Assembly (NCBI GenBank): GCA_035545835.1
Contig: DASZXO010000022.1
Coordinates: 1,092-65,091, forward strand
DNA from: Lacunisphaera sp.
Lineage (GTDB): Bacteria; Verrucomicrobiota; Verrucomicrobiia; Opitutales; Opitutaceae
DNA: 64,000 bases
Reading direction: 5' to 3'
The notes beneath the pieces were generated by a model that saw only the letters and a list, made by a program, of their open reading frames with translations, was not told the DNA's origin and did no database searches. Made by a program: the position numbers and the translations under genes. Below, piece by piece: positions 1 to 64,000 of the stretch (position 1 is the first letter of the stretch; each line of letters starts with the position of its first letter).

Positions 1-63
1 GTATCGTTTGCCTCGTGCCTCACGTTCGCGGTGTGGAGGCTGAATCCCGGGCTGCTTTCATAG
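1..63 (+). CDS. 3' end of an upstream cassette gene (partial)
   Basis: Frame 1 is open from base 1 (VSFASCLTFAVWRLNPGLLS) to TAG at 61-63, 18 nt before the first attC-like site. Confidence 0.35.
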   Translation, partial: VSFASCLTFAVWRLNPGLLS

Positions 64-81
64 ATTGGCCATGTCGCAAAT

Positions 82-180
82 GCCGAACCTGGCGCGAGAG
101 CCAACAGCTACGCTTGTCACGGATCATGCTGGCACACGCTCCGAGCCAAGCACACACGTGGCTCATCGCTGACGTCAGGC
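82..180 (+). mobile_element. attC-like site 1
   Basis: R'' GCCGAAC (82-88); L''/L'-like pair GAGCCAAC / GTGGCTC with one extrahelical base; R' GTCAGGC (174-180). Confidence 0.7.
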
Positions 181-187
181 TAAGATC

Positions 188-571
188 GTGGCCAACCATC
201 CGCTAAACTTGGCATTCAGGTTCCTGCTGGAGTGCGGCGCGGTCTGGACCTTTGCCCGATTCGGAATGTCGCTTGGCGAGGGAGCCGCGCGCTACGGCTG
301 GGCTTGTCTGCTGGCGCTCGGTGCCATGCTGATTTGGGGCGTGTTTCGCATGCCGAATGACGGGGGACGGCCGGTTGTTCCGGTGTCGGGGCGCGTGCGC
401 CTGGTGCTCGAGTTCACGATTTTTGCGTTTGCGACCGGGGCGCTCTTTCGACTCGGTGAGCCGGGACCGGCCTGGCTTCTGGTCGGGGCGGTCGCGGTGC
501 ACTATTCGCTCTCGTATGACCGGGTTGGAAGAATGTTACATGCAAACGGTGCGGCACGGAAAAAGACCTGA
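188..571 (+). CDS. YrdB family (DUF2568) small membrane protein
   Basis: NLAFRFLLE N-terminus, WGVFRMPND, RLVLE; four hydrophobic segments. Confidence 0.8.
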   Translation: MANHPLNLAFRFLLECGAVWTFARFGMSLGEGAARYGWACLLALGAMLIWGVFRMPNDGGRPVVPVSGRVRLVLEFTIFAFATGALFRLGEPGPAWLLVGAVAVHYSLSYDRVGRMLHANGAARKKT

Positions 572-613
572 CCAGGCGCCAGCCATGGTCGGGGCTCAGC
601 GTCAACGCCGGGC
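566..613 (+). mobile_element. Degenerate, shortened attC-like site 2
   Basis: R''-like ACCTGAC contains the yrdB stop; followed by CAGGCGCCAGCCA resembling site 1; R'-like GCCGGGC at 607-613. Only 48 nt long. Confidence 0.4.
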
Positions 614-616
614 AAA

Positions 617-1024
617 ATGAGCCAGTTGTTTCGCTTCCCCAATTCCGTCAGGCGCTCGCCCGCTGTCCAAGAATGGATGCACTGGGAGAAGGGCGAGCGG
701 GGAAGGATCGCGCAGCATTGGTTCGAGGTGATTCGGGCGTGCGGGGACGATGTTCGGGAGGTGCTGCACGACGGCCATCCGACCGCGTGCGTCGGCGAGG
801 CGGCGTTTGCCTACGTCGACACCTTCAAGGCGCACGTGAACCTTGGGTTCTTTTGCGGGGCCGGGTTACCCGATCCGAAGAGGTTGCTGGAAGGCAGCGG
901 CAAGCTCATGCGTCACGTCAAGATCAGGCCGGGATCGGCTCTCGATGCCATTGCATTGTCGGATTTGATCAGCGCGGCCTATGCCGATATGCGTGCTCGC
1001 GTGCGGGAAGAGAAAAATGCCTGA
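617..1024 (+). CDS. DUF1801 domain protein
   Basis: HPTACVGEAAFAYVDTFKAHVNLGFFCGAGLPDPKRLLEGSGKLMRHVKI is typical of DUF1801/YdhG-like proteins. Confidence 0.85.
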   Translation: MSQLFRFPNSVRRSPAVQEWMHWEKGERGRIAQHWFEVIRACGDDVREVLHDGHPTACVGEAAFAYVDTFKAHVNLGFFCGAGLPDPKRLLEGSGKLMRHVKIRPGSALDAIALSDLISAAYADMRARVREEKNA

Positions 1025-1159
1025 CCAGCCCCAGAGACCACGCACGGGAGGTGGCCGCAGGGCGCAGGGCCCGGCGCATGGGCCGTTTCCCTCGTTCCCC
1101 GGTGGCCGCGCTGCGCCGGCAAAGGCTTGTGTCCGCCGTCCGGACCTGACGTGTTCGGG
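1019..1159 (+). mobile_element. attC-like site 3
   Basis: R''-like GCCTGAC contains the DUF1801 stop; R'-like GTTCGGG at 1153-1159, preceded by CTGACGT as in sites 1 and 4. Confidence 0.5.
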
Positions 1160-1177
1160 ACCCATCCAGCGTCGCTG

Positions 1178-1564
1178 ATGACGAACATCGAAATAGTGCG
1201 GGCCGTGTATGCCTCCGTGCGCGAATCGGACTATGACGCGTTTCGTAGGTTGTGCGCGCCAGACGTCATCTGGACTCAGAACAAAGGGTTTCCGCAGGGC
1301 GGCGTTCGCGTGGGGGCCGAAGCGGTCATCGATGGAGTCTTCCGGCGCTTTGCGCGGGAGTGGACGAGCTGGCGGTATGAGCTGGAGCAGGTGCTGGAGT
1401 CGGGCAACCAAGTGGTGGCGCTGGGCGCGTATCATGGCGTCCATGCGCAGACGAACAAGCGAATGAAGGCTGATGCCGCGCACGTGTTTCGGCTGGCCGA
1501 CGGGAAGGTCGTGGCGTTCCGGCAATTCGCGGACACAAAGGCCGTTTGCGATGCGATGCAGTGA
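1178..1564 (+). CDS. NTF2/SnoaL-like protein
   Basis: APDVIWTQNKGFPQGG and HVFRLADGKVVAFRQFADT. Start moved to ATG 1178, downstream of attC-like site 3. Confidence 0.85.
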   Translation: MTNIEIVRAVYASVRESDYDAFRRLCAPDVIWTQNKGFPQGGVRVGAEAVIDGVFRRFAREWTSWRYELEQVLESGNQVVALGAYHGVHAQTNKRMKADAAHVFRLADGKVVAFRQFADTKAVCDAMQ

Positions 1565-1567
1565 CAA

Positions 1568-1657
1568 GCCGAACGCCAGGGCCGGCGCCGGCGTCCGTCA
1601 CGCCGGCGGCAGAGCCGCCGCGGCGGCCGTGGGTGCGGACCAACCTTGACGTTCGGC
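1568..1657 (+). mobile_element. attC-like site 4
   Basis: R'' GCCGAAC (1568-1574) is the exact reverse complement of R' GTTCGGC (1651-1657); internal imperfect palindrome; 90 nt. Confidence 0.75.
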
Positions 1658-1660
1658 ACG

Positions 1661-2137
1661 ATGGAAGAGCGGGTGTCACTCCGTCCGGTTGCCACTGAAG
1701 ATCTCCCGATCTTCTTCGCGCATCAGCTCGATCCGGAGGCCGCCCGCCTCGCCGCCTTTCCGTCGCGGGATCGCGAGGCGTTCTTTGCCCATTGGACCAC
1801 CCACATCCTCGGCAACCCCGCGGCCGTCAGCCGCGCCGTTCTCGCGGGCGACCGGGTCGCCGGCAACATCGGCGCATGGTCCGAGGCCGGATCCAGCGGC
1901 CGGTACATAGGCTATTGGATCGGTCGTGAGTTTTGGGGCCGGGGCATCGCGTCGGCGGCGCTGTCGCAGTTCCTGCGCCTGGAATCGACGCGACCACTTC
2001 GGGCGCGCGTCGCCCGGCACAATCCCGGCTCGATTCGCGTGCTCGAGAAAGCGGGATTCGCCCGCGTGGGCGACGATGCCTTTGCCCGGCCGAGCGGCGT
2101 CCAGGTGGAAGAGTTCGTCTATCTTCTCACCGCTTGA
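1661..2137 (+). CDS. GNAT N-acetyltransferase, RimJ/RimL type
   Basis: IGYWIGREFWGRGIAS acetyl-CoA motif; NPGSIRVLEKAGF. ATG at 1661. Confidence 0.9.
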   Translation: MEERVSLRPVATEDLPIFFAHQLDPEAARLAAFPSRDREAFFAHWTTHILGNPAAVSRAVLAGDRVAGNIGAWSEAGSSGRYIGYWIGREFWGRGIASAALSQFLRLESTRPLRARVARHNPGSIRVLEKAGFARVGDDAFARPSGVQVEEFVYLLTA

Positions 2138-2279
2138 TCCCAGCCCCGGGCGGGAAGCCGCGATCGTTGCGCGCCAGGGCGCGATCCTCGCGGCCGGGCT
2201 CCGGGCGGCCCGGCCGGCTTTTGATTGTGCGCTCGCGCCGGCGGGGCGGATGTGCGACACTCCAAGCCAAAGGATTACC

Positions 2280-2552
2280 ATGCCCACCGCGATTGTGATG
2301 CTCAAAACGGACCGCAAGCGGGTCACCAACATCGCCGAGCTGCTCCTTGAGCTGCCCGACATCTCGGAGGTCTACTCCATCTCCGGCCGCTACGACCTGC
2401 TGGTCTTCATCAAGAGCGAATCCGTCGACAAGATCGAAAGCGTGATCACCGACGAACTCCTGAAGACCGAGGGCATCGTGGACAGCGAGACGATGTTTGC
2501 CTTTCGCAGCTACGACAAACGCGAGGGCGGCCGGGCGGTGGACGTGGACTGA
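2280..2552 (+). CDS. Stand-alone Lrp/AsnC ligand-binding domain protein
   Basis: LPDISEVYSISGRYDLLVFI and EGIVDSETM; 90 aa with no HTH. True start is ATG 2280 inside the 1926..2552 ORF. Confidence 0.85.
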   Translation: MPTAIVMLKTDRKRVTNIAELLLELPDISEVYSISGRYDLLVFIKSESVDKIESVITDELLKTEGIVDSETMFAFRSYDKREGGRAVDVD

Positions 2553-2716
2553 GAAGTCCGCAGGTGGGCTTGCTGTCGGAGCGGCTTGACGCCGCGATCG
2601 GCTCGTTTGGCGACGGCACAGACCCGCTTCAACGCCCGCTGTCTGAGGCAGCCCGCACGGAGCAAGGGACCAGGTTGCAGGTCCGAACTTCGGATTCAGG
2701 GCATGGATCCAACCTG

Positions 2717-2768
2717 GTGGAGGGCCGGCCTCCCGGCCGGCCGCGGTCGGGCAGGAGCCCGACCCTCC
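2717..2768 (+). repeat. REPIN-like family B, copy 1 (GTGG-AGGGCCGGCCTCCCGGCC doublet)
   Basis: Inverted doublet; near-identical copy in reverse orientation at 11571-11624. Confidence 0.75.
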
Positions 2769-2855
2769 GGTCGGACGCGCATGGGATACAATGGCGTTTC
2801 CAGGCCTTCAGCCAACGCGCATGGAGCCCCGCCCGGAGTCCGGGCCCTGCTTGTT

Positions 2856-4139
2856 CTACTGCTTGTAGACCTTGCCGGCCTTCATGACGAAGCTGACCTT
2901 CGTCATCAGGCTGATGTCGGCGAGCGGGTCGCCCGGCACCGCGACGAGGTCGGCCAGCTTGCCCTTTTCGACCGAGCCGAACTGGTCGTCTTTCCCGATC
3001 AGCATGGCACCGTTGATCGTGCCCATCTGGATGGCCTTCATCGGCGGCACGCCGGCCTCGACAAGGTAAACGAACTCCCTGGCGTTCTCGCCGTGCGGCG
3101 CCACGCCCTGGTCGGTGCCGAGCGCCATCTTCACGCCGGCGCGGTAGGCGCGGCCGGCGGTGGCCTGGATGAGCGGCCCGATCGCGGCGGCCTTGGCGCG
3201 CACGACCTCGGGGAAGTAGCCATCGATCTTCGCCTTGTCGGCGACAAAGCGCCCGGCGCTGATGGTGGGCACGAACCACGTGCCGTGCTCCTTCATGAGC
3301 GCGATGTCCTCGTCGTTCATGTAGGTGCCGTGCTCGATGGAGTCGACGCCGCCGAGCACGGCGCGGCGGATCGCCTCGGCGCCATGCGCGTGCGCGGCGA
3401 CCTTCAGGCCGTATTCGTGGGCGGTCGTGACCACGGCGCGGATCTCATCGTCGTCGAGCTGCGGGTTGTCGCCGCTGCTCTCGAGGCTCAGCACGCCGCC
3501 GGAGGGCATGATCTTGATGAGGTCGACGCCGTGCTTGAAATGCTCGCGCACGACCCGGCGCGCATCGTCGGGACCGTTGATCACGCTCGGGGTGGGGATG
3601 CGGTCCTGGATCTCGTAGTTGAGGCCGGTTGTGGGGTCGGCGTGGCCGCCCGTGCTGCCGATCGGCGTGCCGACGGCGAAGACCCGCGGGCCCTCGACCA
3701 GGCCCTCGGCAATCGCCTTGCGCAGGGCGACGTTGATGTAATCGTCGGCGCCGAGGTCGCGCACGGTGGTGAACCCGGCCATCAGCGTGCGGCGGGCATA
3801 GACGACGGAGCGGTAGGCATAATCCGCCGGATTCAGGTAGAAGCGCTCGGTGTAGGATTTCGGCGACTGCTGGTCGGTGAGGTGGACGTGGCAGTCGATC
3901 AAGCCGGGCAGCACGGTGGCGTCCTTGAGCTCGATCACCGCGTCGCCAACGGCGGGTGCGGTGTAGCCATCCTCGATGGCGGCGATGCGCTCGCCGTCTA
4001 GGACAATGGTAACAGTTTTCCGGGGGGCGTCGGCGCGGCCATCGATGAGCGCACCGGCGTGGATCAGGGTCCTGGCATCGGCAAGGCTGACCGCCAGCAG
4101 CGCGGCGCCCGCGAGAAGTAAGCGGGGACTTATGGACAT
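2856..4139 (-). CDS. Secreted metal-dependent amidohydrolase (Xaa-Pro dipeptidase-like)
   Basis: Signal peptide; PGLIDCHVH, LIKIM, AAHAHG, IEHG and GTD metal-binding motifs. Confidence 0.9.
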   Translation of the reverse strand: MSISPRLLLAGAALLAVSLADARTLIHAGALIDGRADAPRKTVTIVLDGERIAAIEDGYTAPAVGDAVIELKDATVLPGLIDCHVHLTDQQSPKSYTERFYLNPADYAYRSVVYARRTLMAGFTTVRDLGADDYINVALRKAIAEGLVEGPRVFAVGTPIGSTGGHADPTTGLNYEIQDRIPTPSVINGPDDARRVVREHFKHGVDLIKIMPSGGVLSLESSGDNPQLDDDEIRAVVTTAHEYGLKVAAHAHGAEAIRRAVLGGVDSIEHGTYMNDEDIALMKEHGTWFVPTISAGRFVADKAKIDGYFPEVVRAKAAAIGPLIQATAGRAYRAGVKMALGTDQGVAPHGENAREFVYLVEAGVPPMKAIQMGTINGAMLIGKDDQFGSVEKGKLADLVAVPGDPLADISLMTKVSFVMKAGKVYKQ

Positions 4140-4283
4140 GTGCCTTGATGACCCAGCGCCCTACCGCGCGCAACCGCCAAGTCGTCGCCCTGGGGCCGCC
4201 GTCGCTGGCATTTGGCTGGCGCGCCCGCGGCGAATTTTTCAATCTGCGGCATCCCCACGCACCCCACGCACGTAATTCGGGAA

Positions 4284-4308
4284 TAACCCGCGCCCCGCTG
4301 CGCTCGTA
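4284..4308 (+). promoter_or_regulatory. Putative ECF sigma promoter (SigF/ECF16-like)
   Basis: TAACC-N16-CGTA about 100 nt upstream of the precursor ATG. Confidence 0.45.
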
Positions 4309-4411
4309 TCCGCCACGCAACCGCAGAACTCTTTCCCCACTTTCACTTCGTGCCGCCGGCACCTGCCGGCCGGCCGAAGAGAAAAAACGAACCCAACAAT
4401 CCTAGTATCAC

Positions 4412-4723
4412 ATGAACAAATCCACGAAGACCATCATCATGGCCGCAGCGATCTCCGGCCTTTATCTCGGCGGCCTCGCCCTCAAGTCCTACGGCAGCGT
4501 CGGCACCTCCGCCGGCCACGAGGACAAGGCGTCCAAGGACAGCTGCAAGGGCAAGGACGGCTGCAAGGGCAAGGACGACGGCAAGTCGCATGACTGCAAA
4601 GGCAAGAATGACTGCAAGGGCAAGGGCGGCTGCTCGGCCGGCGACAACGGCTGCAAGGGCAAGAACTCCTGCAAGGGCAAGGGCGGCTGCGCGACCAAGG
4701 ACGACGATGCCAAGAAGGGCTGA
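4412..4723 (+). CDS. Cys-rich secreted RiPP precursor, BufA2/bufferin-like
   Basis: Sec-type signal peptide; six CKGK units and two GGC (8 Cys); directly upstream of DUF692, DUF2063 and DoxX genes. Confidence 0.85.
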   Translation: MNKSTKTIIMAAAISGLYLGGLALKSYGSVGTSAGHEDKASKDSCKGKDGCKGKDDGKSHDCKGKNDCKGKGGCSAGDNGCKGKNSCKGKGGCATKDDDAKKG

Positions 4724-4773
4724 TTTGTTCACGTGAACGGGCCCGTCCGGGTTCGTTCCACCCATTCCACGCC

Positions 4774-4808
4774 GGGAGACCGGGCCTCGCCCCGGTCTCC
4801 CTTTTTTT
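4774..4808 (+). terminator. Intrinsic terminator between precursor and MNIO gene
   Basis: 11-bp perfect stem GGGAGACCGGG/CCCGGTCTCCC, 6-nt loop, then T7. Confidence 0.85.
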
Positions 4809-4898
4809 GACCGACCCGGGAATTGCCGGGCGGGGTCGCTGATCCCGCCCTACAGCGTCAGCTTGACCGCTGAAAATTCCGAATAATTCGTTCTCCCC

Positions 4899-5783
4899 AT
4901 GCCCGCCAACAGCTTCAACGGCTTCACCGACTACGGCATCGGCATCGGCCTGCGCATCCCGCACTACGACCACATCCTGACGCGCAAGCCGACGGTCGAC
5001 TGGTTCGAGATCATTTCCGAGAACTTCATGGTCGACGGCGGCCGCCCGCTCGAGGTCCTCGACCAGATCCTGGCGCAATACCGCGTCGTCCAGCACGGCG
5101 TCGCGCTGTACTTCGGTTCGGCCGACGGCCCGAACAAGGAGCACCTCCGCCGGCTGAAGGTGCTCACGAAGCGCACGAGGACGCCGTGGCTCTCCGACCA
5201 CCTCTGCTGGGGCAGCGTGGACGGCAGCTACTCGCACGACCTGCTGCCCATGCCCTACACGATGGCCGCGGCGCGCAAGACGGCCGAGAACATCCGCATG
5301 GTGCGTGACTACCTTGAGCTGCCGATCGCGGTCGAGAACGTCAGTTCCTACACCGAGTTCCACGTCTCCGAGATGACCGAGTGGGAATTCCTCACCGAGG
5401 TCGTCGAGCTGGCCGACTGCGGAATTCTCCTCGACGTGAACAACATCTACGTCTCGTCGAGGAACCACAATTTCGACCCGTACGATTACCTGAACAAAGT
5501 GCCGCACCATCGCGTCGCCCAGATGCACATCGCGGGGCACACGAGGTTCGAGAAGTACATCCTCGACACGCACGACCACCCGGTGCTCGACCCGGTCTGG
5601 AAGATGTACGCGCACGCCACCCGGCTGTGCGGCGTCACCGCCACGTTGCTGGAGTGGGACGACAAGATCCCGTCGTTCGACGAGGTGCACGCCGAGGCGC
5701 TCAAGGCGAACGAGTTCATCGCGCAGGCGCGCGAGGCCGGCATTCCCGCGCCGCGCGAAACCGTGAAGGGGCGGGGCCGGTGA
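4899..5783 (+). CDS. DUF692 multinuclear non-heme iron oxidase (MNIO, BufB-like)
   Basis: GIGLR, EIISENF, HGVALYFG, SDHL, AVEN, LLDVNNIYV, HIAGH, DTH and LLEWD motifs. Confidence 0.95.
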   Translation: MPANSFNGFTDYGIGIGLRIPHYDHILTRKPTVDWFEIISENFMVDGGRPLEVLDQILAQYRVVQHGVALYFGSADGPNKEHLRRLKVLTKRTRTPWLSDHLCWGSVDGSYSHDLLPMPYTMAAARKTAENIRMVRDYLELPIAVENVSSYTEFHVSEMTEWEFLTEVVELADCGILLDVNNIYVSSRNHNFDPYDYLNKVPHHRVAQMHIAGHTRFEKYILDTHDHPVLDPVWKMYAHATRLCGVTATLLEWDDKIPSFDEVHAEALKANEFIAQAREAGIPAPRETVKGRGR

Positions 5784-5825
5784 GGATCGTGCAAATGCAT
5801 GCACACACCCCGGCGCGGCGCGTCA

Positions 5826-5860
5826 CCCCTCTGGCCAGAGGGGAGTCAAGGCCCGCCTAC
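5826..5860. repeat. Perfect 18-bp palindrome with GTAG-type REP-like end
   Basis: CCCCTCTGGCCAGAGGGG (5826-5843) followed by GCCCGCCTAC (GTAG on the - strand), between DUF692 and DUF2063. Confidence 0.5.
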
Positions 5861-5915
5861 GAAGTTCCCCGCTATGCTGAGGGGGGCCCGACAGGGCGGG
5901 GTGTGTAGGAGCGCC

Positions 5916-6854
5916 ATGCCCGCCGCATCCAAACGCTTCGCCCCGACTGCGGTCCGCTCCACCGGCCAGCTCGCCGCCTTGCAGCGCGCCATGTGGGGCG
6001 TGATCTCGCGGCCGTTGACCGACGACAGCCGCATGCAGCCGCGCTGGTCCGACGGCCGGCCGACCGGCGAGGTCGCCGGGCAGATTGCGAAGCCCAACGA
6101 CCGGCTGACCTCCTTCGAGCGGCTCGAGATCTACAACCGGATGTACTGGTTCCGCGTGCTCGACAGCCTGTACGACGATTGTCCCGGCCTGCGCGCCGTG
6201 CTCGGCGACCGGAAGTTCATCGCGCTGGCCGAGGCGTACCTCGTCAAATATCCGTCGCGCTCCTTCACCTTGCGCAACCTGCCGGACCGGCTGGCGCCAT
6301 TCATCCGCGAGGAGCCGCGGTACACCCGCCCGCACACCGCGCTCTGCCACGACCTCGCGCGCTTCGAGTGGGCGCGGGTGGAGGTGTTCGACACCGCGAC
6401 GAAGCCGCTTTTCACGACAAACGACCTGCTCGACGTCGCGCCGGCGAAGCAGGGCCGGCTCAAGCTCGCGTTGCAGCCCTACCTGCAGTTGCTGAAGCTG
6501 GATTACCCGGTCGACGAGTTCATCCTCGCGGTGAAGCAGCGCGAGGCGGAGCTCCTCCGCGGCGACGCCAGCAACGCCCCGTCGGCGCTGCGCCGGCGGA
6601 AGCATCGTCCGGTGAAGCTCCCCGCCCGCGCGCGCACGTATGTGGCGGTGCACCGGCTCGAGGGCCAGATCTACTTCAAGCGCCTCGAGCCCGCCGCCTA
6701 CCGCATCCTTGTCGCCCTGCGCGGCGGCGCCACGCTCGAGCAGGCGCTCGCCACCGGCCTCCCGCGGGCGAGGAAGTCGCAGGCCGACTGGGCGGCGAAG
6801 GTGCGCGACTGGTTCCAGAACTGGATGCAGCTCGGCTGGCTTTGCCGGCGGTAA
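5916..6854 (+). CDS. DUF2063 MNIO partner protein (BufC/HvfC-like)
   Basis: RLEIYNRMYWFR, LARFEWA and YPVDE motifs; AGGA Shine-Dalgarno before ATG 5916. Confidence 0.85.
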   Translation: MPAASKRFAPTAVRSTGQLAALQRAMWGVISRPLTDDSRMQPRWSDGRPTGEVAGQIAKPNDRLTSFERLEIYNRMYWFRVLDSLYDDCPGLRAVLGDRKFIALAEAYLVKYPSRSFTLRNLPDRLAPFIREEPRYTRPHTALCHDLARFEWARVEVFDTATKPLFTTNDLLDVAPAKQGRLKLALQPYLQLLKLDYPVDEFILAVKQREAELLRGDASNAPSALRRRKHRPVKLPARARTYVAVHRLEGQIYFKRLEPAAYRILVALRGGATLEQALATGLPRARKSQADWAAKVRDWFQNWMQLGWLCRR

Positions 6855-6971
6855 GGGCGGTCAATCACACCGGATGGAGACGAGTTCCGCGACGAAGAGC
6901 TGGAGGACGGGATCAGCGGTCCCGCTCTACATATTTTGGAATAGCCGCTGACCTCAAATCTCCCACCCCCC

Positions 6972-7430
6972 ATGAAAATCCGCGCCCTCTACGAAAAATT
7001 CGAGACTTTCGCCTCCTGGCTGCCATCGCCGCTGCTGCTGGTCATCCGGCTGTACTGGGGCATTTCGTTTGTGCAAACCGGCTGGGGCAAGCTCATGCAC
7101 CTCGACCGGACCGCGGCGTATTTTACCGACCTCGGGCTCCCGGTGCCGAAGGTGAACGCATTCATGGCCGGATCGACGGAGTGCTTCGGCGGCCTGCTGC
7201 TTGCGCTCGGCCTCTGCGCCCGGGGCGCGGCCGTGCCGCTCATCTTCTGCATGCTCGTCGCCTACGCGACGGCCGACGGCGAGGCCCTGCGCGCGATCTT
7301 CAGCGACCCGGACAAGTTCACCGGCGCGACGCCGTTTCTCTTCTTCTATGCCGCGCTGATCGTGCTGGCCTTCGGACCGGGCAAGCTCTCGCTCGATACG
7401 CTGGTCTTCCGGAAGGCGCCAAAATCGTAG
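6972..7430 (+). CDS. DoxX family membrane protein (BufD-like)
   Basis: LLVIRLYWG..F..TGWGKL, ECFGGLLLALG and FGPGKLSLD. Confidence 0.9.
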   Translation: MKIRALYEKFETFASWLPSPLLLVIRLYWGISFVQTGWGKLMHLDRTAAYFTDLGLPVPKVNAFMAGSTECFGGLLLALGLCARGAAVPLIFCMLVAYATADGEALRAIFSDPDKFTGATPFLFFYAALIVLAFGPGKLSLDTLVFRKAPKS

Positions 7431-7474
7431 GTTGGGCCTTACGCCCGACGGTAGCGGCGGTCTATGACCGGCGC
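7427..7474 (+). repeat. Composite GTAG REP unit (family C + family D)
   Basis: GTAGGTTGGGCCTTACGCCCGAC followed by GTAGCGGCGGTCTATGACCG. Its first GTAG supplies the doxX TAG stop. An inverted copy lies at 9078-9126. Confidence 0.75.
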
Positions 7475-7526
7475 GCGAAATAAGGCGCTCCTCGGCGTCG
7501 CGCCCACACCCCGCCCACACCCCCGC

Positions 7527-8249
7527 CTACGCCACCACGACGCGCGTGCCGGCGATATGGTCGTGCAGGCAGCGATGGTCCTCGCGGAGCAGGAAGCCGG
7601 AATCGATCACCCAGAAGACGAAGCCGACGATGGGCACCTGCTCGATCAGGAACGGGAGGGCGCCGCGCAGCAGGAACGCCCGGACCGGGCCCGCCGGGCC
7701 GCCGTCGACCTCGCGGACGATGCGCAGCCGCAGCAGGAGCTTGCCGACCGACTGGCCGCGCGCCGCGAGGAGGAGGAACTGGACGAGCACGAGGGCCGCG
7801 AGGAAGGGCAGGGCGTGCGCCAGGTTCTCGCTCACGATGCGGTTGGTGAGCTGGGTCATCTCCGCGAAGCTTTTCGGCTCGCCGCTCATCGCCTCGGCCA
7901 TGACCGCGCGCATCAGCGGCAGCGAGATCGGCAGGTAGCAGATCGACTTCAGCAGGCCGTCGATCATCGCCGCCGGCAGGCGGATCCAGCGGCTGGCGTG
8001 CTCCGGCACGGCGGCCGTCGCCTCGGGTTCGGGTCCGGCCTCGGCGCCGGCCAGGAGCGGCGGGATCGCGGGCGGTGCGGGGGCCGCGGGATTGAACTCG
8101 GGAAAATCCGCGAGGGTCTTCCAGCCGTTCTCGCGGGCCCGGCGGGCCCTGGTCTGCAGGTTGGCCCGGCCGTCGCGAATCCAGTCGGCAATGGCCGGCG
8201 CCGCCACGGGGCCGTACTCCTTGCCGTCTCCTCCTTGGATGATGAACAT
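7527..8249 (-). CDS. GYF_2 (DUF4339)-RDD family membrane protein, paralogue 2
   Basis: N-terminal GGDGKEYGPV...WKTLADFPEF; RDD motifs RLPAAMID, GQSVGKLLLRLRIV and LHDHIAGTRVV. Confidence 0.9.
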   Translation of the reverse strand: MFIIQGGDGKEYGPVAAPAIADWIRDGRANLQTRARRARENGWKTLADFPEFNPAAPAPPAIPPLLAGAEAGPEPEATAAVPEHASRWIRLPAAMIDGLLKSICYLPISLPLMRAVMAEAMSGEPKSFAEMTQLTNRIVSENLAHALPFLAALVLVQFLLLAARGQSVGKLLLRLRIVREVDGGPAGPVRAFLLRGALPFLIEQVPIVGFVFWVIDSGFLLREDHRCLHDHIAGTRVVVA

Positions 8250-8292
8250 GCCGCCACGTTGGCCCCGAATGGGGCCGCGTCAATCACCCCGC

Positions 8293-8994
8293 TCAGGCGG
8301 TGACGACCTGCGTGCCGGCGATCAGGTCGTGAATGCAGCGGCGGTCGTCGCGGAAGATGAAGCAGATGTCGACGAGCAGGTAGAGGAAGCCGAGGACCGG
8401 GACCGCGGAGATCAGGCCGTTGACAAACATCCGCAGCAGGAACGCCTTCACAAAGCCGGCGTCGGCGCCGTCCGGCCAGGTGACGATGCGGATGTTCATG
8501 AGCTTCTTGCCGACGGTCTGGCCGTTGGTCGTGAGCAGGTAGATCTGGATGCCGAGGAGAATGAGCGAGCCGAACACGATCACGGCGATCCCGGCGAAGG
8601 CCAGCGGGCCGCCATGCCGTCCGCCGCCGAGGACCAGCAGGACGCCGCCCGGGATGCCCGCCACGCAGCCCGCGAGAAAATCGATGATCTGGGCCACCAG
8701 GCGCGTGCCGCGGTCGGCCAGCACGTTTCCGGCAGCCGGGGCGACCGGCACCGTGAAGGCTGCCGGCGCCACCGCGGCCGCCGCCGGCGCGGGCCCGGTG
8801 GCGGCAGTTGTCCCGGTCGCCACGGGTGGCGGCGCGGCGAATTCCGGGAAATCGCCGAGCGTCTTCCACTCCGTCTCGCCCTCGCGGCAGGCCTTCGTCT
8901 GCAGGTCAGCCCGGCGGCTCGTGATCCAGTCCCGGATCTTGTCCGCGGGCACCGGTCCGTATTCCTTTCCATCCGCGCCGATGATTTTGAACAT
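8293..8994 (-). CDS. GYF_2 (DUF4339)-RDD family membrane protein, paralogue 1
   Basis: MFKIIGADGKEYGPV...WKTLGDFPEF; RLVAQIID, GQTVGKKLMNIRIV and IHDLIAGTQVV. Start ATG 8994. Confidence 0.9.
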   Translation of the reverse strand: MFKIIGADGKEYGPVPADKIRDWITSRRADLQTKACREGETEWKTLGDFPEFAAPPPVATGTTAATGPAPAAAAVAPAAFTVPVAPAAGNVLADRGTRLVAQIIDFLAGCVAGIPGGVLLVLGGGRHGGPLAFAGIAVIVFGSLILLGIQIYLLTTNGQTVGKKLMNIRIVTWPDGADAGFVKAFLLRMFVNGLISAVPVLGFLYLLVDICFIFRDDRRCIHDLIAGTQVVTA

Positions 8995-9047
8995 GCGCGG
9001 CAAGATGGCGGCGCGCCGCCGGGAGGTCAACGCTCGGGAGGCGGGAT

Positions 9048-9126
9048 GTAGCGGCGCTCCATGAGCGCCGAGGTTTGCGCGACGGTCATAGACCGCCGCT
9101 ACATCTTGGGCGTAAGCCCGACCTGC
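9048..9126. repeat. GTAG REPIN (family D doublet plus family C unit)
   Basis: GTAGCGGCGCTCCATGAGCGCCG ... CGGTCATAGACCGCCGCTAC, then TTGGGCGTAAGCCCGACCTGC. Confidence 0.75.
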
Positions 9127-9157
9127 AAACCCAAGGCGCGTTCCGGCCAATCCGCGC

Positions 9158-10237
9158 TCACTCGTCGCCCGATTTCTCGCGGACGCGCTGGCGGAAGGCC
9201 TTCATCACCTTCTTCCACTCCTTGCGCTCGACCTGGCGGGCCTCGGGATTCACGCGGCGCACCTCGTAGGCGGCGGCGCGCTGCTGGCGCTGCCAGGCCT
9301 GCCAGCGCGCGAGTTCGAGCGAGCCGTCGGCGAGCGCCGCCTGCACCGCGCAGCCGGGTTCGACCGTGTGCGTGCAGTCGCGGAAGCGACAGCGCGCGAT
9401 GATCGACGCGACGTCGTCGAACGCCGCCTCGATGCTCGCGCCGGCCTCCCACGGCTGGATTTCGCGCATGCCGGGCGTGTCGATGACGATGTAGCCACCC
9501 GGCGCGACGATGAGCTCGCGCGTCGTCGTGGTGTGCCGGCCCTTGCGGTCGTCCCGAACCTCCTGGGTGTCCTGCACGGGTTCCCCGATGAGGCGGTTGA
9601 TCAGGGTCGATTTGCCGACGCCGGACGAGCCCAGCAGGGCGACGGTGCGCCCGGGCTGGAGGTAGGGGGCGAGGGCCTTGAGTCCGCGCCGGCTGCGGGC
9701 ACTGACCACGTGCACCGGCACGCCGCGGGCGGCCACGGCGAGCTCGGCGATGATCGCGTCGGCATCGTCGTTGAGGTCGGCCTTGTTGAGCAGGATGACC
9801 GGTTCGGCCCCGCTGGCCCACGCGGCGGCGAGGTAGCGCTCGGTCCGGTGCAACCGGTAATTGCCGTCGAGCGAGGCGACCAGGAAGACCGTGTCGATGT
9901 TGGCGGCGACGACCTGCTCGATCGTCTGGTCGCCGGCCGCCTTGCGCGAAAACCGGGTGCGGCGCGGCAACAGGCCGTGGATGATGGCGCGCGTGTCGTC
10001 GCCGGGCTGCGGCGTGACGGCCACCCAGTCGCCGATGGCGGGAAAGCCGGACGCCGTGCGCGCCTCGCGGGCGAACCGGCCCGAGCACTCGGCCAGGCGG
10101 GCGCCGGTCTCGCCCGTGACCTCGAAGAAACCCTTCAGCTCGAGCGTGACGCGCGCCGGCTGGCAGCCCTCCGCCGCCCAGGGCACGAAGGCCGACGCGA
10201 AGCCATCGCTCCAGCCGAGTTCAGCGAGCGTCATCAC
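9158..10237 (-). CDS. rsgA: Ribosome small subunit-dependent GTPase A
   Basis: NKAD precedes GSSGVGKS (circular permutation); KGRHTTT, DTPG and CRFRDCTHTVEPGC zinc finger. Confidence 0.97.
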   Translation of the reverse strand: MMTLAELGWSDGFASAFVPWAAEGCQPARVTLELKGFFEVTGETGARLAECSGRFAREARTASGFPAIGDWVAVTPQPGDDTRAIIHGLLPRRTRFSRKAAGDQTIEQVVAANIDTVFLVASLDGNYRLHRTERYLAAAWASGAEPVILLNKADLNDDADAIIAELAVAARGVPVHVVSARSRRGLKALAPYLQPGRTVALLGSSGVGKSTLINRLIGEPVQDTQEVRDDRKGRHTTTTRELIVAPGGYIVIDTPGMREIQPWEAGASIEAAFDDVASIIARCRFRDCTHTVEPGCAVQAALADGSLELARWQAWQRQQRAAAYEVRRVNPEARQVERKEWKKVMKAFRQRVREKSGDE

Positions 10238-10544
10238 CGGACAGAAGTTTGGAGCCGTCCGCGCCCGGCCGCCAGAACAGCGCGGTCCGGCCCACGGCGC
10301 CGACGCACGCGCTGGCGGTGGCCTGCGCGAGGGCGGCGTGCAGCGCGGCCCGTTCGTGGCGGTCCTGCCCGCCCGTGAAGCGGACCTTCACCAGCTCGAG
10401 CCGCTTCAATTCCTGGTCGAGTTGCGCGACCACCGTGGCGCTGGCGCCGTCACGGCCGACCCACACGCCGTCGGGCAGCGTTTGCCCCAGGCCGCGCAGG
10501 CGGGTTTTCTGGGCACCGGTGGGCACAGGAGGCGGCATCGCCAT
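10221..10544 (-). CDS. yhbY: YhbY/CRM-domain RNA-binding protein
   Basis: QKTRLRGLGQTLPDGVWVGRDG, ELVKVRF and VGAVGRTALFWR. Start trimmed to ATG 10544. Confidence 0.85.
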   Translation of the reverse strand: MAMPPPVPTGAQKTRLRGLGQTLPDGVWVGRDGASATVVAQLDQELKRLELVKVRFTGGQDRHERAALHAALAQATASACVGAVGRTALFWRPGADGSKLLSGDDAR

Positions 10545-10665
10545 GGCATGACACGCCGGCCACCGGGAGGAAAAGCCGGAAATGCAGCACCTTGCCGCAC
10601 AAGCCATGCACGACAAAAGGCAAGGAATGGTTAGAGGCGGGCACCGGTTGCGGCGATGATAGGCC

Positions 10666-11478
10666 ATGCTTCTTAAGACCCACCCCACGCCGGTGATGGA
10701 ATTGTCCCCCAAAAGCCCCGCCGCAACCTCAACCCGCCTGGTGCCGGGAGGAAGTCCCGTGTCGATCCCGAGCGAAAACGGCACCTTCCATTACTTCGGC
10801 ATCCCGCGGCGAACGCGCATTCCGTGGCTCGCCCTGTTGGTGTCGGTCTCGTTGCACGCGATCGGCATACTTGGTTTCAACGGCCGCCCGGCGCCGAAGA
10901 AGGTCGTTGTGGCCAAGGAGGAAGCGTCCGAGATCCTCATGATGCCAAACCTCGACGAGGAGGAGGAGAAGAAGCCGCAGGAGCTCACCGATGACGCGGA
11001 GATCACCCCGCCCTCGGTCCAGGTTCCGATGCTGGCGGACATCCCGACGATGATCGAGACGAGTGCGTTTACGCAGCTGGTTGACCTGACGCCGCCGCCG
11101 GCCCTCGACGCCGCGGTCAGCAACGTCGTCGCCATCCCGGTGAACATCCAACGCGGCCGGCCCGACACTAGCAAGATCAAGGACCTGTTCAACCTCGCCG
11201 ATCTCGACCGTCCGCCGCAGCCCATCGTGCAGACCCCGCCGGTCTTCCCCTACGAATTGAAGGCGCAGGTCACGGAGGCGAGTGTGCGGCTGGGTTTCAT
11301 CGTCACCGCGCAGGGTGACGTCATCCTGCCGTACGTGGTGAACTCCACCCATCGCGGCTTCGAGCGCCCGGCGATCGAGGCCGTGTTGAAGTGGAAATTC
11401 AAGCCCGGCATGCGCGGCGGCCGCAAGGTCAACACGCGCGTCGAGCAGCCGATCAATTTTACGGTCACGTCGGACTGA
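10666..11478 (+). CDS. tonB: Energy transducer TonB
   Basis: Single TM anchor (LLVSVSLH), Pro-rich linker, C-terminal FERPAIEAVLKWKFKPG. Start uncertain. Confidence 0.9.
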   Translation: MLLKTHPTPVMELSPKSPAATSTRLVPGGSPVSIPSENGTFHYFGIPRRTRIPWLALLVSVSLHAIGILGFNGRPAPKKVVVAKEEASEILMMPNLDEEEEKKPQELTDDAEITPPSVQVPMLADIPTMIETSAFTQLVDLTPPPALDAAVSNVVAIPVNIQRGRPDTSKIKDLFNLADLDRPPQPIVQTPPVFPYELKAQVTEASVRLGFIVTAQGDVILPYVVNSTHRGFERPAIEAVLKWKFKPGMRGGRKVNTRVEQPINFTVTSD

Positions 11479-11493
11479 GGTTTGGCCGATGGA

Positions 11494-11566
11494 GTGGAGG
11501 CGGGGTGCCCTCACCCCGCGATGTGCATGCGCGAATGAGAACCCGCGGGACGAGGGCGCTCTCCAC
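11494..11566 (-). repeat. REPIN-like family A copy (reverse orientation)
   Basis: Reverse complement of GTGGAGGCGGGACGCCCTCGTCCCGCGGG...CCTCGCGGGGTGAGGGCACCCCGCCTCC. Confidence 0.85.
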
Positions 11567-11570
11567 CCTT

Positions 11571-11624
11571 TGGAGGGCCGGTCTCCTGACCGGCCGCGCG
11601 GTCGGCCGGGAGGCCGACCCTCCA
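11571..11624 (-). repeat. REPIN-like family B, copy 2
   Basis: Reverse-complement match to 2717-2768; directly adjacent to a family A copy. Confidence 0.75.
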
Positions 11625-11651
11625 TATCGAGTCGGATCCTTTCGTTCCGAT

Positions 11652-12344
11652 CTAGATCGCCGCAGTGACCGGCAGCTCGCGCCAGGTGCCCGGAGACACG
11701 CCGTCGAGCGTGAGCGCGCCGAACCGCACGCGCTGCAGCGTGAGCACCTCGCAGCCCTGGCTCGCGAACATCCGCCGCACCTGGTGATAGCGGCCCTCGG
11801 TCAGCGTCAGCTCCGCCTCGCGCGGCGCCAGCAGCCGCAGTTCCGCCGGGGCGCAGGGCTCGTCCTCGTCCTTGAGCCGCAGGGTGCCGCCGGCGAACAG
11901 CGCGGCCGTGCCGGCCGGCACGTCGGCGTCGAGCGTGGCGCGATAGATTTTCGGCACCTTGTGGCGGGGCGAGGTGAGCCGGTGGACGAGTTCGGTTTGG
12001 TCGGTCAGCAGCAGCAGGCCGCTGGTGTCCTTGTCGAGCCGGCCGACGCTGGTCACGCCCGGGTTGCGCCGGCGCCAGCGCGGCGGCAGCAGCGAATAGA
12101 CGTTCGGGCCCTCGCGTTCGTCATGCGAGCACACCAGCCCGACGGGCTTGTGCAGGAGGAGCAGCAGGCCGTCCGGGTGATCGGGCGGCTCGCCGTCGAT
12201 CCGGACCTCCGCCGGGTCGGCCTTGGCGCCGAAATCGTCGGCGACCTCGCCGCGCACGGTGACGCGGCCGTCCTCGATCCACGCGCGCGCCTCGCGGCGG
12301 GAGCAATAGCCGAGGTTGGCGAGGAGCTGGTCGAGCCGGCGCAT
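11652..12344 (-). CDS. rRNA pseudouridine synthase, RsuA family
   Basis: S4 domain MRRLDQLLANLGYCSRREAR; HKPVG; catalytic GRLDKDTSG; EGRYHQVRRMF. Confidence 0.93.
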   Translation of the reverse strand: MRRLDQLLANLGYCSRREARAWIEDGRVTVRGEVADDFGAKADPAEVRIDGEPPDHPDGLLLLLHKPVGLVCSHDEREGPNVYSLLPPRWRRRNPGVTSVGRLDKDTSGLLLLTDQTELVHRLTSPRHKVPKIYRATLDADVPAGTAALFAGGTLRLKDEDEPCAPAELRLLAPREAELTLTEGRYHQVRRMFASQGCEVLTLQRVRFGALTLDGVSPGTWRELPVTAAI

Positions 12345-12402
12345 GGCAGGCATCAGACAACAACGGGTCGGGTGCCGCACCAAGGAATTTCGCTGGATTG
12401 TT

Positions 12403-12464
12403 CGCTGCGCTCGGAATGACACGAATCCGAACAAGGTGACGATATTGTCGTCCCGAGCGCAGCG
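12403..12464. repeat. Inverted repeat of TGTCATTCCGAGCGCAGCG-type element (family F)
   Basis: Arms at 12403-12421 and 12446-12464 match at 17/19 nt as an inverted repeat. Confidence 0.6.
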
Positions 12465-12510
12465 GAGGATCCCGTCGGGCGGGGTGCGACGGGAACTTCA
12501 GCCGGCCGTC

Positions 12511-14649
12511 CTACCATGCGGAGCGAAAGCCGCCGAGGATCAGGCGTGGCGTGCCGGTGTTGACGAGACCGTCGGCGCTGCGGCCCGTTTCGATGCGGGC
12601 GTCGCCGAGATTTTCGCCGGTCAGGAAGAGCTCGCCGCGCCGGCCGAGGGCGTAGCTGGCGGTGAGGTCGGCGACCACCGCGGCGCCGAGGACGAGCTGG
12701 TTCTCGTCGTCCTCGAACTGCCGGCCGAGCCAGCGCACGCGGGGCGTGAGTGTGAAGCCGCCGGGCCCGTGCCACACCGCGCCCAGCGTGGCGCTCTGGC
12801 GCGGGACCTGGGCGAGGCGTTTGCCCACAAGGGCGGGAGCGACCGCGGCGGCCTGCACGCTGGTGTCATCGTAGAGGAAGGCCGCGTCGAACCCGAGGCT
12901 GGCCACGGGCTGCCAGTGGGCGGAAAGCTCGAGGCCGCGCACCCGGGTGCGGTCGAGGTTGAGCCGCTCGCGGCCGAGCCCGCCGGCCGGCACGAAACCG
13001 ACGATCGGGAAGTTGCCCGGGCCGTGCGCGAGCGTGACGTTGCCGACGGCGTCGTGGAGCTCGTTCCAGAAGGCCGCGGCGGAGAGCTGCCACGGGCCGG
13101 CGGCGTAGTCGGCGCCGAGTTCCGCGCTCGTCACGCGCTCGGTCTTGAGCGCGGGGTTGGCCTCCGTGATGACGTTGCCGACGCGGAAGGGACGGTAGAG
13201 CTCGTTGAGCGTCGGCCGGCGGAAAGCCTGCTGGCCGGCGGCGCGGAGCCGCCAGCCTTTGGCCGGCTGCCACACCAGCCCGGCACTCGGGCTGAACTCC
13301 AGTCCGTCGTGATCCGCGTAGTGGTCATCGCGCAGCACGGCGCCGGTCGCGCGATCGGTTTCGCGGCGGTGACCGTCGCTCTCGCGCCAGTCGTCGAGCC
13401 GGGCGCCGAGCGTGAGGTTCCAGTCCGCCGCGAGCGGTCGCTCGTGGAGCGCAAAGAGGCCGGCGACGTCCTGGGTGCCGCCGGCGAGGCGCTGGCGGGT
13501 GAAGTCGCCGTTGCTGAACGTGTAGAACTCGCGGGTCTCGCCGCGCACGCGGCGCCAGTCGCCCCCGAGGCTCGTTCGCGCCCCGCCCGGATCGCTCCAC
13601 ACACCGGTCCACGCCAGGCCCCAGGCGGCCGCGGGCACATCGTACTGGTTGCTGGCGGGCGTCTCGGCCGTGCGCGCGGCGTTCACCGCGCTGAACGTGC
13701 TGGTGTACGCCTGGGCCTGACCGTAGGCGGTGGCGGTCCACGCGAAGCGGTCGCCCGCCCTGGCCGCGAACGTGGCCGCGACGGAATTCTCGCGGGAGGT
13801 GTTGACCTGGTAGGGCGTGCCGTTGTCGCGCGTCTCGCCGTAGGTGCGCGCAGAGACCGTCAGCACGCCGTTCGCGCCGGCCGGCTGGCTCCAGCGGGCC
13901 GCGAGCCAGTGGTGCCGGCTCCAGGCGGCGATGTCGATCGGCCCGCGGTCCTCGGGCGCGACGAGCGGAAAGCCGTCGGTGGCGAAATCGCGGCCGGACA
14001 ACTGCAGCGTGCCGCGGCCCGCGGGTTGCGTGAGCTCGAACTCGGCGCTGCGTGTCGCGAAGCGGCCGTAGCTCGCGGCGAGACGCGAACGGGCGTCGAC
14101 GGGGGACTCGGTGAAGAGCTGCACGATGCCGCCGAGGGCGGCGTTGCCCCAGGCCGTGGCGCCGCCGCCGCGCACGAGTTCGACCCGGGCGAGCGATTCC
14201 CGCGGCACCATGCTCCAATTCACCCAGCCGCCGAACGGGTCGTTGAGCGGCACGCCGTCGAGCAGCACGAGCGACCGGCTCGCGCCGCTCGGGCCGAGAC
14301 CGCGCAGCGAGACGCCCTGTGCGGTCGGATTCGCCGTGAGGCTGTCGCTGCGCCGAAACAGGCTGAAGCCGGGCACGGCGCGCAGCGCATCGTCCACCGT
14401 GACCGTCGGCGCCGCGCGCAGGTCGTCGCCGGGCAAATTCACGACCGAAAACGGGACCAGCGCGGGCGGCACCGGCGCGCGGGTGGTGCTGACGACCATG
14501 TCGGGCAGCGCGAGCTGGGCCGAGAGGCGGGCAACCCCGAGGCAGAAGAGAAACAACAATGTCGGGCGGGGTCGCCGGATCCCGCCGGGTCGGTTGGCGG
14601 CGGGATCAGGCGATCCCGCCCCACGGCCGAGCTTGTTGTCCCCGCTCAC
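12511..14649 (-). CDS. TonB-dependent outer membrane receptor
   Basis: TonB-box-like MVVSTTR; plug motif SLRGLGPSGASRSLVLLDGVPLNDPFGGW; terminal aromatic (FRSAW). GTG 14649 overlaps the cytochrome c stop (GTGA). The track ORF to 15555 is over-extended. Confidence 0.9.
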   Translation of the reverse strand: MSGDNKLGRGAGSPDPAANRPGGIRRPRPTLLFLFCLGVARLSAQLALPDMVVSTTRAPVPPALVPFSVVNLPGDDLRAAPTVTVDDALRAVPGFSLFRRSDSLTANPTAQGVSLRGLGPSGASRSLVLLDGVPLNDPFGGWVNWSMVPRESLARVELVRGGGATAWGNAALGGIVQLFTESPVDARSRLAASYGRFATRSAEFELTQPAGRGTLQLSGRDFATDGFPLVAPEDRGPIDIAAWSRHHWLAARWSQPAGANGVLTVSARTYGETRDNGTPYQVNTSRENSVAATFAARAGDRFAWTATAYGQAQAYTSTFSAVNAARTAETPASNQYDVPAAAWGLAWTGVWSDPGGARTSLGGDWRRVRGETREFYTFSNGDFTRQRLAGGTQDVAGLFALHERPLAADWNLTLGARLDDWRESDGHRRETDRATGAVLRDDHYADHDGLEFSPSAGLVWQPAKGWRLRAAGQQAFRRPTLNELYRPFRVGNVITEANPALKTERVTSAELGADYAAGPWQLSAAAFWNELHDAVGNVTLAHGPGNFPIVGFVPAGGLGRERLNLDRTRVRGLELSAHWQPVASLGFDAAFLYDDTSVQAAAVAPALVGKRLAQVPRQSATLGAVWHGPGGFTLTPRVRWLGRQFEDDENQLVLGAAVVADLTASYALGRRGELFLTGENLGDARIETGRSADGLVNTGTPRLILGGFRSAW

Positions 14650-15194
14650 TTCGGCAGGCCGGGCCGGGCGCGGGCGACCGCGACCTCGGCGGGCGTGACG
14701 GGCTTGGTGATCGGCTCGGCGGCGAAGCGGTGGCGGACGTAGGTGGCGACGGCGGCGACCTGTTCGTCGCTCAATGCGTCCTGCGGCGCCATCTTGTTGT
14801 CGTAGGCATCCGCGGCGGCGCCGACCACCTCGGCGCCCCGGAGAATCAGCGACAGCAGGTACTGCGGGTCGGGATTGGAGATCCACGCGCTCTTGTTGAT
14901 GCCGGGCTGCATGAACGGCACGCCGTTGCCGTCGGCCATGTGGCAGGTCGCGCACGTATCCGCGTAAACCTTCGCGCCCTGCTTGAGCAATGCGTCCATG
15001 TCCACCTTGGTCGGGGCGGCCGCGCCAGCCCGGGCCGGTGGTGCCGCGGGTGTCGGGGCGGGCGCCGACTTTGGGGCGGGCGCCGCCGGCTTTTCCGCGG
15101 CGGCGGCGGGTGATGCGGCCGCGGCGGCCGGCGGCTCGGCTTTCGAGCACGCCGCGAGCAACAGGACCGCGGTGGCGCAGGCGAGCGATCTCAC
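14646..15194 (-). CDS. Lipoprotein class I cytochrome c
   Basis: Lipobox LLAAC; Ala/Pro linker; CATCH heme motif; distal Met in NKMAP. GTG 15194 overlaps the upstream stop. Confidence 0.88.
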   Translation of the reverse strand: MRSLACATAVLLLAACSKAEPPAAAAASPAAAAEKPAAPAPKSAPAPTPAAPPARAGAAAPTKVDMDALLKQGAKVYADTCATCHMADGNGVPFMQPGINKSAWISNPDPQYLLSLILRGAEVVGAAADAYDNKMAPQDALSDEQVAAVATYVRHRFAAEPITKPVTPAEVAVARARPGLPK

Positions 15195-16450
15195 TTTTCG
15201 CCGGTGTAGATGATGCGCCACACGCGGCCGTTCGACGAATCGGTGATGTAGAGCGAGCCGTCGGGGCCGACGGCGACGCCGTTCGGCCGGTGCAGCGCGT
15301 CGCCGGGCGAGGCGAGCGAGGTGTAGCCGGCGAAGTTGTCGGCGAAGGTCTCGAAGGCGCCCGTCGGCAGGCCTTTTTCATCGAACGGAATGAAGACGAC
15401 CTGGTAGCCGGCCTGCGGCAGCGGGGCGCGGTTCCACGAACCCTGGAAGGCGAGGAAGGCACCGCCGCGGTATTTTTCCGGGAACTGCGTGCCGGTGTAG
15501 AAGGCGAGCTGCATCGGCGAGTAGTGCGCGGGGAAGACGACGAGCGGCGCGTCAAACCGGCCCGAGTCGTCGACCTTCTTGCCGTCGCCGCCGTATTCCG
15601 GGTTGAGCTTGCGCTCCTTTGTGCGCGCGTCGACGTAGGTGTAGGGCCAGCCGAAATTGGCTCCGTCGCGCAGCAGGTGCATGACCTCGGCGGGATTCTC
15701 CGAGTTGTCGAGTGCCGTGTAGTCCTTCGGGTCGACGGTGTTGAGCTGGTCGCGGCCGTGGATGCAGATGAAGAGCTGCCCGTTGGCCGGGTTGAGCGCG
15801 ATGGTCGTCGAGTGCCGGTGGCCGGTCGAGACGTGGACGCCGGTGGCCTGCGTCTGGTCGGGCTTGTCGGGATCGAAGCGCCAGTAGCCGCCGTGGGTCT
15901 TGAGGAATTCGGTGGGATCCTCGCCCTTGGCGCCGAAGGCGCGGTCGCGCTTGCCGCCGTAGGCGTTCGAGGGCGAGCCGGTCTCGACGTACAGCTGGCC
16001 GTCGGCGCCGAAGGCGAAGGCCTTGGCGTTGTGCTGCTTTTCGTCGGGCAGGTCGCGCACGATGCGCTCGGGCTCGCCGGCCGGCACGAGTTCGCCGGGG
16101 GTCAGCTTGTAGCGGTAGACGGCGTCGTTGGTCGACTCGTACAGCCAGCCGTTGTGCAGGGCGATGCCGGTGCCGCCGCCGGAGCCGAATTCCTTGATGA
16201 TCTCGGCGCGGCCGTCGCCGTCGGCGTCGCGCAGGGCGTAGATGCCGTCCTCGCGCGTCTTGATGTAAAGGTCGCCGTTGTCGGCGACGGCCAGGTTGCG
16301 CAGCGGCTTCAGGTGGTCGGCGACGACCAGGGCATGGAAGCCCATCGGCAGGATGAGGCCGCCGTTGTCGGCGTCCGGTTTGGGCAGGGCCGCGAAGGCG
16401 GCGGTCGCGAGCAGGAGCGACGCGGTCGGCAGCAGGTAGGGCGTGGGCAT
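15191..16450 (-). CDS. Secreted PQQ-dependent sugar / L-sorbosone dehydrogenase family protein
   Basis: Signal peptide; beta-propeller repeats; GHRHS (GxRN-like), HGRDQL, GWPY, AHYSPM, GSWNR and RPNGVAVGPDGSLYITD. Start ATG 16450. Confidence 0.88.
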   Translation of the reverse strand: MPTPYLLPTASLLLATAAFAALPKPDADNGGLILPMGFHALVVADHLKPLRNLAVADNGDLYIKTREDGIYALRDADGDGRAEIIKEFGSGGGTGIALHNGWLYESTNDAVYRYKLTPGELVPAGEPERIVRDLPDEKQHNAKAFAFGADGQLYVETGSPSNAYGGKRDRAFGAKGEDPTEFLKTHGGYWRFDPDKPDQTQATGVHVSTGHRHSTTIALNPANGQLFICIHGRDQLNTVDPKDYTALDNSENPAEVMHLLRDGANFGWPYTYVDARTKERKLNPEYGGDGKKVDDSGRFDAPLVVFPAHYSPMQLAFYTGTQFPEKYRGGAFLAFQGSWNRAPLPQAGYQVVFIPFDEKGLPTGAFETFADNFAGYTSLASPGDALHRPNGVAVGPDGSLYITDSSNGRVWRIIYTGEK

Positions 16451-16561
16451 AGTGGCGGCCAAGGTGGCCAAAAACCCGGGCGAAGCAAGCGGCGGCCCGG
16501 TCATGTCGCCGGGAATAATAGGCTCGCCACGGCCCCGGCGTTGCTGGATGCCTTTTCGCCT

Positions 16562-18127
16562 ATGTCCAATTGGGAATACAAGCTCGTCAGCAGCGGCAAG
16601 GGTGGGTTCGCGTCCCCGGCGCTGATGGAGAAGTTTTTGAACGACCTCGGGCAGGACAACTGGGAGATCATCAGCTTCCACCAGCCGCCCGACAATCCGC
16701 TGGCCTTCCACGGGCTGGCCCGCCGGTCCACGCAGAAGGACTGGACACTGGAGGACGCGGCTCGCGCGGCGGCCCGCGTCGAGGCCGACAAATTGCGCGC
16801 CGAGTTCGAGGCCAAGTTCCGCGCCGGCACGGGCCAGCCGGAGGCGGCCGCCGAGGAGGAGGGGGAGACCTTCCTGGCCGAGGAAAAGGCGGCGAGCGCC
16901 GGCGACCTGCGCCGGCCGCGCGACACCTCGCGCGACGACGACCCCGACGCCGCCGAGGAGGAAAACGGCTCCTCCCGCGACGAATGGGAACAGCTCGCCG
17001 AGGAGGACGAGCTGCCGGTGTTCTTCGATGCCATCCGCCCGCACATGCGGCGCAACCAGCGCGGCCCGGGCATGAGCGTCGGCCTCGATTACCTGGCCAA
17101 GAAATGGCGGCTGGAGGAGGCGGACCTCAAGACCGCGCTCGTCGAATGCGGCTTCCAGATCCCGGCCGACGAGAACGCCCAGCCGGTCTACATCGAATAC
17201 GAGGGCGAGCTCTATTGGGTGAACATCAACCGCCGCGGCGAAATCTGGATCAACCTGCGCGACAAGCCCGAGCCGGTCTTCCGCGTCGCCCAGGGCAGGC
17301 GCGTCGAGAGCGTGGACGAACCGGCCGTGACGAGCGCCGCGCCCGCGCCGGCCGGGGAGCGCGCGCCGCGGCCACCGGCCGCCGCCACCCAGGCGCCCGC
17401 GTCCGGCCAGCCCGCGGCCTCCAAGACCTTCCTGGGCAAATTGCGCGGCATGATGCGGCGCAACCGGCGCGGCCACGGCTGGTCGGGCAGCTTCCCGTTC
17501 CTCACCAAGGCGCTGAAGCTCGACGAGGCGCAGCTGTTGGAAAAGCTGGCCGAGTCTGGCGTGCGGCTGCCGACTGAGGCCGAGCCGCAGCCACCGCCCG
17601 CGGCGGATGGCGACGTGGTTTTCTGGCTCAACAAGAACCAGCGCGGCGAGATCTGGATCAACGCCCGCGTCGAGCGCGACCGCGACCAGGGCGGCGCCGG
17701 CCCGGCCGAAGCGGGGGCGGAAGGCCAGGCGGCGCCAGGCGGGGAAACGGCGGGGAGTGCAGCGCCCGGTGAGCCGGTGCCGCCGGCCGCCGCCGAAGGC
17801 GCACCCGGGCCGGCCCACACGCTGCCCGCCCTGCGGCTGCTGATGCAGCCGAAGAAACGCGGCGACGGGGTCACCGCGCAGGTGAAGGACCTGGCGGAGC
17901 AGCTCGGGCGCAAGGACGAGGAATTGCTCGCCGCGCTCGCCGGCGTCGGCCTCACCGTGCCCGAGTCGCCGAAGGCCAAGCCGGCGTTTGCCGAGCACGG
18001 CGACGAGATCTTCTGGCTCAACGTCAACGCCCGCGGCCAGGTGTGGCTCAATGCCAAGTCAAAGGCGGCCACGCGGAAGACGCGCGCGAAGAAAGGAAAG
18101 GCGGACGAGGAACCGGCGGAGGAATGA
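16562..18127 (+). CDS. DUF4177-like N-terminal domain plus three copies of an uncharacterised ~85-aa domain
   Basis: WEYKLV...FLNDLGQDNWEII N-terminus; three repeats each ending W[VL]NxNxRG[EQ][IV]W[IL]N. Start ATG 16562. Confidence 0.8.
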   Translation: MSNWEYKLVSSGKGGFASPALMEKFLNDLGQDNWEIISFHQPPDNPLAFHGLARRSTQKDWTLEDAARAAARVEADKLRAEFEAKFRAGTGQPEAAAEEEGETFLAEEKAASAGDLRRPRDTSRDDDPDAAEEENGSSRDEWEQLAEEDELPVFFDAIRPHMRRNQRGPGMSVGLDYLAKKWRLEEADLKTALVECGFQIPADENAQPVYIEYEGELYWVNINRRGEIWINLRDKPEPVFRVAQGRRVESVDEPAVTSAAPAPAGERAPRPPAAATQAPASGQPAASKTFLGKLRGMMRRNRRGHGWSGSFPFLTKALKLDEAQLLEKLAESGVRLPTEAEPQPPPAADGDVVFWLNKNQRGEIWINARVERDRDQGGAGPAEAGAEGQAAPGGETAGSAAPGEPVPPAAAEGAPGPAHTLPALRLLMQPKKRGDGVTAQVKDLAEQLGRKDEELLAALAGVGLTVPESPKAKPAFAEHGDEIFWLNVNARGQVWLNAKSKAATRKTRAKKGKADEEPAEE

Positions 18128-18161
18128 GACGGAACCTTGCCCCCGGGGCGATGTTCGCGGC

Positions 18162-19757
18162 CTACGGCCCGGCTTCGTAGGGCGACATCGTCTCCTGGTG
18201 GAATTTCGTCAGCGCCGCGAGCTGGTCGGCGACGAGGCGGTCGGCGCGGCAGAGCGGCAGCTTCCCGGCGCCGCCTTCCTGGCGCCGGGCCTGGGCCCAT
18301 TGGTCGAACACGCCGGGGATCACGAGCCGGATCGACGGCTGGTCGAGGCTGTGGGCGGAGCGCCGCGCGGCATAGTCGGGATTGCGCCGCGCCAGCTCGG
18401 CATCGAACGCGGGGCCGAGCACGTTCGCTGTCGGCGTCCGGGTGGTGTGCGTCCGGAGTTCCAGCCACCATTCGTGGCAATTGAGGCTGCGGCCCGCGGC
18501 CACGCGCCGGGAGTACGGCGCCACGTGCAGGCCGACCGGCTGCCAGCCGTTGTGCGCGCACACGGCCAGCAGCGTGTCGAGCAACTCGCGCTCGGTGACA
18601 CGCTCGCCGGCGGCATTGAGCTGCAGCTGGGTGCGGCCGACGAACTGGAGGCGCGGCGGCTTGAGGGAGTGGAAGCGCACGATGTCGCCGGGCACATGGC
18701 GGCACAGTCCCGCGGGGGTCGTGAGGACGAGCACATAGTCCACGTTCAGCTGCACCTCGGACAGCGGCACGCAATCGGTGCCCGCGTGGGCCAGCGTGTC
18801 GGCATGGAAGAGGCGCAGCGGCAGGAATTCGAAGAACAGCCCGGCCCCGGCCAGCAGGCGGAGGCCCGCGGCGCCGTGGTCATCCTGCGCGGCGATGACG
18901 CCCTCGGCGGCGGCGTAGATCTCCTGGAACCCCACCGTCGGGCCCAGCGTGGCGCGGAGCGTGTCGGCGAACAGGCCGAGCGGCGCGCCGGTGAAGAGAA
19001 AGCACTCGAGGTTGGGCCACACCGCCTGGAGGTGCGCGGCCCGCTCGGGACCGGCCGCCGCGCACACGGCCTCGGCCAGCGCGCAGACCTCCGCCGGCGT
19101 CCCGCCGACGAGCGTGACGTCGCGCGGAAGCATGGTGCCGGCGATTTGCCGCAGTTTTTCCGGGCCGGCCGGCAGCCGGGCGACCGCCGCCGGCGGCGCG
19201 TAGAGGTTGGCCTCGGCCCACGGCGAGAGGCAGAGCGCGAACATGCCATCGAGCGACGTGCGGTACGCGCCGTGGTCCTCGGTGAGCGCCGTGCTGGCGC
19301 CCGCGTGCAGGTGGCGGCCGAGAAACACGCCGGTGTGGCCCACGCGCGCCGCGTGGAGGAACAGGGCGGCGCACAGGCCGCGGCGGTAGTGCGCCAGCAT
19401 GGCGTCGGTCACCGGCAGGAGCTTGGGCGCCGCGCCGGTCGTGCCCGCGGTCTCGACGAAGAAAGGGCAGCGGCCGGGCGCGAGGACGTTCGCCTCGCCC
19501 GCGGCCATCCGGGCGACGAGCGGGGCGAAGTAATCGTGGAGGCGCGGCGGCACGCGTTCGCGGAACCGGGCGTATGGCGTGTCCGCGGCCAGGCTGTGCC
19601 CCCGCCCGAATTCGGTCGGCGCGATCCGCGCCAGCAGGCGCGCGAACGCCGCGGCCTGCGCCTTTGCATCGTGCTCCTTGTCCCCCAGCCGCCGGCTGAA
19701 CCGCGCCACGCGCCAGCCGGCCCAGAAATTCACGAGAAACCTCGGGGCGAGGGTCAT
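18162..19757 (-). CDS. GH3 acyl-adenylate/amido-synthetase family protein (divergent)
   Basis: TEFGRGH, FRERVP, ETAGTTGAAPKLLPVT, YAAAEG, FFEFLP, YVLVLTTPAGL and GDIVRF. Start ATG 19757. Confidence 0.85.
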   Translation of the reverse strand: MTLAPRFLVNFWAGWRVARFSRRLGDKEHDAKAQAAAFARLLARIAPTEFGRGHSLAADTPYARFRERVPPRLHDYFAPLVARMAAGEANVLAPGRCPFFVETAGTTGAAPKLLPVTDAMLAHYRRGLCAALFLHAARVGHTGVFLGRHLHAGASTALTEDHGAYRTSLDGMFALCLSPWAEANLYAPPAAVARLPAGPEKLRQIAGTMLPRDVTLVGGTPAEVCALAEAVCAAAGPERAAHLQAVWPNLECFLFTGAPLGLFADTLRATLGPTVGFQEIYAAAEGVIAAQDDHGAAGLRLLAGAGLFFEFLPLRLFHADTLAHAGTDCVPLSEVQLNVDYVLVLTTPAGLCRHVPGDIVRFHSLKPPRLQFVGRTQLQLNAAGERVTERELLDTLLAVCAHNGWQPVGLHVAPYSRRVAAGRSLNCHEWWLELRTHTTRTPTANVLGPAFDAELARRNPDYAARRSAHSLDQPSIRLVIPGVFDQWAQARRQEGGAGKLPLCRADRLVADQLAALTKFHQETMSPYEAGP

Positions 19758-19883
19758 GCGCGACGGTAAGACAGGCGGCCAGCCGAACGCTACAGGGATT
19801 TTCCCCGGCGGCGGGAAAAAACGGTAAAGCCCGGGCCATTCGCAGTTGCCGCAACCGGCCCGTCCGGCAGTGTGGGCGGGAAC

Positions 19884-20606
19884 ATGCCCCTGCCGCCCGT
19901 GCTGTACGCCGACGACGAGCTGGTCGCCCTCGACCAGCCGGGCGCGGCCCCCGGCGAAACCGCCGGCATCGGCGCGGCGGTGCGCCGGGAGTTCGGCCCG
20001 GACACGGTGGTGGCCAGCCGGCCGGACCCGGAGGCGAGCGGGGTGGTGCTTTACGCCCGCACGCGCGGGGCGCGCGATTTTCTTTCCGGCCAGTTCCAGG
20101 CGCGGACCGTGCGGCCGCGGCAGCTGGCGCTGGTGACCGGCCTGCCCGCGATGGACGCGTTCATCGCGGAATACGTGCTGAAGGACGACGAGGCCCGACC
20201 CGGGCGGCTGTGCGTGGTCAGGAAGCACGGGCAGCCGGCGCGCACGGAGTTTGCCGTGCTGGAGAGATTCCCGGCGCCGGCCGGCCGGCCCGCCTTCGCC
20301 TGCGTCGAGGCCCGGCCCGATTCCGGCCGGCCGCACCAGGTCCGCGTGCACCTGGCGACGACGGGCACGCCGGTGCTGAACGACGCGGCCTATGGCAACG
20401 ACACCCGGCTGCTGCTCTCGGGCCTCAAGCGCGGGTACAAGGGGCGCGCCGACGAGCGGCCGCTCATCGCCCGCCTGGCGCTCCACACCGCGGCGCTCAC
20501 CTTCCGGCACCCGCGCACCCGCGAGCTCCAGACCGTCGAGGCGCCGCTGCCGCACGATTTCGCCGTCGCGCTCAAGTACCTGCGCAGATTCGTGTCGCCC
20601 GGTTGA
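19884..20606 (+). CDS. RluA-family pseudouridine synthase-like protein with degenerate motifs
   Basis: SRPDPEASG (canonical HRLDxxTSG), SGRPHQVRVH, NDAAYG and LALHTAALTFRHP. Confidence 0.8.
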   Translation: MPLPPVLYADDELVALDQPGAAPGETAGIGAAVRREFGPDTVVASRPDPEASGVVLYARTRGARDFLSGQFQARTVRPRQLALVTGLPAMDAFIAEYVLKDDEARPGRLCVVRKHGQPARTEFAVLERFPAPAGRPAFACVEARPDSGRPHQVRVHLATTGTPVLNDAAYGNDTRLLLSGLKRGYKGRADERPLIARLALHTAALTFRHPRTRELQTVEAPLPHDFAVALKYLRRFVSPG

Positions 20607-20675
20607 GCGCGGGCCCAGACCTTGGCTTTACTTCGCGACGGGAGGCCGGTTGTCTTGCGCCAATCAAACGACCCC

Positions 20676-22676
20676 ATGAGTGAAAAACCTCCGGTGACCC
20701 ACACCGTTGATGCCGACGGCGTCGGCTGGATCAGCTTCGACGACCCGGCCAGCCGGGCCAACATCTTCAACCCGGCGACGCAGGCCGCCCTGGGCGGCGT
20801 GGTGACCGCGCTGGCCGCGCAACCGTTGAAGGCGGTCGTGGTCGTGAGCGCGAAGGAACGCATCTTCATCGCCGGGGCGGACCTGAAATGGCTGGCGCAG
20901 CTGCCCGATCCGGCGGCGGCCAAGCAGGCCGCGCGCGCCGGCCAGGAACTGTTCGCGCGGCTCGGCGCCCTCAAGGTGCCGGTGGTGTGCGCCATCCACG
21001 GCGCCTGCGCCGGCGGCGGCTACGAGCTGGCGCTGGCTTGCCACTGGCGCATCGCGAGCGACGCGAAGGAGACGGTCATCGGCCTGCCCGAGGTCGGCCT
21101 GGGCCTGATCCCCGGCTGGGGCGGCTGCGTGCGGCTGCCGCGGCTCGTCGGCGCGCCGGCGGCCGTGGCCCACATCCTGAAGGCCGCGCTGGTGCCCGCG
21201 ACCGAGGCCCTCGCCGCGGGGCTGGTCGACGAACTTGCGCCCGCCGCCGAGCTGAAGGCCCGTGCCCGGGCCGCCGCGCTCCGTCTCGCCGCCGAGGGCC
21301 CGCCGCGCCGGGCGGAGCCGCCGGCCGCGCCCGCGGACTTCTTCCCCGCGCAACGCAAGGCCGTGCTCACCCGCCAGCGCCACCAGCCCGCGCCGCTGGC
21401 CGTGCTCGACGCCGTCGAGCAGACCGCCGGCCTGCCGCTGGCGCCCGCCCTTGACCTCGAGGCGGCGCTGTTCGGCCGCATCGCCACCGGCGAGATCGCG
21501 CGCAACCTGCTGCACGTGCACTTTCTCAAGGACGCGGCGAAGAAGGCCACGCTCGACCCCTGGTTTCCCGGCACGCCCGCCGCGCCGAAGCTGGCGCCGT
21601 TTCGCACCGTCGGCATCGTCGGCGCCGGCGTGATGGGCTCGGGCATCGCGCACTGGTGCGCACTGCACGGGCTCGGGGTCATCCTGTGCGACGAGAAGCG
21701 CGAGGCGCTCGAGCACGGCGTCGAGGTGATCCGCGGGCTGTTCCGCGACGCGGTGAAGCGCGGGAAGCTCACGCACGAGGCCGCGCACAAGATGACCGGC
21801 GGCATCGGCATCACGACCAGCCTCGAGGATTTCGAGATCTGCGACCTGATCATCGAGGCCGTGGTCGAGAACGTGGAGGTAAAGCGCCAGGTGTTCGCCG
21901 CGCTGAGCAAGGTCGCGGCCCCGGACTGCGTGCTGGCCTCGAACACCTCGGCGCTGCCGATCGAGGAGCTGGCGTCCACGGCGACGAACCCCGGCCGCGT
22001 CGTCGGCCTGCATTTCTTCAACCCGGTCGGGCGCATGCCGCTGGTCGAGCTGGTCCTGAGCCCGCACACCGCGCGCGAGACGGCCGACCGCGCGCTCGCG
22101 TTCGTGCGGGCGCTGGGCAAGACGGCGGTCGTCTGCCGGTCCGCGCCGGGCTTCCTCGTCACGCGCGTGCTGTTCTTCTACCTGAACGAGGCCTGCCGGC
22201 TCTGGGAGGAGGGCGTGCCGGCGGCGGCGATCGACGGCGCGATGCGCGACTGGGGCTGGCCCATGGGCCCGCTGCGGCTCATCGACGAGGTCGGCCTCGA
22301 CGTGTCGGATTTCATCTACGGCGAGATGCAGCACTATTACCCGGACCGCTTCACGCCGACCGCGGTGTGCGGCCGGCTCCTCGGGGCGGGCCAGCGCGGG
22401 CGCAAGAACGGCGCGAGCGCGGGCTTCTACACCTATGCGGACGGGCGCGAGGAGCCGAACCCCGCGTTGGAGCCGTTCACGCCCATTCCCCCGATGCAGC
22501 TGGAAGCGGCGGCGATCCAGGAGCGGCTCAACGGCGTCATGATCGCCGAGACCCGGCGCGTGCTGGCCGAGGGCGTGCTGCAGTCGGCCGACGAGGCCGA
22601 CCTGGCGCTGCTGCTCGGCGCGGGCTTTCCCGCCTGGCGCGGCGGCCTGCTGCACCTGGCCGGCGCGAAAGCATGA
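20676..22676 (+). CDS. fadJ: Fatty acid oxidation multifunctional enzyme (enoyl-CoA hydratase / 3-hydroxyacyl-CoA dehydrogenase), FadJ-like
   Basis: GGGYELAL and LPEVGLGLIPGWGG hydratase motifs; GAGVMG, SNTSALPI, GLHFFNPV and PMGP dehydrogenase motifs. Start ATG 20676. Confidence 0.9.
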   Translation: MSEKPPVTHTVDADGVGWISFDDPASRANIFNPATQAALGGVVTALAAQPLKAVVVVSAKERIFIAGADLKWLAQLPDPAAAKQAARAGQELFARLGALKVPVVCAIHGACAGGGYELALACHWRIASDAKETVIGLPEVGLGLIPGWGGCVRLPRLVGAPAAVAHILKAALVPATEALAAGLVDELAPAAELKARARAAALRLAAEGPPRRAEPPAAPADFFPAQRKAVLTRQRHQPAPLAVLDAVEQTAGLPLAPALDLEAALFGRIATGEIARNLLHVHFLKDAAKKATLDPWFPGTPAAPKLAPFRTVGIVGAGVMGSGIAHWCALHGLGVILCDEKREALEHGVEVIRGLFRDAVKRGKLTHEAAHKMTGGIGITTSLEDFEICDLIIEAVVENVEVKRQVFAALSKVAAPDCVLASNTSALPIEELASTATNPGRVVGLHFFNPVGRMPLVELVLSPHTARETADRALAFVRALGKTAVVCRSAPGFLVTRVLFFYLNEACRLWEEGVPAAAIDGAMRDWGWPMGPLRLIDEVGLDVSDFIYGEMQHYYPDRFTPTAVCGRLLGAGQRGRKNGASAGFYTYADGREEPNPALEPFTPIPPMQLEAAAIQERLNGVMIAETRRVLAEGVLQSADEADLALLLGAGFPAWRGGLLHLAGAKA

Positions 22677-22822
22677 AGATTTACGCCGGCGGACGCGCGC
22701 CGCGGAAGCCGTTGCCGGACTAGGCCAAACGAGTGAATCCTCCCGCGGCGGTCGCGGCCGGCTGGCGAAATGCATTGCCGTGGGACACGGTTTTGGGACG
22801 TAATCGCGCCGAGTTCCACGCC

Positions 22823-25800
22823 ATGGCCACCGCCACGACCCTGAACAAAGAACAGAAGCGGCACCTGCTGCTGACGATGCTGGAGAGCCGCCTCGGCGAC
22901 CTGCGCGAGGAGAGCCTGAACCGCCAGGGCAAGGGTCACTTTCACGTCTCGGGCCGCGGGCACGAGGCGTTGTGCGCCCTCGGCGCGCAGCTGCGCGACA
23001 GCGATTACCTGGTGCCGTATTATCGCGACCGCGGGCTGTGCCTGGGGCGCGGCCTGACGACCAAGTACCTCGCCCTGGAATATTTCTCGAAGCGCGACTC
23101 GGCCTCGCGCGGCCGGATGATGCCCTCGCACTACTGTTCGCGGGAGCACAACATCGTGAGCGTGCCGACGCCGACCGGGTCGCAGCTCCTGCCGGCGTGC
23201 GGCATCGCCTGGGGCCTGCAGCTCGACCAGAAGGATGGCGTCGTCGTCACCTGCATCGGCGACGCGGCCACCCGCCAGGGCGACTTCTACGAGGCGCTGG
23301 CCTTTGCCCAGGAAAGGAAGCTGCCGCTGCTCGTGGTCGTCGAGGACAACGCCTACGGCATCTCGACGCCGACGCGGAAGACCAACCCGCTGGCGCTGGC
23401 CGTGCTCAACCAGGCGCAGTGGGTCGAGGTTGACGGCGCCAACGCCGAGGCCGTGCACGCCGCGTCGCGCCAGGCGCTCGCGGAGCTGCGCGAGGGCCGC
23501 GGCCCGGTGTTCCTGTGGGTGCGGGTCGAACGGCTGTCGAGCCACACGAGTTCGGACGACCACAGCCTGTACCGTTCGAAGGAGGACCTGGCGGCGCTCG
23601 AGCAGGCCGACCCGATTCGCAACCTGAAGCTGCGGATGATCCAGGACGGCGAGCTGACCGAGGCGGAGTTCGCCGCCCTCGAGGCGGAGCTCAAGGAAAA
23701 GGTGCGCCGGGACTACGCCGCCGCCGAACAGGCCGAGAACCCGCGCGCCGACGAGCTGATGCTCGAGACGCTCGCACCCTCGCCGGAGCTGAACGAGGAA
23801 CTCTTTCCCGCCGGCAAGTACCGGATGGGCGACCTGATCAACCGCACGCTGCGCGCCGGGCTCGATGCCGACCCGGGCCGCATCATCTTCGGCGAGGACG
23901 TCGAGGACCCGAAGGGCGGGGTGTTCCGGCTGACCCAGAAGCTCACGACGGATTTTCCCGGCCAGGTGTTCAATTCCCCGCTGGCGGAGTCGACCATCGT
24001 CGGCCTCGCGGGCGGGCTGGCGCTGTACGGCCGCCGGCCGGTCTTCGAGATCCAGTTCATCGATTTCATCTTTCCCGGCTTCAACCAGCTCGTCTCCAAC
24101 CTCGCCAACCTCCGCTGGCGCACGAACGGCGAGTGGAAGGTACCCGCGGTCATCTACGCCCCGTATGGCGCGTACCTGCCCGGCGGCGGGCTGTGGCACT
24201 CGCAGGCCAACGAGGCGGCGTTTGCGCACTTTCCGGGCATCAATGTCGTCGTGCCGAGCACGCCCGAGGACGCCGCCGGCCTGCTCTGGACGGCGATGCA
24301 CGCGGAGGACCTCGTGCTTTTCCTCCTGCCCAAGCACATGCTGTGGGCGGAGCGCGCGGTGGCGGAGCCGGTGATGTCGGTGCCGCTCGGCGTCGCGCGC
24401 CGCTGCCTCGAGGGCACCGACCTCACGCTCGTCGCCTGGGGCAACACGATGGAGAAGGCGTACGAGGCCATCGCCCAGCTGAAGGGCGAGGTCGGCGTCG
24501 ACCTGATCGACCTGCGCTCGATCGTGCCCTGGGACAAGGCGCTGGTTGAGGAGTCCGTCCGCCAGACCGGCCGGCTGGTCGTCGTGCAGGAGGACACGGA
24601 GAATTGCTCCGTCGGCCAGATGATCATCACGCACGTCATGGGCCAGCCCGACTTGTGGGCGGGGATGAAGGCCCCGCCGGTGCTCGTGTCGAAGGGCAAC
24701 GTGATGATCGGCTACAACCCGATCTACGAATATGCCGCGCTGCCGGACACGCCGCGGATCGTCGACGCCATCTGGCGCACGGTGTCGGTGCACCACGCGC
24801 ATGACGAGTCCATGGCCTCGAGCGTCGCGCCGATGCCGGTCGCGCCGGCCGCGGCGCCCGCCCCGGCCGAGGGCCACGCGCCGCAGAACACCGTGATCGC
24901 CGGGACCAGCGACATCATCGTCCGCGTGCCGATCATGGGCGAGGGCCTGCGCTCGGCGCGCGTGGTCTCGCTCAACAAGAAGCCCGGCGATCCCGTGCAG
25001 CACGACGACGTGCTCTGCGAGGTCGAGACCGACAAGGCGGTTTACCCGATCGAGGCTTCCTTCGCCGGCCAGCTCAAGGAATGGCGCATCCAGCTCGATG
25101 ACACCGTGCTCATCGGCCAGGACATCGCGGTCGTCACCGGCGATGCCGCCAGCGTCGCGGCCCTGCCGGTGGAGGGCGCCGCGCCCGCGGCCACGGTGGC
25201 CAAACCGGCCGCGGTCGCCCCGGCCCGATCGGGCGCCGGGTCCGACCCCGCGAAGGCGGGGACCAACCCCGCCGTGCCGGCAAAGATTTCCAACTCCCCC
25301 GGTCCCATGAAAGGCAACACCCGTCCGCCCGCCCTGCACCCGGCCATCACCAAGCGGCTCGATGCCGTCGTCCCCGCCACCATGCTCATGGATGTCCGCT
25401 GGGAAAACCTGCGGCTGGCCCGGGAGGAGGCGAAGAAGAAATTCGGCCAGAATGCACCGTCGCCCTCGGCGATGATGGCGTGGTGCATCGTGCGGACCCA
25501 GGAGAAGCACGCGGCCTTCCGCTGCGTCGTCAATCGCGAGGGCGCGATCCTGGAGCAGGCCGACTTCGAATGTGGCGTGGCCGTCGCGCTCGACGGCGAC
25601 CGCCTCGCGACGGCCGCAATCCCGGCCGCCAACCGCCTCGGCTGGGCCGATTTCGTCGCGGCCTACCACCGGGCCGTGGAGGAGACCCGCGCCGGCCGCC
25701 TGATCGACGTGCAGGCGCCGATGAACATCACCAGCCTCGGCGCGTTCGGCGTCGAGAGCGCGACGCCGATCGTGGTGCCGCCGGCCATGGCGACGATCTT

Positions 25801-25969
25801 CCTTGGCTCGGCGCACGAGCGCCTGATCAACGACGGCGGCGTGATCCATCCCGCCGAGGTCATCACGCTCTCGCTGACATTTGACCACAAGGTCGTCAAT
25901 GGCGCCGGCGCCGCCTCCTTCATGCGCGACCTGCGCGTGGAGCTGGAGGGCTTCCGGCTGCCCGGGTGA
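22823..25969 (+). CDS. Single-chain 2-oxoacid dehydrogenase: E1alpha + E1beta + lipoyl domain + E2 acyltransferase core (branched-chain type likely)
   Basis: GDAATRQGDFYE...EDNAY TPP motif; RLSSHTSSDD; FGEDV..GGVFR, SPLAES and GLWHSQ; ETDKA lipoyl lysine; TFDHKVVNG E2 catalytic motif; one uninterrupted frame. Start ATG 22823. Confidence 0.92.
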   Translation: MATATTLNKEQKRHLLLTMLESRLGDLREESLNRQGKGHFHVSGRGHEALCALGAQLRDSDYLVPYYRDRGLCLGRGLTTKYLALEYFSKRDSASRGRMMPSHYCSREHNIVSVPTPTGSQLLPACGIAWGLQLDQKDGVVVTCIGDAATRQGDFYEALAFAQERKLPLLVVVEDNAYGISTPTRKTNPLALAVLNQAQWVEVDGANAEAVHAASRQALAELREGRGPVFLWVRVERLSSHTSSDDHSLYRSKEDLAALEQADPIRNLKLRMIQDGELTEAEFAALEAELKEKVRRDYAAAEQAENPRADELMLETLAPSPELNEELFPAGKYRMGDLINRTLRAGLDADPGRIIFGEDVEDPKGGVFRLTQKLTTDFPGQVFNSPLAESTIVGLAGGLALYGRRPVFEIQFIDFIFPGFNQLVSNLANLRWRTNGEWKVPAVIYAPYGAYLPGGGLWHSQANEAAFAHFPGINVVVPSTPEDAAGLLWTAMHAEDLVLFLLPKHMLWAERAVAEPVMSVPLGVARRCLEGTDLTLVAWGNTMEKAYEAIAQLKGEVGVDLIDLRSIVPWDKALVEESVRQTGRLVVVQEDTENCSVGQMIITHVMGQPDLWAGMKAPPVLVSKGNVMIGYNPIYEYAALPDTPRIVDAIWRTVSVHHAHDESMASSVAPMPVAPAAAPAPAEGHAPQNTVIAGTSDIIVRVPIMGEGLRSARVVSLNKKPGDPVQHDDVLCEVETDKAVYPIEASFAGQLKEWRIQLDDTVLIGQDIAVVTGDAASVAALPVEGAAPAATVAKPAAVAPARSGAGSDPAKAGTNPAVPAKISNSPGPMKGNTRPPALHPAITKRLDAVVPATMLMDVRWENLRLAREEAKKKFGQNAPSPSAMMAWCIVRTQEKHAAFRCVVNREGAILEQADFECGVAVALDGDRLATAAIPAANRLGWADFVAAYHRAVEETRAGRLIDVQAPMNITSLGAFGVESATPIVVPPAMATIFLGSAHERLINDGGVIHPAEVITLSLTFDHKVVNGAGAASFMRDLRVELEGFRLPG

Positions 25970-26004
25970 GCCGGGTTGGTGCGGTTGAAGGCGGGACCTG
26001 CCGG

Positions 26005-26078
26005 GTGGAGGCGGGACGCCCGCGTGCCGCGGGTTGCCATTCGTGCTTGCTCCTCGCGGGGTGAGGGCACCCCGCCGC
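26005..26078 (+). repeat. REPIN-like family A copy
   Basis: GTGGAGGCGGGACGCCC...CCTCGCGGGGTGAGGGCACCCCGCC. Confidence 0.85.
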
Positions 26079-26230
26079 CGGCTCCCGACGGCATGGATTA
26101 TTTACGCTGGCACGCGGATCTTGCGAAGAATCCCGCATCGCCCGGCGGCGGCGATACTCAGGCTCGCTTTTGGACCGCGGCTGCGTATGGTCTGCGGCTC
26201 GGGACAGGGCCGGTCCCGAACCCACGCTGC

Positions 26231-27361
26231 ATGACCAGCCCCTCCCATTCCACGCCGGTGACGAACCCGCTGCGGCAAGCCTTGAAGATCCTGGTGATCG
26301 AGGACGACGCCCGCTGGCGGACGCTGATCGAAATCCAGCTGCAATCGGCGGGACACACGGTCCTCACCGCCGCCGACGGCCTGGCCGGCCTCGCGCTGGC
26401 GACCGAGAAGCCCGACGTGATCCTGTGCGACGTGGAGATGCCGCGGCTCAACGGCTACGGCGTGCTCGAGGCGCTGCACCAGCAGCCGGGCCTGAGCGAA
26501 ATCCCGTTCATCTTCCTGACCGGGCGCACCGCCCGGGCCGAACAGCGCAAGGGCATGGTGCTCGGCGCCGACGATTTCATCACCAAGCCGTTCCAGCCGG
26601 AGGAACTCCTGGCGAGCATCCGCACCGTCCTGGCCAAGCGGCAGTCGCTCGCGCAGCGCCTCCACGCGTACACGGAGGAGCACCAGCGCGAGATCACCGC
26701 GCCGTGGGCGCATGAGCTCCTGACGCCGCTCAATGGCATCCTCGGCATGGCCGCCATGCTGGAAGCGGAGCCGGGGATGATCTCGCCGCTGGATTTGCGC
26801 GAGATGGCCCGGTCCATCCGGCAATGCGCGCGCCGCCAGCAGGCGCTCGCGCACAAGCTCGTCCGCCACTTCCAGCTCGAGCAATTCCGGCAGACCGGCT
26901 GGAGCGATTCCGCCGCGGAGGCGGAGGCGGCCGCGTGCCTCGAGGACGAGTTGCTCGGCGTGGCCGAACAGGCTGGCCGTCCTTCCGACCTGCAGCTGCG
27001 GTGCGAGGAAGCGCTGGTGCGCATCAGCCCCGCCTGGCTGCGGGTGGCCGTGGCGGAGCTGGCCGAAAATGCCTTCAAGTTCTCGGCGCCCGGCGCGCCC
27101 GTCACGGTGACGGCGGGCGAGGTCGAGGGCCTCTATCGCATCGAGGTCGAGGACCGCGGGCCCGGCATGGGCGACCGCGAGCGGGCCGGCATCGGCGCCT
27201 TCCGGCAGTTCGGCCGCGCGCAACATGAGCAACAGGGGCTCGGCCTCGGGTTGTCGACGGTGCGCAGCATCGCGCAGTTGCACCGCGGCACCCTCGAACT
27301 GCAGCCGGGCACGGGAGGGTTCGGCCTGCGCGCCATCCTCGCGTTGCCGCTGGTGGAGTGA
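26231..27361 (+). CDS. Hybrid response regulator / histidine kinase (REC-HisKA-HATPase)
   Basis: ILVIEDD, ILCDVEMP, FITKPF; H-box HELLTPL; N-box ELAENAFKFS; VEDRGPGM and GLGLGL. Start ATG 26231 or GTG 26258. Confidence 0.92.
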   Translation: MTSPSHSTPVTNPLRQALKILVIEDDARWRTLIEIQLQSAGHTVLTAADGLAGLALATEKPDVILCDVEMPRLNGYGVLEALHQQPGLSEIPFIFLTGRTARAEQRKGMVLGADDFITKPFQPEELLASIRTVLAKRQSLAQRLHAYTEEHQREITAPWAHELLTPLNGILGMAAMLEAEPGMISPLDLREMARSIRQCARRQQALAHKLVRHFQLEQFRQTGWSDSAAEAEAAACLEDELLGVAEQAGRPSDLQLRCEEALVRISPAWLRVAVAELAENAFKFSAPGAPVTVTAGEVEGLYRIEVEDRGPGMGDRERAGIGAFRQFGRAQHEQQGLGLGLSTVRSIAQLHRGTLELQPGTGGFGLRAILALPLVE

Positions 27362-27407
27362 GCTGATCGGGTGGAGCCCGCGCTCCATGAGGACTGAATG
27401 CCGCCTG

Positions 27408-27484
27408 GTGGAGGCGGGACGCCCTCGTCCCGCGGGATGCAATTCGCGCTGCTGCCTCGCGGGGTGAGGACACCCCGCCTCCCA
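27408..27484 (+). repeat. REPIN-like family A copy
   Basis: GTGGAGGCGGGACGCCCTCGTCCCGCGGG...CCTCGCGGGGTGAGGACACCCCGCCTCCC. Confidence 0.85.
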
Positions 27485-27538
27485 GCGTGGCCAACCCGCG
27501 CGGAGTGAAGGTTCCGCCGCCAGCCCAGCCGCGCGCCG

Positions 27539-28081
27539 CTACCGCGGCAGCCCGGCTTCGCGTGCGACCCGCCGCAACGGCTCGTCCTGCGGGTAGATCT
27601 GCAGGAACTGTTGCAGGAAAAGGTCGGTGGCCGGGCTGAAGTTGGCGTGGTTCACCTCGACGCCGTCGCGGCTGACGAGCACGACGTGGCAGAGGAAGCA
27701 GAAGTCGCAGGTCACCACGTCGGCGCCGTGGTGGAAACGGAGCCGCAGGTAGAGCGACGGCCGCCGGCCGCCGTGCGCCCGCCAGTCGTAGGTCTTTTCA
27801 TCCAGCAGCAGGTCGCGCAGCGCCCCGGCGACGGGCGCCGGCACGACCGTGAACGTCGTGTCCTCGTAGCGCTCGGTCTTCCAGTCGATCCGCCCGTCGG
27901 GCAGCTCGGCGGCGGGAATGTGCCTGAGCAGGCAGCTGTCCACCCGGTCGGCGGTGCGGACGATGCCGAGGTTTTCGGGCGAGCCAAAGAGGCGGGCGAC
28001 ATCCTCCGGGTGGTCGGCGGCGGGCGCGGCGCCGACGCCGAGCAGGGCCGACAGGGAAATGAGGGAACGCTTCATGATCAT
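27539..28081 (-). CDS. Hypothetical secreted protein with CxxCxxC (CDFCFLC) motif
   Basis: Signal peptide MIMKRSLISLSALLGVGAAPA; start overlaps the mutase stop (ATGA at 28081-28078). Confidence 0.7.
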   Translation of the reverse strand: MIMKRSLISLSALLGVGAAPAADHPEDVARLFGSPENLGIVRTADRVDSCLLRHIPAAELPDGRIDWKTERYEDTTFTVVPAPVAGALRDLLLDEKTYDWRAHGGRRPSLYLRLRFHHGADVVTCDFCFLCHVVLVSRDGVEVNHANFSPATDLFLQQFLQIYPQDEPLRRVAREAGLPR

Positions 28082-29823
28082 ACCATGGGCCGGAATTTTC
28101 CGACGATGCCGGTGAGACAGGCGGTGATCTGGCCGAGGGAGCACACTTCCACCGTCGACACGAGCTCGGCGAAGACGTTCCCACCGCCGCGCACGACGTT
28201 CTCCAGGCGCTGCAGCGCGGCGGGCGCCTGCTTCGCATGCCGGCGCTTGAAGGCGCGCAACCGTTCGACCTGCAGGCGCTGCCGGCGCGGCGGGGTGCGG
28301 GCCAGCGGGACATGCGGCATCGGCTCATCCGTCTTGTAGCGGTTGAGGCCGATGATGGGCCGGGCGCCGCCGTAGACCTGCTCCTCGTAGGCGTGGCCGG
28401 CCTCCTGGATCTTGCTGCGCTGGTAGCGCTGCTCCTGCGCGGCGAGCACGCCGCCGAGCGTGTCCATCTCGCGGAACACGTCGAGGATCGCCTTCTCCAC
28501 CTGCTGCTCGAGGACGAGCAGGCCGGGCGCGCCGCCGAACATGTTCATCATGTGTTTGAACACGCCGGACTCCTCGAGGATGATCGACTGGCCGTGCGAG
28601 GCGAGCGTGGCGTATTTCTCCGTCGGCGTCGTGAACGGCTCGTCCGCGGAGTTGGAGTGGCACGAGTTCGTGTAGTTGAGGTAGGCGAGCATCAGCTCGA
28701 CCGCCGTGCGCGTGAGGTTGTTCTGGAACTCGGCGGCGATCAGCGAGCGGCCGGAGGTCTGCGTGTGGAGCTTGAGCAGCTGCGCCTTGCTGGAGGCGCC
28801 GAAGACGTCGCGCATGCCGATGGCCCAGAGGCGCCGGGCCACGCGGCCGAGCACGAGGTATTCGACGTCGAGCCCGCAATCGAGGAAGAACGACAGGCGC
28901 GGGCCGAACTGGTTGACGTCGGCGCCGCGCTGCTTGAGCAGCTCGACGTAGGTGAAGCCGTTGGCCAGCGTGAAGGCGGCCTGCTGCACCGGCGTCGCCC
29001 CGGCCTCGGCGATGTGGTAGCCGGAGATCGAGACGGGGTACCAGCGCGGCAGGTTCGGCACGCACCACTCGATCATGTCGCAGAGGAACCGCAGCGACGC
29101 CTCGATCGGGAAGATGACCTCGTTCTGCGCCTGCACTTCCTTCAGCATGTCGGCCTGGATCGTCCCGCGGAGCTGGGCGAGGCAGCCCGGCCCGAACCGG
29201 CGCTTCGCGGCGGCGATGAACATCGCGAGGATGACCGGCGCCGGCGCGTTCATGGTCATCGAGACGGACGCATCCTTCCGCGTGAGGTCGAAGCCGGCGA
29301 AGAGCCGGGCCATGTCCTCGACGGTGTCGATGGCCACGCCGCCCTCGCCAACCTTGCCGAGCACGCCTGGGTGGTCGGAATCGAGGCCGTAGAGCGTGGG
29401 CCCGTCGAAGGCCGTCGAAAGCCGCAGGCTCTTCTGGTGCGAGCTGAGGTAGTGAAAGCGCTTGTTGGTGTCCTCGGCCAGCCCGAGCCCGGCGAACAGC
29501 CGCATCGGCTCCTCGCCGGCGCCGCTGTCGCGGTCGAGATACATCTCGCGGTAGGCGGCGTTGGCGTAGGGGAACTCGCCCGGCAGGCCCTGGCCGAGGA
29601 GGTAGCTGGCGATGACGCCCGGGTCGTCGGTCTGGGGCAGGGCGAGGCGCGGCAGCGGCGTGCCCGTGGGCGACACGGTCCAGTCGATCGACTCGTGGAT
29701 TTGGGCCCAGCGCTCGCGGAGCTCGGCAGCGAAGCGGGTGTCGGTGCGCGCACGGGCCACCTCGGCGGTGACATGCGCGTTGTAGGCGTCGACGGCGTCG
29801 GCGATGCGTCCGAGCTGGCTCAT
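28078..29823 (-). CDS. B12-dependent acyl-CoA mutase substrate-binding subunit (C-terminal half of split IcmF, isobutyryl-CoA mutase type)
   Basis: PMRLFAG, RLSTAFD, QADMLKEVQAQN, ISGYHIAEAGA, LSFF and HTQTSGRSL; no B12-binding domain at the C-terminus. Confidence 0.9.
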   Translation of the reverse strand: MSQLGRIADAVDAYNAHVTAEVARARTDTRFAAELRERWAQIHESIDWTVSPTGTPLPRLALPQTDDPGVIASYLLGQGLPGEFPYANAAYREMYLDRDSGAGEEPMRLFAGLGLAEDTNKRFHYLSSHQKSLRLSTAFDGPTLYGLDSDHPGVLGKVGEGGVAIDTVEDMARLFAGFDLTRKDASVSMTMNAPAPVILAMFIAAAKRRFGPGCLAQLRGTIQADMLKEVQAQNEVIFPIEASLRFLCDMIEWCVPNLPRWYPVSISGYHIAEAGATPVQQAAFTLANGFTYVELLKQRGADVNQFGPRLSFFLDCGLDVEYLVLGRVARRLWAIGMRDVFGASSKAQLLKLHTQTSGRSLIAAEFQNNLTRTAVELMLAYLNYTNSCHSNSADEPFTTPTEKYATLASHGQSIILEESGVFKHMMNMFGGAPGLLVLEQQVEKAILDVFREMDTLGGVLAAQEQRYQRSKIQEAGHAYEEQVYGGARPIIGLNRYKTDEPMPHVPLARTPPRRQRLQVERLRAFKRRHAKQAPAALQRLENVVRGGGNVFAELVSTVEVCSLGQITACLTGIVGKFRPMV

Positions 29824-31031
29824 GCGGTCACCTCCATCCAGCAGGCCTTGTCGCCGCCGGTGGACGGGGCGAGGCCGCCCCGCTGCGCGAGCGCGTCAAA
29901 GAGGGCGTCCACGCCCGGGTCGAAGTGCCGCGCGGCGGTGGTCGGGTAAAGCCGGCGGCCCTTGCCGTCCTGGTCCAGCCGCGCCTGGATCTCGGCGCGG
30001 GCCGTGTGCGCCATCGGGTGGTCGCACTTGTTCAGCGCGACGAAATCGGCGCCCGCCAGCAGCGCGATCTTCTGCAGCTGGATGCGGCCGCCGTAATGCG
30101 GCGGCAGGACGAAGAGCGTGGCATCGACCAGCGGTGGCCCGCGGCCGAAGGTGCGGAACGGATCGCTTTCCTGGCCGACACCGACGGACTCGACGAGGAC
30201 CAGGTCGAACTCGCCGGCCTCGCGCAGGATCCCGATGGCCGCGGGCGCCGCGGCCGACAGGCCGGTGAGGCTGCCGCGCGTCGCGAGCGAGCGGAAGAAC
30301 ACGCGGTCGTCCTGGGCGTAGATGGCGGAGACGCGGTCGCCGAGGATGGCGCCGCCGGAGTCGGGATGCGACGGGTCGTTGGCCAGGATCGCGATGCGGC
30401 CGCCGGGGCAGCGCCGGAGAAAGCGGGACACGAGTTCGTCGATCAGCGTCGATTTTCCGGCGCCCCCGGGTCCGGCCACGCCGAGGACAAAAGCGCGCGA
30501 AGCGCGCTTCAGGTGTGAGGCCGGAGGTTTGAGGGGGGAGGGGTTCGACTCCGCCAGCGTGATGGCGCGGGCGAGGGCGCGGTCGCCCGTGAAGCGGGCG
30601 TTCGGCCGGCCCGGGCGCGCATAGTCGCGCTTGATGGTGGCCATGATCTCCGCGAGCGGCGTGCCGGCGAAGAAGATGCGGTCGGTGCCCTGCCGCTTCA
30701 TCACGCGCTCGTCAGCCGGCGTGATCGTGCCGCCCCCGCCGCCGAAGACGGGGATGTCGCCGCCGCCGCGCTGCCTGAGCTGGGCGACGACCTCCCGGAA
30801 GAAGACGATGTGGCCGCCGTTGTACGAGCTGAGGCCGACGACGTTGACGTCCTCCTGCACCGCCGCGCGGACGATGGCGGACACGGGCTGGTGATAGCCG
30901 AGGTAGATGACCTCGATGCCGTGGCTGGCGAGCTCAAGGTTGATCGTGGTCACGGCGCTGTCGTGGCCGTCACAGAGCGGCACGGCCGTCAGGATGCGCA
31001 CGGGGGCGGGGGCGTGGGAACGGGCGGACAT
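29820..31031 (-). CDS. Cobalamin-binding domain + MeaB/ArgK-type GTPase chaperone (N-terminal half of split IcmF)
   Basis: CDGHDSAV (DxHxxG-like), [41 protein letters not shown] and NKCD. Start ATG 31031. Confidence 0.9.
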
Positions 31032-31159
31032 TCCGGCGAAGCGAATCCGAGAATGGCGCCGGGCGCAATGGCCGAGGGAGCCCGCGGGGGGCGAATTCCT
31101 CCCTTGGGAGTAGGGGACAACTCGGTCGACAGCCGGCTCCGGCCCGGCATGATGGGCCC

Positions 31160-32113
31160 ATGCACTTTCGCGACCTGAACGAGGCACAGCTCCTCGCGGT
31201 GGCCATCGGCGCCGAGGAGGAGGATGCGCACATCTACCGGGACTTCGCCGCCTCGCTGGAGGCGGAATTCCCCGCCTCGGCCGAGCTCTTCCGGCGGATG
31301 GCGGAAGAGGAGTCGAACCACCGCCACCGGCTCATCGAGGCCTACCGCCGGAAATTCGGCGAACACATCCCGCTGATCCGGCGGCAGGACGTGAAGGGTT
31401 TTCTCGTGCGGCGGCCGTCCTGGCTGGCGCGCACGCTCCGGCCGGAGACGGCGCGCGGGGAGGTGGCGTTGATGGAACTCGAGGCGCGGCGCTTCTACGA
31501 GGCGGCGGCGGCCCGGAGCACGGATGCCGCCATCCGCCAGCTGCTGGGCGACCTCGCGCAGGAGGAGCAGAAGCACGAGGCCACGGCCGAGCTGGTCGGC
31601 GGCGCGCAGGAAGCGTCCGGGCAACTGCACGAGGAACGGCTGGCCGCGCGCCGGATGTTCGTGCTGCGTTTCGTGCAACCGGGCCTGGCCGGGCTGATGG
31701 ACGGATCGGTCTCGACGCTCGCGCCGCTGTTTGCCGCGGCCTTCGCCACCGGCAACACGTCCGAGACCTTCAAGGTCGGCCTGGCTGCGTCGGTCGGCGC
31801 CGGCATCAGCATGGGCTTCGCCGAGGCGCTGTCCGACGACGGCAAGCTCAGCGGACGCGGCGCGCCCTGGCTGCGCGGCGTGGTCTGCGGCCTGATGACC
31901 ACGCTCGGCGGCATCGGGCACACGCTGCCCTATCTCATCCGCAACTTCCACACCGCGACGTCGGTGGCGATCGCGGTGGTGGTGGTCGAGCTCGGCGTGA
32001 TCGCCTGGATCCGCAAGCGCTACATGGACACGCCGCTGCTGGCGGCGATCTCCCAGGTGGTGGTGGGCGGCGTGCTCGTGTTCATCGCCGGCTGGCTGAT
32101 TGGCGCCGGGTGA
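31160..32113 (+). CDS. mbfA: Rubrerythrin-VIT1/CCC1 fusion iron exporter
   Basis: EEED..IY and [10 protein letters not shown] ferritin-like motifs; [23 protein letters not shown] and [14 protein letters not shown]. Confidence 0.93.
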
Positions 32114-32140
32114 GATGCTGGCGAAAAGACATGCCATGGG

Positions 32141-32195
32141 GTAGGGCGCGCAGTCCCTTGCGCGCCACGGCGGCGAACGGAGTCGCCGCCCTTCC
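32141..32195 (-). repeat. GTAG REPIN-like family E copy
   Basis: Reverse-complement match to 38307-38360. Confidence 0.8.
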
Positions 32196-32203
32196 GGGGC
32201 CGC

Positions 32204-33316
32204 TCAAATCGGCAGCGTGACCTCGACCGTCGTGCCGTGACCCGGCTCGCTCTGGATGCGGAGCTGGCCGCCGAGGCGCTGGACGATGCGGCGCGACAGG
32301 GCCAGGCCGAGGCCGAGGCCCTGCTGCTCGAATTTCTTGCGGTCGTGCTGCTGGAAGAGCCCGAGTTGCTGCAGCTGTTTCGGCGTCATGCCGCGACCGG
32401 CGTCCTGCACGGTGAGGCGCGCGTTCGTGCCCTCGGCGCGAAGCCGGACGGCGACGGGCGATTCCTTGCGCGAGAAGGCGAGGGCGTTGTCGGTGAGCTC
32501 CTCGACGAGCGCGGTGAATTCGGTCGGGCCGCAGCGCAGGCGCATCGGGGCGAGCTCGACCTTGACGTCGGCGGTGCGCGCATGGCGCTCGGCGGTGGCC
32601 TTGACGCCGGCGTGGAACGCCTCGGCGACCTGCTGGGCCTCGAGCCACGGCACCGGGGGCCGGCCGGGCGCGTCGAGCTGGATGATGTGGAGGTAATTCC
32701 GCAGCGTGCGATGCAGGCGCCGCGCGGAAACGAGGATGTCGCGCAGGATCGCGCGGACCTCGTCCTTGCCGAGGTCGTCCAATTCCTCCTCGAGCATCTC
32801 GGTCAGGCCGAACACGCCGGCCAGCGGGGTGAAGAACTCGTGCGGCAGGGTTGCGTGCAGGCTGGCGCGGAGCTGTTCGATCACGCGGTTCTCGAGGTGG
32901 CGGCTGACCTCGGCGCGCTTGAGGCGGGCGGCGACGGCGCGGGTGAGGTCGCCGATCGAAAACGGCTTGAGGAGGAAATCGTCGGCCCCGAGCTCCATGC
33001 CGGCCCGCGGGTTGGCGTACGCCGGGTCGCCCGTCATCAGGATGAACTGGCGGTCGGCCAGCTCCGGGTCGAGCCGGAGCTGCTTGAGGTAGCCCTTGCC
33101 GTCGACGCCGGGCATGTCGATGTCGCACACGATCACGTCGGGCAGGTAGGCCCGCGCCAGTTCGCCGCCCTGCACCGTGTCGGAGGCCCCGAGCACCTGG
33201 TAGCCATGGGCCTCGAGGCCCTCGACCAGCACGGGCCGGAGACGGACATCGTCGTCGATCAGCAGCACGGTCTTGAGGCTGGCGCCGGGGACGGGCGAGA
33301 GGGGTGACTCGGACAT
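32204..33316 (-). CDS. Hybrid response regulator / histidine kinase (REC-HisKA-HATPase), paralogue of 26231..27361
   Basis: VLLIDDD, IVCDIDMP, FLLKPF; H-box HEFFTPL; ELTDNALAFS, VQDAGRGM and GLGLGL. Start ATG 33316. Confidence 0.92.
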   Translation of the reverse strand: MSESPLSPVPGASLKTVLLIDDDVRLRPVLVEGLEAHGYQVLGASDTVQGGELARAYLPDVIVCDIDMPGVDGKGYLKQLRLDPELADRQFILMTGDPAYANPRAGMELGADDFLLKPFSIGDLTRAVAARLKRAEVSRHLENRVIEQLRASLHATLPHEFFTPLAGVFGLTEMLEEELDDLGKDEVRAILRDILVSARRLHRTLRNYLHIIQLDAPGRPPVPWLEAQQVAEAFHAGVKATAERHARTADVKVELAPMRLRCGPTEFTALVEELTDNALAFSRKESPVAVRLRAEGTNARLTVQDAGRGMTPKQLQQLGLFQQHDRKKFEQQGLGLGLALSRRIVQRLGGQLRIQSEPGHGTTVEVTLPI

Positions 33317-33401
33317 ACCAGCGGCGAGCCTGACATTTCGCCGGGAGCTGGCAATGCTTCTAACCAAGGCATGACGGCGAGCCGCCGATGCGGCCCGCCG
33401 C

Positions 33402-34799
<1,398 letters not shown>

Positions 34800-34888
34800 G
34801 GGGAAGGAGGGCGGAGGGAAGCCGAGCGACCGCGGGATGGCAAACCGGGAATATGCCAACGCGAGCCGCCCGGCGGCGGCCGGGCTAG

Positions 34889-36001
34889 CTAGCGCGCCTC
34901 GAGGCGGGCCACCACGCGCCGGCCGAGGGCGATGCCCGGCAGCTCGACGACGCGATACGTTACGTACGAGATCGCGCCCCCCAGGGCCAGGACGAGGGCG
35001 TAGGCCGCGAGCGTGCCACCCGCGGGCAATCCATCCGGCCAGCGCAGGTAGAGAAATTGGAACAGCGCGAAGTGAACGAAATAGAGGCTGTAGCTAATGC
35101 GCCCGATGAAGACGACGATGGGGTTCACCAGCAGCCGCGAATGCGTCTGGTGCAGGGCGAATCCGAAAAGTGCGAACGCCACCCCATAGAGCGCGACGGC
35201 GGGGAGCGGCGGCGGGAGGGGCGGCTTCATCTGGCGGAACAGCGCGGCGCCAAGCAGCAGCGCCAGCCCGAGGCAGATCCAGCCGGCGAGGGCATCGGGC
35301 CGGTCGCGTCGATCCCGCCAGACAAAATACAGGACGATCCCGCACGCGAACACGGGCAGCTCGCCGAAGATCCAGTAGAACCGGAAGTTCTCGCTGAGGT
35401 AGTTGAAACCGGCGGGGTAGGGCGGCGTGAGCAGCGGCGCCAGCCAGTCATTCGCGACGCGCGCCAGCGCCAGCGTGGCAACCACCAGGACCAGCGCGCG
35501 TGTCCGGTTGGTGACGAATCGGAAGAAGAATGGCAGCAGCAGGTAGAACGAAACCTCGGTGGCGATCGACCAGCCGCCGGGCACGACCGAGTTGATGGTT
35601 TCGGGATGCCAGCCGTGGAGGAAGAGCGCGGTCAGCCCGATGTCGAGCGGCGTGACTCCGCGCGGCGCCCACAAGCGCGGCCCCGTGCCCGCCAGCCAGA
35701 GGAAGAACAGCAGGCCGGCATAGAACATCGGCGCGACCCGGAAGAACCGGCGGAGGAAAAAGTCCGCCAGCGAGCGGCGTTCGTGCCCGTGGCGCCGCTC
35801 ATTCGACAGGAACAGGGCTAAGGCGCTGGCGACGAAGAAGAGCTGCACGCCCATGGCGCCGTTGGCGCAGAACTGCGCGGCCCACGCCGAGGCCGGCCGC
35901 GTCCACTGCCCGGTGTGGGTGAGCACGACGCCGAGGATGGCATAGCCCCGCATCGCATCGATGGCGTCGAGGCGCGGACCGGGGCCGGGCGGGGCGGACA
36001 T
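34889..36001 (-). CDS. Acyltransferase family 3 (OafA-like membrane O-acyltransferase)
   Basis: [59 protein letters not shown] and YRVVELP. Confidence 0.93.
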
Positions 36002-36076
36002 GCGTCCACGCTGGCGGCCGCGGCGCCGTTGGCCAATCCGAATTGGGTGTCCGGTAAACGGCGGTAAAATGAATGA

Positions 36077-36152
36077 GTGGAGGTGGGACGCCCTCGTCCC
36101 GCGGGTTGCCGTTCGCGCTTGTGCCCCGCGGGGTGAGGGCACCCCGCCTCCA
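36077..36152 (+). repeat. REPIN-like family A copy
   Basis: GTGGAGGTGGGACGCCCTCGTCCCGCGGG...CCCCGCGGGGTGAGGGCACCCCGCCTCCA. Confidence 0.85.
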
Positions 36153-36223
36153 AGCAGGCTCCTTCAGGACGCGATCTCGTTTGCATCGCGTCCCAGGTAG
36201 GCGTTCGCTCCCTCACACCCGCC

Positions 36224-36958
36224 ATGACTGCACCGTTGCGCGTCACTGTCTGGAACGAATTCCGCCACGAGCGGAAAGATCCGCGGGTCGCGGCCCATTA
36301 TCCGCGCGGCATCCACGAGGCCATCGCGGGCTTCCTGCGGACCGATCCCGGGCTGGCGGTGCGCACCGCCACGCTCGATGAGCCGGAGCACGGGCTGGCC
36401 GCGGCGGTGCTCGACGCCACCGACGTGCTCGTCTGGTGGGGACACCTGGCGCACGCCGAGGTGCGGGACGCCGTCGTCGCCCGCGTGCAGGCGCGGGTGC
36501 TCGAGGGCATGGGCCTCGTGGTGCTGCATTCGGGGCACTACTCCAAGGTCTTCAAGGCGCTGATGGGCACCACCTGTTCGCTGCGCTGGCGCGAGGCGAC
36601 GGACAAGGAGCGGGTGTGGGTCGTCTGCCCGTCGCACCCGATTGCGCAGGGACTCGGCGATCATTTCGAAATCCCGATCGAGGAGATGTACGGGGAGCCG
36701 TTCGACATCCCCACGCCCGACGAGCTGGTTTTCATCTCCTGGTTCAGCGGCGGCGAGGTGTTTCGCAGCGGCGCCACCTGGCGGCGCGGGCACGGCCGGG
36801 TCTTCTATTTTCGGCCCGGCCACGAAACCCATCCCACCTACCACCAGCCGGAGGTGCAACGCGTGATCGCCAACGGCGTCCACTGGGCGCGGCCCGTCCT
36901 CCAGCGCCCGGACGCGTGTCCGAACGTGGCGCCGCTCGAGCCGCTGCCGCCGCGCTGA
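36224..36958 (+). CDS. ThuA (trehalose utilisation)-like protein
   Basis: [41 protein letters not shown] and [10 protein letters not shown]. Confidence 0.93.
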
Positions 36959-37035
36959 TGCCGGTCGGACGGTTCGACGCCGGCTGCCGCATCCGGTCTT
37001 TCCTTTGCGGCCATCCTGGGCGAGAAGGCAGCGCG

Positions 37036-38301
37036 ATGGCTCACCTGCGATTCGTTGCGCCTTGGTTTGTGCTGCTGCTCCTCGGCGGCTGCGCGTCCTT
37101 GCCGCGCGAGTACGTCATCACGGATTTCGGGGCGAGGGCGGGTGGCGAAGAAATCGCCACGCGCGGCATCCAGGCGGCGATCGATGCCGCGGCGCAGGCC
37201 GGCGGCGGCACCGTCGTGGTGCCGGCGGGTGTGTTTCGCAGCGGTTCGATCTTCCTGAAACCCGGGGTCCAGTTGCACCTCGCCGAGGACGCAGTGCTGA
37301 AGGGCTCGGAAAACATTGCCGACTATCCCAAGCAGCCCACGCGCATCGAGGGACATGTCGAACCCTGGCGGATGGCGCTGGTCAACGCCGAGGACCTGGC
37401 GGGGCTGCGCATCACGGGCCCGGGGCGACTCGATGGCAGCGGTCCGGTCTACTGGCGTGCTTTCTGGCAGCGGCGGAAAGAAAACCCGAAGTGCACGAAT
37501 CTCGAGGTCGAGCGACCGCGCCTGATTTACCTCGCCCGCTGTCGCGATGTCCGCATCGAGAGAATCGCGCTGGCGGACGCCGGTTTCTGGAACCTGCACC
37601 TGTACGCGTGCCGCGACGTTGTGCTCAGGAACCTGCGGATCACGCTCCCGAGCGCGACCGGCGGACTGCGCGGCCCGAGCACCGATGGCATTGACATCGA
37701 CAGCTCGCAGCGCGTCACGGTCACGGGATGTTACATTTCGACCAACGACGACGACATCGCGCTGAAGGGCAGCAAGGGTCCGCGGGCGGACCTCGACGCC
37801 TCCAGCCCGCCGGTCGAGGACATCCGGGTGGAGAACTGCGAGATCGGCGACGGCAACGGCCTGATCACGTGCGGCAGCGAGGCGACCGTGGTGCGGCGGG
37901 TGACGGTGCGGGATTGCGTCCTGACCGGCCGGGCGACGCTGCTCACGCTGAAGCTCCGGCCCGACACGCCGCAGTATTATTCGGACATCACGCTCGACGG
38001 CATCCGGCTGGCCGGCGAAGGGCGGCTGCTGAACGTGGCGCCGTGGATGCAGTTCTTCGACCTGCAGGGCCTGCCGCCGCCGGCGCGCACGGTGGAGCGC
38101 GTCGTCCTGCGGAACATCACCGGCCGGTACCGCGCCTTGGGCACTTTGCGCGGCAACCCCGGCGACACACTGCGCGATATCACGCTGGAAAACTTCGACG
38201 TGCAGCTCGCGGATGACGCCTTCGCGCCCGGCCCGGTGGAACGCCTCGCGCTGCGCCACGTGGTCGTGAACGGGCGGGAGGTTTCGGTTCCGCCGCGCTG
38301 A
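37036..38301 (+). CDS. Glycoside hydrolase family 28 lipoprotein (polygalacturonase-like)
   Basis: Lipobox LLGGC; ITDFGA, IQAAID, PSTDGIDID, NDDDIALKG and CGSE. Start ATG 37036. Confidence 0.88.
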   Translation: MAHLRFVAPWFVLLLLGGCASLPREYVITDFGARAGGEEIATRGIQAAIDAAAQAGGGTVVVPAGVFRSGSIFLKPGVQLHLAEDAVLKGSENIADYPKQPTRIEGHVEPWRMALVNAEDLAGLRITGPGRLDGSGPVYWRAFWQRRKENPKCTNLEVERPRLIYLARCRDVRIERIALADAGFWNLHLYACRDVVLRNLRITLPSATGGLRGPSTDGIDIDSSQRVTVTGCYISTNDDDIALKGSKGPRADLDASSPPVEDIRVENCEIGDGNGLITCGSEATVVRRVTVRDCVLTGRATLLTLKLRPDTPQYYSDITLDGIRLAGEGRLLNVAPWMQFFDLQGLPPPARTVERVVLRNITGRYRALGTLRGNPGDTLRDITLENFDVQLADDAFAPGPVERLALRHVVVNGREVSVPPR

Positions 38302-38306
38302 AAAGG

Positions 38307-38360
38307 GTAGGGCGGCGACTCCGTTCACCGCTGCGGCGCGCAAGGGACGGCGCGCCCTAC
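38307..38360 (+). repeat. GTAG REPIN-like family E copy
   Basis: GTAGGGCGGCGACTCCGTTCACCGC...GGCGCGCCCTAC. Confidence 0.8.
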
Positions 38361-38491
38361 CTGCCCACGGCGAGTGCGGCAACTGGCTCAAACCGGTCAC
38401 CCCATCGACATTCAAACGTTGGACGGACTATGCCGAGGTGGCCGCTTGCTTTCACGGGGGCCCGGCGCAGATTGGGCGCCACCCCTTACCC

Positions 38492-39616
38492 ATGAATTCA
38501 CCCCACGCTTCACGCCCCGGGCTGCCGGTTTCCCGGCGCCAGTTTCTCGGTCATCTTTCCGTTGGCGCCGCCCTGCTCGCGGCCGGAAGCCGCGCTCGCG
38601 GGGACGATTCGCCGGCGAAGAAGCTCGGTGTCGCGCTCGTCGGCCTTGGCAGCTACGCCAGCGGCCAGCTCGGGCCGGCGTTGAAGAAGACGAAATACTG
38701 CCGGCTGGCGGGAGTCGTGACCGGTTCGCCCGAGAAGGGCCGAAAATGGGCGCAGAACTTCGGTTTTCCCGAGACGAGCATCTACGGCTACGACACGATG
38801 GCGCGGCTCGCGGACAATCCCGACATCGACATCGTGTATGTCGTCACCCCTAACAGCCTCCATGCCGAGCACTGCATCGCCGCCGCGCGCGCCGGCAAGC
38901 ACGTGATCAGCGAAAAGCCGTTCACCACCACGGTCGCCGACGCCGAGCGCGTGCTCGCCGTGTTCCGGGAGAAAAACATCCGGCACTCGATCGGTTATCG
39001 GCTGCATTTCGATCCCTACCACGAGGAGCTCCGGCGGCTCGTGCGGACGAACGAATTCGGGCCGTTCATGAAGACGAAGGGTGATTTCAGCTTCACCATG
39101 AACAGCCGCCCATGGCGCGCCATCCGGCAGTTTGCCGGCGGCGGCCCCTTGATGGATGTGGGCGTGTACGTCATTCAGGAAGGCTGCATGGCCGCCGGCG
39201 ACGTTGCGCCCGTGGCGGTGACGGCGAAGGAAGGACCGAAGACCCGCCCCGACATCTTCCAGGACGTCGAGGAGGACATCGCGTGGACCATGGAGTTTCC
39301 CAACGGCTCGACCTGCGAAGGCCACTGCAGTTACCAGCAAAACAAGAACTGGTTCCGCGCCGACGCAGCGAAGGGTTGGTACGAGATCAGCCCAGCCTAC
39401 TCCTACAACGGCCTCGCCGCCGCGACCAGCAAGGGTCCGCTGCATTTCCCGGGCGGGTTCAGCCAGCAGGCGGCGCAGATGGACGACTTTGCCCGCGCCA
39501 TCCTGGATCACCGGCCCTCGCCGGTCCCGGGTGAGATGGGCCTGCGCGACATGAAGATCATCGCCGCGATCTACGAAGCCGCCGCGACGGGCAAACGGGT
39601 GACGATTGCGGCCTGA
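38492..39616 (+). CDS. Tat-exported Gfo/Idh/MocA oxidoreductase (glucose-fructose oxidoreductase-like)
   Basis: SRRQFL twin-arginine signal; GVALVGLGSYA, VTPNSLH, SEKP and DVGVY. Confidence 0.92.
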   Translation: MNSPHASRPGLPVSRRQFLGHLSVGAALLAAGSRARGDDSPAKKLGVALVGLGSYASGQLGPALKKTKYCRLAGVVTGSPEKGRKWAQNFGFPETSIYGYDTMARLADNPDIDIVYVVTPNSLHAEHCIAAARAGKHVISEKPFTTTVADAERVLAVFREKNIRHSIGYRLHFDPYHEELRRLVRTNEFGPFMKTKGDFSFTMNSRPWRAIRQFAGGGPLMDVGVYVIQEGCMAAGDVAPVAVTAKEGPKTRPDIFQDVEEDIAWTMEFPNGSTCEGHCSYQQNKNWFRADAAKGWYEISPAYSYNGLAAATSKGPLHFPGGFSQQAAQMDDFARAILDHRPSPVPGEMGLRDMKIIAAIYEAAATGKRVTIAA

Positions 39617-39632
39617 GGCCGTTTCCCCTTTC

Positions 39633-40487
39633 ATGAGACCCCTGCGCTCCGTCCTGCTCCTCCCGCTGCTCGCCGCCATGTCGCTTCCCGGCCAGGAAAA
39701 ATCCGCCGCCACGCCGCCGCCCGTGTTCGGCTCGCAGGTCGTGCATTTCGCGGACCTGAAGGCCTTCGGCACCGGGGTGGGCGAGCGCCGCGACGTGGCG
39801 AACAACCCCACCGCCACGCTCGAGCGCTTCGAGTGCCACATCAGCGTGCTCAATCCGTCGCAGGTGTCGCATCCGCCGCACACGCACCCGCAGGAGGAGC
39901 TGATCATCCTGCGCGAGGGCACGCTCGACGTGAACGCCAACGGCAAGGTGCAGCGCGTCGGTCCCGGCGCGTTCTTCTTCTTTCGCTCGAACAACCCGCA
40001 CAACGTGTCGAACAACGGGACGGTGCCGGCGAAGTACTTCGTGTTCAATTTCGCCACCGCGCGCACCCATGCGGCGCCCGCCGTCGGCGCGCCGACCGCG
40101 CCGGGCGAACTGGGTTCCACCGTCCTCGACTGGCCGCAACTGCCGGTGCAGCCGACCAAGAATGGCGAACGCCGCGAGGTCGTCGACTCGCCCACGGCCA
40201 CGCTGGCGCACCTCGAATGCCATGTGACGACGCTCAACCCCGGCCGGGCGCCGCACGCCGCCCACCACCATCCCGACGAGGAGATCATCCTCGTCAAGGA
40301 CGGGCAGCTCGAGGTCACCATCAACGGCAAGACCGACACGGCTGTCGCCGGCGACATCGCCTTCTTCTCGTCCAACGACGAGCACGGATTGAAGAACAAC
40401 GGCCCGACGCCGGCGGCCTACTACGTCTTGCGCGTCGTCACGGAGAAGACGCCGGCGGCCGCCCCGAAGGCCGCCGCAACGAACTGA
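39633..40487 (+). CDS. Secreted bicupin protein
   Basis: Signal peptide; two cupin domains (HPPHTHPQEE and HAAHHHPDEE). Confidence 0.88.
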   Translation: MRPLRSVLLLPLLAAMSLPGQEKSAATPPPVFGSQVVHFADLKAFGTGVGERRDVANNPTATLERFECHISVLNPSQVSHPPHTHPQEELIILREGTLDVNANGKVQRVGPGAFFFFRSNNPHNVSNNGTVPAKYFVFNFATARTHAAPAVGAPTAPGELGSTVLDWPQLPVQPTKNGERREVVDSPTATLAHLECHVTTLNPGRAPHAAHHHPDEEIILVKDGQLEVTINGKTDTAVAGDIAFFSSNDEHGLKNNGPTPAAYYVLRVVTEKTPAAAPKAAATN

Positions 40488-40508
40488 GGCGCGCCGGGCG
40501 TCCGGGAG

Positions 40509-40566
40509 GTAGGGCGGCGACTCCGCTCGCCGCCGTGACCGGCGCGGAGCGGAGTCCGCGCCCCAC
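40509..40566 (+). repeat. GTAG REPIN-like family E copy
   Basis: GTAGGGCGGCGACTCCGCTCGCCGCC...GGAGTCCGCGCCCCAC. Confidence 0.75.
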
Positions 40567-40654
40567 CATTCCCGACCCGAAAACTAACGTTAGCACAATC
40601 TGGCGGGCGGAAGGTTTGACGCTGTCCGTGCGGCGTGCTCGCTTCGGGACCGTC

Positions 40655-41593
40655 GTGAACCTCTCCACCCCGCCAGTTCACCGCGCCATCCTGGTTCTGG
40701 CCTGCTGCCTCGGCGGGTGGGTGAACCTCGCCGCCGCCGGGCCGGCGCCGGCCGTCGCGCCATCGCCGACGCGCGCCTGGGTGGAACAGCTCTTCGGGGC
40801 GCTCAAGGCGCCGATTCCGCCGCGGCACCTCGTGGGCCCCATCCACTACGTCGGCGTGAGCGGCGTCAGCTCGTTCCTCATCACCACGCCGGCCGGGCAC
40901 ATCCTGCTCGACACGGGTTTCGCGGACACGGAACCGCGGGTCGAACACAGCGTCGAGCAGCTCGGCTTCAAGCTGGCGGACATCAAGTTCATCCTGAGCA
41001 GCCACGCGCATGTCGACCACGTCGGCGGCCACGCGGCGATGCAGAAGCTCACCGGGGCGCAGGTCGTGGCCAGCGCGGCCGACGCCCGGCTGCTCGAGTC
41101 CGGCGGCGCGGACGATTTCCTGGCGTGGCCCAGGGACACGCTGGCGTTTGCGCCGGTACACGTTGACCGGATTGTCGGCGACGGCGACTCGGTGTCGCTC
41201 GGCGGCGTGACCCTCACCGCCCACCTCACGCCCGGGCACACGCGCGGCGCGACAACCTGGACGATGGACGCCACGGACGGCGGCCGCACGTACCACGTCG
41301 TCTTTTTCAGCAGCACGACCGTCAATCCCGGCACGAGCCTCGTGCTGCACCCGGCTTATCCCGGGATCGTCGCGGACTACGAAAGGACTTTCGCGGCGCT
41401 CAAGGCGCTGCCCTGCGACATCTTCTTCGCGCCGCACGGCAGCCAGTTCGATCTCGCCGGCAAGTTCGCCCGCCAGGATCGCGGCGAAGGCGTCGCGGCC
41501 TTCGTCGATCCCGAGGGCTGGCACAAACTCCTCGCGACCGTCGAGGGGGCATTCCGGGACCAGCTGGTCGCCGAGCAGGCGGCGGCGAAATGA
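40655..41593 (+). CDS. Subclass B3 metallo-beta-lactamase-like protein
   Basis: Signal peptide; IHYVG, SHAHVDH (HxHxDH), TPGHTRGATTW and PCDIFFAPH zinc ligands. Start GTG 40655. Confidence 0.9.
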   Translation: MNLSTPPVHRAILVLACCLGGWVNLAAAGPAPAVAPSPTRAWVEQLFGALKAPIPPRHLVGPIHYVGVSGVSSFLITTPAGHILLDTGFADTEPRVEHSVEQLGFKLADIKFILSSHAHVDHVGGHAAMQKLTGAQVVASAADARLLESGGADDFLAWPRDTLAFAPVHVDRIVGDGDSVSLGGVTLTAHLTPGHTRGATTWTMDATDGGRTYHVVFFSSTTVNPGTSLVLHPAYPGIVADYERTFAALKALPCDIFFAPHGSQFDLAGKFARQDRGEGVAAFVDPEGWHKLLATVEGAFRDQLVAEQAAAK

Positions 41594-41612
41594 AACGGCG
41601 ATCGCCACGTCC

Positions 41613-42872
41613 ATGAGCCGGCGGCACCTGCAGGGACTGCGCTGGTGGATGATCTCCCTGATCATGCTCGGCGCGATCATCAACTACCTCACGCGCAGCA
41701 CCCTGGCGGTGGCGGCGCCGACGCTGCTCTCCGACCTGCACATCTCCGCGAAGGAATACTCGTGGATCACGGGTGCGTTCCAGGGGACGATCATGCTGCA
41801 ACCGTTCGCCGGGTATTGCCTCGATGTGGTGGGGCTGAAACTCGGCTTTGCCCTGTTCGCGACCGCCTGGTCGCTGACCACCATGGCGCACGGCCTCGCC
41901 CACACCTGGCAGGGGTTTGCCTGGCTGCGCGGCTTGCTCGGGCTGAGCGAAGGCTCGGCCAATCCCGCCGGCATCAAGGCGATCGCCGAATGGTTTCCCG
42001 GGCGCGAACGCGGGCTCGCCGGCGGCGTGTACAACATCGGCGCCTCGGTCGGCTCGATGCTGGCGCCGCCGCTCGTCGCCTGGGCCATCCTCGTCTACAA
42101 CTGGCGGATTGCCTTCGTGATCACCGGCGCGCTCGGGCTGGTGTGGGTGGTGCTCTGGCTGTGGCTGTACGAGGCCCCGGACAAACATCCCGCATTGTCG
42201 GAGGAGGAGCGGGCCTTCATCGCGGCGGGACAGGAGGAACACCTGCGCGGAGACGGCCGGCGGCCCGCGATGACCGCGATCCTCAAGCAGCGCAACTTCT
42301 GGGGCATCGCCCTGCCGCGCTTTCTGGCCGACCCCACGTGGGGGACCTTGACCTTCTGGCTGCCGCTCTACCTGACGAGCGTGCGGCATTTCGACCTGAA
42401 ACAGATCGCGCTGTTCGCCTGGCTGCCCTTCCTCGCGGCCGACCTCGGCTGCCTGTTCGGCGGCACCGTGAGCCTCACGCTGCAAAGGCGCGGCGTCAGC
42501 CTGATCAATGCCCGGCGGGGCGCCTTCACCCTCGGCGCGATCCTGATGACGGGCGTCGGGTTCACGGGTTTCGTCGCCAGCCCGTACGTCGCCATCGCGC
42601 TGCTCTGCCTCGGTGGCTTTGCGCACCAGACGCTTTCGGTCACGGTCATCACCATGGCCTCGGACCTCTTCCGCAAGAACGAGGTCGCGACGGTCGCGGG
42701 CCTCGCGGGCACGATGGGCAACCTCGGGCTGCTGATCTTCACGCTGCTGATCGGCGGGCTCGTGGCCACGGTGGGCTACGCCCCGTTTTTTGTCGTGCTC
42801 GCCGTGCTCGATCTGGTCGGGGCGGTGGTGTTGTGGACCGTGGTGCGCGACCGCCCGGCCGGCGCGGCCTGA
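41613..42872 (+). CDS. MFS transporter, ExuT/hexuronate-like (ACS family)
   Basis: INYLTRSTL, AEWFPGRERGLAGGVYNIGAS and FWLPLYL; about 12 TM segments. Confidence 0.9.
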   Translation: MSRRHLQGLRWWMISLIMLGAIINYLTRSTLAVAAPTLLSDLHISAKEYSWITGAFQGTIMLQPFAGYCLDVVGLKLGFALFATAWSLTTMAHGLAHTWQGFAWLRGLLGLSEGSANPAGIKAIAEWFPGRERGLAGGVYNIGASVGSMLAPPLVAWAILVYNWRIAFVITGALGLVWVVLWLWLYEAPDKHPALSEEERAFIAAGQEEHLRGDGRRPAMTAILKQRNFWGIALPRFLADPTWGTLTFWLPLYLTSVRHFDLKQIALFAWLPFLAADLGCLFGGTVSLTLQRRGVSLINARRGAFTLGAILMTGVGFTGFVASPYVAIALLCLGGFAHQTLSVTVITMASDLFRKNEVATVAGLAGTMGNLGLLIFTLLIGGLVATVGYAPFFVVLAVLDLVGAVVLWTVVRDRPAGAA

Positions 42873-42910
42873 GCTTGCGCCGCCCGGGGCAATGTTGGAA
42901 ACCTCGCACC

Positions 42911-44575
42911 ATGACTGAGCCCGCGCCCACCGTCCGCAATCCCATCCTGCCCGGCTTCAATCCCGATCCGTCGATCGTGCGCGTCGGCGACGACTACTAC
43001 ATCGCCACCTCGACCTTCGAGTGGTTCCCCGGCGTGCAGATCCATCACTCGCGCGACCTGCGGCACTGGCGGTTGCTCACGCGCCCGCTGCGCCGCCCGA
43101 GCCAGCTCAACCTGCTCGGCGATCCCGACTCGTGCGGCATCTGGGCGCCGTGCCTGAGCCACGCCGACGGCCGGTTCTGGCTCATCTACACGGACGTGAA
43201 GCGCTACGGCCGCACCTCGACCGGCGGGGCGGCCGGCGGCGCCTCGCTGCGCGATTTCCACAACTACCTCGTGACTTGCCCGACGATCGACGGCGACTGG
43301 TCCGACCCAGTGTACCTCAACAGCAGCGGCTTCGACCCGTCGCTGTTTCACGACGCCGACGGCCGCAAGTGGCTCGTCAACCAGCTCTGGGACCACCGCC
43401 CGGGCCGGAACCGTTTCGCCGGGATCGTCCTGCAGGAATACTCCGTCGCGGAGCGCCGGCTCGTCGGCGAGCGCAGCAACATCTTCGCCGGCACGGAGCT
43501 CGGGTTCACCGAGGCGCCGCACCTCTACCGGCGCGGTGGCTGGTATTATCTGCTGACCGCGGAAGGCGGCACCGGTTGGGGCCACGCGGTCACGATGGCG
43601 CGTTCGCGCGCGCTCACGGGGCCGTACGAACTGCACCCGGACAAGTACATCCTCAGCTCGCGCCACCGGCCCGACGTGCCGCTCCAGCGCGCGGGCCACG
43701 CGGACCTGGTCGAGACGAAGACCGGCGAGACCTTGATGGTCTACCTCTGTGGCCGGCCGTTGCCCAATCGTGGCACCTGCACGCTCGGGCGCGAGACGGC
43801 GATGCAACCGATGGTGTGGGGCGCCGACGGCTGGCTGCGCACGACGGACGGGCAGGGGATCGCACAGGCCGAGGTCGCGCTGCCGCGGCTCCCCCCGCAT
43901 CCGTTTCCACCGGCGCCCGCCCGCGAGGACTTCAACGGCCCGGCGCTGCCGATCGACTTCCAGTGGCTGCGGTCGCCCTGGCCCGACGAGTTGTTCAGCC
44001 TCACGGCCCGGCCCGGGCACCTGCGGCTGTTCGGCCGCGAGACGATCGGCAGCCTGTTCAGGCAGGCGCTGGTCGCGCGGCGCCAGCAGGCGCATTGCTA
44101 CAGCGCGGCCACGGTCGTCGAGTTCGAGCCGGGGCATTTCCAGCAGATGGCCGGCCTCGTGTGCTACTACGGCGGCACGAAGTTCCACTACCTGTACCTC
44201 TCGCACGACGAGCAGGCGGGCAAGCACCTGCGCGTGATGTCGGCGCTGCCGAACCACATGCAGGCCGACGCCTTCACGCCGCCGATCCCCATCCCGGCGG
44301 GCCGGCCCGTGCAGCTTCGCGTCGAGGTCGATTGCGAGCGGCTGCATTTCGCGTACCGGCTCGACGACGGCGGCTGGCAATGGCTGCCGCAGCAGTTCGA
44401 CGCCAGCATCCTGTCGGACGAGGCCAGCGCGCCGGGCAACGCGAACTTCACCGGCGCCTTTGTCGGCCTGGCGTGCTCGGACCTTGCCGGCACGGCGCGG
44501 CCGGCGGACTTCGACTGGTTCGAGTACCGCGAGCGGTCGTTCCGCGCGAATCCGTTCGCGGCGGAGATGGGGTGA
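42911..44575 (+). CDS. GH43 beta-xylosidase / arabinofuranosidase
   Basis: NPILPGFNPDPS, STFEWFPG, GIWAP, GFDPSLFHD, TEAPH and LGRET; C-terminal beta-sandwich. Start ATG 42911. Confidence 0.95.
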   Translation: MTEPAPTVRNPILPGFNPDPSIVRVGDDYYIATSTFEWFPGVQIHHSRDLRHWRLLTRPLRRPSQLNLLGDPDSCGIWAPCLSHADGRFWLIYTDVKRYGRTSTGGAAGGASLRDFHNYLVTCPTIDGDWSDPVYLNSSGFDPSLFHDADGRKWLVNQLWDHRPGRNRFAGIVLQEYSVAERRLVGERSNIFAGTELGFTEAPHLYRRGGWYYLLTAEGGTGWGHAVTMARSRALTGPYELHPDKYILSSRHRPDVPLQRAGHADLVETKTGETLMVYLCGRPLPNRGTCTLGRETAMQPMVWGADGWLRTTDGQGIAQAEVALPRLPPHPFPPAPAREDFNGPALPIDFQWLRSPWPDELFSLTARPGHLRLFGRETIGSLFRQALVARRQQAHCYSAATVVEFEPGHFQQMAGLVCYYGGTKFHYLYLSHDEQAGKHLRVMSALPNHMQADAFTPPIPIPAGRPVQLRVEVDCERLHFAYRLDDGGWQWLPQQFDASILSDEASAPGNANFTGAFVGLACSDLAGTARPADFDWFEYRERSFRANPFAAEMG

Positions 44576-44594
44576 AGCGGGTGCATTGCATGGA

Positions 44595-44642
44595 GTAGGT
44601 CGGGGTGTATCCCCGACATGTCGGGCATAAAGCCCGACCTAC
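44595..44642. repeat. GTAG REPIN-like family C doublet
   Basis: GTAGGTCGGGGTGTATCCCCGAC-AT-GTCGGGCATAAAGCCCGACCTAC. Confidence 0.8.
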
Positions 44643-44676
44643 AGGAAAGGTTCGCAAGCCGGCAGTTTTCGCAGAG

Positions 44677-44749
44677 GGGAGGCGGGACCATCAGTCCTGC
44701 GGGATGCGATTGACGCCGCGGCCTCGCGGGGCCGATGGCCCCGCCTCCC
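44677..44749 (+). repeat. Diverged REPIN-like family A copy
   Basis: Same scaffold GGAGGCGGGAC...CCTCGCGGGG...CCCCGCCTCC, with altered but still pairing hairpins. Confidence 0.6.
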
Positions 44750-44904
44750 TTTCTGGCCCAAGCCCCGGCCCGCCGCGCGGCGCGCCATCCGGGCAGGTTA
44801 ACCGCGGGCGCGCTTTTGGCAATTTCTGCGGCGCGGCCGGTCGGCGGCAGGCCTAGAGTGAGGCTCCCGCAGCGCGGGATGCACCCGCGGTGCGGACCCG
44901 CGTC

Positions 44905-45825
44905 ATGCCTACCCGCCGTGAATTCCTGAAAACCGGACTGGCGCTCGGTGCCGCCGTTTCGCTCCCTGGATGGCGCCGCCTCGCCGCGGCCGAAATCCCG
45001 ATGGCGGTCGGACCCAAGCCCGTCCTCGTCGCCGTGCGCGAAGGCACCCGGACTGCCATGCTCGACGCGGCGCTGAAGTCGCTCGGGGGCATCGGCGCCT
45101 TTGTGCGGCCGGGCCAGACGGTTTGCCTCAAGCCCAACATCGGCTGGGATGCCCCGCCCGAACGCGGCGCCGACACCCATCCCGAGCTGGTCGGGCATCT
45201 GACGCGGCTGTGCCTCGCGGCGGGCGCGAAGTCGGTCGCCGTCTTCGACAACCCCTGCGACCAGTGGCAGCGCTGCTACGAGCACAGCGGCATCGAGCAA
45301 GCCGCGCGCGAGGCCGGGGCCCAGGTCGTCAACGGCAAGGATCGCAGCCTTTATCGCGAGGTCGAGGTGCCCGGTGGCGTCAGCCTCAAGCGCGCCCTCG
45401 TGCACTCGCTCGTGCTCGACAGCGACGTGTTCCTCAACGTGCCCGTGCTCAAGCACCACAGCGGCACCGGCATGACCGCCGCGATGAAGAACCTGATGGG
45501 CTGCGTCTGGGATCGCGGTTTCTACCACCAGAACAACGTGCACCAGGCCATCGCGGACTTCCTGCTCCTGCGCAAGCCGACGCTCAACCTCCTCGATGCC
45601 TACCACCCGATGGTCCGCAACGGCCCGCGCGGCCGGACGGTCGACGACGTCGTCGAGATGCGCATGCTGCTCGCATCGACGGACCCGGTCGCGCTCGATG
45701 CCGCGGCGGCGCGCACCCTCGGGCTCGACCCCGAATCGATCGCATACATCCCGCTGGCGGCGCAGCTGACGGTCGGCGTGGCCGACCTTGAAGCGGTCGA
45801 GGTCCGGCGGATCAACCTGGCTTGA
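44905..45825 (+). CDS. Tat-exported DUF362 domain protein
   Basis: TRREFLK twin-arginine signal; VCLKPNIGW, THPELV, NVPVLKHH and KNLMG. Confidence 0.9.
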   Translation: MPTRREFLKTGLALGAAVSLPGWRRLAAAEIPMAVGPKPVLVAVREGTRTAMLDAALKSLGGIGAFVRPGQTVCLKPNIGWDAPPERGADTHPELVGHLTRLCLAAGAKSVAVFDNPCDQWQRCYEHSGIEQAAREAGAQVVNGKDRSLYREVEVPGGVSLKRALVHSLVLDSDVFLNVPVLKHHSGTGMTAAMKNLMGCVWDRGFYHQNNVHQAIADFLLLRKPTLNLLDAYHPMVRNGPRGRTVDDVVEMRMLLASTDPVALDAAAARTLGLDPESIAYIPLAAQLTVGVADLEAVEVRRINLA

Positions 45826-45829
45826 ATCC

Positions 45830-47389
45830 ATGCGCCGGCGCGGCCTGAGAGCCCTGCGAGTCGCGGTGGCCGCCTTCGTCCTGGCCGGGCTGACCGCGGC
45901 ATTCCTCGATTTCCGCGGGCTGGTGCCGGCGTCGCTGGCCCATTGGCTCGCCGCGATCCAGTTCGTGCCCGCGGTCGTCGTGTTCGCGACGGGCGGGGCC
46001 GCCGTCGCGGCCGTGGCGATCCTCGTCATCACGCTGGCCCTTGGCCGCGTATACTGCGCGGTCGTCTGTCCGCTCGGGATTTTCCAGGATGTGATCGGCT
46101 GGCTCGCGCGCGGGCTGCGTCTCCGGCGCCGCCTGCTGCCGTTCGCCCGGGCGAACAACGGCCTCCGCTACGGCGTGCTGGTGGCCACGCTCGCGACGAT
46201 CGCCGTCGGCGGGGCCTCGATTGCCAGCTCCCACACCGATCCCTACAGCAACTTCGGCCGGGTCGTGTCTGGCCTGTTTCGTCCCATGGTCGTCGCCGCC
46301 AACAATGCCCTCGTCGCGCCGGCCACGGCCCTGGGCTTCACCGGGCTTTACCGCGTCAATCCTCCCTGGCCCGCCCCTGGCCTCCTCTGGCCGGCCTTGG
46401 TCGTGCTCGTGCTCGTCACGCTGCTCGCGGCCTGGCGCGACCGGATTTACTGCAACACCCTCTGTCCGGTCGGCGCGCTGCTTGGCGGGGTGGCCGCGCG
46501 CGGAGCCTTCCGGCTGACGCTCGACCGGGGTGCCTGCAGCAAGTGCGCCGATTGCCTGCGCGCGTGCAAGGCCCAGTGCATCGACCTGCGCACGGGCGCG
46601 ATCGACGCCTCGCGGTGCGTGGCCTGCTACAACTGCATCGCTGCGTGCGGGCAACATGGCATCGCCTATCGCTGGCGCTGGGGCCGGCCGGCGGCGGACC
46701 GTGCGCTCGGCGCGCTCCCGGACCCCGGCCGGCGCGCCTTCCTCGCGAACGCCTCCGTGGCGATCGCGGCGGCGGTGGGCGCCAACCGGCTGCTGGCGGT
46801 CGCGGTGCCGCGCGCGGCCGACAGCCAGGCGAGCCGGGCGATCTGCCCCCCGGGCGCCGGCGGCATCGACCGTTTCCTCGCGCGGTGCACGGCCTGCCAG
46901 CTTTGTGTCAGCGCCTGCCCGACGCACGTGCTGCAACCGGCGCTGGATGAATACGGCTTCCCGGGCTTCATGAAGCCGCGGCTCGATTACACGGCGGCCT
47001 TCTGCAATTTCGACTGCCAGCGCTGCGCCGAGGTCTGCCCGGCCGGCGCCATCGGGCCGCAATCGCTCGCCGCCAAGCAGGTGACGCGCATCGGCCTCGC
47101 CCAGCTCGACCTCGAGAAGTGCATCGTGAAGACCAAGGGCACCGACTGTGCCGCCTGCTCGGAGCATTGCCCGACCAAGGCGGTGGACACGGTTCCTTAC
47201 GGCCACGGGCTCCGGCTGCCGCAGGTGACGGACGATCTCTGCATCGGTTGCGGTGCGTGCGAGTACGCGTGCCCGGCGCTGCCCCGCAAGGCCATCAAGG
47301 TGGCGGGCCGGCGGCACCACGAGGTCGCCGTCCGGCGCGTGGAGGGGAAGGCGAAGGATCCGCGCAAGGGCGGCGGCTTTCCCTTCTGA
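45830..47389 (+). CDS. Membrane polyferredoxin (NapH/MauN-like membrane part plus several 4Fe-4S motifs)
   Basis: GRVYCAVVCPLG, RIYCNTLCPVG, CSKCADC, CVACYNC, CTACQLCVSACP, CNFDCQRCAEVCP, CAACSEHCP and CIGCGACEYACP. Confidence 0.9.
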   Translation: MRRRGLRALRVAVAAFVLAGLTAAFLDFRGLVPASLAHWLAAIQFVPAVVVFATGGAAVAAVAILVITLALGRVYCAVVCPLGIFQDVIGWLARGLRLRRRLLPFARANNGLRYGVLVATLATIAVGGASIASSHTDPYSNFGRVVSGLFRPMVVAANNALVAPATALGFTGLYRVNPPWPAPGLLWPALVVLVLVTLLAAWRDRIYCNTLCPVGALLGGVAARGAFRLTLDRGACSKCADCLRACKAQCIDLRTGAIDASRCVACYNCIAACGQHGIAYRWRWGRPAADRALGALPDPGRRAFLANASVAIAAAVGANRLLAVAVPRAADSQASRAICPPGAGGIDRFLARCTACQLCVSACPTHVLQPALDEYGFPGFMKPRLDYTAAFCNFDCQRCAEVCPAGAIGPQSLAAKQVTRIGLAQLDLEKCIVKTKGTDCAACSEHCPTKAVDTVPYGHGLRLPQVTDDLCIGCGACEYACPALPRKAIKVAGRRHHEVAVRRVEGKAKDPRKGGGFPF

Positions 47390-47530
47390 GTGATCGACCG
47401 CGTCGGGCGGCGCCTCCGCTCGCCGCGGCGGCGGCCTTTACACCCGCTGCCGCGCCGCGCCGACACAGTCGCGCCGCGGGTTGACCGGCCGACCAGGCGC
47501 CGGCAGGCTGCGGCACCCCATCCACCCGCC

Positions 47531-48883
47531 ATGAACAAGCTGCTCTCCGACGCCTCCGCCCGCGCCATCCGGTACCTGGAAAACCTCGACCACCGTGCCG
47601 TGGCGCCCTCGGCGGCGGCGATCGCCGCGCTCGGCGCCTTCGACGAGCCGCTGCCGGCCGGGCCCTCGGACCCGGCGCTCACGCTGCGGCTGCTGGACGA
47701 GGTCGGTTCGCCCGCGACCACCGCGATGGCCGGCCCGCGCTTCTTTGGCTTTGTGATCGGCGGCTCGCTGCCGGTCAGCCTCGCGGCCAACTGGCTCGCG
47801 GGCGCCTGGGACCAGAACACCGGCCTGTACAAGCCGACCCCGGGCGCGGCCCATCTCGAGGTCGTGGCCCTGCGCTGGTTGCTTGACCTGCTCGGGCTGC
47901 CGGCGGACTGCGCCGGTGCGTTCGTGACCGGTGCCACCGTGGCGAACCTCACGGCGCTCGCGGCGGCGCGCCACGCGGTGCTGGCGCGCGCCGGTTGGAA
48001 CGTCGAGGCCGACGGGCTCTTCGGCGCCCCGCCCATCACGGTCGTCGTCGGCGAGGAGGTGCACCCGACGGTGAAGAAATCCCTCGGCGTCATCGGCCTC
48101 GGCCGCAACCGCGTCATCAAGGTCCCCGTCGACGGCCAGGGCCGCCTGCGCGCCGACCGGCTGCCGGCGCTGCAGGGTCCCGCGATCGTGATCGTGCAGG
48201 CGGGCAACGTGAACACCGGCGCTTTCGACCCGATCGGCGAGGTCTGCCGGCAGGCGCATGCCGCGGGCGCCTGGGTGCACGTCGACGGCGCGTTCGGCCT
48301 GTGGGCGGCGACGGTGCCGGAGCTGGCGCCGCTCGTCGCCGGCATCGCCGAGGCGGATTCGTGGGCGACCGACGCCCACAAATGGCTCAATGTGCCTTAT
48401 GACTGCGGGCTCGCCTTCGTGCGCGACGCCCACGCGCTGCAGGCCGCCATGGCCATCACCACTGAATACTTGCCCACGCAGGTCGAGCAGCGCAACCCGT
48501 CGGACTTCACCCCGGAGTTGTCGCGGCGCGCGCGAGGCGTCGAGGTGTGGGCGGCCCTGCGGGCGCTCGGCCGCGCCGGCGTGGCCGAGATGATCGGGCG
48601 CAACTGCCGCCAGGCGCGCCGGTTTGCGGAGAAGCTGGCCGCGGCCGGTTGCGAGATCCTGAATGACGTCGTGCTCAACCAGGTGCTCGTGGCGTTCGGC
48701 GACGCCGAGCGCACGAAGCGCGTCATCGCGGCCATCCAGGCCGACGGCACCTGCTGGGCCGGCGTGACCGTCTGGCAGGGCCGCACCGCGATGCGCCTCA
48801 GCGTGTGCTCGTGGGCGACGACCGATGCGGACGTGGACCGGAGCGTCGCGGCGATCGTCCGCTGCGCGGCAGCCGCGACCTGA
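47531..48883 (+). CDS. Group II PLP-dependent decarboxylase (aromatic amino acid decarboxylase-like)
   Basis: PRFFGFVIGG, FVTGATVAN, HVDGAFG and DAHKWLNVPYDCG (PLP lysine). Start ATG 47531. Confidence 0.93.
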   Translation: MNKLLSDASARAIRYLENLDHRAVAPSAAAIAALGAFDEPLPAGPSDPALTLRLLDEVGSPATTAMAGPRFFGFVIGGSLPVSLAANWLAGAWDQNTGLYKPTPGAAHLEVVALRWLLDLLGLPADCAGAFVTGATVANLTALAAARHAVLARAGWNVEADGLFGAPPITVVVGEEVHPTVKKSLGVIGLGRNRVIKVPVDGQGRLRADRLPALQGPAIVIVQAGNVNTGAFDPIGEVCRQAHAAGAWVHVDGAFGLWAATVPELAPLVAGIAEADSWATDAHKWLNVPYDCGLAFVRDAHALQAAMAITTEYLPTQVEQRNPSDFTPELSRRARGVEVWAALRALGRAGVAEMIGRNCRQARRFAEKLAAAGCEILNDVVLNQVLVAFGDAERTKRVIAAIQADGTCWAGVTVWQGRTAMRLSVCSWATTDADVDRSVAAIVRCAAAAT

Positions 48884-49324
48884 ACGGCCACGCCATCATC
48901 GTGGCTCTGGCGGAGCGCAGGTGCGTCCACCTTATCCTGAGAACGGGAAGGTGGACCCGCTCACGCCGGCGGCGGAGGCATCGATCTGTTTCGCCGCGAC
49001 GGAACCGGCGGCCGCCGGTGCGCCGGGACCGAGATCGGAAGCGCCGGGCTGCTGCGGCCCGCCGGGTCCGTCGCGATGAGCAGGCTGAGCGCGGCGAGGA
49101 TGAGGACGGCGGCGATCATGGTCTCCTGAGTCAAGGGCGGCGGGCGGCAGGTTCCGCCCGGGCCATCAAAATTCCGCGAAATAACCGCCCGGCCGCCGGC
49201 ACCTGAATTGAGGCGGATTTGCGGCTCACCGCTTGCGGCGCGGGCGGCTAGCCTCGATACCAAGGGTCGAGCCGGCCGGGAGCCGGCCGTCGACCGAACC
49301 AGTTTCCGCCAACCCCACACCCAT

Positions 49325-50950
49325 ATGAAAACGCGATGGTCCGTTTGTTTCGCCCTGCTCGCCACCGTGGCCCTCCGGGCCGCGACCCCGGAGGAAGCCC
49401 GGATTGTGCAGCTGGCCGCGGAGGTCGACAACGCGCTCGCCGCCGGGAATGTGGCGATCCTGGAATCCCGCCTGAATGCGGATTACGTCTACGTGGAGCC
49501 GCAGCAATCCTATCAACCGCCGGGGCAGAAACCGGCCGGTCGGGCATCGCTCGGGCAAAGGATCGATGCGCGCCGGCTGCGCGACCATTGCCAGATGGAC
49601 GATCCGCCCGAGGTGCACGTGGTGGGGGACACCGCGATCATCACGGGCACCTACCGGGTCATCCCGCCGGACCATGAATCCACCGGGCGCCCGCGGATGC
49701 TGCTGCAGGGGCGGTTCACCGAGACGTGGGTCCGGACCGGCGCGGGCTGGCAACTGCTGGCCGAGCACCGCTCCCTGAACGACCGGCAGGCTTGGGCGGC
49801 CGTCGCCGGTGCGCCCGGCTGGTCGCCCTTCGCGGCGACCCCGGAGCCGGCGGCGGCCGCACCCGCGCCGACCCAGGACGAGGCCGCGAAAGACGAACCG
49901 GCCGCCGAGCGGGCGGCGCGGGCGCGGGACCATCGCGGGTTCCTGCCGGCCACCTTCGGGGATTTCTTCCACGCCTACGAGCCGACCTCGATCGGCTACA
50001 CCTGGGACCAGGGCGACGAAGGTTTCATGGACTTCACGTTCTCCGACATGCTGCCGTTGTCCCCCAACGCGCGGAACTTCCCGGATCCGGTGCGGGAGTT
50101 GACGGACCAGGGATTCCGGCGTCCGTTCAACCCTGCGAAACCCGCGCTGTATTTCGCCGCCAACGTGCGCGCCGGCCAGTACATCGGGACCCGGCCGTCG
50201 GCGCCGGTGGTCGGCAAACGCTTCAATCCGCTGTTCGCGCTGCGGTTCTGGTTCCGCGACGCCCACGACGCCCTCGAGTCCGACGAGAACTTTTTCGAGG
50301 TGGTCTACGCGCACGAGTCCAACGGCCAGTTCATCTCGAGCAAGGAACGCTTCGACCAGCAGCTTCAGACCTTCCTTGACCAGGTGCATGACGCGCACAC
50401 GCCGGCAGACGCCGACATCGCGAGCCACTCGGCCTATCACAGCGCCCGCGACAACATCAGCCGTGGCTGGGACTACGTCGGCCTGCAGTTTGCGCGCGAC
50501 TGGGACTCCGAGAGCCGGCTGCCCTGGCTGCGCGGGCGCAAGATCACCCAGGGGGTGCGGGCAAAGTTCAACTATTTCCTGCCCTACGGCCTGTTTCAGA
50601 AGGAGTGGGAGCAATACAACGCGTGGGAGGGCGATCCGCAGGGCAAGCCGCGCAGCCACGTGGACGGCCTCTCGCTGCGCTACACGGTGACGATCCTGCC
50701 GACCGCGAAGAAGTCCGAATGGAACTGGCTCATGAACTCCCAGCGCTTCCAGCGCCGTTACTCGCTGATCTGGACGACCGGTTACGCCGATCCTTTCCGC
50801 TTCAACACCTTCCGGCTCGAGGGCAGCGCGGTCCTGTTCGATCAGTTTCCGCTCACCCTCTGGTATCGCTACGGCTACAACAGCGACCTCGTCGACTACT
50901 ACCGCAAGGATCACAGCCTGGGTGTGTCCCTGTCCTATTGGAATTTCTGA
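49325..50950 (+). CDS. Secreted NTF2-like (DUF4440) domain fused to a divergent outer-membrane phospholipase A (OMPLA/PldA-like) barrel
   Basis: Signal peptide; VHVVGDTAIITG and FTETWVRTGAGWQL; then YEP, HESNG, SRGW and GYNSDLVDY; terminal Phe. Confidence 0.65.
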   Translation: MKTRWSVCFALLATVALRAATPEEARIVQLAAEVDNALAAGNVAILESRLNADYVYVEPQQSYQPPGQKPAGRASLGQRIDARRLRDHCQMDDPPEVHVVGDTAIITGTYRVIPPDHESTGRPRMLLQGRFTETWVRTGAGWQLLAEHRSLNDRQAWAAVAGAPGWSPFAATPEPAAAAPAPTQDEAAKDEPAAERAARARDHRGFLPATFGDFFHAYEPTSIGYTWDQGDEGFMDFTFSDMLPLSPNARNFPDPVRELTDQGFRRPFNPAKPALYFAANVRAGQYIGTRPSAPVVGKRFNPLFALRFWFRDAHDALESDENFFEVVYAHESNGQFISSKERFDQQLQTFLDQVHDAHTPADADIASHSAYHSARDNISRGWDYVGLQFARDWDSESRLPWLRGRKITQGVRAKFNYFLPYGLFQKEWEQYNAWEGDPQGKPRSHVDGLSLRYTVTILPTAKKSEWNWLMNSQRFQRRYSLIWTTGYADPFRFNTFRLEGSAVLFDQFPLTLWYRYGYNSDLVDYYRKDHSLGVSLSYWNF

Positions 50951-50977
50951 CGGGCGGCGGCGAGCCCGCCGCGCGGC

Positions 50978-51424
50978 TCAACCGAGCTTGAGCAGCATGT
51001 CGACCCGGTGCATGCCGGGGCCCCAGCCATCCGGCGTGCGGCTGATTTCCCGCGCGCCAAACCGCGCAAAGAAGGGCGCGGACTCGTGGCTTGCGGCGAT
51101 ACGCAGCGCACCGCTCTGGCGCGTTTCCGCCGAGCTGATCGCGCGGTTCATGATGGCCCGGCCGAGGCCCCGGCCCTGCATCTCGGGCACCAGCAGGATC
51201 CAGCGCAGGCACGGGCCGCGGTCCGTCCGGAGCACGCCGTACGCGCCGGCGATCCGGCCGTCGACCAGGCACACTTCATACCCTACCGGCAGGGCGTCGA
51301 GGAACGCTTCGTAGTCGCCGCGCTCGTTCGCCGCAAAATAGCGCGGGCAATTGGCGTCGAAGAGCGCCAGGCACGCGGCGCGGTCGCCGGGCTCCCAGGC
51401 CCGGAAGTGTGGTGTCAGGGTCAC
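50978..51424 (-). CDS. GNAT N-acetyltransferase
   Basis: WILLVPEMQGRGLGRAIM and PFFARFG. Confidence 0.85.
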   Translation of the reverse strand: MTLTPHFRAWEPGDRAACLALFDANCPRYFAANERGDYEAFLDALPVGYEVCLVDGRIAGAYGVLRTDRGPCLRWILLVPEMQGRGLGRAIMNRAISSAETRQSGALRIAASHESAPFFARFGAREISRTPDGWGPGMHRVDMLLKLG

Positions 51425-51454
51425 GCGACCACCGAAACCGACACGGACCGGTTT

Positions 51455-53095
51455 TCAATCACGATGGGGCGAAGTGCCGCCGGGTGACGGCGACGGCGAG
51501 GGCGGCGGACGCACGAGCTTCAGGATGTCCGAACCCCACGTTCCGGCCTGCTGGCGCGGCGCATTGGTGGAAAAATAGTAGGGGTGGATCCGGAAGACCC
51601 GCGCCACGCGGTATTCCGCGAGATGATCGGCGAGGAGATAAGCGAGGCCGCCGCGCGGCACCGGCTGCGGGCCGCGCGGCGTCGCCACCCAGCCCACCTC
51701 GAGATAGATCGCCGGCGGCGGCGCGCCGCCGAAGGCGTCGTGTTTCACCCGGGCCTCGAAGGCGGCGACTTCCGCCCGGGCTTGGAGCGTGAGCGGTCCC
51801 GGGTCCTGCATGTAACCGGGTTCGGCGAGCGCCACCGCGGTGATGCCGCTGCCCAGCAGGGTCACGTCGCCGCGCCCCTCCGCCAGCGGCGCCAGGATGA
51901 AGTCGAGCACGAGCGGGCCCGGCTGCCGGCGGATGTCGTCCGCGAGGGCCGTCCAGCCCGGATCCGGCGGCGGCGGGGCGGGGGCGAGAAAGAGGACGAG
52001 CGCGAGATTGGCGGCCAGGACCAGTTCCTTCCCGGGCAGCCGGACGGCGGTGGCGGCACCGGCCGCAGGTCGCCACGCCAGCCCGGCGAGCACGAGGAGC
52101 GGCGGCAGCAAGAGATGAAAATGATACGTGAGGTAGGCCCCGATCCGCCACCCGGGCGGACCGAGGAGCGCGCCGAAGCCGGCCGCCGCGGCCAGCGACC
52201 AGTAGCCGGTGGCGGCTTCCGCGGGTTGCGGGTGCACCAGGGTGCGGGGCAGGTGCGCGCAGAAATGGCGGACCTCGCGCGCGACGGGGATTGCGCCCAG
52301 CGCCACGCCCGCGAACGCCAGGAGCGCGAAATCGCGCCACTGTTGCAGGAACCACGCGCCATCGTTTTCCGGCTTGGCGAGGTGCGACAGGAAAGCCTCG
52401 AACAGGTAATAGGGATTGGCGCGGGCGAAGGCCGCGACCCCGCCGGCCAGGATGGCGCCGCCCAGGATCGCGGTCCAGAGGGCCGGTCGCCGCGGGCCGA
52501 ACCACAGTCCGTGCACGACCACGATCGCGCCGGCGAGCAAGGTGTAGGGTTTCGTCAGATACGCGGCGAGCGCCGCGCTGCCGAAGACCACGGCGAAAAC
52601 CGCCGGGTGAAACCGGGCGCGAACCGCCGGCTGGCCCAGGGCGAGGAGCGCGATGATCTCGCCGGCGACGAGGAAGTCCGGCCGCGCCTGGATCGAGTAG
52701 CTGCCGGCCTGGAGCGCATAGTACAAGGCGACGAGCCCGGCGGCGGCGCCCGCCGGGCAGCGATTCGCGCGCAGGACCAGCCCGAGCAACCCGCACGCGA
52801 CGGCCAGCGCCGCCAGGTTGGCGACGCGGTGGGCGGCATACGGGTCGCGCAGCACCCGGAGAAACGGCCGCACGAAGGCCGGGTAGCCCGGCCCGTAGGG
52901 ATCGAAGCCGTCCACGAAGTGGCCGGCCTGGTACTGGTGCGGCCAGGTGCGGGCGAGGGCGACATAGTTGGTTTCCCACATGCCCATCGGCTCGGCGAGG
53001 CCGACGGCGCGCGCCTCGACATAGAGATGATAGCCGGCGGCGACGATGGCGGCGATCCAGAGGCAGGCGAGGACGGCGGGACGCAACGGGGTCAT
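51455..53095 (-). CDS. Polytopic membrane protein, GT-C (ArnT/PMT-like) glycosyltransferase-like
   Basis: First-loop WETNY..., YGPGYP, ARPDF and TKPY; more than ten hydrophobic segments; soluble C-terminal tail. Start ATG 53095. Confidence 0.65.
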   Translation of the reverse strand: MTPLRPAVLACLWIAAIVAAGYHLYVEARAVGLAEPMGMWETNYVALARTWPHQYQAGHFVDGFDPYGPGYPAFVRPFLRVLRDPYAAHRVANLAALAVACGLLGLVLRANRCPAGAAAGLVALYYALQAGSYSIQARPDFLVAGEIIALLALGQPAVRARFHPAVFAVVFGSAALAAYLTKPYTLLAGAIVVVHGLWFGPRRPALWTAILGGAILAGGVAAFARANPYYLFEAFLSHLAKPENDGAWFLQQWRDFALLAFAGVALGAIPVAREVRHFCAHLPRTLVHPQPAEAATGYWSLAAAAGFGALLGPPGWRIGAYLTYHFHLLLPPLLVLAGLAWRPAAGAATAVRLPGKELVLAANLALVLFLAPAPPPPDPGWTALADDIRRQPGPLVLDFILAPLAEGRGDVTLLGSGITAVALAEPGYMQDPGPLTLQARAEVAAFEARVKHDAFGGAPPPAIYLEVGWVATPRGPQPVPRGGLAYLLADHLAEYRVARVFRIHPYYFSTNAPRQQAGTWGSDILKLVRPPPSPSPSPGGTSPHRD

Positions 53096-53235
53096 CGGGT
53101 CTGGAAACTCACGCGCCCGGGCAGCGTGCGCCGGCGGCGGAGGGGGCGCAACGCCCGAATGACCGCGCCGCCCGGGGAGCGAGGCCCGCGGCCGGACGCA
53201 AACGGAGGTTTGCAACCCGGCCGCGATTCCTTCTC

Positions 53236-54234
53236 GTGGTGGCCGTGCATGTCTCCACGCCAGACACGAACACCCCCGCCGTTGAGGTGCGCGGGGTGGT
53301 GAAACGGTACGACAAGGTCGAGGCCTTGCGCGGCGTGGAGTTCACGGTGCGCGCCGGCGAGAAGTTCGCGCTGCTCGGCCCGAACGGCGCCGGGAAGACG
53401 ACGCTGTTTTCCATCCTTGCGACCTTGCGCGCGCCGACGGAAGGCTCGGCGCGCGTGCTCGGGCTCGATGTAGTGGAGCGGCGCGACGCGGTGCGCCGGG
53501 CGATGGGCATCGTGTTCCAGGAGCCGGCGCTCGAGCTCCGGCTGAGCGGGCGCGAGAACCTGGTCCTGATGGGCCTGTTCTACGGCCTCGGGGCCGCGGC
53601 CTCCAGGCGGCGCGCGGCCGAGATCATCGCGCAGGTGAAGCTCGAGGACGCGGCCGACCGGCCGGCGCAGACGCTTTCCGGCGGGCAGCGCCGCAAGCTG
53701 GAGCTGGGCCGTGCGCTCGTCACGGACCCGCGGATCCTGTTCCTCGACGAGGCGACGCTCGGCCTCGACGTGGACGCGCGCCGGGGCTTCTGGACGCAGG
53801 TCACGGCGCTCGCCGCCGCGGGCCGGACCATCTTTTTCACGACGCACTACATGGAGGAGGCGGAGGTGGCGGATCGCATCGCGCTGATCGATCGCGGCCG
53901 GATCGTCGCCCTCGACACGCCGCGTGCGCTGAAGGCGCGGATCGGCGGCGGCGTCGTCCGGCTGAAGACCGAGGACGACGGCAAGGCGCGCACGTGGCTC
54001 GCCGAGCAGAAGCTCGAAGCCGCGGCCGGCGACGGCGAGATCATGCTGGTGCACGCCGACCCCGCGGCGGCGCTGCCGGAGATCCTGCGGCACCTGCCGG
54101 TGAAGGTGCAGCGGGCGGAGGTCCACGAACCCAGCCTCGAGGACGTGTTCCTGCAATTGACCGGCCGCGGTTTCGGCGGCGATGCGCCGGCCGTGAACGG
54201 GCGGCCCGGGCGCGGGCCGGGGGGTGCGCCATGA
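53236..54234 (+). CDS. ABC transporter ATP-binding protein (DrrA-like)
   Basis: GPNGAGKTT, LSGGQ, ILFLDE, TTHYMEEA and C-terminal PSLEDVFL. Confidence 0.95.
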   Translation: MVAVHVSTPDTNTPAVEVRGVVKRYDKVEALRGVEFTVRAGEKFALLGPNGAGKTTLFSILATLRAPTEGSARVLGLDVVERRDAVRRAMGIVFQEPALELRLSGRENLVLMGLFYGLGAAASRRRAAEIIAQVKLEDAADRPAQTLSGGQRRKLELGRALVTDPRILFLDEATLGLDVDARRGFWTQVTALAAAGRTIFFTTHYMEEAEVADRIALIDRGRIVALDTPRALKARIGGGVVRLKTEDDGKARTWLAEQKLEAAAGDGEIMLVHADPAAALPEILRHLPVKVQRAEVHEPSLEDVFLQLTGRGFGGDAPAVNGRPGRGPGGAP

Positions 54235-55016
54235 TGCTCAAGGGCATCTACGCGGTGGTGCTGATCGACCTGAAGCGGTTCTGGCTCGATCGCGCCCGGA
54301 TCGCGATGGGCTTGCTGCAGCCGTTGCTCTACCTCTTCGTGCTCGGCGCCGGCATCGGGTCGAGTTCACGGCTCGGCGGCGGGAGCTACCAGCAGTTCAT
54401 TTTCCCGGGCGTGATCGGGCTCTCGATGCTCTTCACGGCGACGTTCGCCGCGATCTCGATCGTCTTCGACCGGCAGATCGGCTTCTTCAAGGCGGTGCTT
54501 GTGTCGCCGGTTCCGCGGCCGGCCATCGCGCTCGGCAAGATCGCCGCCGGCTCCCTGCAGGCCGCGGTGCAGGGGGCGATCGTGCTGCCCTTCGCCCCGT
54601 TCGTCGGCGTGCCGCTCACGCCGCTCGAGGTGCTGCTGCTCCTCGCGGCCATGCTGCTCGCGAGCACGATGTTCGCGGCCATCGGCCTGGCCTTTGCGGC
54701 GCGGTTCACGTCCGTGACAGTGTTCCCGGTGGTGAGCAACGCGGTGCTCCTGCCGATGTTCTTCCTCTCGGGGGCGATGTATCCGCTGTCGCTGGCGCCG
54801 CGCTGGATGCAGGTCGCCGCGCATTTCGACCCGGTGGCCTACGCCGTCGACCTGATGCGCGGCGCGCTGCTCGGGCACTTCTTCTTTTCGCCCTGGCTGT
54901 CGATCGGGGCGTTGTCGCTGGTGATCGCCGGCCTGGCGTGGGAGGCGGTGCGCGTGCTCAACCGCGGCGAGGACGATTCCAGCCTCGGGGCCAACCGCGT
55001 CTGGGGCCGGCGCTGA
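54231..55016 (+). CDS. ABC-2 type transporter permease
   Basis: LQPLLYL, FIFPGVI, DRQIGFF, LPMFFLSGAMYP and DPVAYAVD; ATGA overlap with the ATPase gene. Confidence 0.93.
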   Translation: MMLKGIYAVVLIDLKRFWLDRARIAMGLLQPLLYLFVLGAGIGSSSRLGGGSYQQFIFPGVIGLSMLFTATFAAISIVFDRQIGFFKAVLVSPVPRPAIALGKIAAGSLQAAVQGAIVLPFAPFVGVPLTPLEVLLLLAAMLLASTMFAAIGLAFAARFTSVTVFPVVSNAVLLPMFFLSGAMYPLSLAPRWMQVAAHFDPVAYAVDLMRGALLGHFFFSPWLSIGALSLVIAGLAWEAVRVLNRGEDDSSLGANRVWGRR

Positions 55017-55022
55017 CGCCGG

Positions 55023-55424
55023 CTATTTCGCCGGCGGCTGGCGCTGCCCGGTGAAGTCGGCTTCACCGAAGTCGCCGATCTTCGCCTTGCCCTTCATCGT
55101 GTCGCCGCTGACGGTACCGGTGTAGGTCATCTCGACCTCGCCGTTCGGGCCGCTGGCCTTGAAGGTGAAGGTGATCGCGTCGCCCTTGACCGAGCCCATC
55201 ACCGGCGCCTCGCCGAAGAAACCCTTGTAGTGCCCGGTCAGCTTGTCGCCGTCCTGCGTAAACGTGAAGGTCGGCGTGCCCTTGCCCTGCGGTGTTTCGA
55301 TCTCGCAGTGCCAGGTGCCGGCGACCTTGACGGCGGCGGGCGCGGCAGGTTTGTCGTCGGCGCGGGCGGCGACGAGGGCGAGGAAGGCACAGGACGCCGT
55401 GAACAGGTGAAGCAGGTGTTTCAT
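55023..55424 (-). CDS. Small secreted beta-strand-rich protein
   Basis: Signal peptide; VAGTWHCEIETPQG, TFTQDGDKLTG and YTGTVSGDTMKG. Confidence 0.75.
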   Translation of the reverse strand: MKHLLHLFTASCAFLALVAARADDKPAAPAAVKVAGTWHCEIETPQGKGTPTFTFTQDGDKLTGHYKGFFGEAPVMGSVKGDAITFTFKASGPNGEVEMTYTGTVSGDTMKGKAKIGDFGEADFTGQRQPPAK

Positions 55425-55622
55425 GGGGTGCAGGGTGGAGGGACAGAAGCAGAAGCCAGGCAAGGCGTAAAGCCGGCGTGCCGCGGTTTTTCGGCGTCGC
55501 GGGGAGTCCCGGCTCACTTACCGGCCCGAGCGGGCGCTGGCGGCGGGACGGGAAACGGGCGGAGGCGGGATTCCTTGCCGCGCGCGGGGCGGGGGTGCAG
55601 GCTGTGACCACCTCCCGTCCCC

Positions 55623-56123
55623 ATGCCCTACAAGATCATCCCCATGACACCACGGAAGCGCATCGCGCTGGTCGCACACGACGGCCAGAAGCAGAACCTC
55701 GCGGAATGGGCCAAGTTCAACCGCGAGACCCTGGCGGGGCATGAAGTCTGGGCCACCGGCACGACCGGCGCGATGATGGAGAAGACCCTCGGCTTCCCGG
55801 TGCAAAAGCTCCAGAGCGGCCCGCTCGGCGGCGACCAGCAGATTGGCGCCATGATCGTCGAGGGCCGGATTGACTTCCTCATCTTCTTCTGGGACCCGCT
55901 CGAGCCGCAGCCGCACGACCCGGATGTGAAGGCGTTGCTGCGGATGGCGGTGGTGTGGAACGTGCCCGTGGCCTGCGACCGGTCGACCGCCGACTTCATG
56001 ATTTCCTCGCCGTTGATGCACGGCGCCTACGAGCGGCAGGTGTCCGACTACGAGTATTACCGCCAGCGCCGGCTCCCGGTGGAGGCTCGGGCCACCCCCC
56101 GCGCCGCCAAGGCGAAGACCTGA
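55623..56123 (+). CDS. mgsA: Methylglyoxal synthase
   Basis: [30 protein letters not shown] and [11 protein letters not shown]. Confidence 0.97.
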
Positions 56124-56127
56124 CCCC

Positions 56128-56517
56128 ATGCTCAAGACCAAGTCGGTGCATTCCCCCATCGAGCCGGCGGACGGCCTGCGGATCCTGGTCGCGCGTTTCC
56201 GGGGCCGCGGGCTGCCGGCCGACCGTTACGACGTGTGGATGGCGAACCTGGGCCCGAGCGAGCGACTCCTGAAATCCTATCTCGCGGAGCGGATCACTTG
56301 GAAGGAATTCGGGCAGCGCTACCGCGAGGAGCTGTTCGCACCGGCGGCGATCGACCGGGACAACGCCACGATCAAGAACCACGGCCAGAAGTTCACGCTG
56401 CGGCTGATCGCGAAGCTGGCCGCCCGGGACAACGTCACGCTCCTGTGCCACTGCGCCGAGGACGCGGCGCACTGCCACCGGTTCCTGCTGCAGGACCTGG
56501 TCGCGCGGGAAACCTGA
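56128..56517 (+). CDS. DUF488 / YeaO-like protein
   Basis: DGLRILV, WMANLGPS, FGQRYREEL and LLCHCAEDAAHCHR. Confidence 0.85.
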   Translation: MLKTKSVHSPIEPADGLRILVARFRGRGLPADRYDVWMANLGPSERLLKSYLAERITWKEFGQRYREELFAPAAIDRDNATIKNHGQKFTLRLIAKLAARDNVTLLCHCAEDAAHCHRFLLQDLVARET

Positions 56518-56522
56518 CGGCC

Positions 56523-58004
56523 CTATTTGGCGAAGGCCGCGATGAACGCGTGCACCGGCATCGCCTCGAGACGGGCGCGGTTGGCGAAGAGTTCCATCAG
56601 GCGGGCGGCCTTTTCGGCGCCGTAGTGGTTGAGGAAGGCGGCGTGCGCCTTGTGCTGGAGGAGTGGGATGCCCTCCTTGCGGCGGCGGCGGTGGCCGATC
56701 GGGTACTCGACGGCGATCCTCTCGGTCGAGCGGCCGTCGTCGAAGAAGACCTGCACGGCGTTGGCGATGGAGCGCTTCTCGGGGTCGAGGTAGTCCTTCG
56801 TGTATTGCGGGTCCTCGGTCACGACCATCTTCGCCCGCAGCGCATCGATGCGCGGGTCGGCCGCGGCGTCGTCCTCATAATGCCCCGCGTGGAGCGTGCC
56901 GTGGAGCAGCCCGATGGCGGTCATGTACTGGAGGCAGTGGTCGCGGTCGGCCGGGTTGTGGAGCGGGCCGGCCTTGTCGATGATGCGCAGGGCCGACTCG
57001 TGCGTCGTGATCTCGATGCGCTCGATTTCCTCGATGCGGCGGCTGCGAACCTGCTGGTGGAGGTGCACGGCGCACTCGACGGCGGTTTGGGCGTGGAACT
57101 CGGCGGGGAAGGAGATCTTGAAGAGCACATTCTCCATCACGTAGCTGCCGAGCGGCCGGCCGAGGCGCACCGGCTGGCCCTTGAACGCGACGTCCTGGAA
57201 GCCCCAGGTTTTGGCCGTGAGTGCGGACGGGTAGCCCATCTCGCCCGTCATGGCGATGAGCGCGAGGCGCACGCCGCGGCTGGTGGCGTCGCCGGCGGCC
57301 CACGACTTGCGCGAGCCGGTGTTGGGCGCGTGGCGGTAGGTGCGCAGCGCGGAGCCGTCGAGCCAGGCGTGGGAGATCGCATTGATCACCTGTTCGCGTG
57401 TCGCCCCGAGCATGACGGCGGCGACCGCGGTCGAGGCGACGCGGACGAGCAGCACGTGGTCGAGGCCGACGCGGTTGAAGGCGTTCTCGAGCGCGAGCAC
57501 ACCCTGGATCTCGTGGGCCTTGATCATGGCCGTGAGAACCTCGCGCATCGTCAGCGGCGCCGGGTGCGGCGGCAGGAGCGAGTGATAGGCGGCGGGCGCG
57601 ATATGGGCGGCCTGGTGGCGCGAGAGCCAGTCGCCGACGCCGAGGATCGCGCCGAGGTTGTCGGACGGGTGGCCCCATTCGGCGGCGAGCCAGGTGTCAT
57701 TGAAATCGAGCCAGCGGATGATCGTGCCGATGTTGAAGGCCGCGGCGACGGGATCGAGTTCGTGGGCGGTGCCGGGCACGCGCGCGCCGTGCTGGATGGC
57801 GGCGCCGGGCACCACCGGTCCCAGCAGCTTGGTGCAGGCCGGGTAGGCGAGCGCCATGACGCCGCAGGCGAGGGTGTCGGCGAGGCACCAACGGGCGGTG
57901 TCGTAGGCCTCCTCGCTGGCGATCTGCGCGCCCAGGGCATAGTCGGCGAGGTCGACCAGCAGCTGGTCGGGCGGCGGGCGGACGTTGGAGAGATGGGAGG
58001 ACAT
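56523..58004 (-). CDS. prpD: 2-methylcitrate dehydratase
   Basis: [58 protein letters not shown] and DRDHCLQY. Confidence 0.97.
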
Positions 58005-58079
58005 GGAGTGGATCGGGCCCTGACTTCTACTCGTTCCCGTCAACCGAGAGAACGAGAAAGATCATGGGAACGAGAAGGA

Positions 58080-59231
58080 TTACCTTTGCTCCAGCGGCAC
58101 ATAAGGCCGGTCGGCCGGGCCGGTGTAGTTCGCCGCGGGCCGGATGATCTTGCCGTCGGCCCGCTGCTCGATGACGTGCGCGGCCCAGCCGGCAGTGCGG
58201 GCCATGACGAAGAGCGGCGTGAACATCAGCATCGGCACCCCCATCAGGTGGTAGGCCACGGCGCTGTACCAGTCGAGGTTGGGGAACATCCGCTTCTCGG
58301 CCCACATGAACTTCTCGATGCGCTCGGCCACGCCGAACAGCGTGCCGCTGCCGGACTGGTCCGACAGCTCGCGGGCGACCTGCTTGATGATGGCGTTGCG
58401 CGGGTCGCTGACGGTGTAGACCGGGTGGCCGAAGCCGATGACGATCTCCTTGCGCGCGACGCGGGCGCGGATGTCCGCCTCGGCGGCATCGGGCGCCGGG
58501 TAGCGCTGCTGGATCTCAAGGGCCACCTCGTTGGCGCCGCCATGCTTCGGGCCGCGCAAGGCGCCGATCGCGCCGGTCAGGCATGAATAGATGTCGGAAC
58601 CCGTGCCGGCGATGACGCGTGCGGTGAAGGTGGAGGCATTGAACTCGTGCTCGGCGTAGAGGATCAGGGAGCGGTCGAGGGCGCGGACATGCGCCGGCGG
58701 CGCCGGCTGCTGGTGCAGCAGGTGCAGGAAGTGGGCGGCGAGCGAGTCGTCGGCCGTCTCGGTCTCGATGCGCCGCCCGGCCGTGGCGAAATGGTGCCAG
58801 TAGGCCAGCATCGACGGGAATGTCGCGAGCAGCCGGTCGGCGATCTCCCGCGCGCCCTCGGCTGACGTGGGCGGGACCCGCTCCGGTTCAAGGTGCCCGA
58901 GGACCGAGCAGCCCGTGCGGAGAACGTCCATCGGGTGCGCGGCGGCGGGAATCTCCTCGAGGACGGAGCGGAGCGTCCGCGGCAGGCCGCGCAACCGGAT
59001 GAGCCTGGCCCGGTAGGCCTCGAGCTCGGCGCGGTTCGGCAGGCGCTCGTGGACGAGCAGGTGCGCGACCTCCTCGAAGGTCGCCTGCGCCGCGAGTTCG
59101 GCGATGTCATAGCCGCGGTAATGGAGGTCATTGCCGGACTGGCCGACGGTGCAGATCGCGGTGTTGCCGGCGGGCACGCCGGAAAGGGCGACGGATTTCT
59201 TGGCCTTGGGGGCGGGGGGCTCGGAAGACAT
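58080..59231 (-). CDS. prpC: 2-methylcitrate synthase
   Basis: [42 protein letters not shown] and FPNLDWYSA; lies between prpB and prpD. Confidence 0.95.
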
Positions 59232-59260
59232 CGTGGGTGGGGATCAGTGCGATCCGGGAG

Positions 59261-60103
59261 CTAGGGCTTCCCGGTGGGCGGGGTGTACCCGAGGGTGGCG
59301 TAGAGGTCGGCGCGGGTCTGCATGCGGCCGACGACCGAGGCCTGCGTCCCCTCGCGGCGGATCGCCGTGTACACCTCGAGCGAAGCGGCCGCGGCGGCGC
59401 GGGAGGCGGACAGCGGGTAGAGCGCCATCGCGACGCCGGCGGCGCGCAGCTCGGCGGGGGAAAAGAACGGCGTCTGCCCGAACTCGGTGAGGTTGGCCAG
59501 CACCGGAGCCTTCACGGCGGCGGCGAAGGCATGGTAATCCTCGAGCGTGCGCAGCGCCTCCGGGAAGATCATGTCGGCCCCGGCGGCCACATAGGCCTGC
59601 GCCCGGGCGATCGCGCCGGGGACGCCTTCGTTGGCGGCGGCGTCGGTGCGCGCCATGACGACAAAGCTGGCGTCGGGCTTGCCGGCGACGGCGGCGCGCA
59701 CGCGGTCGATCATTTCGGACGTCGGCACCAGGTGCTTGCCCGGCAGGTGGCCGCAGACTTTCGCCGGCACCTGGTCCTCGAGGTGCACGGCCGCGGCGCC
59801 GGCCGCGGCCAGCGCCCGGACCGCGCCGGCGGGATCGTCCCAACCGGTGTCGATATCGACGAGCAGCGGCAGCGGCACGCGCCGGGTGATGCGGCGGACG
59901 TCGATCAGGACATCGTCCAATTCGGTCAGGCCGACATCGGGCACGCCGCAGGAGTGGTTGGCGACGCCGCCGCCGGAAAGGTACAGCGCGCGGAATCCGG
60001 CCCGTTGCGCGAGGAGCGCCGCGTAGGCGTTGATCGCGCCTGCAATCTGCAGCGGCTGCTCGGCCTGGAGGGCGGAGCGGAACCGGGAACCGGGCGAGGG
60101 CAT
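59261..60103 (-). CDS. prpB: Methylisocitrate lyase
   Basis: LYLSGGG, LLVDIDTGW, HLEDQ, KVCGHLPGK, ARTDA, DMIFPEA and LANLTEFGQTP. Start ATG 60103. Confidence 0.93.
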   Translation of the reverse strand: MPSPGSRFRSALQAEQPLQIAGAINAYAALLAQRAGFRALYLSGGGVANHSCGVPDVGLTELDDVLIDVRRITRRVPLPLLVDIDTGWDDPAGAVRALAAAGAAAVHLEDQVPAKVCGHLPGKHLVPTSEMIDRVRAAVAGKPDASFVVMARTDAAANEGVPGAIARAQAYVAAGADMIFPEALRTLEDYHAFAAAVKAPVLANLTEFGQTPFFSPAELRAAGVAMALYPLSASRAAAAASLEVYTAIRREGTQASVVGRMQTRADLYATLGYTPPTGKP

Positions 60104-60219
60104 GGTGGGGTGGCGGGGGTTGCGGTGGGCGGGCAATCTATGACACGAGCCCGCACGCTGTCGAGGGCCGGCGTTGCCGGGGCGCCCAATACGCCGAAAG
60201 AACGGCCCGGACCGGTTGG

Positions 60220-61572
60220 TCAGGCGAGGTCCGAGAGCCGGCGCGCCGAGGGGCGGAGGGGGACGAGGCTGGCGAGGTCGACCGGCAGGTTGGTGCGGAT
60301 GGACTCGACGCCGGCGATGCCGACGAGGATCGAGGCGGCGCCCTGCTCGTGGCCGGCGAAGCGTCCCCACGGGTCGGCGGCGGGCGCCGCGGGGGAGTAG
60401 AACGAGCGGCAGAGGATTTCGTCGGCGCCGCCGTGCGCGCCGGCCACCGCCGGCACGGGCACGAGGTAGCTTTTCTGGAAATGCGGGTAGACCCGGATCC
60501 ACTCGCCCTCGGCCTCGGCGCCAGGCTTGTCGTCGAGCTTGAAGTCCTTCGGCCGCACGGCGCGGTTCATGTGCGTCCCGATGAACTCATGGTACTCGAT
60601 GCGGCCGCGGTCACCGTTGAAGCACACGCGCATGCCCTCGCGGGGGCTGTAGCAGACGAGCGAGTAGGTGAGCAGCTCCCCGGTGCGGTAGCGGACGTTG
60701 AGCGACATCTGGTCGGGGATGTCGATGTCGTCGCGAAACACGTTGCGGTCGCGGATGTAGCCGGAATCGGCTTCGCCGGCGCGGTAGATCCGGCGGAAGG
60801 GCTCGCTCTCGTCGAGGTCGAGGCAGAACGGGTCGCCCTTCGCCTCGGGGTGGCCGGTGTAGCGCGGATAGGCCGCGAGGGCGCCGTCGCCGCGTGCCTC
60901 CGCATTCTTGCGGCCGTAGAAAACGAGGTCGCCATACGCGAAGACCTGCGCCGGGATGGCATCGAGCCACCAGTTCACGAGGTCGAAATGATGCGTGGCC
61001 TTGTGGACGAGCAGCGTGCCCGACTCGGCGGCGCGGGCATGCCAGCGGCGGAAATAGTCGGCGCCGTGGTTCGTATCCAGCAGGTACTCCAGGTTGACGG
61101 AACGGACCTTGCCGATGACGCCGGTGGCGATCAGCTCCTTCACCTTGGTGCGGAACGGGGCCCACCGGTAATTGAAGGCCACGCGCACGCGGCGGCCGGT
61201 CTCCTGCTGGGCGGCGAGGATCGCCCGGCATTTGGCGGCGTCGATGGTCATGGGTTTTTCCGTGATCACATCGCACCCGGCGCGCACCGCGCGCACAATG
61301 TAGTCATGGTGCGTCGAATCGACCGAGCACACGAAGACGGTGTCGGGCTTTTCCGCCCGGAGCATGGCGTCAAACTGCGCGGCCGGATAGGCGGGCACGG
61401 CGTGGTAGCCCCAATCGCCGGCCAGCATCTCATTGTAATAGGCCATCCGGGCCGGGCTCAGGTCGCAGATCCCGACCAGTTCGTTATCGTCGCGATAGGT
61501 CGTGACGAGCGGCTCGATGAAGCTGATGGCGCGGCCGCCGGTGCCGACGAAGGCGAATCGCTGCTTGCTCAT
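60220..61572 (-). CDS. Gfo/Idh/MocA family oxidoreductase
   Basis: FAFVGTGGR, ITEKP, VAFNYR, HGADYFRRWH, HKATHHFDL and HGGAD. Confidence 0.93.
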   Translation of the reverse strand: MSKQRFAFVGTGGRAISFIEPLVTTYRDDNELVGICDLSPARMAYYNEMLAGDWGYHAVPAYPAAQFDAMLRAEKPDTVFVCSVDSTHHDYIVRAVRAGCDVITEKPMTIDAAKCRAILAAQQETGRRVRVAFNYRWAPFRTKVKELIATGVIGKVRSVNLEYLLDTNHGADYFRRWHARAAESGTLLVHKATHHFDLVNWWLDAIPAQVFAYGDLVFYGRKNAEARGDGALAAYPRYTGHPEAKGDPFCLDLDESEPFRRIYRAGEADSGYIRDRNVFRDDIDIPDQMSLNVRYRTGELLTYSLVCYSPREGMRVCFNGDRGRIEYHEFIGTHMNRAVRPKDFKLDDKPGAEAEGEWIRVYPHFQKSYLVPVPAVAGAHGGADEILCRSFYSPAAPAADPWGRFAGHEQGAASILVGIAGVESIRTNLPVDLASLVPLRPSARRLSDLA

Positions 61573-61619
61573 GGCGTAAGGAAAAACACGAAGCTAGGGT
61601 GGTGCATGGGGGAGGGCAA

Positions 61620-64000
61620 TCACGGCGTAAGCCGGCGGAGCGGCGTGAGCGTCACCGGTCCGAGCAGGCCCGATGGCGCCAGCGGCCAGCCGGAGGCGTC
61701 GAAGGGCTTGTACCGGAGGTCAACGAGGTTGATCTCGCGCATGATCTTCCAGTCGACGTGGCGGCGGTCGAGGTCGCGGATGCGGTTGGCGGCGAGGTTG
61801 GTCACGTCCAGTTCGAGGACGTTGCGGCCCGGGCGCAGCGCCGGTCCGGTCCGGAGCCGGAACGGCAGGCTCCAGGCGGTGCCCAGGTCCGTGCCGTTGA
61901 GGCGGACGCGGGCGCTTTCGCGCACGTCGCCGAGGTCGAGCTGCCAGTCGTCCGCCGGGGTCGCGGGCGCGTCGAACTCGACCCGGTACCGCGCCGTGCC
62001 GCCGAAGCGCTGCGCGGCCTCGCCGCCGAGTTCCGTCCAGGATTTCAGCTCGCGGGCCTGCAGCGGCGGCGGCAGGTCCGGGCCGCCGGAGGTGAACGTG
62101 ATGTGCCACTCGCCGGCGAGCGGGACGGGCTCGCCGGCGGGGGCGGTGTAGTTCCAATCGGCGGCGGCGCCCGGCGCGACGGTGGCATACGTGCGCAGCA
62201 GCAACGAGGCACCCGGGGCGAGCTGCAGAAAGACCGCCGGGTTGCCCACGGTGCGGACGGCTGCGCGGCCCGCGCGGCCCGTGAGCGGATCGGTGAGCAC
62301 CGCGCCGCGAACCGCGGTGCCCAGAATCAGCCAGCCGTCGAACGGCTGCGCTTGCAGGTTGGTGAAGAAATAATCGTGGCCGTCGTCGCGGGCGCGGCGG
62401 ATAAACCCCAGGCCGGCCGCCGCCGCCGGCTCACAGGTCGCGCCGCGGTAGTCGAGCTCCGCCAGGACGTCGCCGCTCAGGCTGCCGGTCCGGGCCAGCG
62501 CGTCCTTGATCTGCTGGAATTGGGCCCGGCGTTCCTCCAGGCGGCCGAGGCCGGGCACATCCTCCGGCGGCGCGGCGAAAACCACGGCGCCGCCCGCCTG
62601 CCGGAACGCGAGCAGCTGCGCCAGCGTGGCCACCGGCATGCGGCGGGTCGCCGGGATCACGAGCACGCGATACCGGGTGCCCCCGGGGGTGATGAGGGCG
62701 CCACCGGCGACATGCGTCGCCTGCAGTTGCGCGTCCGAGATGTAGTCGGGGCTGTACCCGGCCTGGAGCAGCTCCGTGGCCACCTGCTCGAAGGGTGAGT
62801 GGGCCAGCCAGCCTCGGTCGTGCACGCCGTACTGGCGCATGAGCCCGTCGGGCTGGTCGATCACGTCCTCGAACGGCCAGTAGACGAGCACATCGTTGTC
62901 GGGCCGGCCGGATTGGAGCACCGCCTGGACGCGGGCGACGTAGGCGTTGAGCGCGGCGAAATCGGTCCACCAGGTGTTGTTCGGGTTGAACTGGGTGGAG
63001 GCGTAGAAGAACCAGCCGGGCCAGGCGGCGTCCGGCGGCGAGTAGACCGTGCCGTGGTAGACGACATGGTTGATCCCGGCGGTGAACAGGCGGTCGATCT
63101 CGGGCTTGGCGAAGGCAAGCGCGACGTGCCAGTGCTCGCGCAGCCAGGTGCAGGTTTCGCTTGAGGCCAGCGGCCGGCCCATGACGTGCGCGGCGGACGA
63201 CGCCAGGCGGAGCACGAGCGGGTTCGGGATGTCGCGGTCGGAGCTCCAGTCTGTGCGCAAGCCGGGCACGGGGAAGGGCGTCGAGCCAAAGGTCTCCGTT
63301 TCGGGAATGTCGACCGTGCCGTAGAGGTCCAGCAGGTTGGCGGGCGCGCCGTGCGACTGGTTGCGCACGAGGAAGCCGTGATCGTGCGACCATTGTTTCC
63401 AGCGCTCGAGGTAGTCGAGATGGAGCCGGGCTAGCGTGGCCCGGTAGTCGGATTTCAACCGGCGCAGCCGGTCGGGATCGACCGGGGCCTGGCCGAGCAG
63501 CTCGGCCGCGTGCTCCTGCAGGTCGTAGCCGTGCATCGCCTGGAAGGTGGCGGGCAGCTCCGGCGTCCAGGAGGCATCGTAGTATTCGAACGAATCGTGG
63601 AATTGCGCCCGGACCAGGCGGGGCGGGAAACCGGCAAAGGCCCGCGTGAAGGGCGCCAGATAGCGATCCAACGCCGCGGGCGAATAAGGATCGAGCACGA
63701 GGCCTTCGCCGCCCGGCGCGGCGCGCTTCACTTTCATGCCGGTGGGCGCGCCGGCAAGCCGTCCGTCGACGAGCGTGAGCCTGGCCGAGCCGTCGGCCGC
63801 CGGGACCCACGGGCCGCCGAACGGCCACCCGGTGCCGGTCACCATGTCGACCCCGAGCCCGAGGCGGCGCGCCTCGTTGGCGGTGTAGGTCAGCATCTCC
63901 ATCCAGCGCGGCGACAGGAATTCGATGGAGCGCGCCTCCGCCCCGCGGGCCCCGTAGATCGGCGTGATCTCCACCCCGCCGAGTCCCGCGGCGGCAAACG
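61620..64000 (-). CDS. Glycoside hydrolase family 106 (alpha-L-rhamnosidase-like), 5' end beyond the window
   Basis: Frame stays open past 63974 (FAAAGLGGVEITPIYG); GTGWPFGGP, DSFEY, QSHG, DIPETETF, SETCTW and GINHVVYHG; C-terminal LDLGDV and GRNVLELDV. Confidence 0.88.
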   Translation of the reverse strand, partial: FAAAGLGGVEITPIYGARGAEARSIEFLSPRWMEMLTYTANEARRLGLGVDMVTGTGWPFGGPWVPAADGSARLTLVDGRLAGAPTGMKVKRAAPGGEGLVLDPYSPAALDRYLAPFTRAFAGFPPRLVRAQFHDSFEYYDASWTPELPATFQAMHGYDLQEHAAELLGQAPVDPDRLRRLKSDYRATLARLHLDYLERWKQWSHDHGFLVRNQSHGAPANLLDLYGTVDIPETETFGSTPFPVPGLRTDWSSDRDIPNPLVLRLASSAAHVMGRPLASSETCTWLREHWHVALAFAKPEIDRLFTAGINHVVYHGTVYSPPDAAWPGWFFYASTQFNPNNTWWTDFAALNAYVARVQAVLQSGRPDNDVLVYWPFEDVIDQPDGLMRQYGVHDRGWLAHSPFEQVATELLQAGYSPDYISDAQLQATHVAGGALITPGGTRYRVLVIPATRRMPVATLAQLLAFRQAGGAVVFAAPPEDVPGLGRLEERRAQFQQIKDALARTGSLSGDVLAELDYRGATCEPAAAAGLGFIRRARDDGHDYFFTNLQAQPFDGWLILGTAVRGAVLTDPLTGRAGRAAVRTVGNPAVFLQLAPGASLLLRTYATVAPGAAADWNYTAPAGEPVPLAGEWHITFTSGGPDLPPPLQARELKSWTELGGEAAQRFGGTARYRVEFDAPATPADDWQLDLGDVRESARVRLNGTDLGTAWSLPFRLRTGPALRPGRNVLELDVTNLAANRIRDLDRRHVDWKIMREINLVDLRYKPFDASGWPLAPSGLLGPVTLTPLRRLTP

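Follow-up and report, generated by a model that had tools for sequence, protein, structure and literature searches.

The window, a stretch of 64,000 nt from a Lacunisphaera sp. assembly (contig DASZXO010000022.1), contains two neighbouring genes on the minus strand that putatively encode the small and the large subunit of a B12-dependent mutase. The features of interest are:

29820-31031, minus strand: gene 1, putative small subunit (403 aa), with a B12-binding domain and a MeaB-like G-protein domain
30624-30998, minus strand: B12 (cobalamin)-binding Rossmann domain, gene 1 aa 12-136, with a DGHD motif and a TIGR00640 match at aa 11-136
29883-30584, minus strand: MeaB-like G domain, gene 1 aa 150-383, from Pfam MeaB and alignment to IcmF
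29820-29835, minus strand: junction of the two genes, with Shine-Dalgarno GGAGGT, a 6-nt spacer and ATGA, read directly in the sequence
28078-29823, minus strand: gene 2, putative large subunit (581 aa), with N-terminal linker-type helices and a substrate-binding TIM barrel
29599-29823, minus strand: N-terminal segment of gene 2, aa 1-75, with helices 3-27 and 29-45, homologous to a conserved part of the IcmF linker
29494-29496, minus strand: codon of Phe110 (RLFAG), specificity position, aligned with 4xc6 chain residue 618, native 598
29125-29127, minus strand: codon of Gln233 (EVQAQN), specificity position, aligned with 4xc6 chain residue 762, native 742

All elements of the original prediction were found at the positions that it gave, on the minus strand, and the overlap at the junction is as described there. 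This junction reads ggatGGAGGTgaccgcATGAgcc: GGAGGT at 29835-29830 is followed by a 6-nt spacer and the ATG of gene 2 at 29823-29821, which shares two bases with the TGA of gene 1 at 29822-29820 and thereby forms the ATGA overlap. The 403 aa of gene 1 are counted from the ATG at 31031, the frame being open as far as a GTG at 31187. The ATG agrees with the length of the homologues (395-425 aa) and leaves 128 nt before the divergent gene at 31160.

Pfam identifies B12-binding (aa 12-109, E 7e-15) and MeaB (aa 153-380, E 6e-38) domains in gene 1. Residues D21, G22, H23 and D24 are invariant in the alignments of split homologues and His23, whose counterpart in the 4xc6 chain is His59, is predicted to be the lower axial ligand of B12. 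The G domain displays the P-loop GPGGAGKST (187-195), ESVGVGQ, NKCD and, in switch III, Q318 and K321. Alignment to IcmF has P-loop, switch II, NKxD and the switch III Gln/Lys all intact, and both the G-motifs and the latter pair are invariant across 31 split homologues. Q318 and K321 correspond to Q341 and K344 of IcmF, for which a functional role has been described (PMC10481361). The C-terminal dimerisation arm of MeaB is lacking, with positions 1-230 of the 273 of the Pfam MeaB profile covered. In a phmmer search against the PDB gene 1 matched residues 46-433 of the IcmF 4xc6 chain (E 6e-64). Its AF2 model (pLDDT 84, pTM 0.86) superposes as a whole on IcmF with TMq 0.84 and an rmsd of 3.4 A, covering the N-terminal half.

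Gene 2 has an MM_CoA_mutase domain at aa 75-572 (Pfam, E 2e-118), lacks a B12 domain and matches the 4xc6 chain at 470-1110 (phmmer, E 3e-126). The AF2 model is moderate (pLDDT 67), and Foldseek retrieved IcmF (5cjt_A) as its top match with TMq 0.85 versus 0.71-0.72 for HCM and MCM (methylmalonyl-CoA mutase). The segment that precedes the barrel had been described as a linker remnant. Its homology to the linker was borne out, since it aligns with the RNYLxxI...Y of the fused forms P0133 and P0201 and weakly with residues 470-503 of the 4xc6 chain. It is not a decayed remnant: residues 1-40 are predicted with confidence as a helix pair (AF2 pLDDT 87-94), which aligns with the conserved helix of the IcmF linker.

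The positions Phe598 and Gln742 of Cupriavidus metallidurans IcmF reportedly set substrate specificity. The corresponding columns have Phe110 and Gln233 in gene 2, Phe and Gln in all split (27/27) and fused (15/15) sequences, and Tyr and Arg in Rhizobium ScpA, an MCM; the alignment thus agrees with the predicted Phe/Gln pair where MCM has Tyr/Arg. A literature search on the residues Tyr89/Arg207 found nothing.

Both halves are collinear with IcmF, in the 4xc6 chain as well as in NCBIfam model NF045497, where gene 1 covers positions 2-393 (262 bits) and gene 2 positions 506-1073 (537 bits), and the description of the pair as the IcmF domain order cut in two therefore holds. The summed score of about 800 bits falls below the equivalog threshold, a curated cut-off of 1500, so the gene pair represents a divergent lineage.

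We infer that the products of genes 1 and 2 are the paired subunits of an IcmF-type AdoCbl-dependent acyl-CoA mutase that would most likely interconvert isobutyryl-CoA and n-butyryl-CoA, with a probability of about 0.8; this covers association, activity, substrate and chaperone mechanism as deduced from sequence and predicted structure. The small subunit would bind B12 through His23 and have its own MeaB-like GTPase on board, while the large subunit would provide the substrate barrel together with the helical linker that IcmF joins covalently. The ATGA overlap and the Shine-Dalgarno site would couple translation such that both subunits are made together. In their non-covalent association the barrel would receive the B12 domain in the way known for IcmA/IcmB or MCM. 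Judging from IcmF, the G domains of two complexes may pair in a GTP-dependent manner by means of switch III Q318/K321 and the helix after NKCD, and this pairing would wedge the B12 domain off the barrel. The opened complex could then be loaded with AdoCbl by a PduO-type adenosyltransferase, or have damaged cofactor removed.

An enzyme of the same two-subunit architecture but with another main substrate, either isovaleryl-/pivalyl-CoA (PCM-like) or a different short branched acyl-CoA, is improbable, although several observations would suit it. Isovaleryl- and pivalyl-CoA are ligands of IcmF as well (PDB 5cjv, 5cjw), and the Phe/Gln pair is also found in IcmF enzymes that turn these over. The NF045497 score and a long branch in the barrel tree set the clade apart from canonical IcmF, and its Gln motif is EVQAQNE versus EDQ(G/A)QNT in canonical forms. 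Against this, both specificity residues are of the ICM/IcmF type in every member, and efficient PCM activity of IcmF reportedly required replacement of the Phe (F598A). The surroundings loosely fit branched-chain acyl-CoA metabolism: in the window the neighbours include a FadB-like gene and a 2-oxoacid dehydrogenase fused as E1-lipoyl-E2, and in the related locus L030 the flanking genes encode a carboxyltransferase and an acyl-CoA dehydrogenase. The L030 flanks recall leucine catabolism and would also suit the alternative substrates. The neighbourhood is kept only among close kin. Conserved operon partners were considered and rejected, as gene 3 (27539-28081) recurs in the closest relative alone and the E1-E2 fusion lies nearby in two loci only.

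It is very improbable that the gene 1 protein mainly carries B12 and acts as a chaperone on its own, forming no stable catalytic complex with the gene 2 protein, which would then be inactive or served by another B12 subunit. Related B12-G genes of the same type do occur without an adjoining barrel gene (P0129 in L097, P0123 in L098), hence pairing is not universal for B12-G small subunits. However, gene 2 itself lacks a B12 domain, and the 93%-complete MAG yielded no stand-alone MeaB, second mutase barrel or other B12-binding mutase subunit. Since the pair has the sole mutase barrel and the sole MeaB-like domain found in the genome, each half is without another partner. The superposition of the complete gene 1 model on half of IcmF, and the adjacency and translational coupling conserved in 77 loci, point in the same direction. 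Neither a PduO-type nor a CobA-type adenosyltransferase was found in the 93%-complete MAG; 10 of 11 congeners have a PduO-type enzyme and the missing gene is most likely a gap in the assembly.

A search for the same split point in other genomes, proposed as a check with the original prediction, identified the two-gene layout in nine congeners and, across Opitutaceae and Chthoniobacterales, in 77 loci at species level, where gene 2 always starts at the same Met-Ser. The genes overlap by ATGA in 42 loci and are separated by a spacer of 0-250 nt in 35, and in several of the latter both genes are in one frame with a stop between. Both ORFs are intact at 50-89% identity and the split point is kept down to about 50% identity while the junctions vary. 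No fused IcmF was found among 401 sampled Verrucomicrobiota genomes, in which two long open frames stood out, one read in detail (G275, 1011 aa) and one taken from the listing (G182, 832 aa). The G275 frame was rejected as a fused gene, being an upstream run-on through the neighbouring AsnRS region with the mutase genes split by an ATGA overlap. The chance that the pair is a fused icmF disrupted by a recent frameshift, or by an indel introduced in sequencing or assembly, is negligible, since the 4-nt overlap in different frames, which a single-base indel in a fused gene could give, is outweighed by the shared split residue in all 77 loci, the spacers and in-frame stops, the Shine-Dalgarno site, the lack of fused genes in the phylum sample and the conservation of two intact ORFs. 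By these sequence comparisons the split is genuine and common to many Verrucomicrobiota, and the frameshift or pseudogene reading is refuted, in line with the earlier view that it is no artefact.

With MCM-type outgroups as root, the split clade is sister to all fused forms in the barrel tree, the tree of the N-terminal part roots differently, and AU tests reject neither this sister position nor fission from the short fused forms. We tentatively consider that the half-fused form could be a functional design in its own right and not an IcmF that has decayed, possibly an evolutionary intermediate towards IcmF, though this is doubtful. If true, B12 subunit and chaperone were fused first and IcmF came about later when this cassette was joined to the barrel subunit. 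The untethered B12-G subunit would then be an exchangeable cofactor cartridge, which leaves the barrel for reload or repair by the adenosyltransferase instead of opening on a tether.

For the loading and repair of B12 by a G-protein chaperone on its client mutase, IcmF serves as the model system, and it has been regarded as the only case that departs from stand-alone chaperones (PMC10481361). With a naturally occurring chaperone-B12 fusion that is not tethered to the barrel, the contribution of the covalent tether can be probed: whether opening becomes dissociation, whether G:G pairing between complexes is still driven by GTP, and whether loading of the B12-G subunit can take place off the enzyme. 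The split form may also help to establish in which order the fusions of IcmF evolution took place. A literature search, covering sources other than the primary IcmF papers, turned up no account of an IcmF that is split or half-fused. The proposal of a third organisation, with the chaperone joined to the B12 domain alone, hence stands relative to the searchable literature, but not as a rarity, for the split pair is abundant in databases under generic names. Their annotations read 'cobalamin-dependent protein' or 'methylmalonyl-CoA mutase', and an MCM pathway may therefore be assigned in error when the metabolism of Verrucomicrobiota is reconstructed.

IcmF of C. metallidurans (PDB 4xc6, 5cjt, 8ssl; NF045497) is among the known systems closest to the gene pair. 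It has the B12 domain, MeaB-like G domain, linker helices and barrel in the same order, is the top sequence and fold match of both halves, and shares the Phe/Gln pair, the G-motifs, the switch III Gln/Lys and the absence of the MeaB dimerisation arm. It differs in being a single polypeptide, whereas the gene pair consists of two ORFs with a stop between, and in two further elements: about 110 linker model positions (394-505) have no counterpart in the pair, and an insertion at 4xc6 chain 716-742 is absent from it. Identity is only 33-46%. Short fused IcmF-like clusters P0133, P0212, P0130 and P0201 (about 980-1065 aa) share RxFAGLGLxExTN and LKE(V/I)QAQNE and also lack the long insertion. They are in essence the two gene products joined through 6-40 additional residues, 6-27 in fused relatives of about 1000 aa, but they are single polypeptides, 33-52% identical to the gene pair, and uncharacterised database clusters.

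IcmA/IcmB of the Streptomyces type and other alpha/beta acyl-CoA mutases, for instance that of a Sphingobium plasmid cluster (L096), likewise have the barrel and the B12 domain on separate polypeptides, which are encoded by adjacent genes and have to assemble without a covalent link. Their small subunit, however, contains nothing but the B12 domain (about 148 aa in L096), with the stand-alone MeaB-type chaperone encoded by a third gene, whereas here the chaperone sits in the 403-aa small subunit and the gene 2 barrel has IcmF-type N-terminal helices. In a comparison represented by the IcmA-like HCM large subunit 4r3u_A rather than a true IcmA, gene 2 is closer to IcmF by sequence (E 3e-126 versus 7e-93) and fold (TMq 0.85 versus 0.71). 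MCM with MeaB/MMAA shares fold, B12 chemistry and the logic of a G-protein chaperone, which is in that case a separate obligate dimer (PMC10481361). An identity as MCM was rejected, given that MCM has Tyr/Arg where gene 2 has Phe/Gln, and a B12 domain C-terminal to the barrel, an arrangement absent from the gene pair.

Two minus-strand open reading frames fill positions 28078-31031 of the window. These and the neighbouring features are:

29820-31031, minus strand: gene 1, 403 aa counted from ATG, with Pfam B12-binding (aa 12-109) and MeaB (aa 153-380) domains
28078-29823, minus strand: gene 2, 581 aa, with Pfam MM_CoA_mutase (aa 75-572)
27539-28081, minus strand: ORF, 180 aa, with signal-peptide-like N-terminus MIMKRSLISLSALLGVGAAPA
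22733-25969, plus strand: 2-oxoacid dehydrogenase fusion, 1078-aa ORF with E1 alpha, E1 beta (Transket_pyr, Transketolase_C), lipoyl domain and E2 acyltransferase core
31160-32113, plus strand: rubrerythrin-VIT1 fusion gene, rubrerythrin domain plus VIT1-type membrane domain, divergent from gene 1 with a 128-nt spacer

Direct reading gives ggatGGAGGTgaccgcATGAgcc as the gene 1/gene 2 junction, in which GGAGGT lies 6 nt 5' of the gene 2 ATG and this ATG overlaps the gene 1 TGA. Gene 2 carries the motifs RLFAG (Phe110) and EVQAQN (Gln233). All elements of the original prediction, i.e. the two-gene structure, the junction, the Shine-Dalgarno sequence and both motifs, are present at 28078-31031. 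The ATG of the 180-aa ORF likewise overlaps the gene 2 TGA (gtATGAtcATG), so that it may be co-translated with gene 2. Profile searches of this ORF against Pfam and NCBIfam gave zero matches, and among the 80 loci described below it is present only in the closest relative, L013.

Judging from how its close homologues are named, the source organism is a Lacunisphaera-like member of Opitutaceae. In nine congeneric genomes, gene 1 is 78-81% identical, ends at a stop codon after about 400 aa in every case and is accompanied by a separate gene 2. A scan of GTDB species genomes was performed and the best 80 loci were used, which comprise Opitutaceae (67-80% identity) as well as Chthoniobacterales, Udaeobacter and 'Spartobacteria' (50-56%). 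Seventy-seven of these had sufficient DNA for a junction census. Gene 2 starts with ATGAG(C/T), encoding a Met-Ser that aligns with the first residue of gene 2 in the window, in 77/77 loci, while the junction itself varies: 42 ATGA overlaps, nine spacers of 0-30 nt, 25 spacers of 31-250 nt and one premature gene 1 stop. An artefactual origin of the split is ruled out by the conserved separate genes in congeners and these 77 loci, in agreement with the claim that the junction is no frameshift. The gene is present in 12 of 401 evenly sampled Verrucomicrobiota genomes, among which no fused IcmF (isobutyryl-CoA mutase and GTPase chaperone in one chain) was found. The congener G275, one of two with a conspicuous long open frame in that sample, was considered as fused and rejected, the frame being an upstream run-on of split genes with an ATGA overlap. 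Premature stops occur in gene 1 of L028 (3501-4700; codon 120) and in gene 2 of L065 (327 aa), L080 (452 aa) and L081 (154 aa); such genes may be decaying, or the stops may be errors of MAG assembly. The contig DASUTR010000975.1 (L032), binned as Polyangiaceae (Myxococcota), carries a pair 67% and 74% identical to the Opitutaceae genes, which suggests mis-binning or horizontal transfer.

IcmF of C. metallidurans is the top solved-structure match for both proteins. Gene 1 matches chain residues 46-433 of 4xc6 (E 6e-64) and gene 2 residues 470-1110 (E 3e-126), with 2-hydroxyisobutyryl-CoA mutase (HCM, 7e-93) and methylmalonyl-CoA mutase (MCM, about 1e-80) behind. In the NCBIfam IcmF equivalog NF045497, positions 2-393 are matched by gene 1 (262 bits) and positions 506-1073 by gene 2 (537 bits), which makes the two genes collinear with IcmF. 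Positions 394-505 have no counterpart and the pair scores far below the cut-off of 1500 bits. An AlphaFold prediction for gene 1 (pLDDT 84, pTM 0.86) can be superposed in its entirety on the IcmF N-terminal half (TMq 0.84, rmsd 3.4 A). The gene 2 model is weaker (pLDDT 67) and closest to IcmF, with TMq 0.85 versus about 0.71 for HCM and MCM. Two helices are confidently predicted in gene 2 residues 1-45 and align to the conserved linker helix RNYLxxI...Y of fused relatives, hence the split point lies directly behind the last G-domain helix and it is gene 2 that carries the linker's ordered portion. Beyond the G domain, gene 1 ends in a variable tail with predicted disorder. With both matches collinear and the split conserved in 77 loci, the reading as IcmF order cut in two holds.

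Gene 1 retains DGHD (His23), the P-loop GPGGAGKST, ESVGVGQ and NKCD, and its Gln318 and Lys321 align with switch III residues Gln341 and Lys344 of IcmF; all are invariant in 31 split homologues. IcmF GTPase activity requires Q341 and K344. Its G domain is a monomer when GDP-bound, whereas with GTP the G domains of two molecules pair, which wedges open the B12 domain so that AdoCbl can be loaded (Vaccaro et al. 2023, PMC10481361). The columns of gene 2 Phe110 and Gln233 hold Phe/Gln in 15/15 fused IcmFs and Tyr/Arg in Rhizobium ScpA, an MCM. In the IcmF literature, these two positions set isobutyryl-CoA mutase (ICM) versus MCM specificity. At L035, L037, L066 and L099, which represent Chthoniobacterales and the congener G275, about 10-45 aa of low-complexity sequence are inserted in gene 2 directly before EEP(T/M)RLF, and Chthoniobacterales have RLFSGLML in place of RLFAGLGL.

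The source genome (93% complete) shows a single mutase barrel and a single MeaB-like domain, both in the pair, so neither half has an alternative partner. Genus-level genomes G001-G024 mostly have either the split pair (G002, G003, G006, G010, G012, G016, G021) or MCM with stand-alone MeaB (G007, G008, G009, G014), about half have neither, and only G024 has both. Despite the AdoCbl enzyme gene, neither PduO-type nor CobA-type adenosyltransferase was found in the source MAG; the PduO type is encoded in 10 of 11 congeners and CobA in none of these, and the absence is probably an assembly gap. A FadB-like gene and the E1-E2 fusion lie near the pair on the opposite strand; the latter is also encoded downstream of the mutase genes in L013 and L024, and in L030 an acyl-CoA dehydrogenase and a carboxyltransferase flank the pair. 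The rubrerythrin-VIT1 gene is kept beside it only in L013. These surroundings loosely fit branched-chain acyl-CoA catabolism, in which valine would yield isobutyryl-CoA, then n-butyryl-CoA for beta-oxidation, bypassing propionyl-CoA in a genome without MCM. Since the neighbourhood is not conserved among related loci, this role is inferred from neighbours.

Among 1.8 billion representative proteins, fused relatives reach at most 46% identity. The nearest are short forms of 983-1064 aa (P0133, P0212, P0130, P0201) that share RxFAGLGL and LKEVQAQNE with the pair and correspond in essence to gene 1 plus gene 2 with a joint longer by 6-40 residues. In a barrel tree of 27 split and 15 fused sequences, rooted with an MCM-family outgroup on very long branches, the split sequences are monophyletic (SH-aLRT 99) and sister to all fused forms (SH-aLRT 91). 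The tree of the B12-G part places them as sister to the short fused forms, with canonical IcmFs basal. With barrel data, the AU test rejects a clade of split and all four short forms (p 0.0005) and does not reject one with P0133 and P0212 (p 0.057); with N-part data, all fused forms on one side are not rejected (p 0.16). The Verrucomicrobial form may thus either go back to an old fission or be in a pre-fusion state, as the tests reject neither.

B12-domain and MeaB fusions 43-51% identical to gene 1 are also found as P0129 (402 aa; L097 353-1561) and P0123 (388 aa; L098 2968-4134). No mutase barrel was found within 4 kb (L097) or about 440 nt (L098) downstream, nor did a Pfam scan of the P0129 neighbours give a match, which confirms that such genes need not adjoin one for the barrel. 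More than 100 database clusters contain B12+MeaB proteins of about 400 aa, named e.g. 'cobalamin-dependent protein', hence the half-fused layout, documented here in Opitutaceae and Chthoniobacterales, is not rare in databases. No published description of it was found in the papers that could be searched; IcmF has been termed 'the notable exception' to stand-alone chaperones (PMC10481361).

We conclude that the split is genuine and conserved and that the two genes encode an IcmF-type mutase, its activity being predicted from sequence. It shares the modules of IcmF and is predicted to work likewise, but fails two defining features of that family as it is not one polypeptide and scores under the cut-off. 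A three-gene system for comparison is the cluster on the Sphingobium sp. YC-XJ3 plasmid (L096, 1905-5010), which adjoins IS6100 and encodes a B12 small subunit, a large subunit and meaB; the two specificity columns of its large subunit read Leu and Asn, which makes this subunit neither MCM-like nor ICM-like. IcmA/IcmB-type enzymes differ from the window pair, where the chaperone sits within the small subunit.
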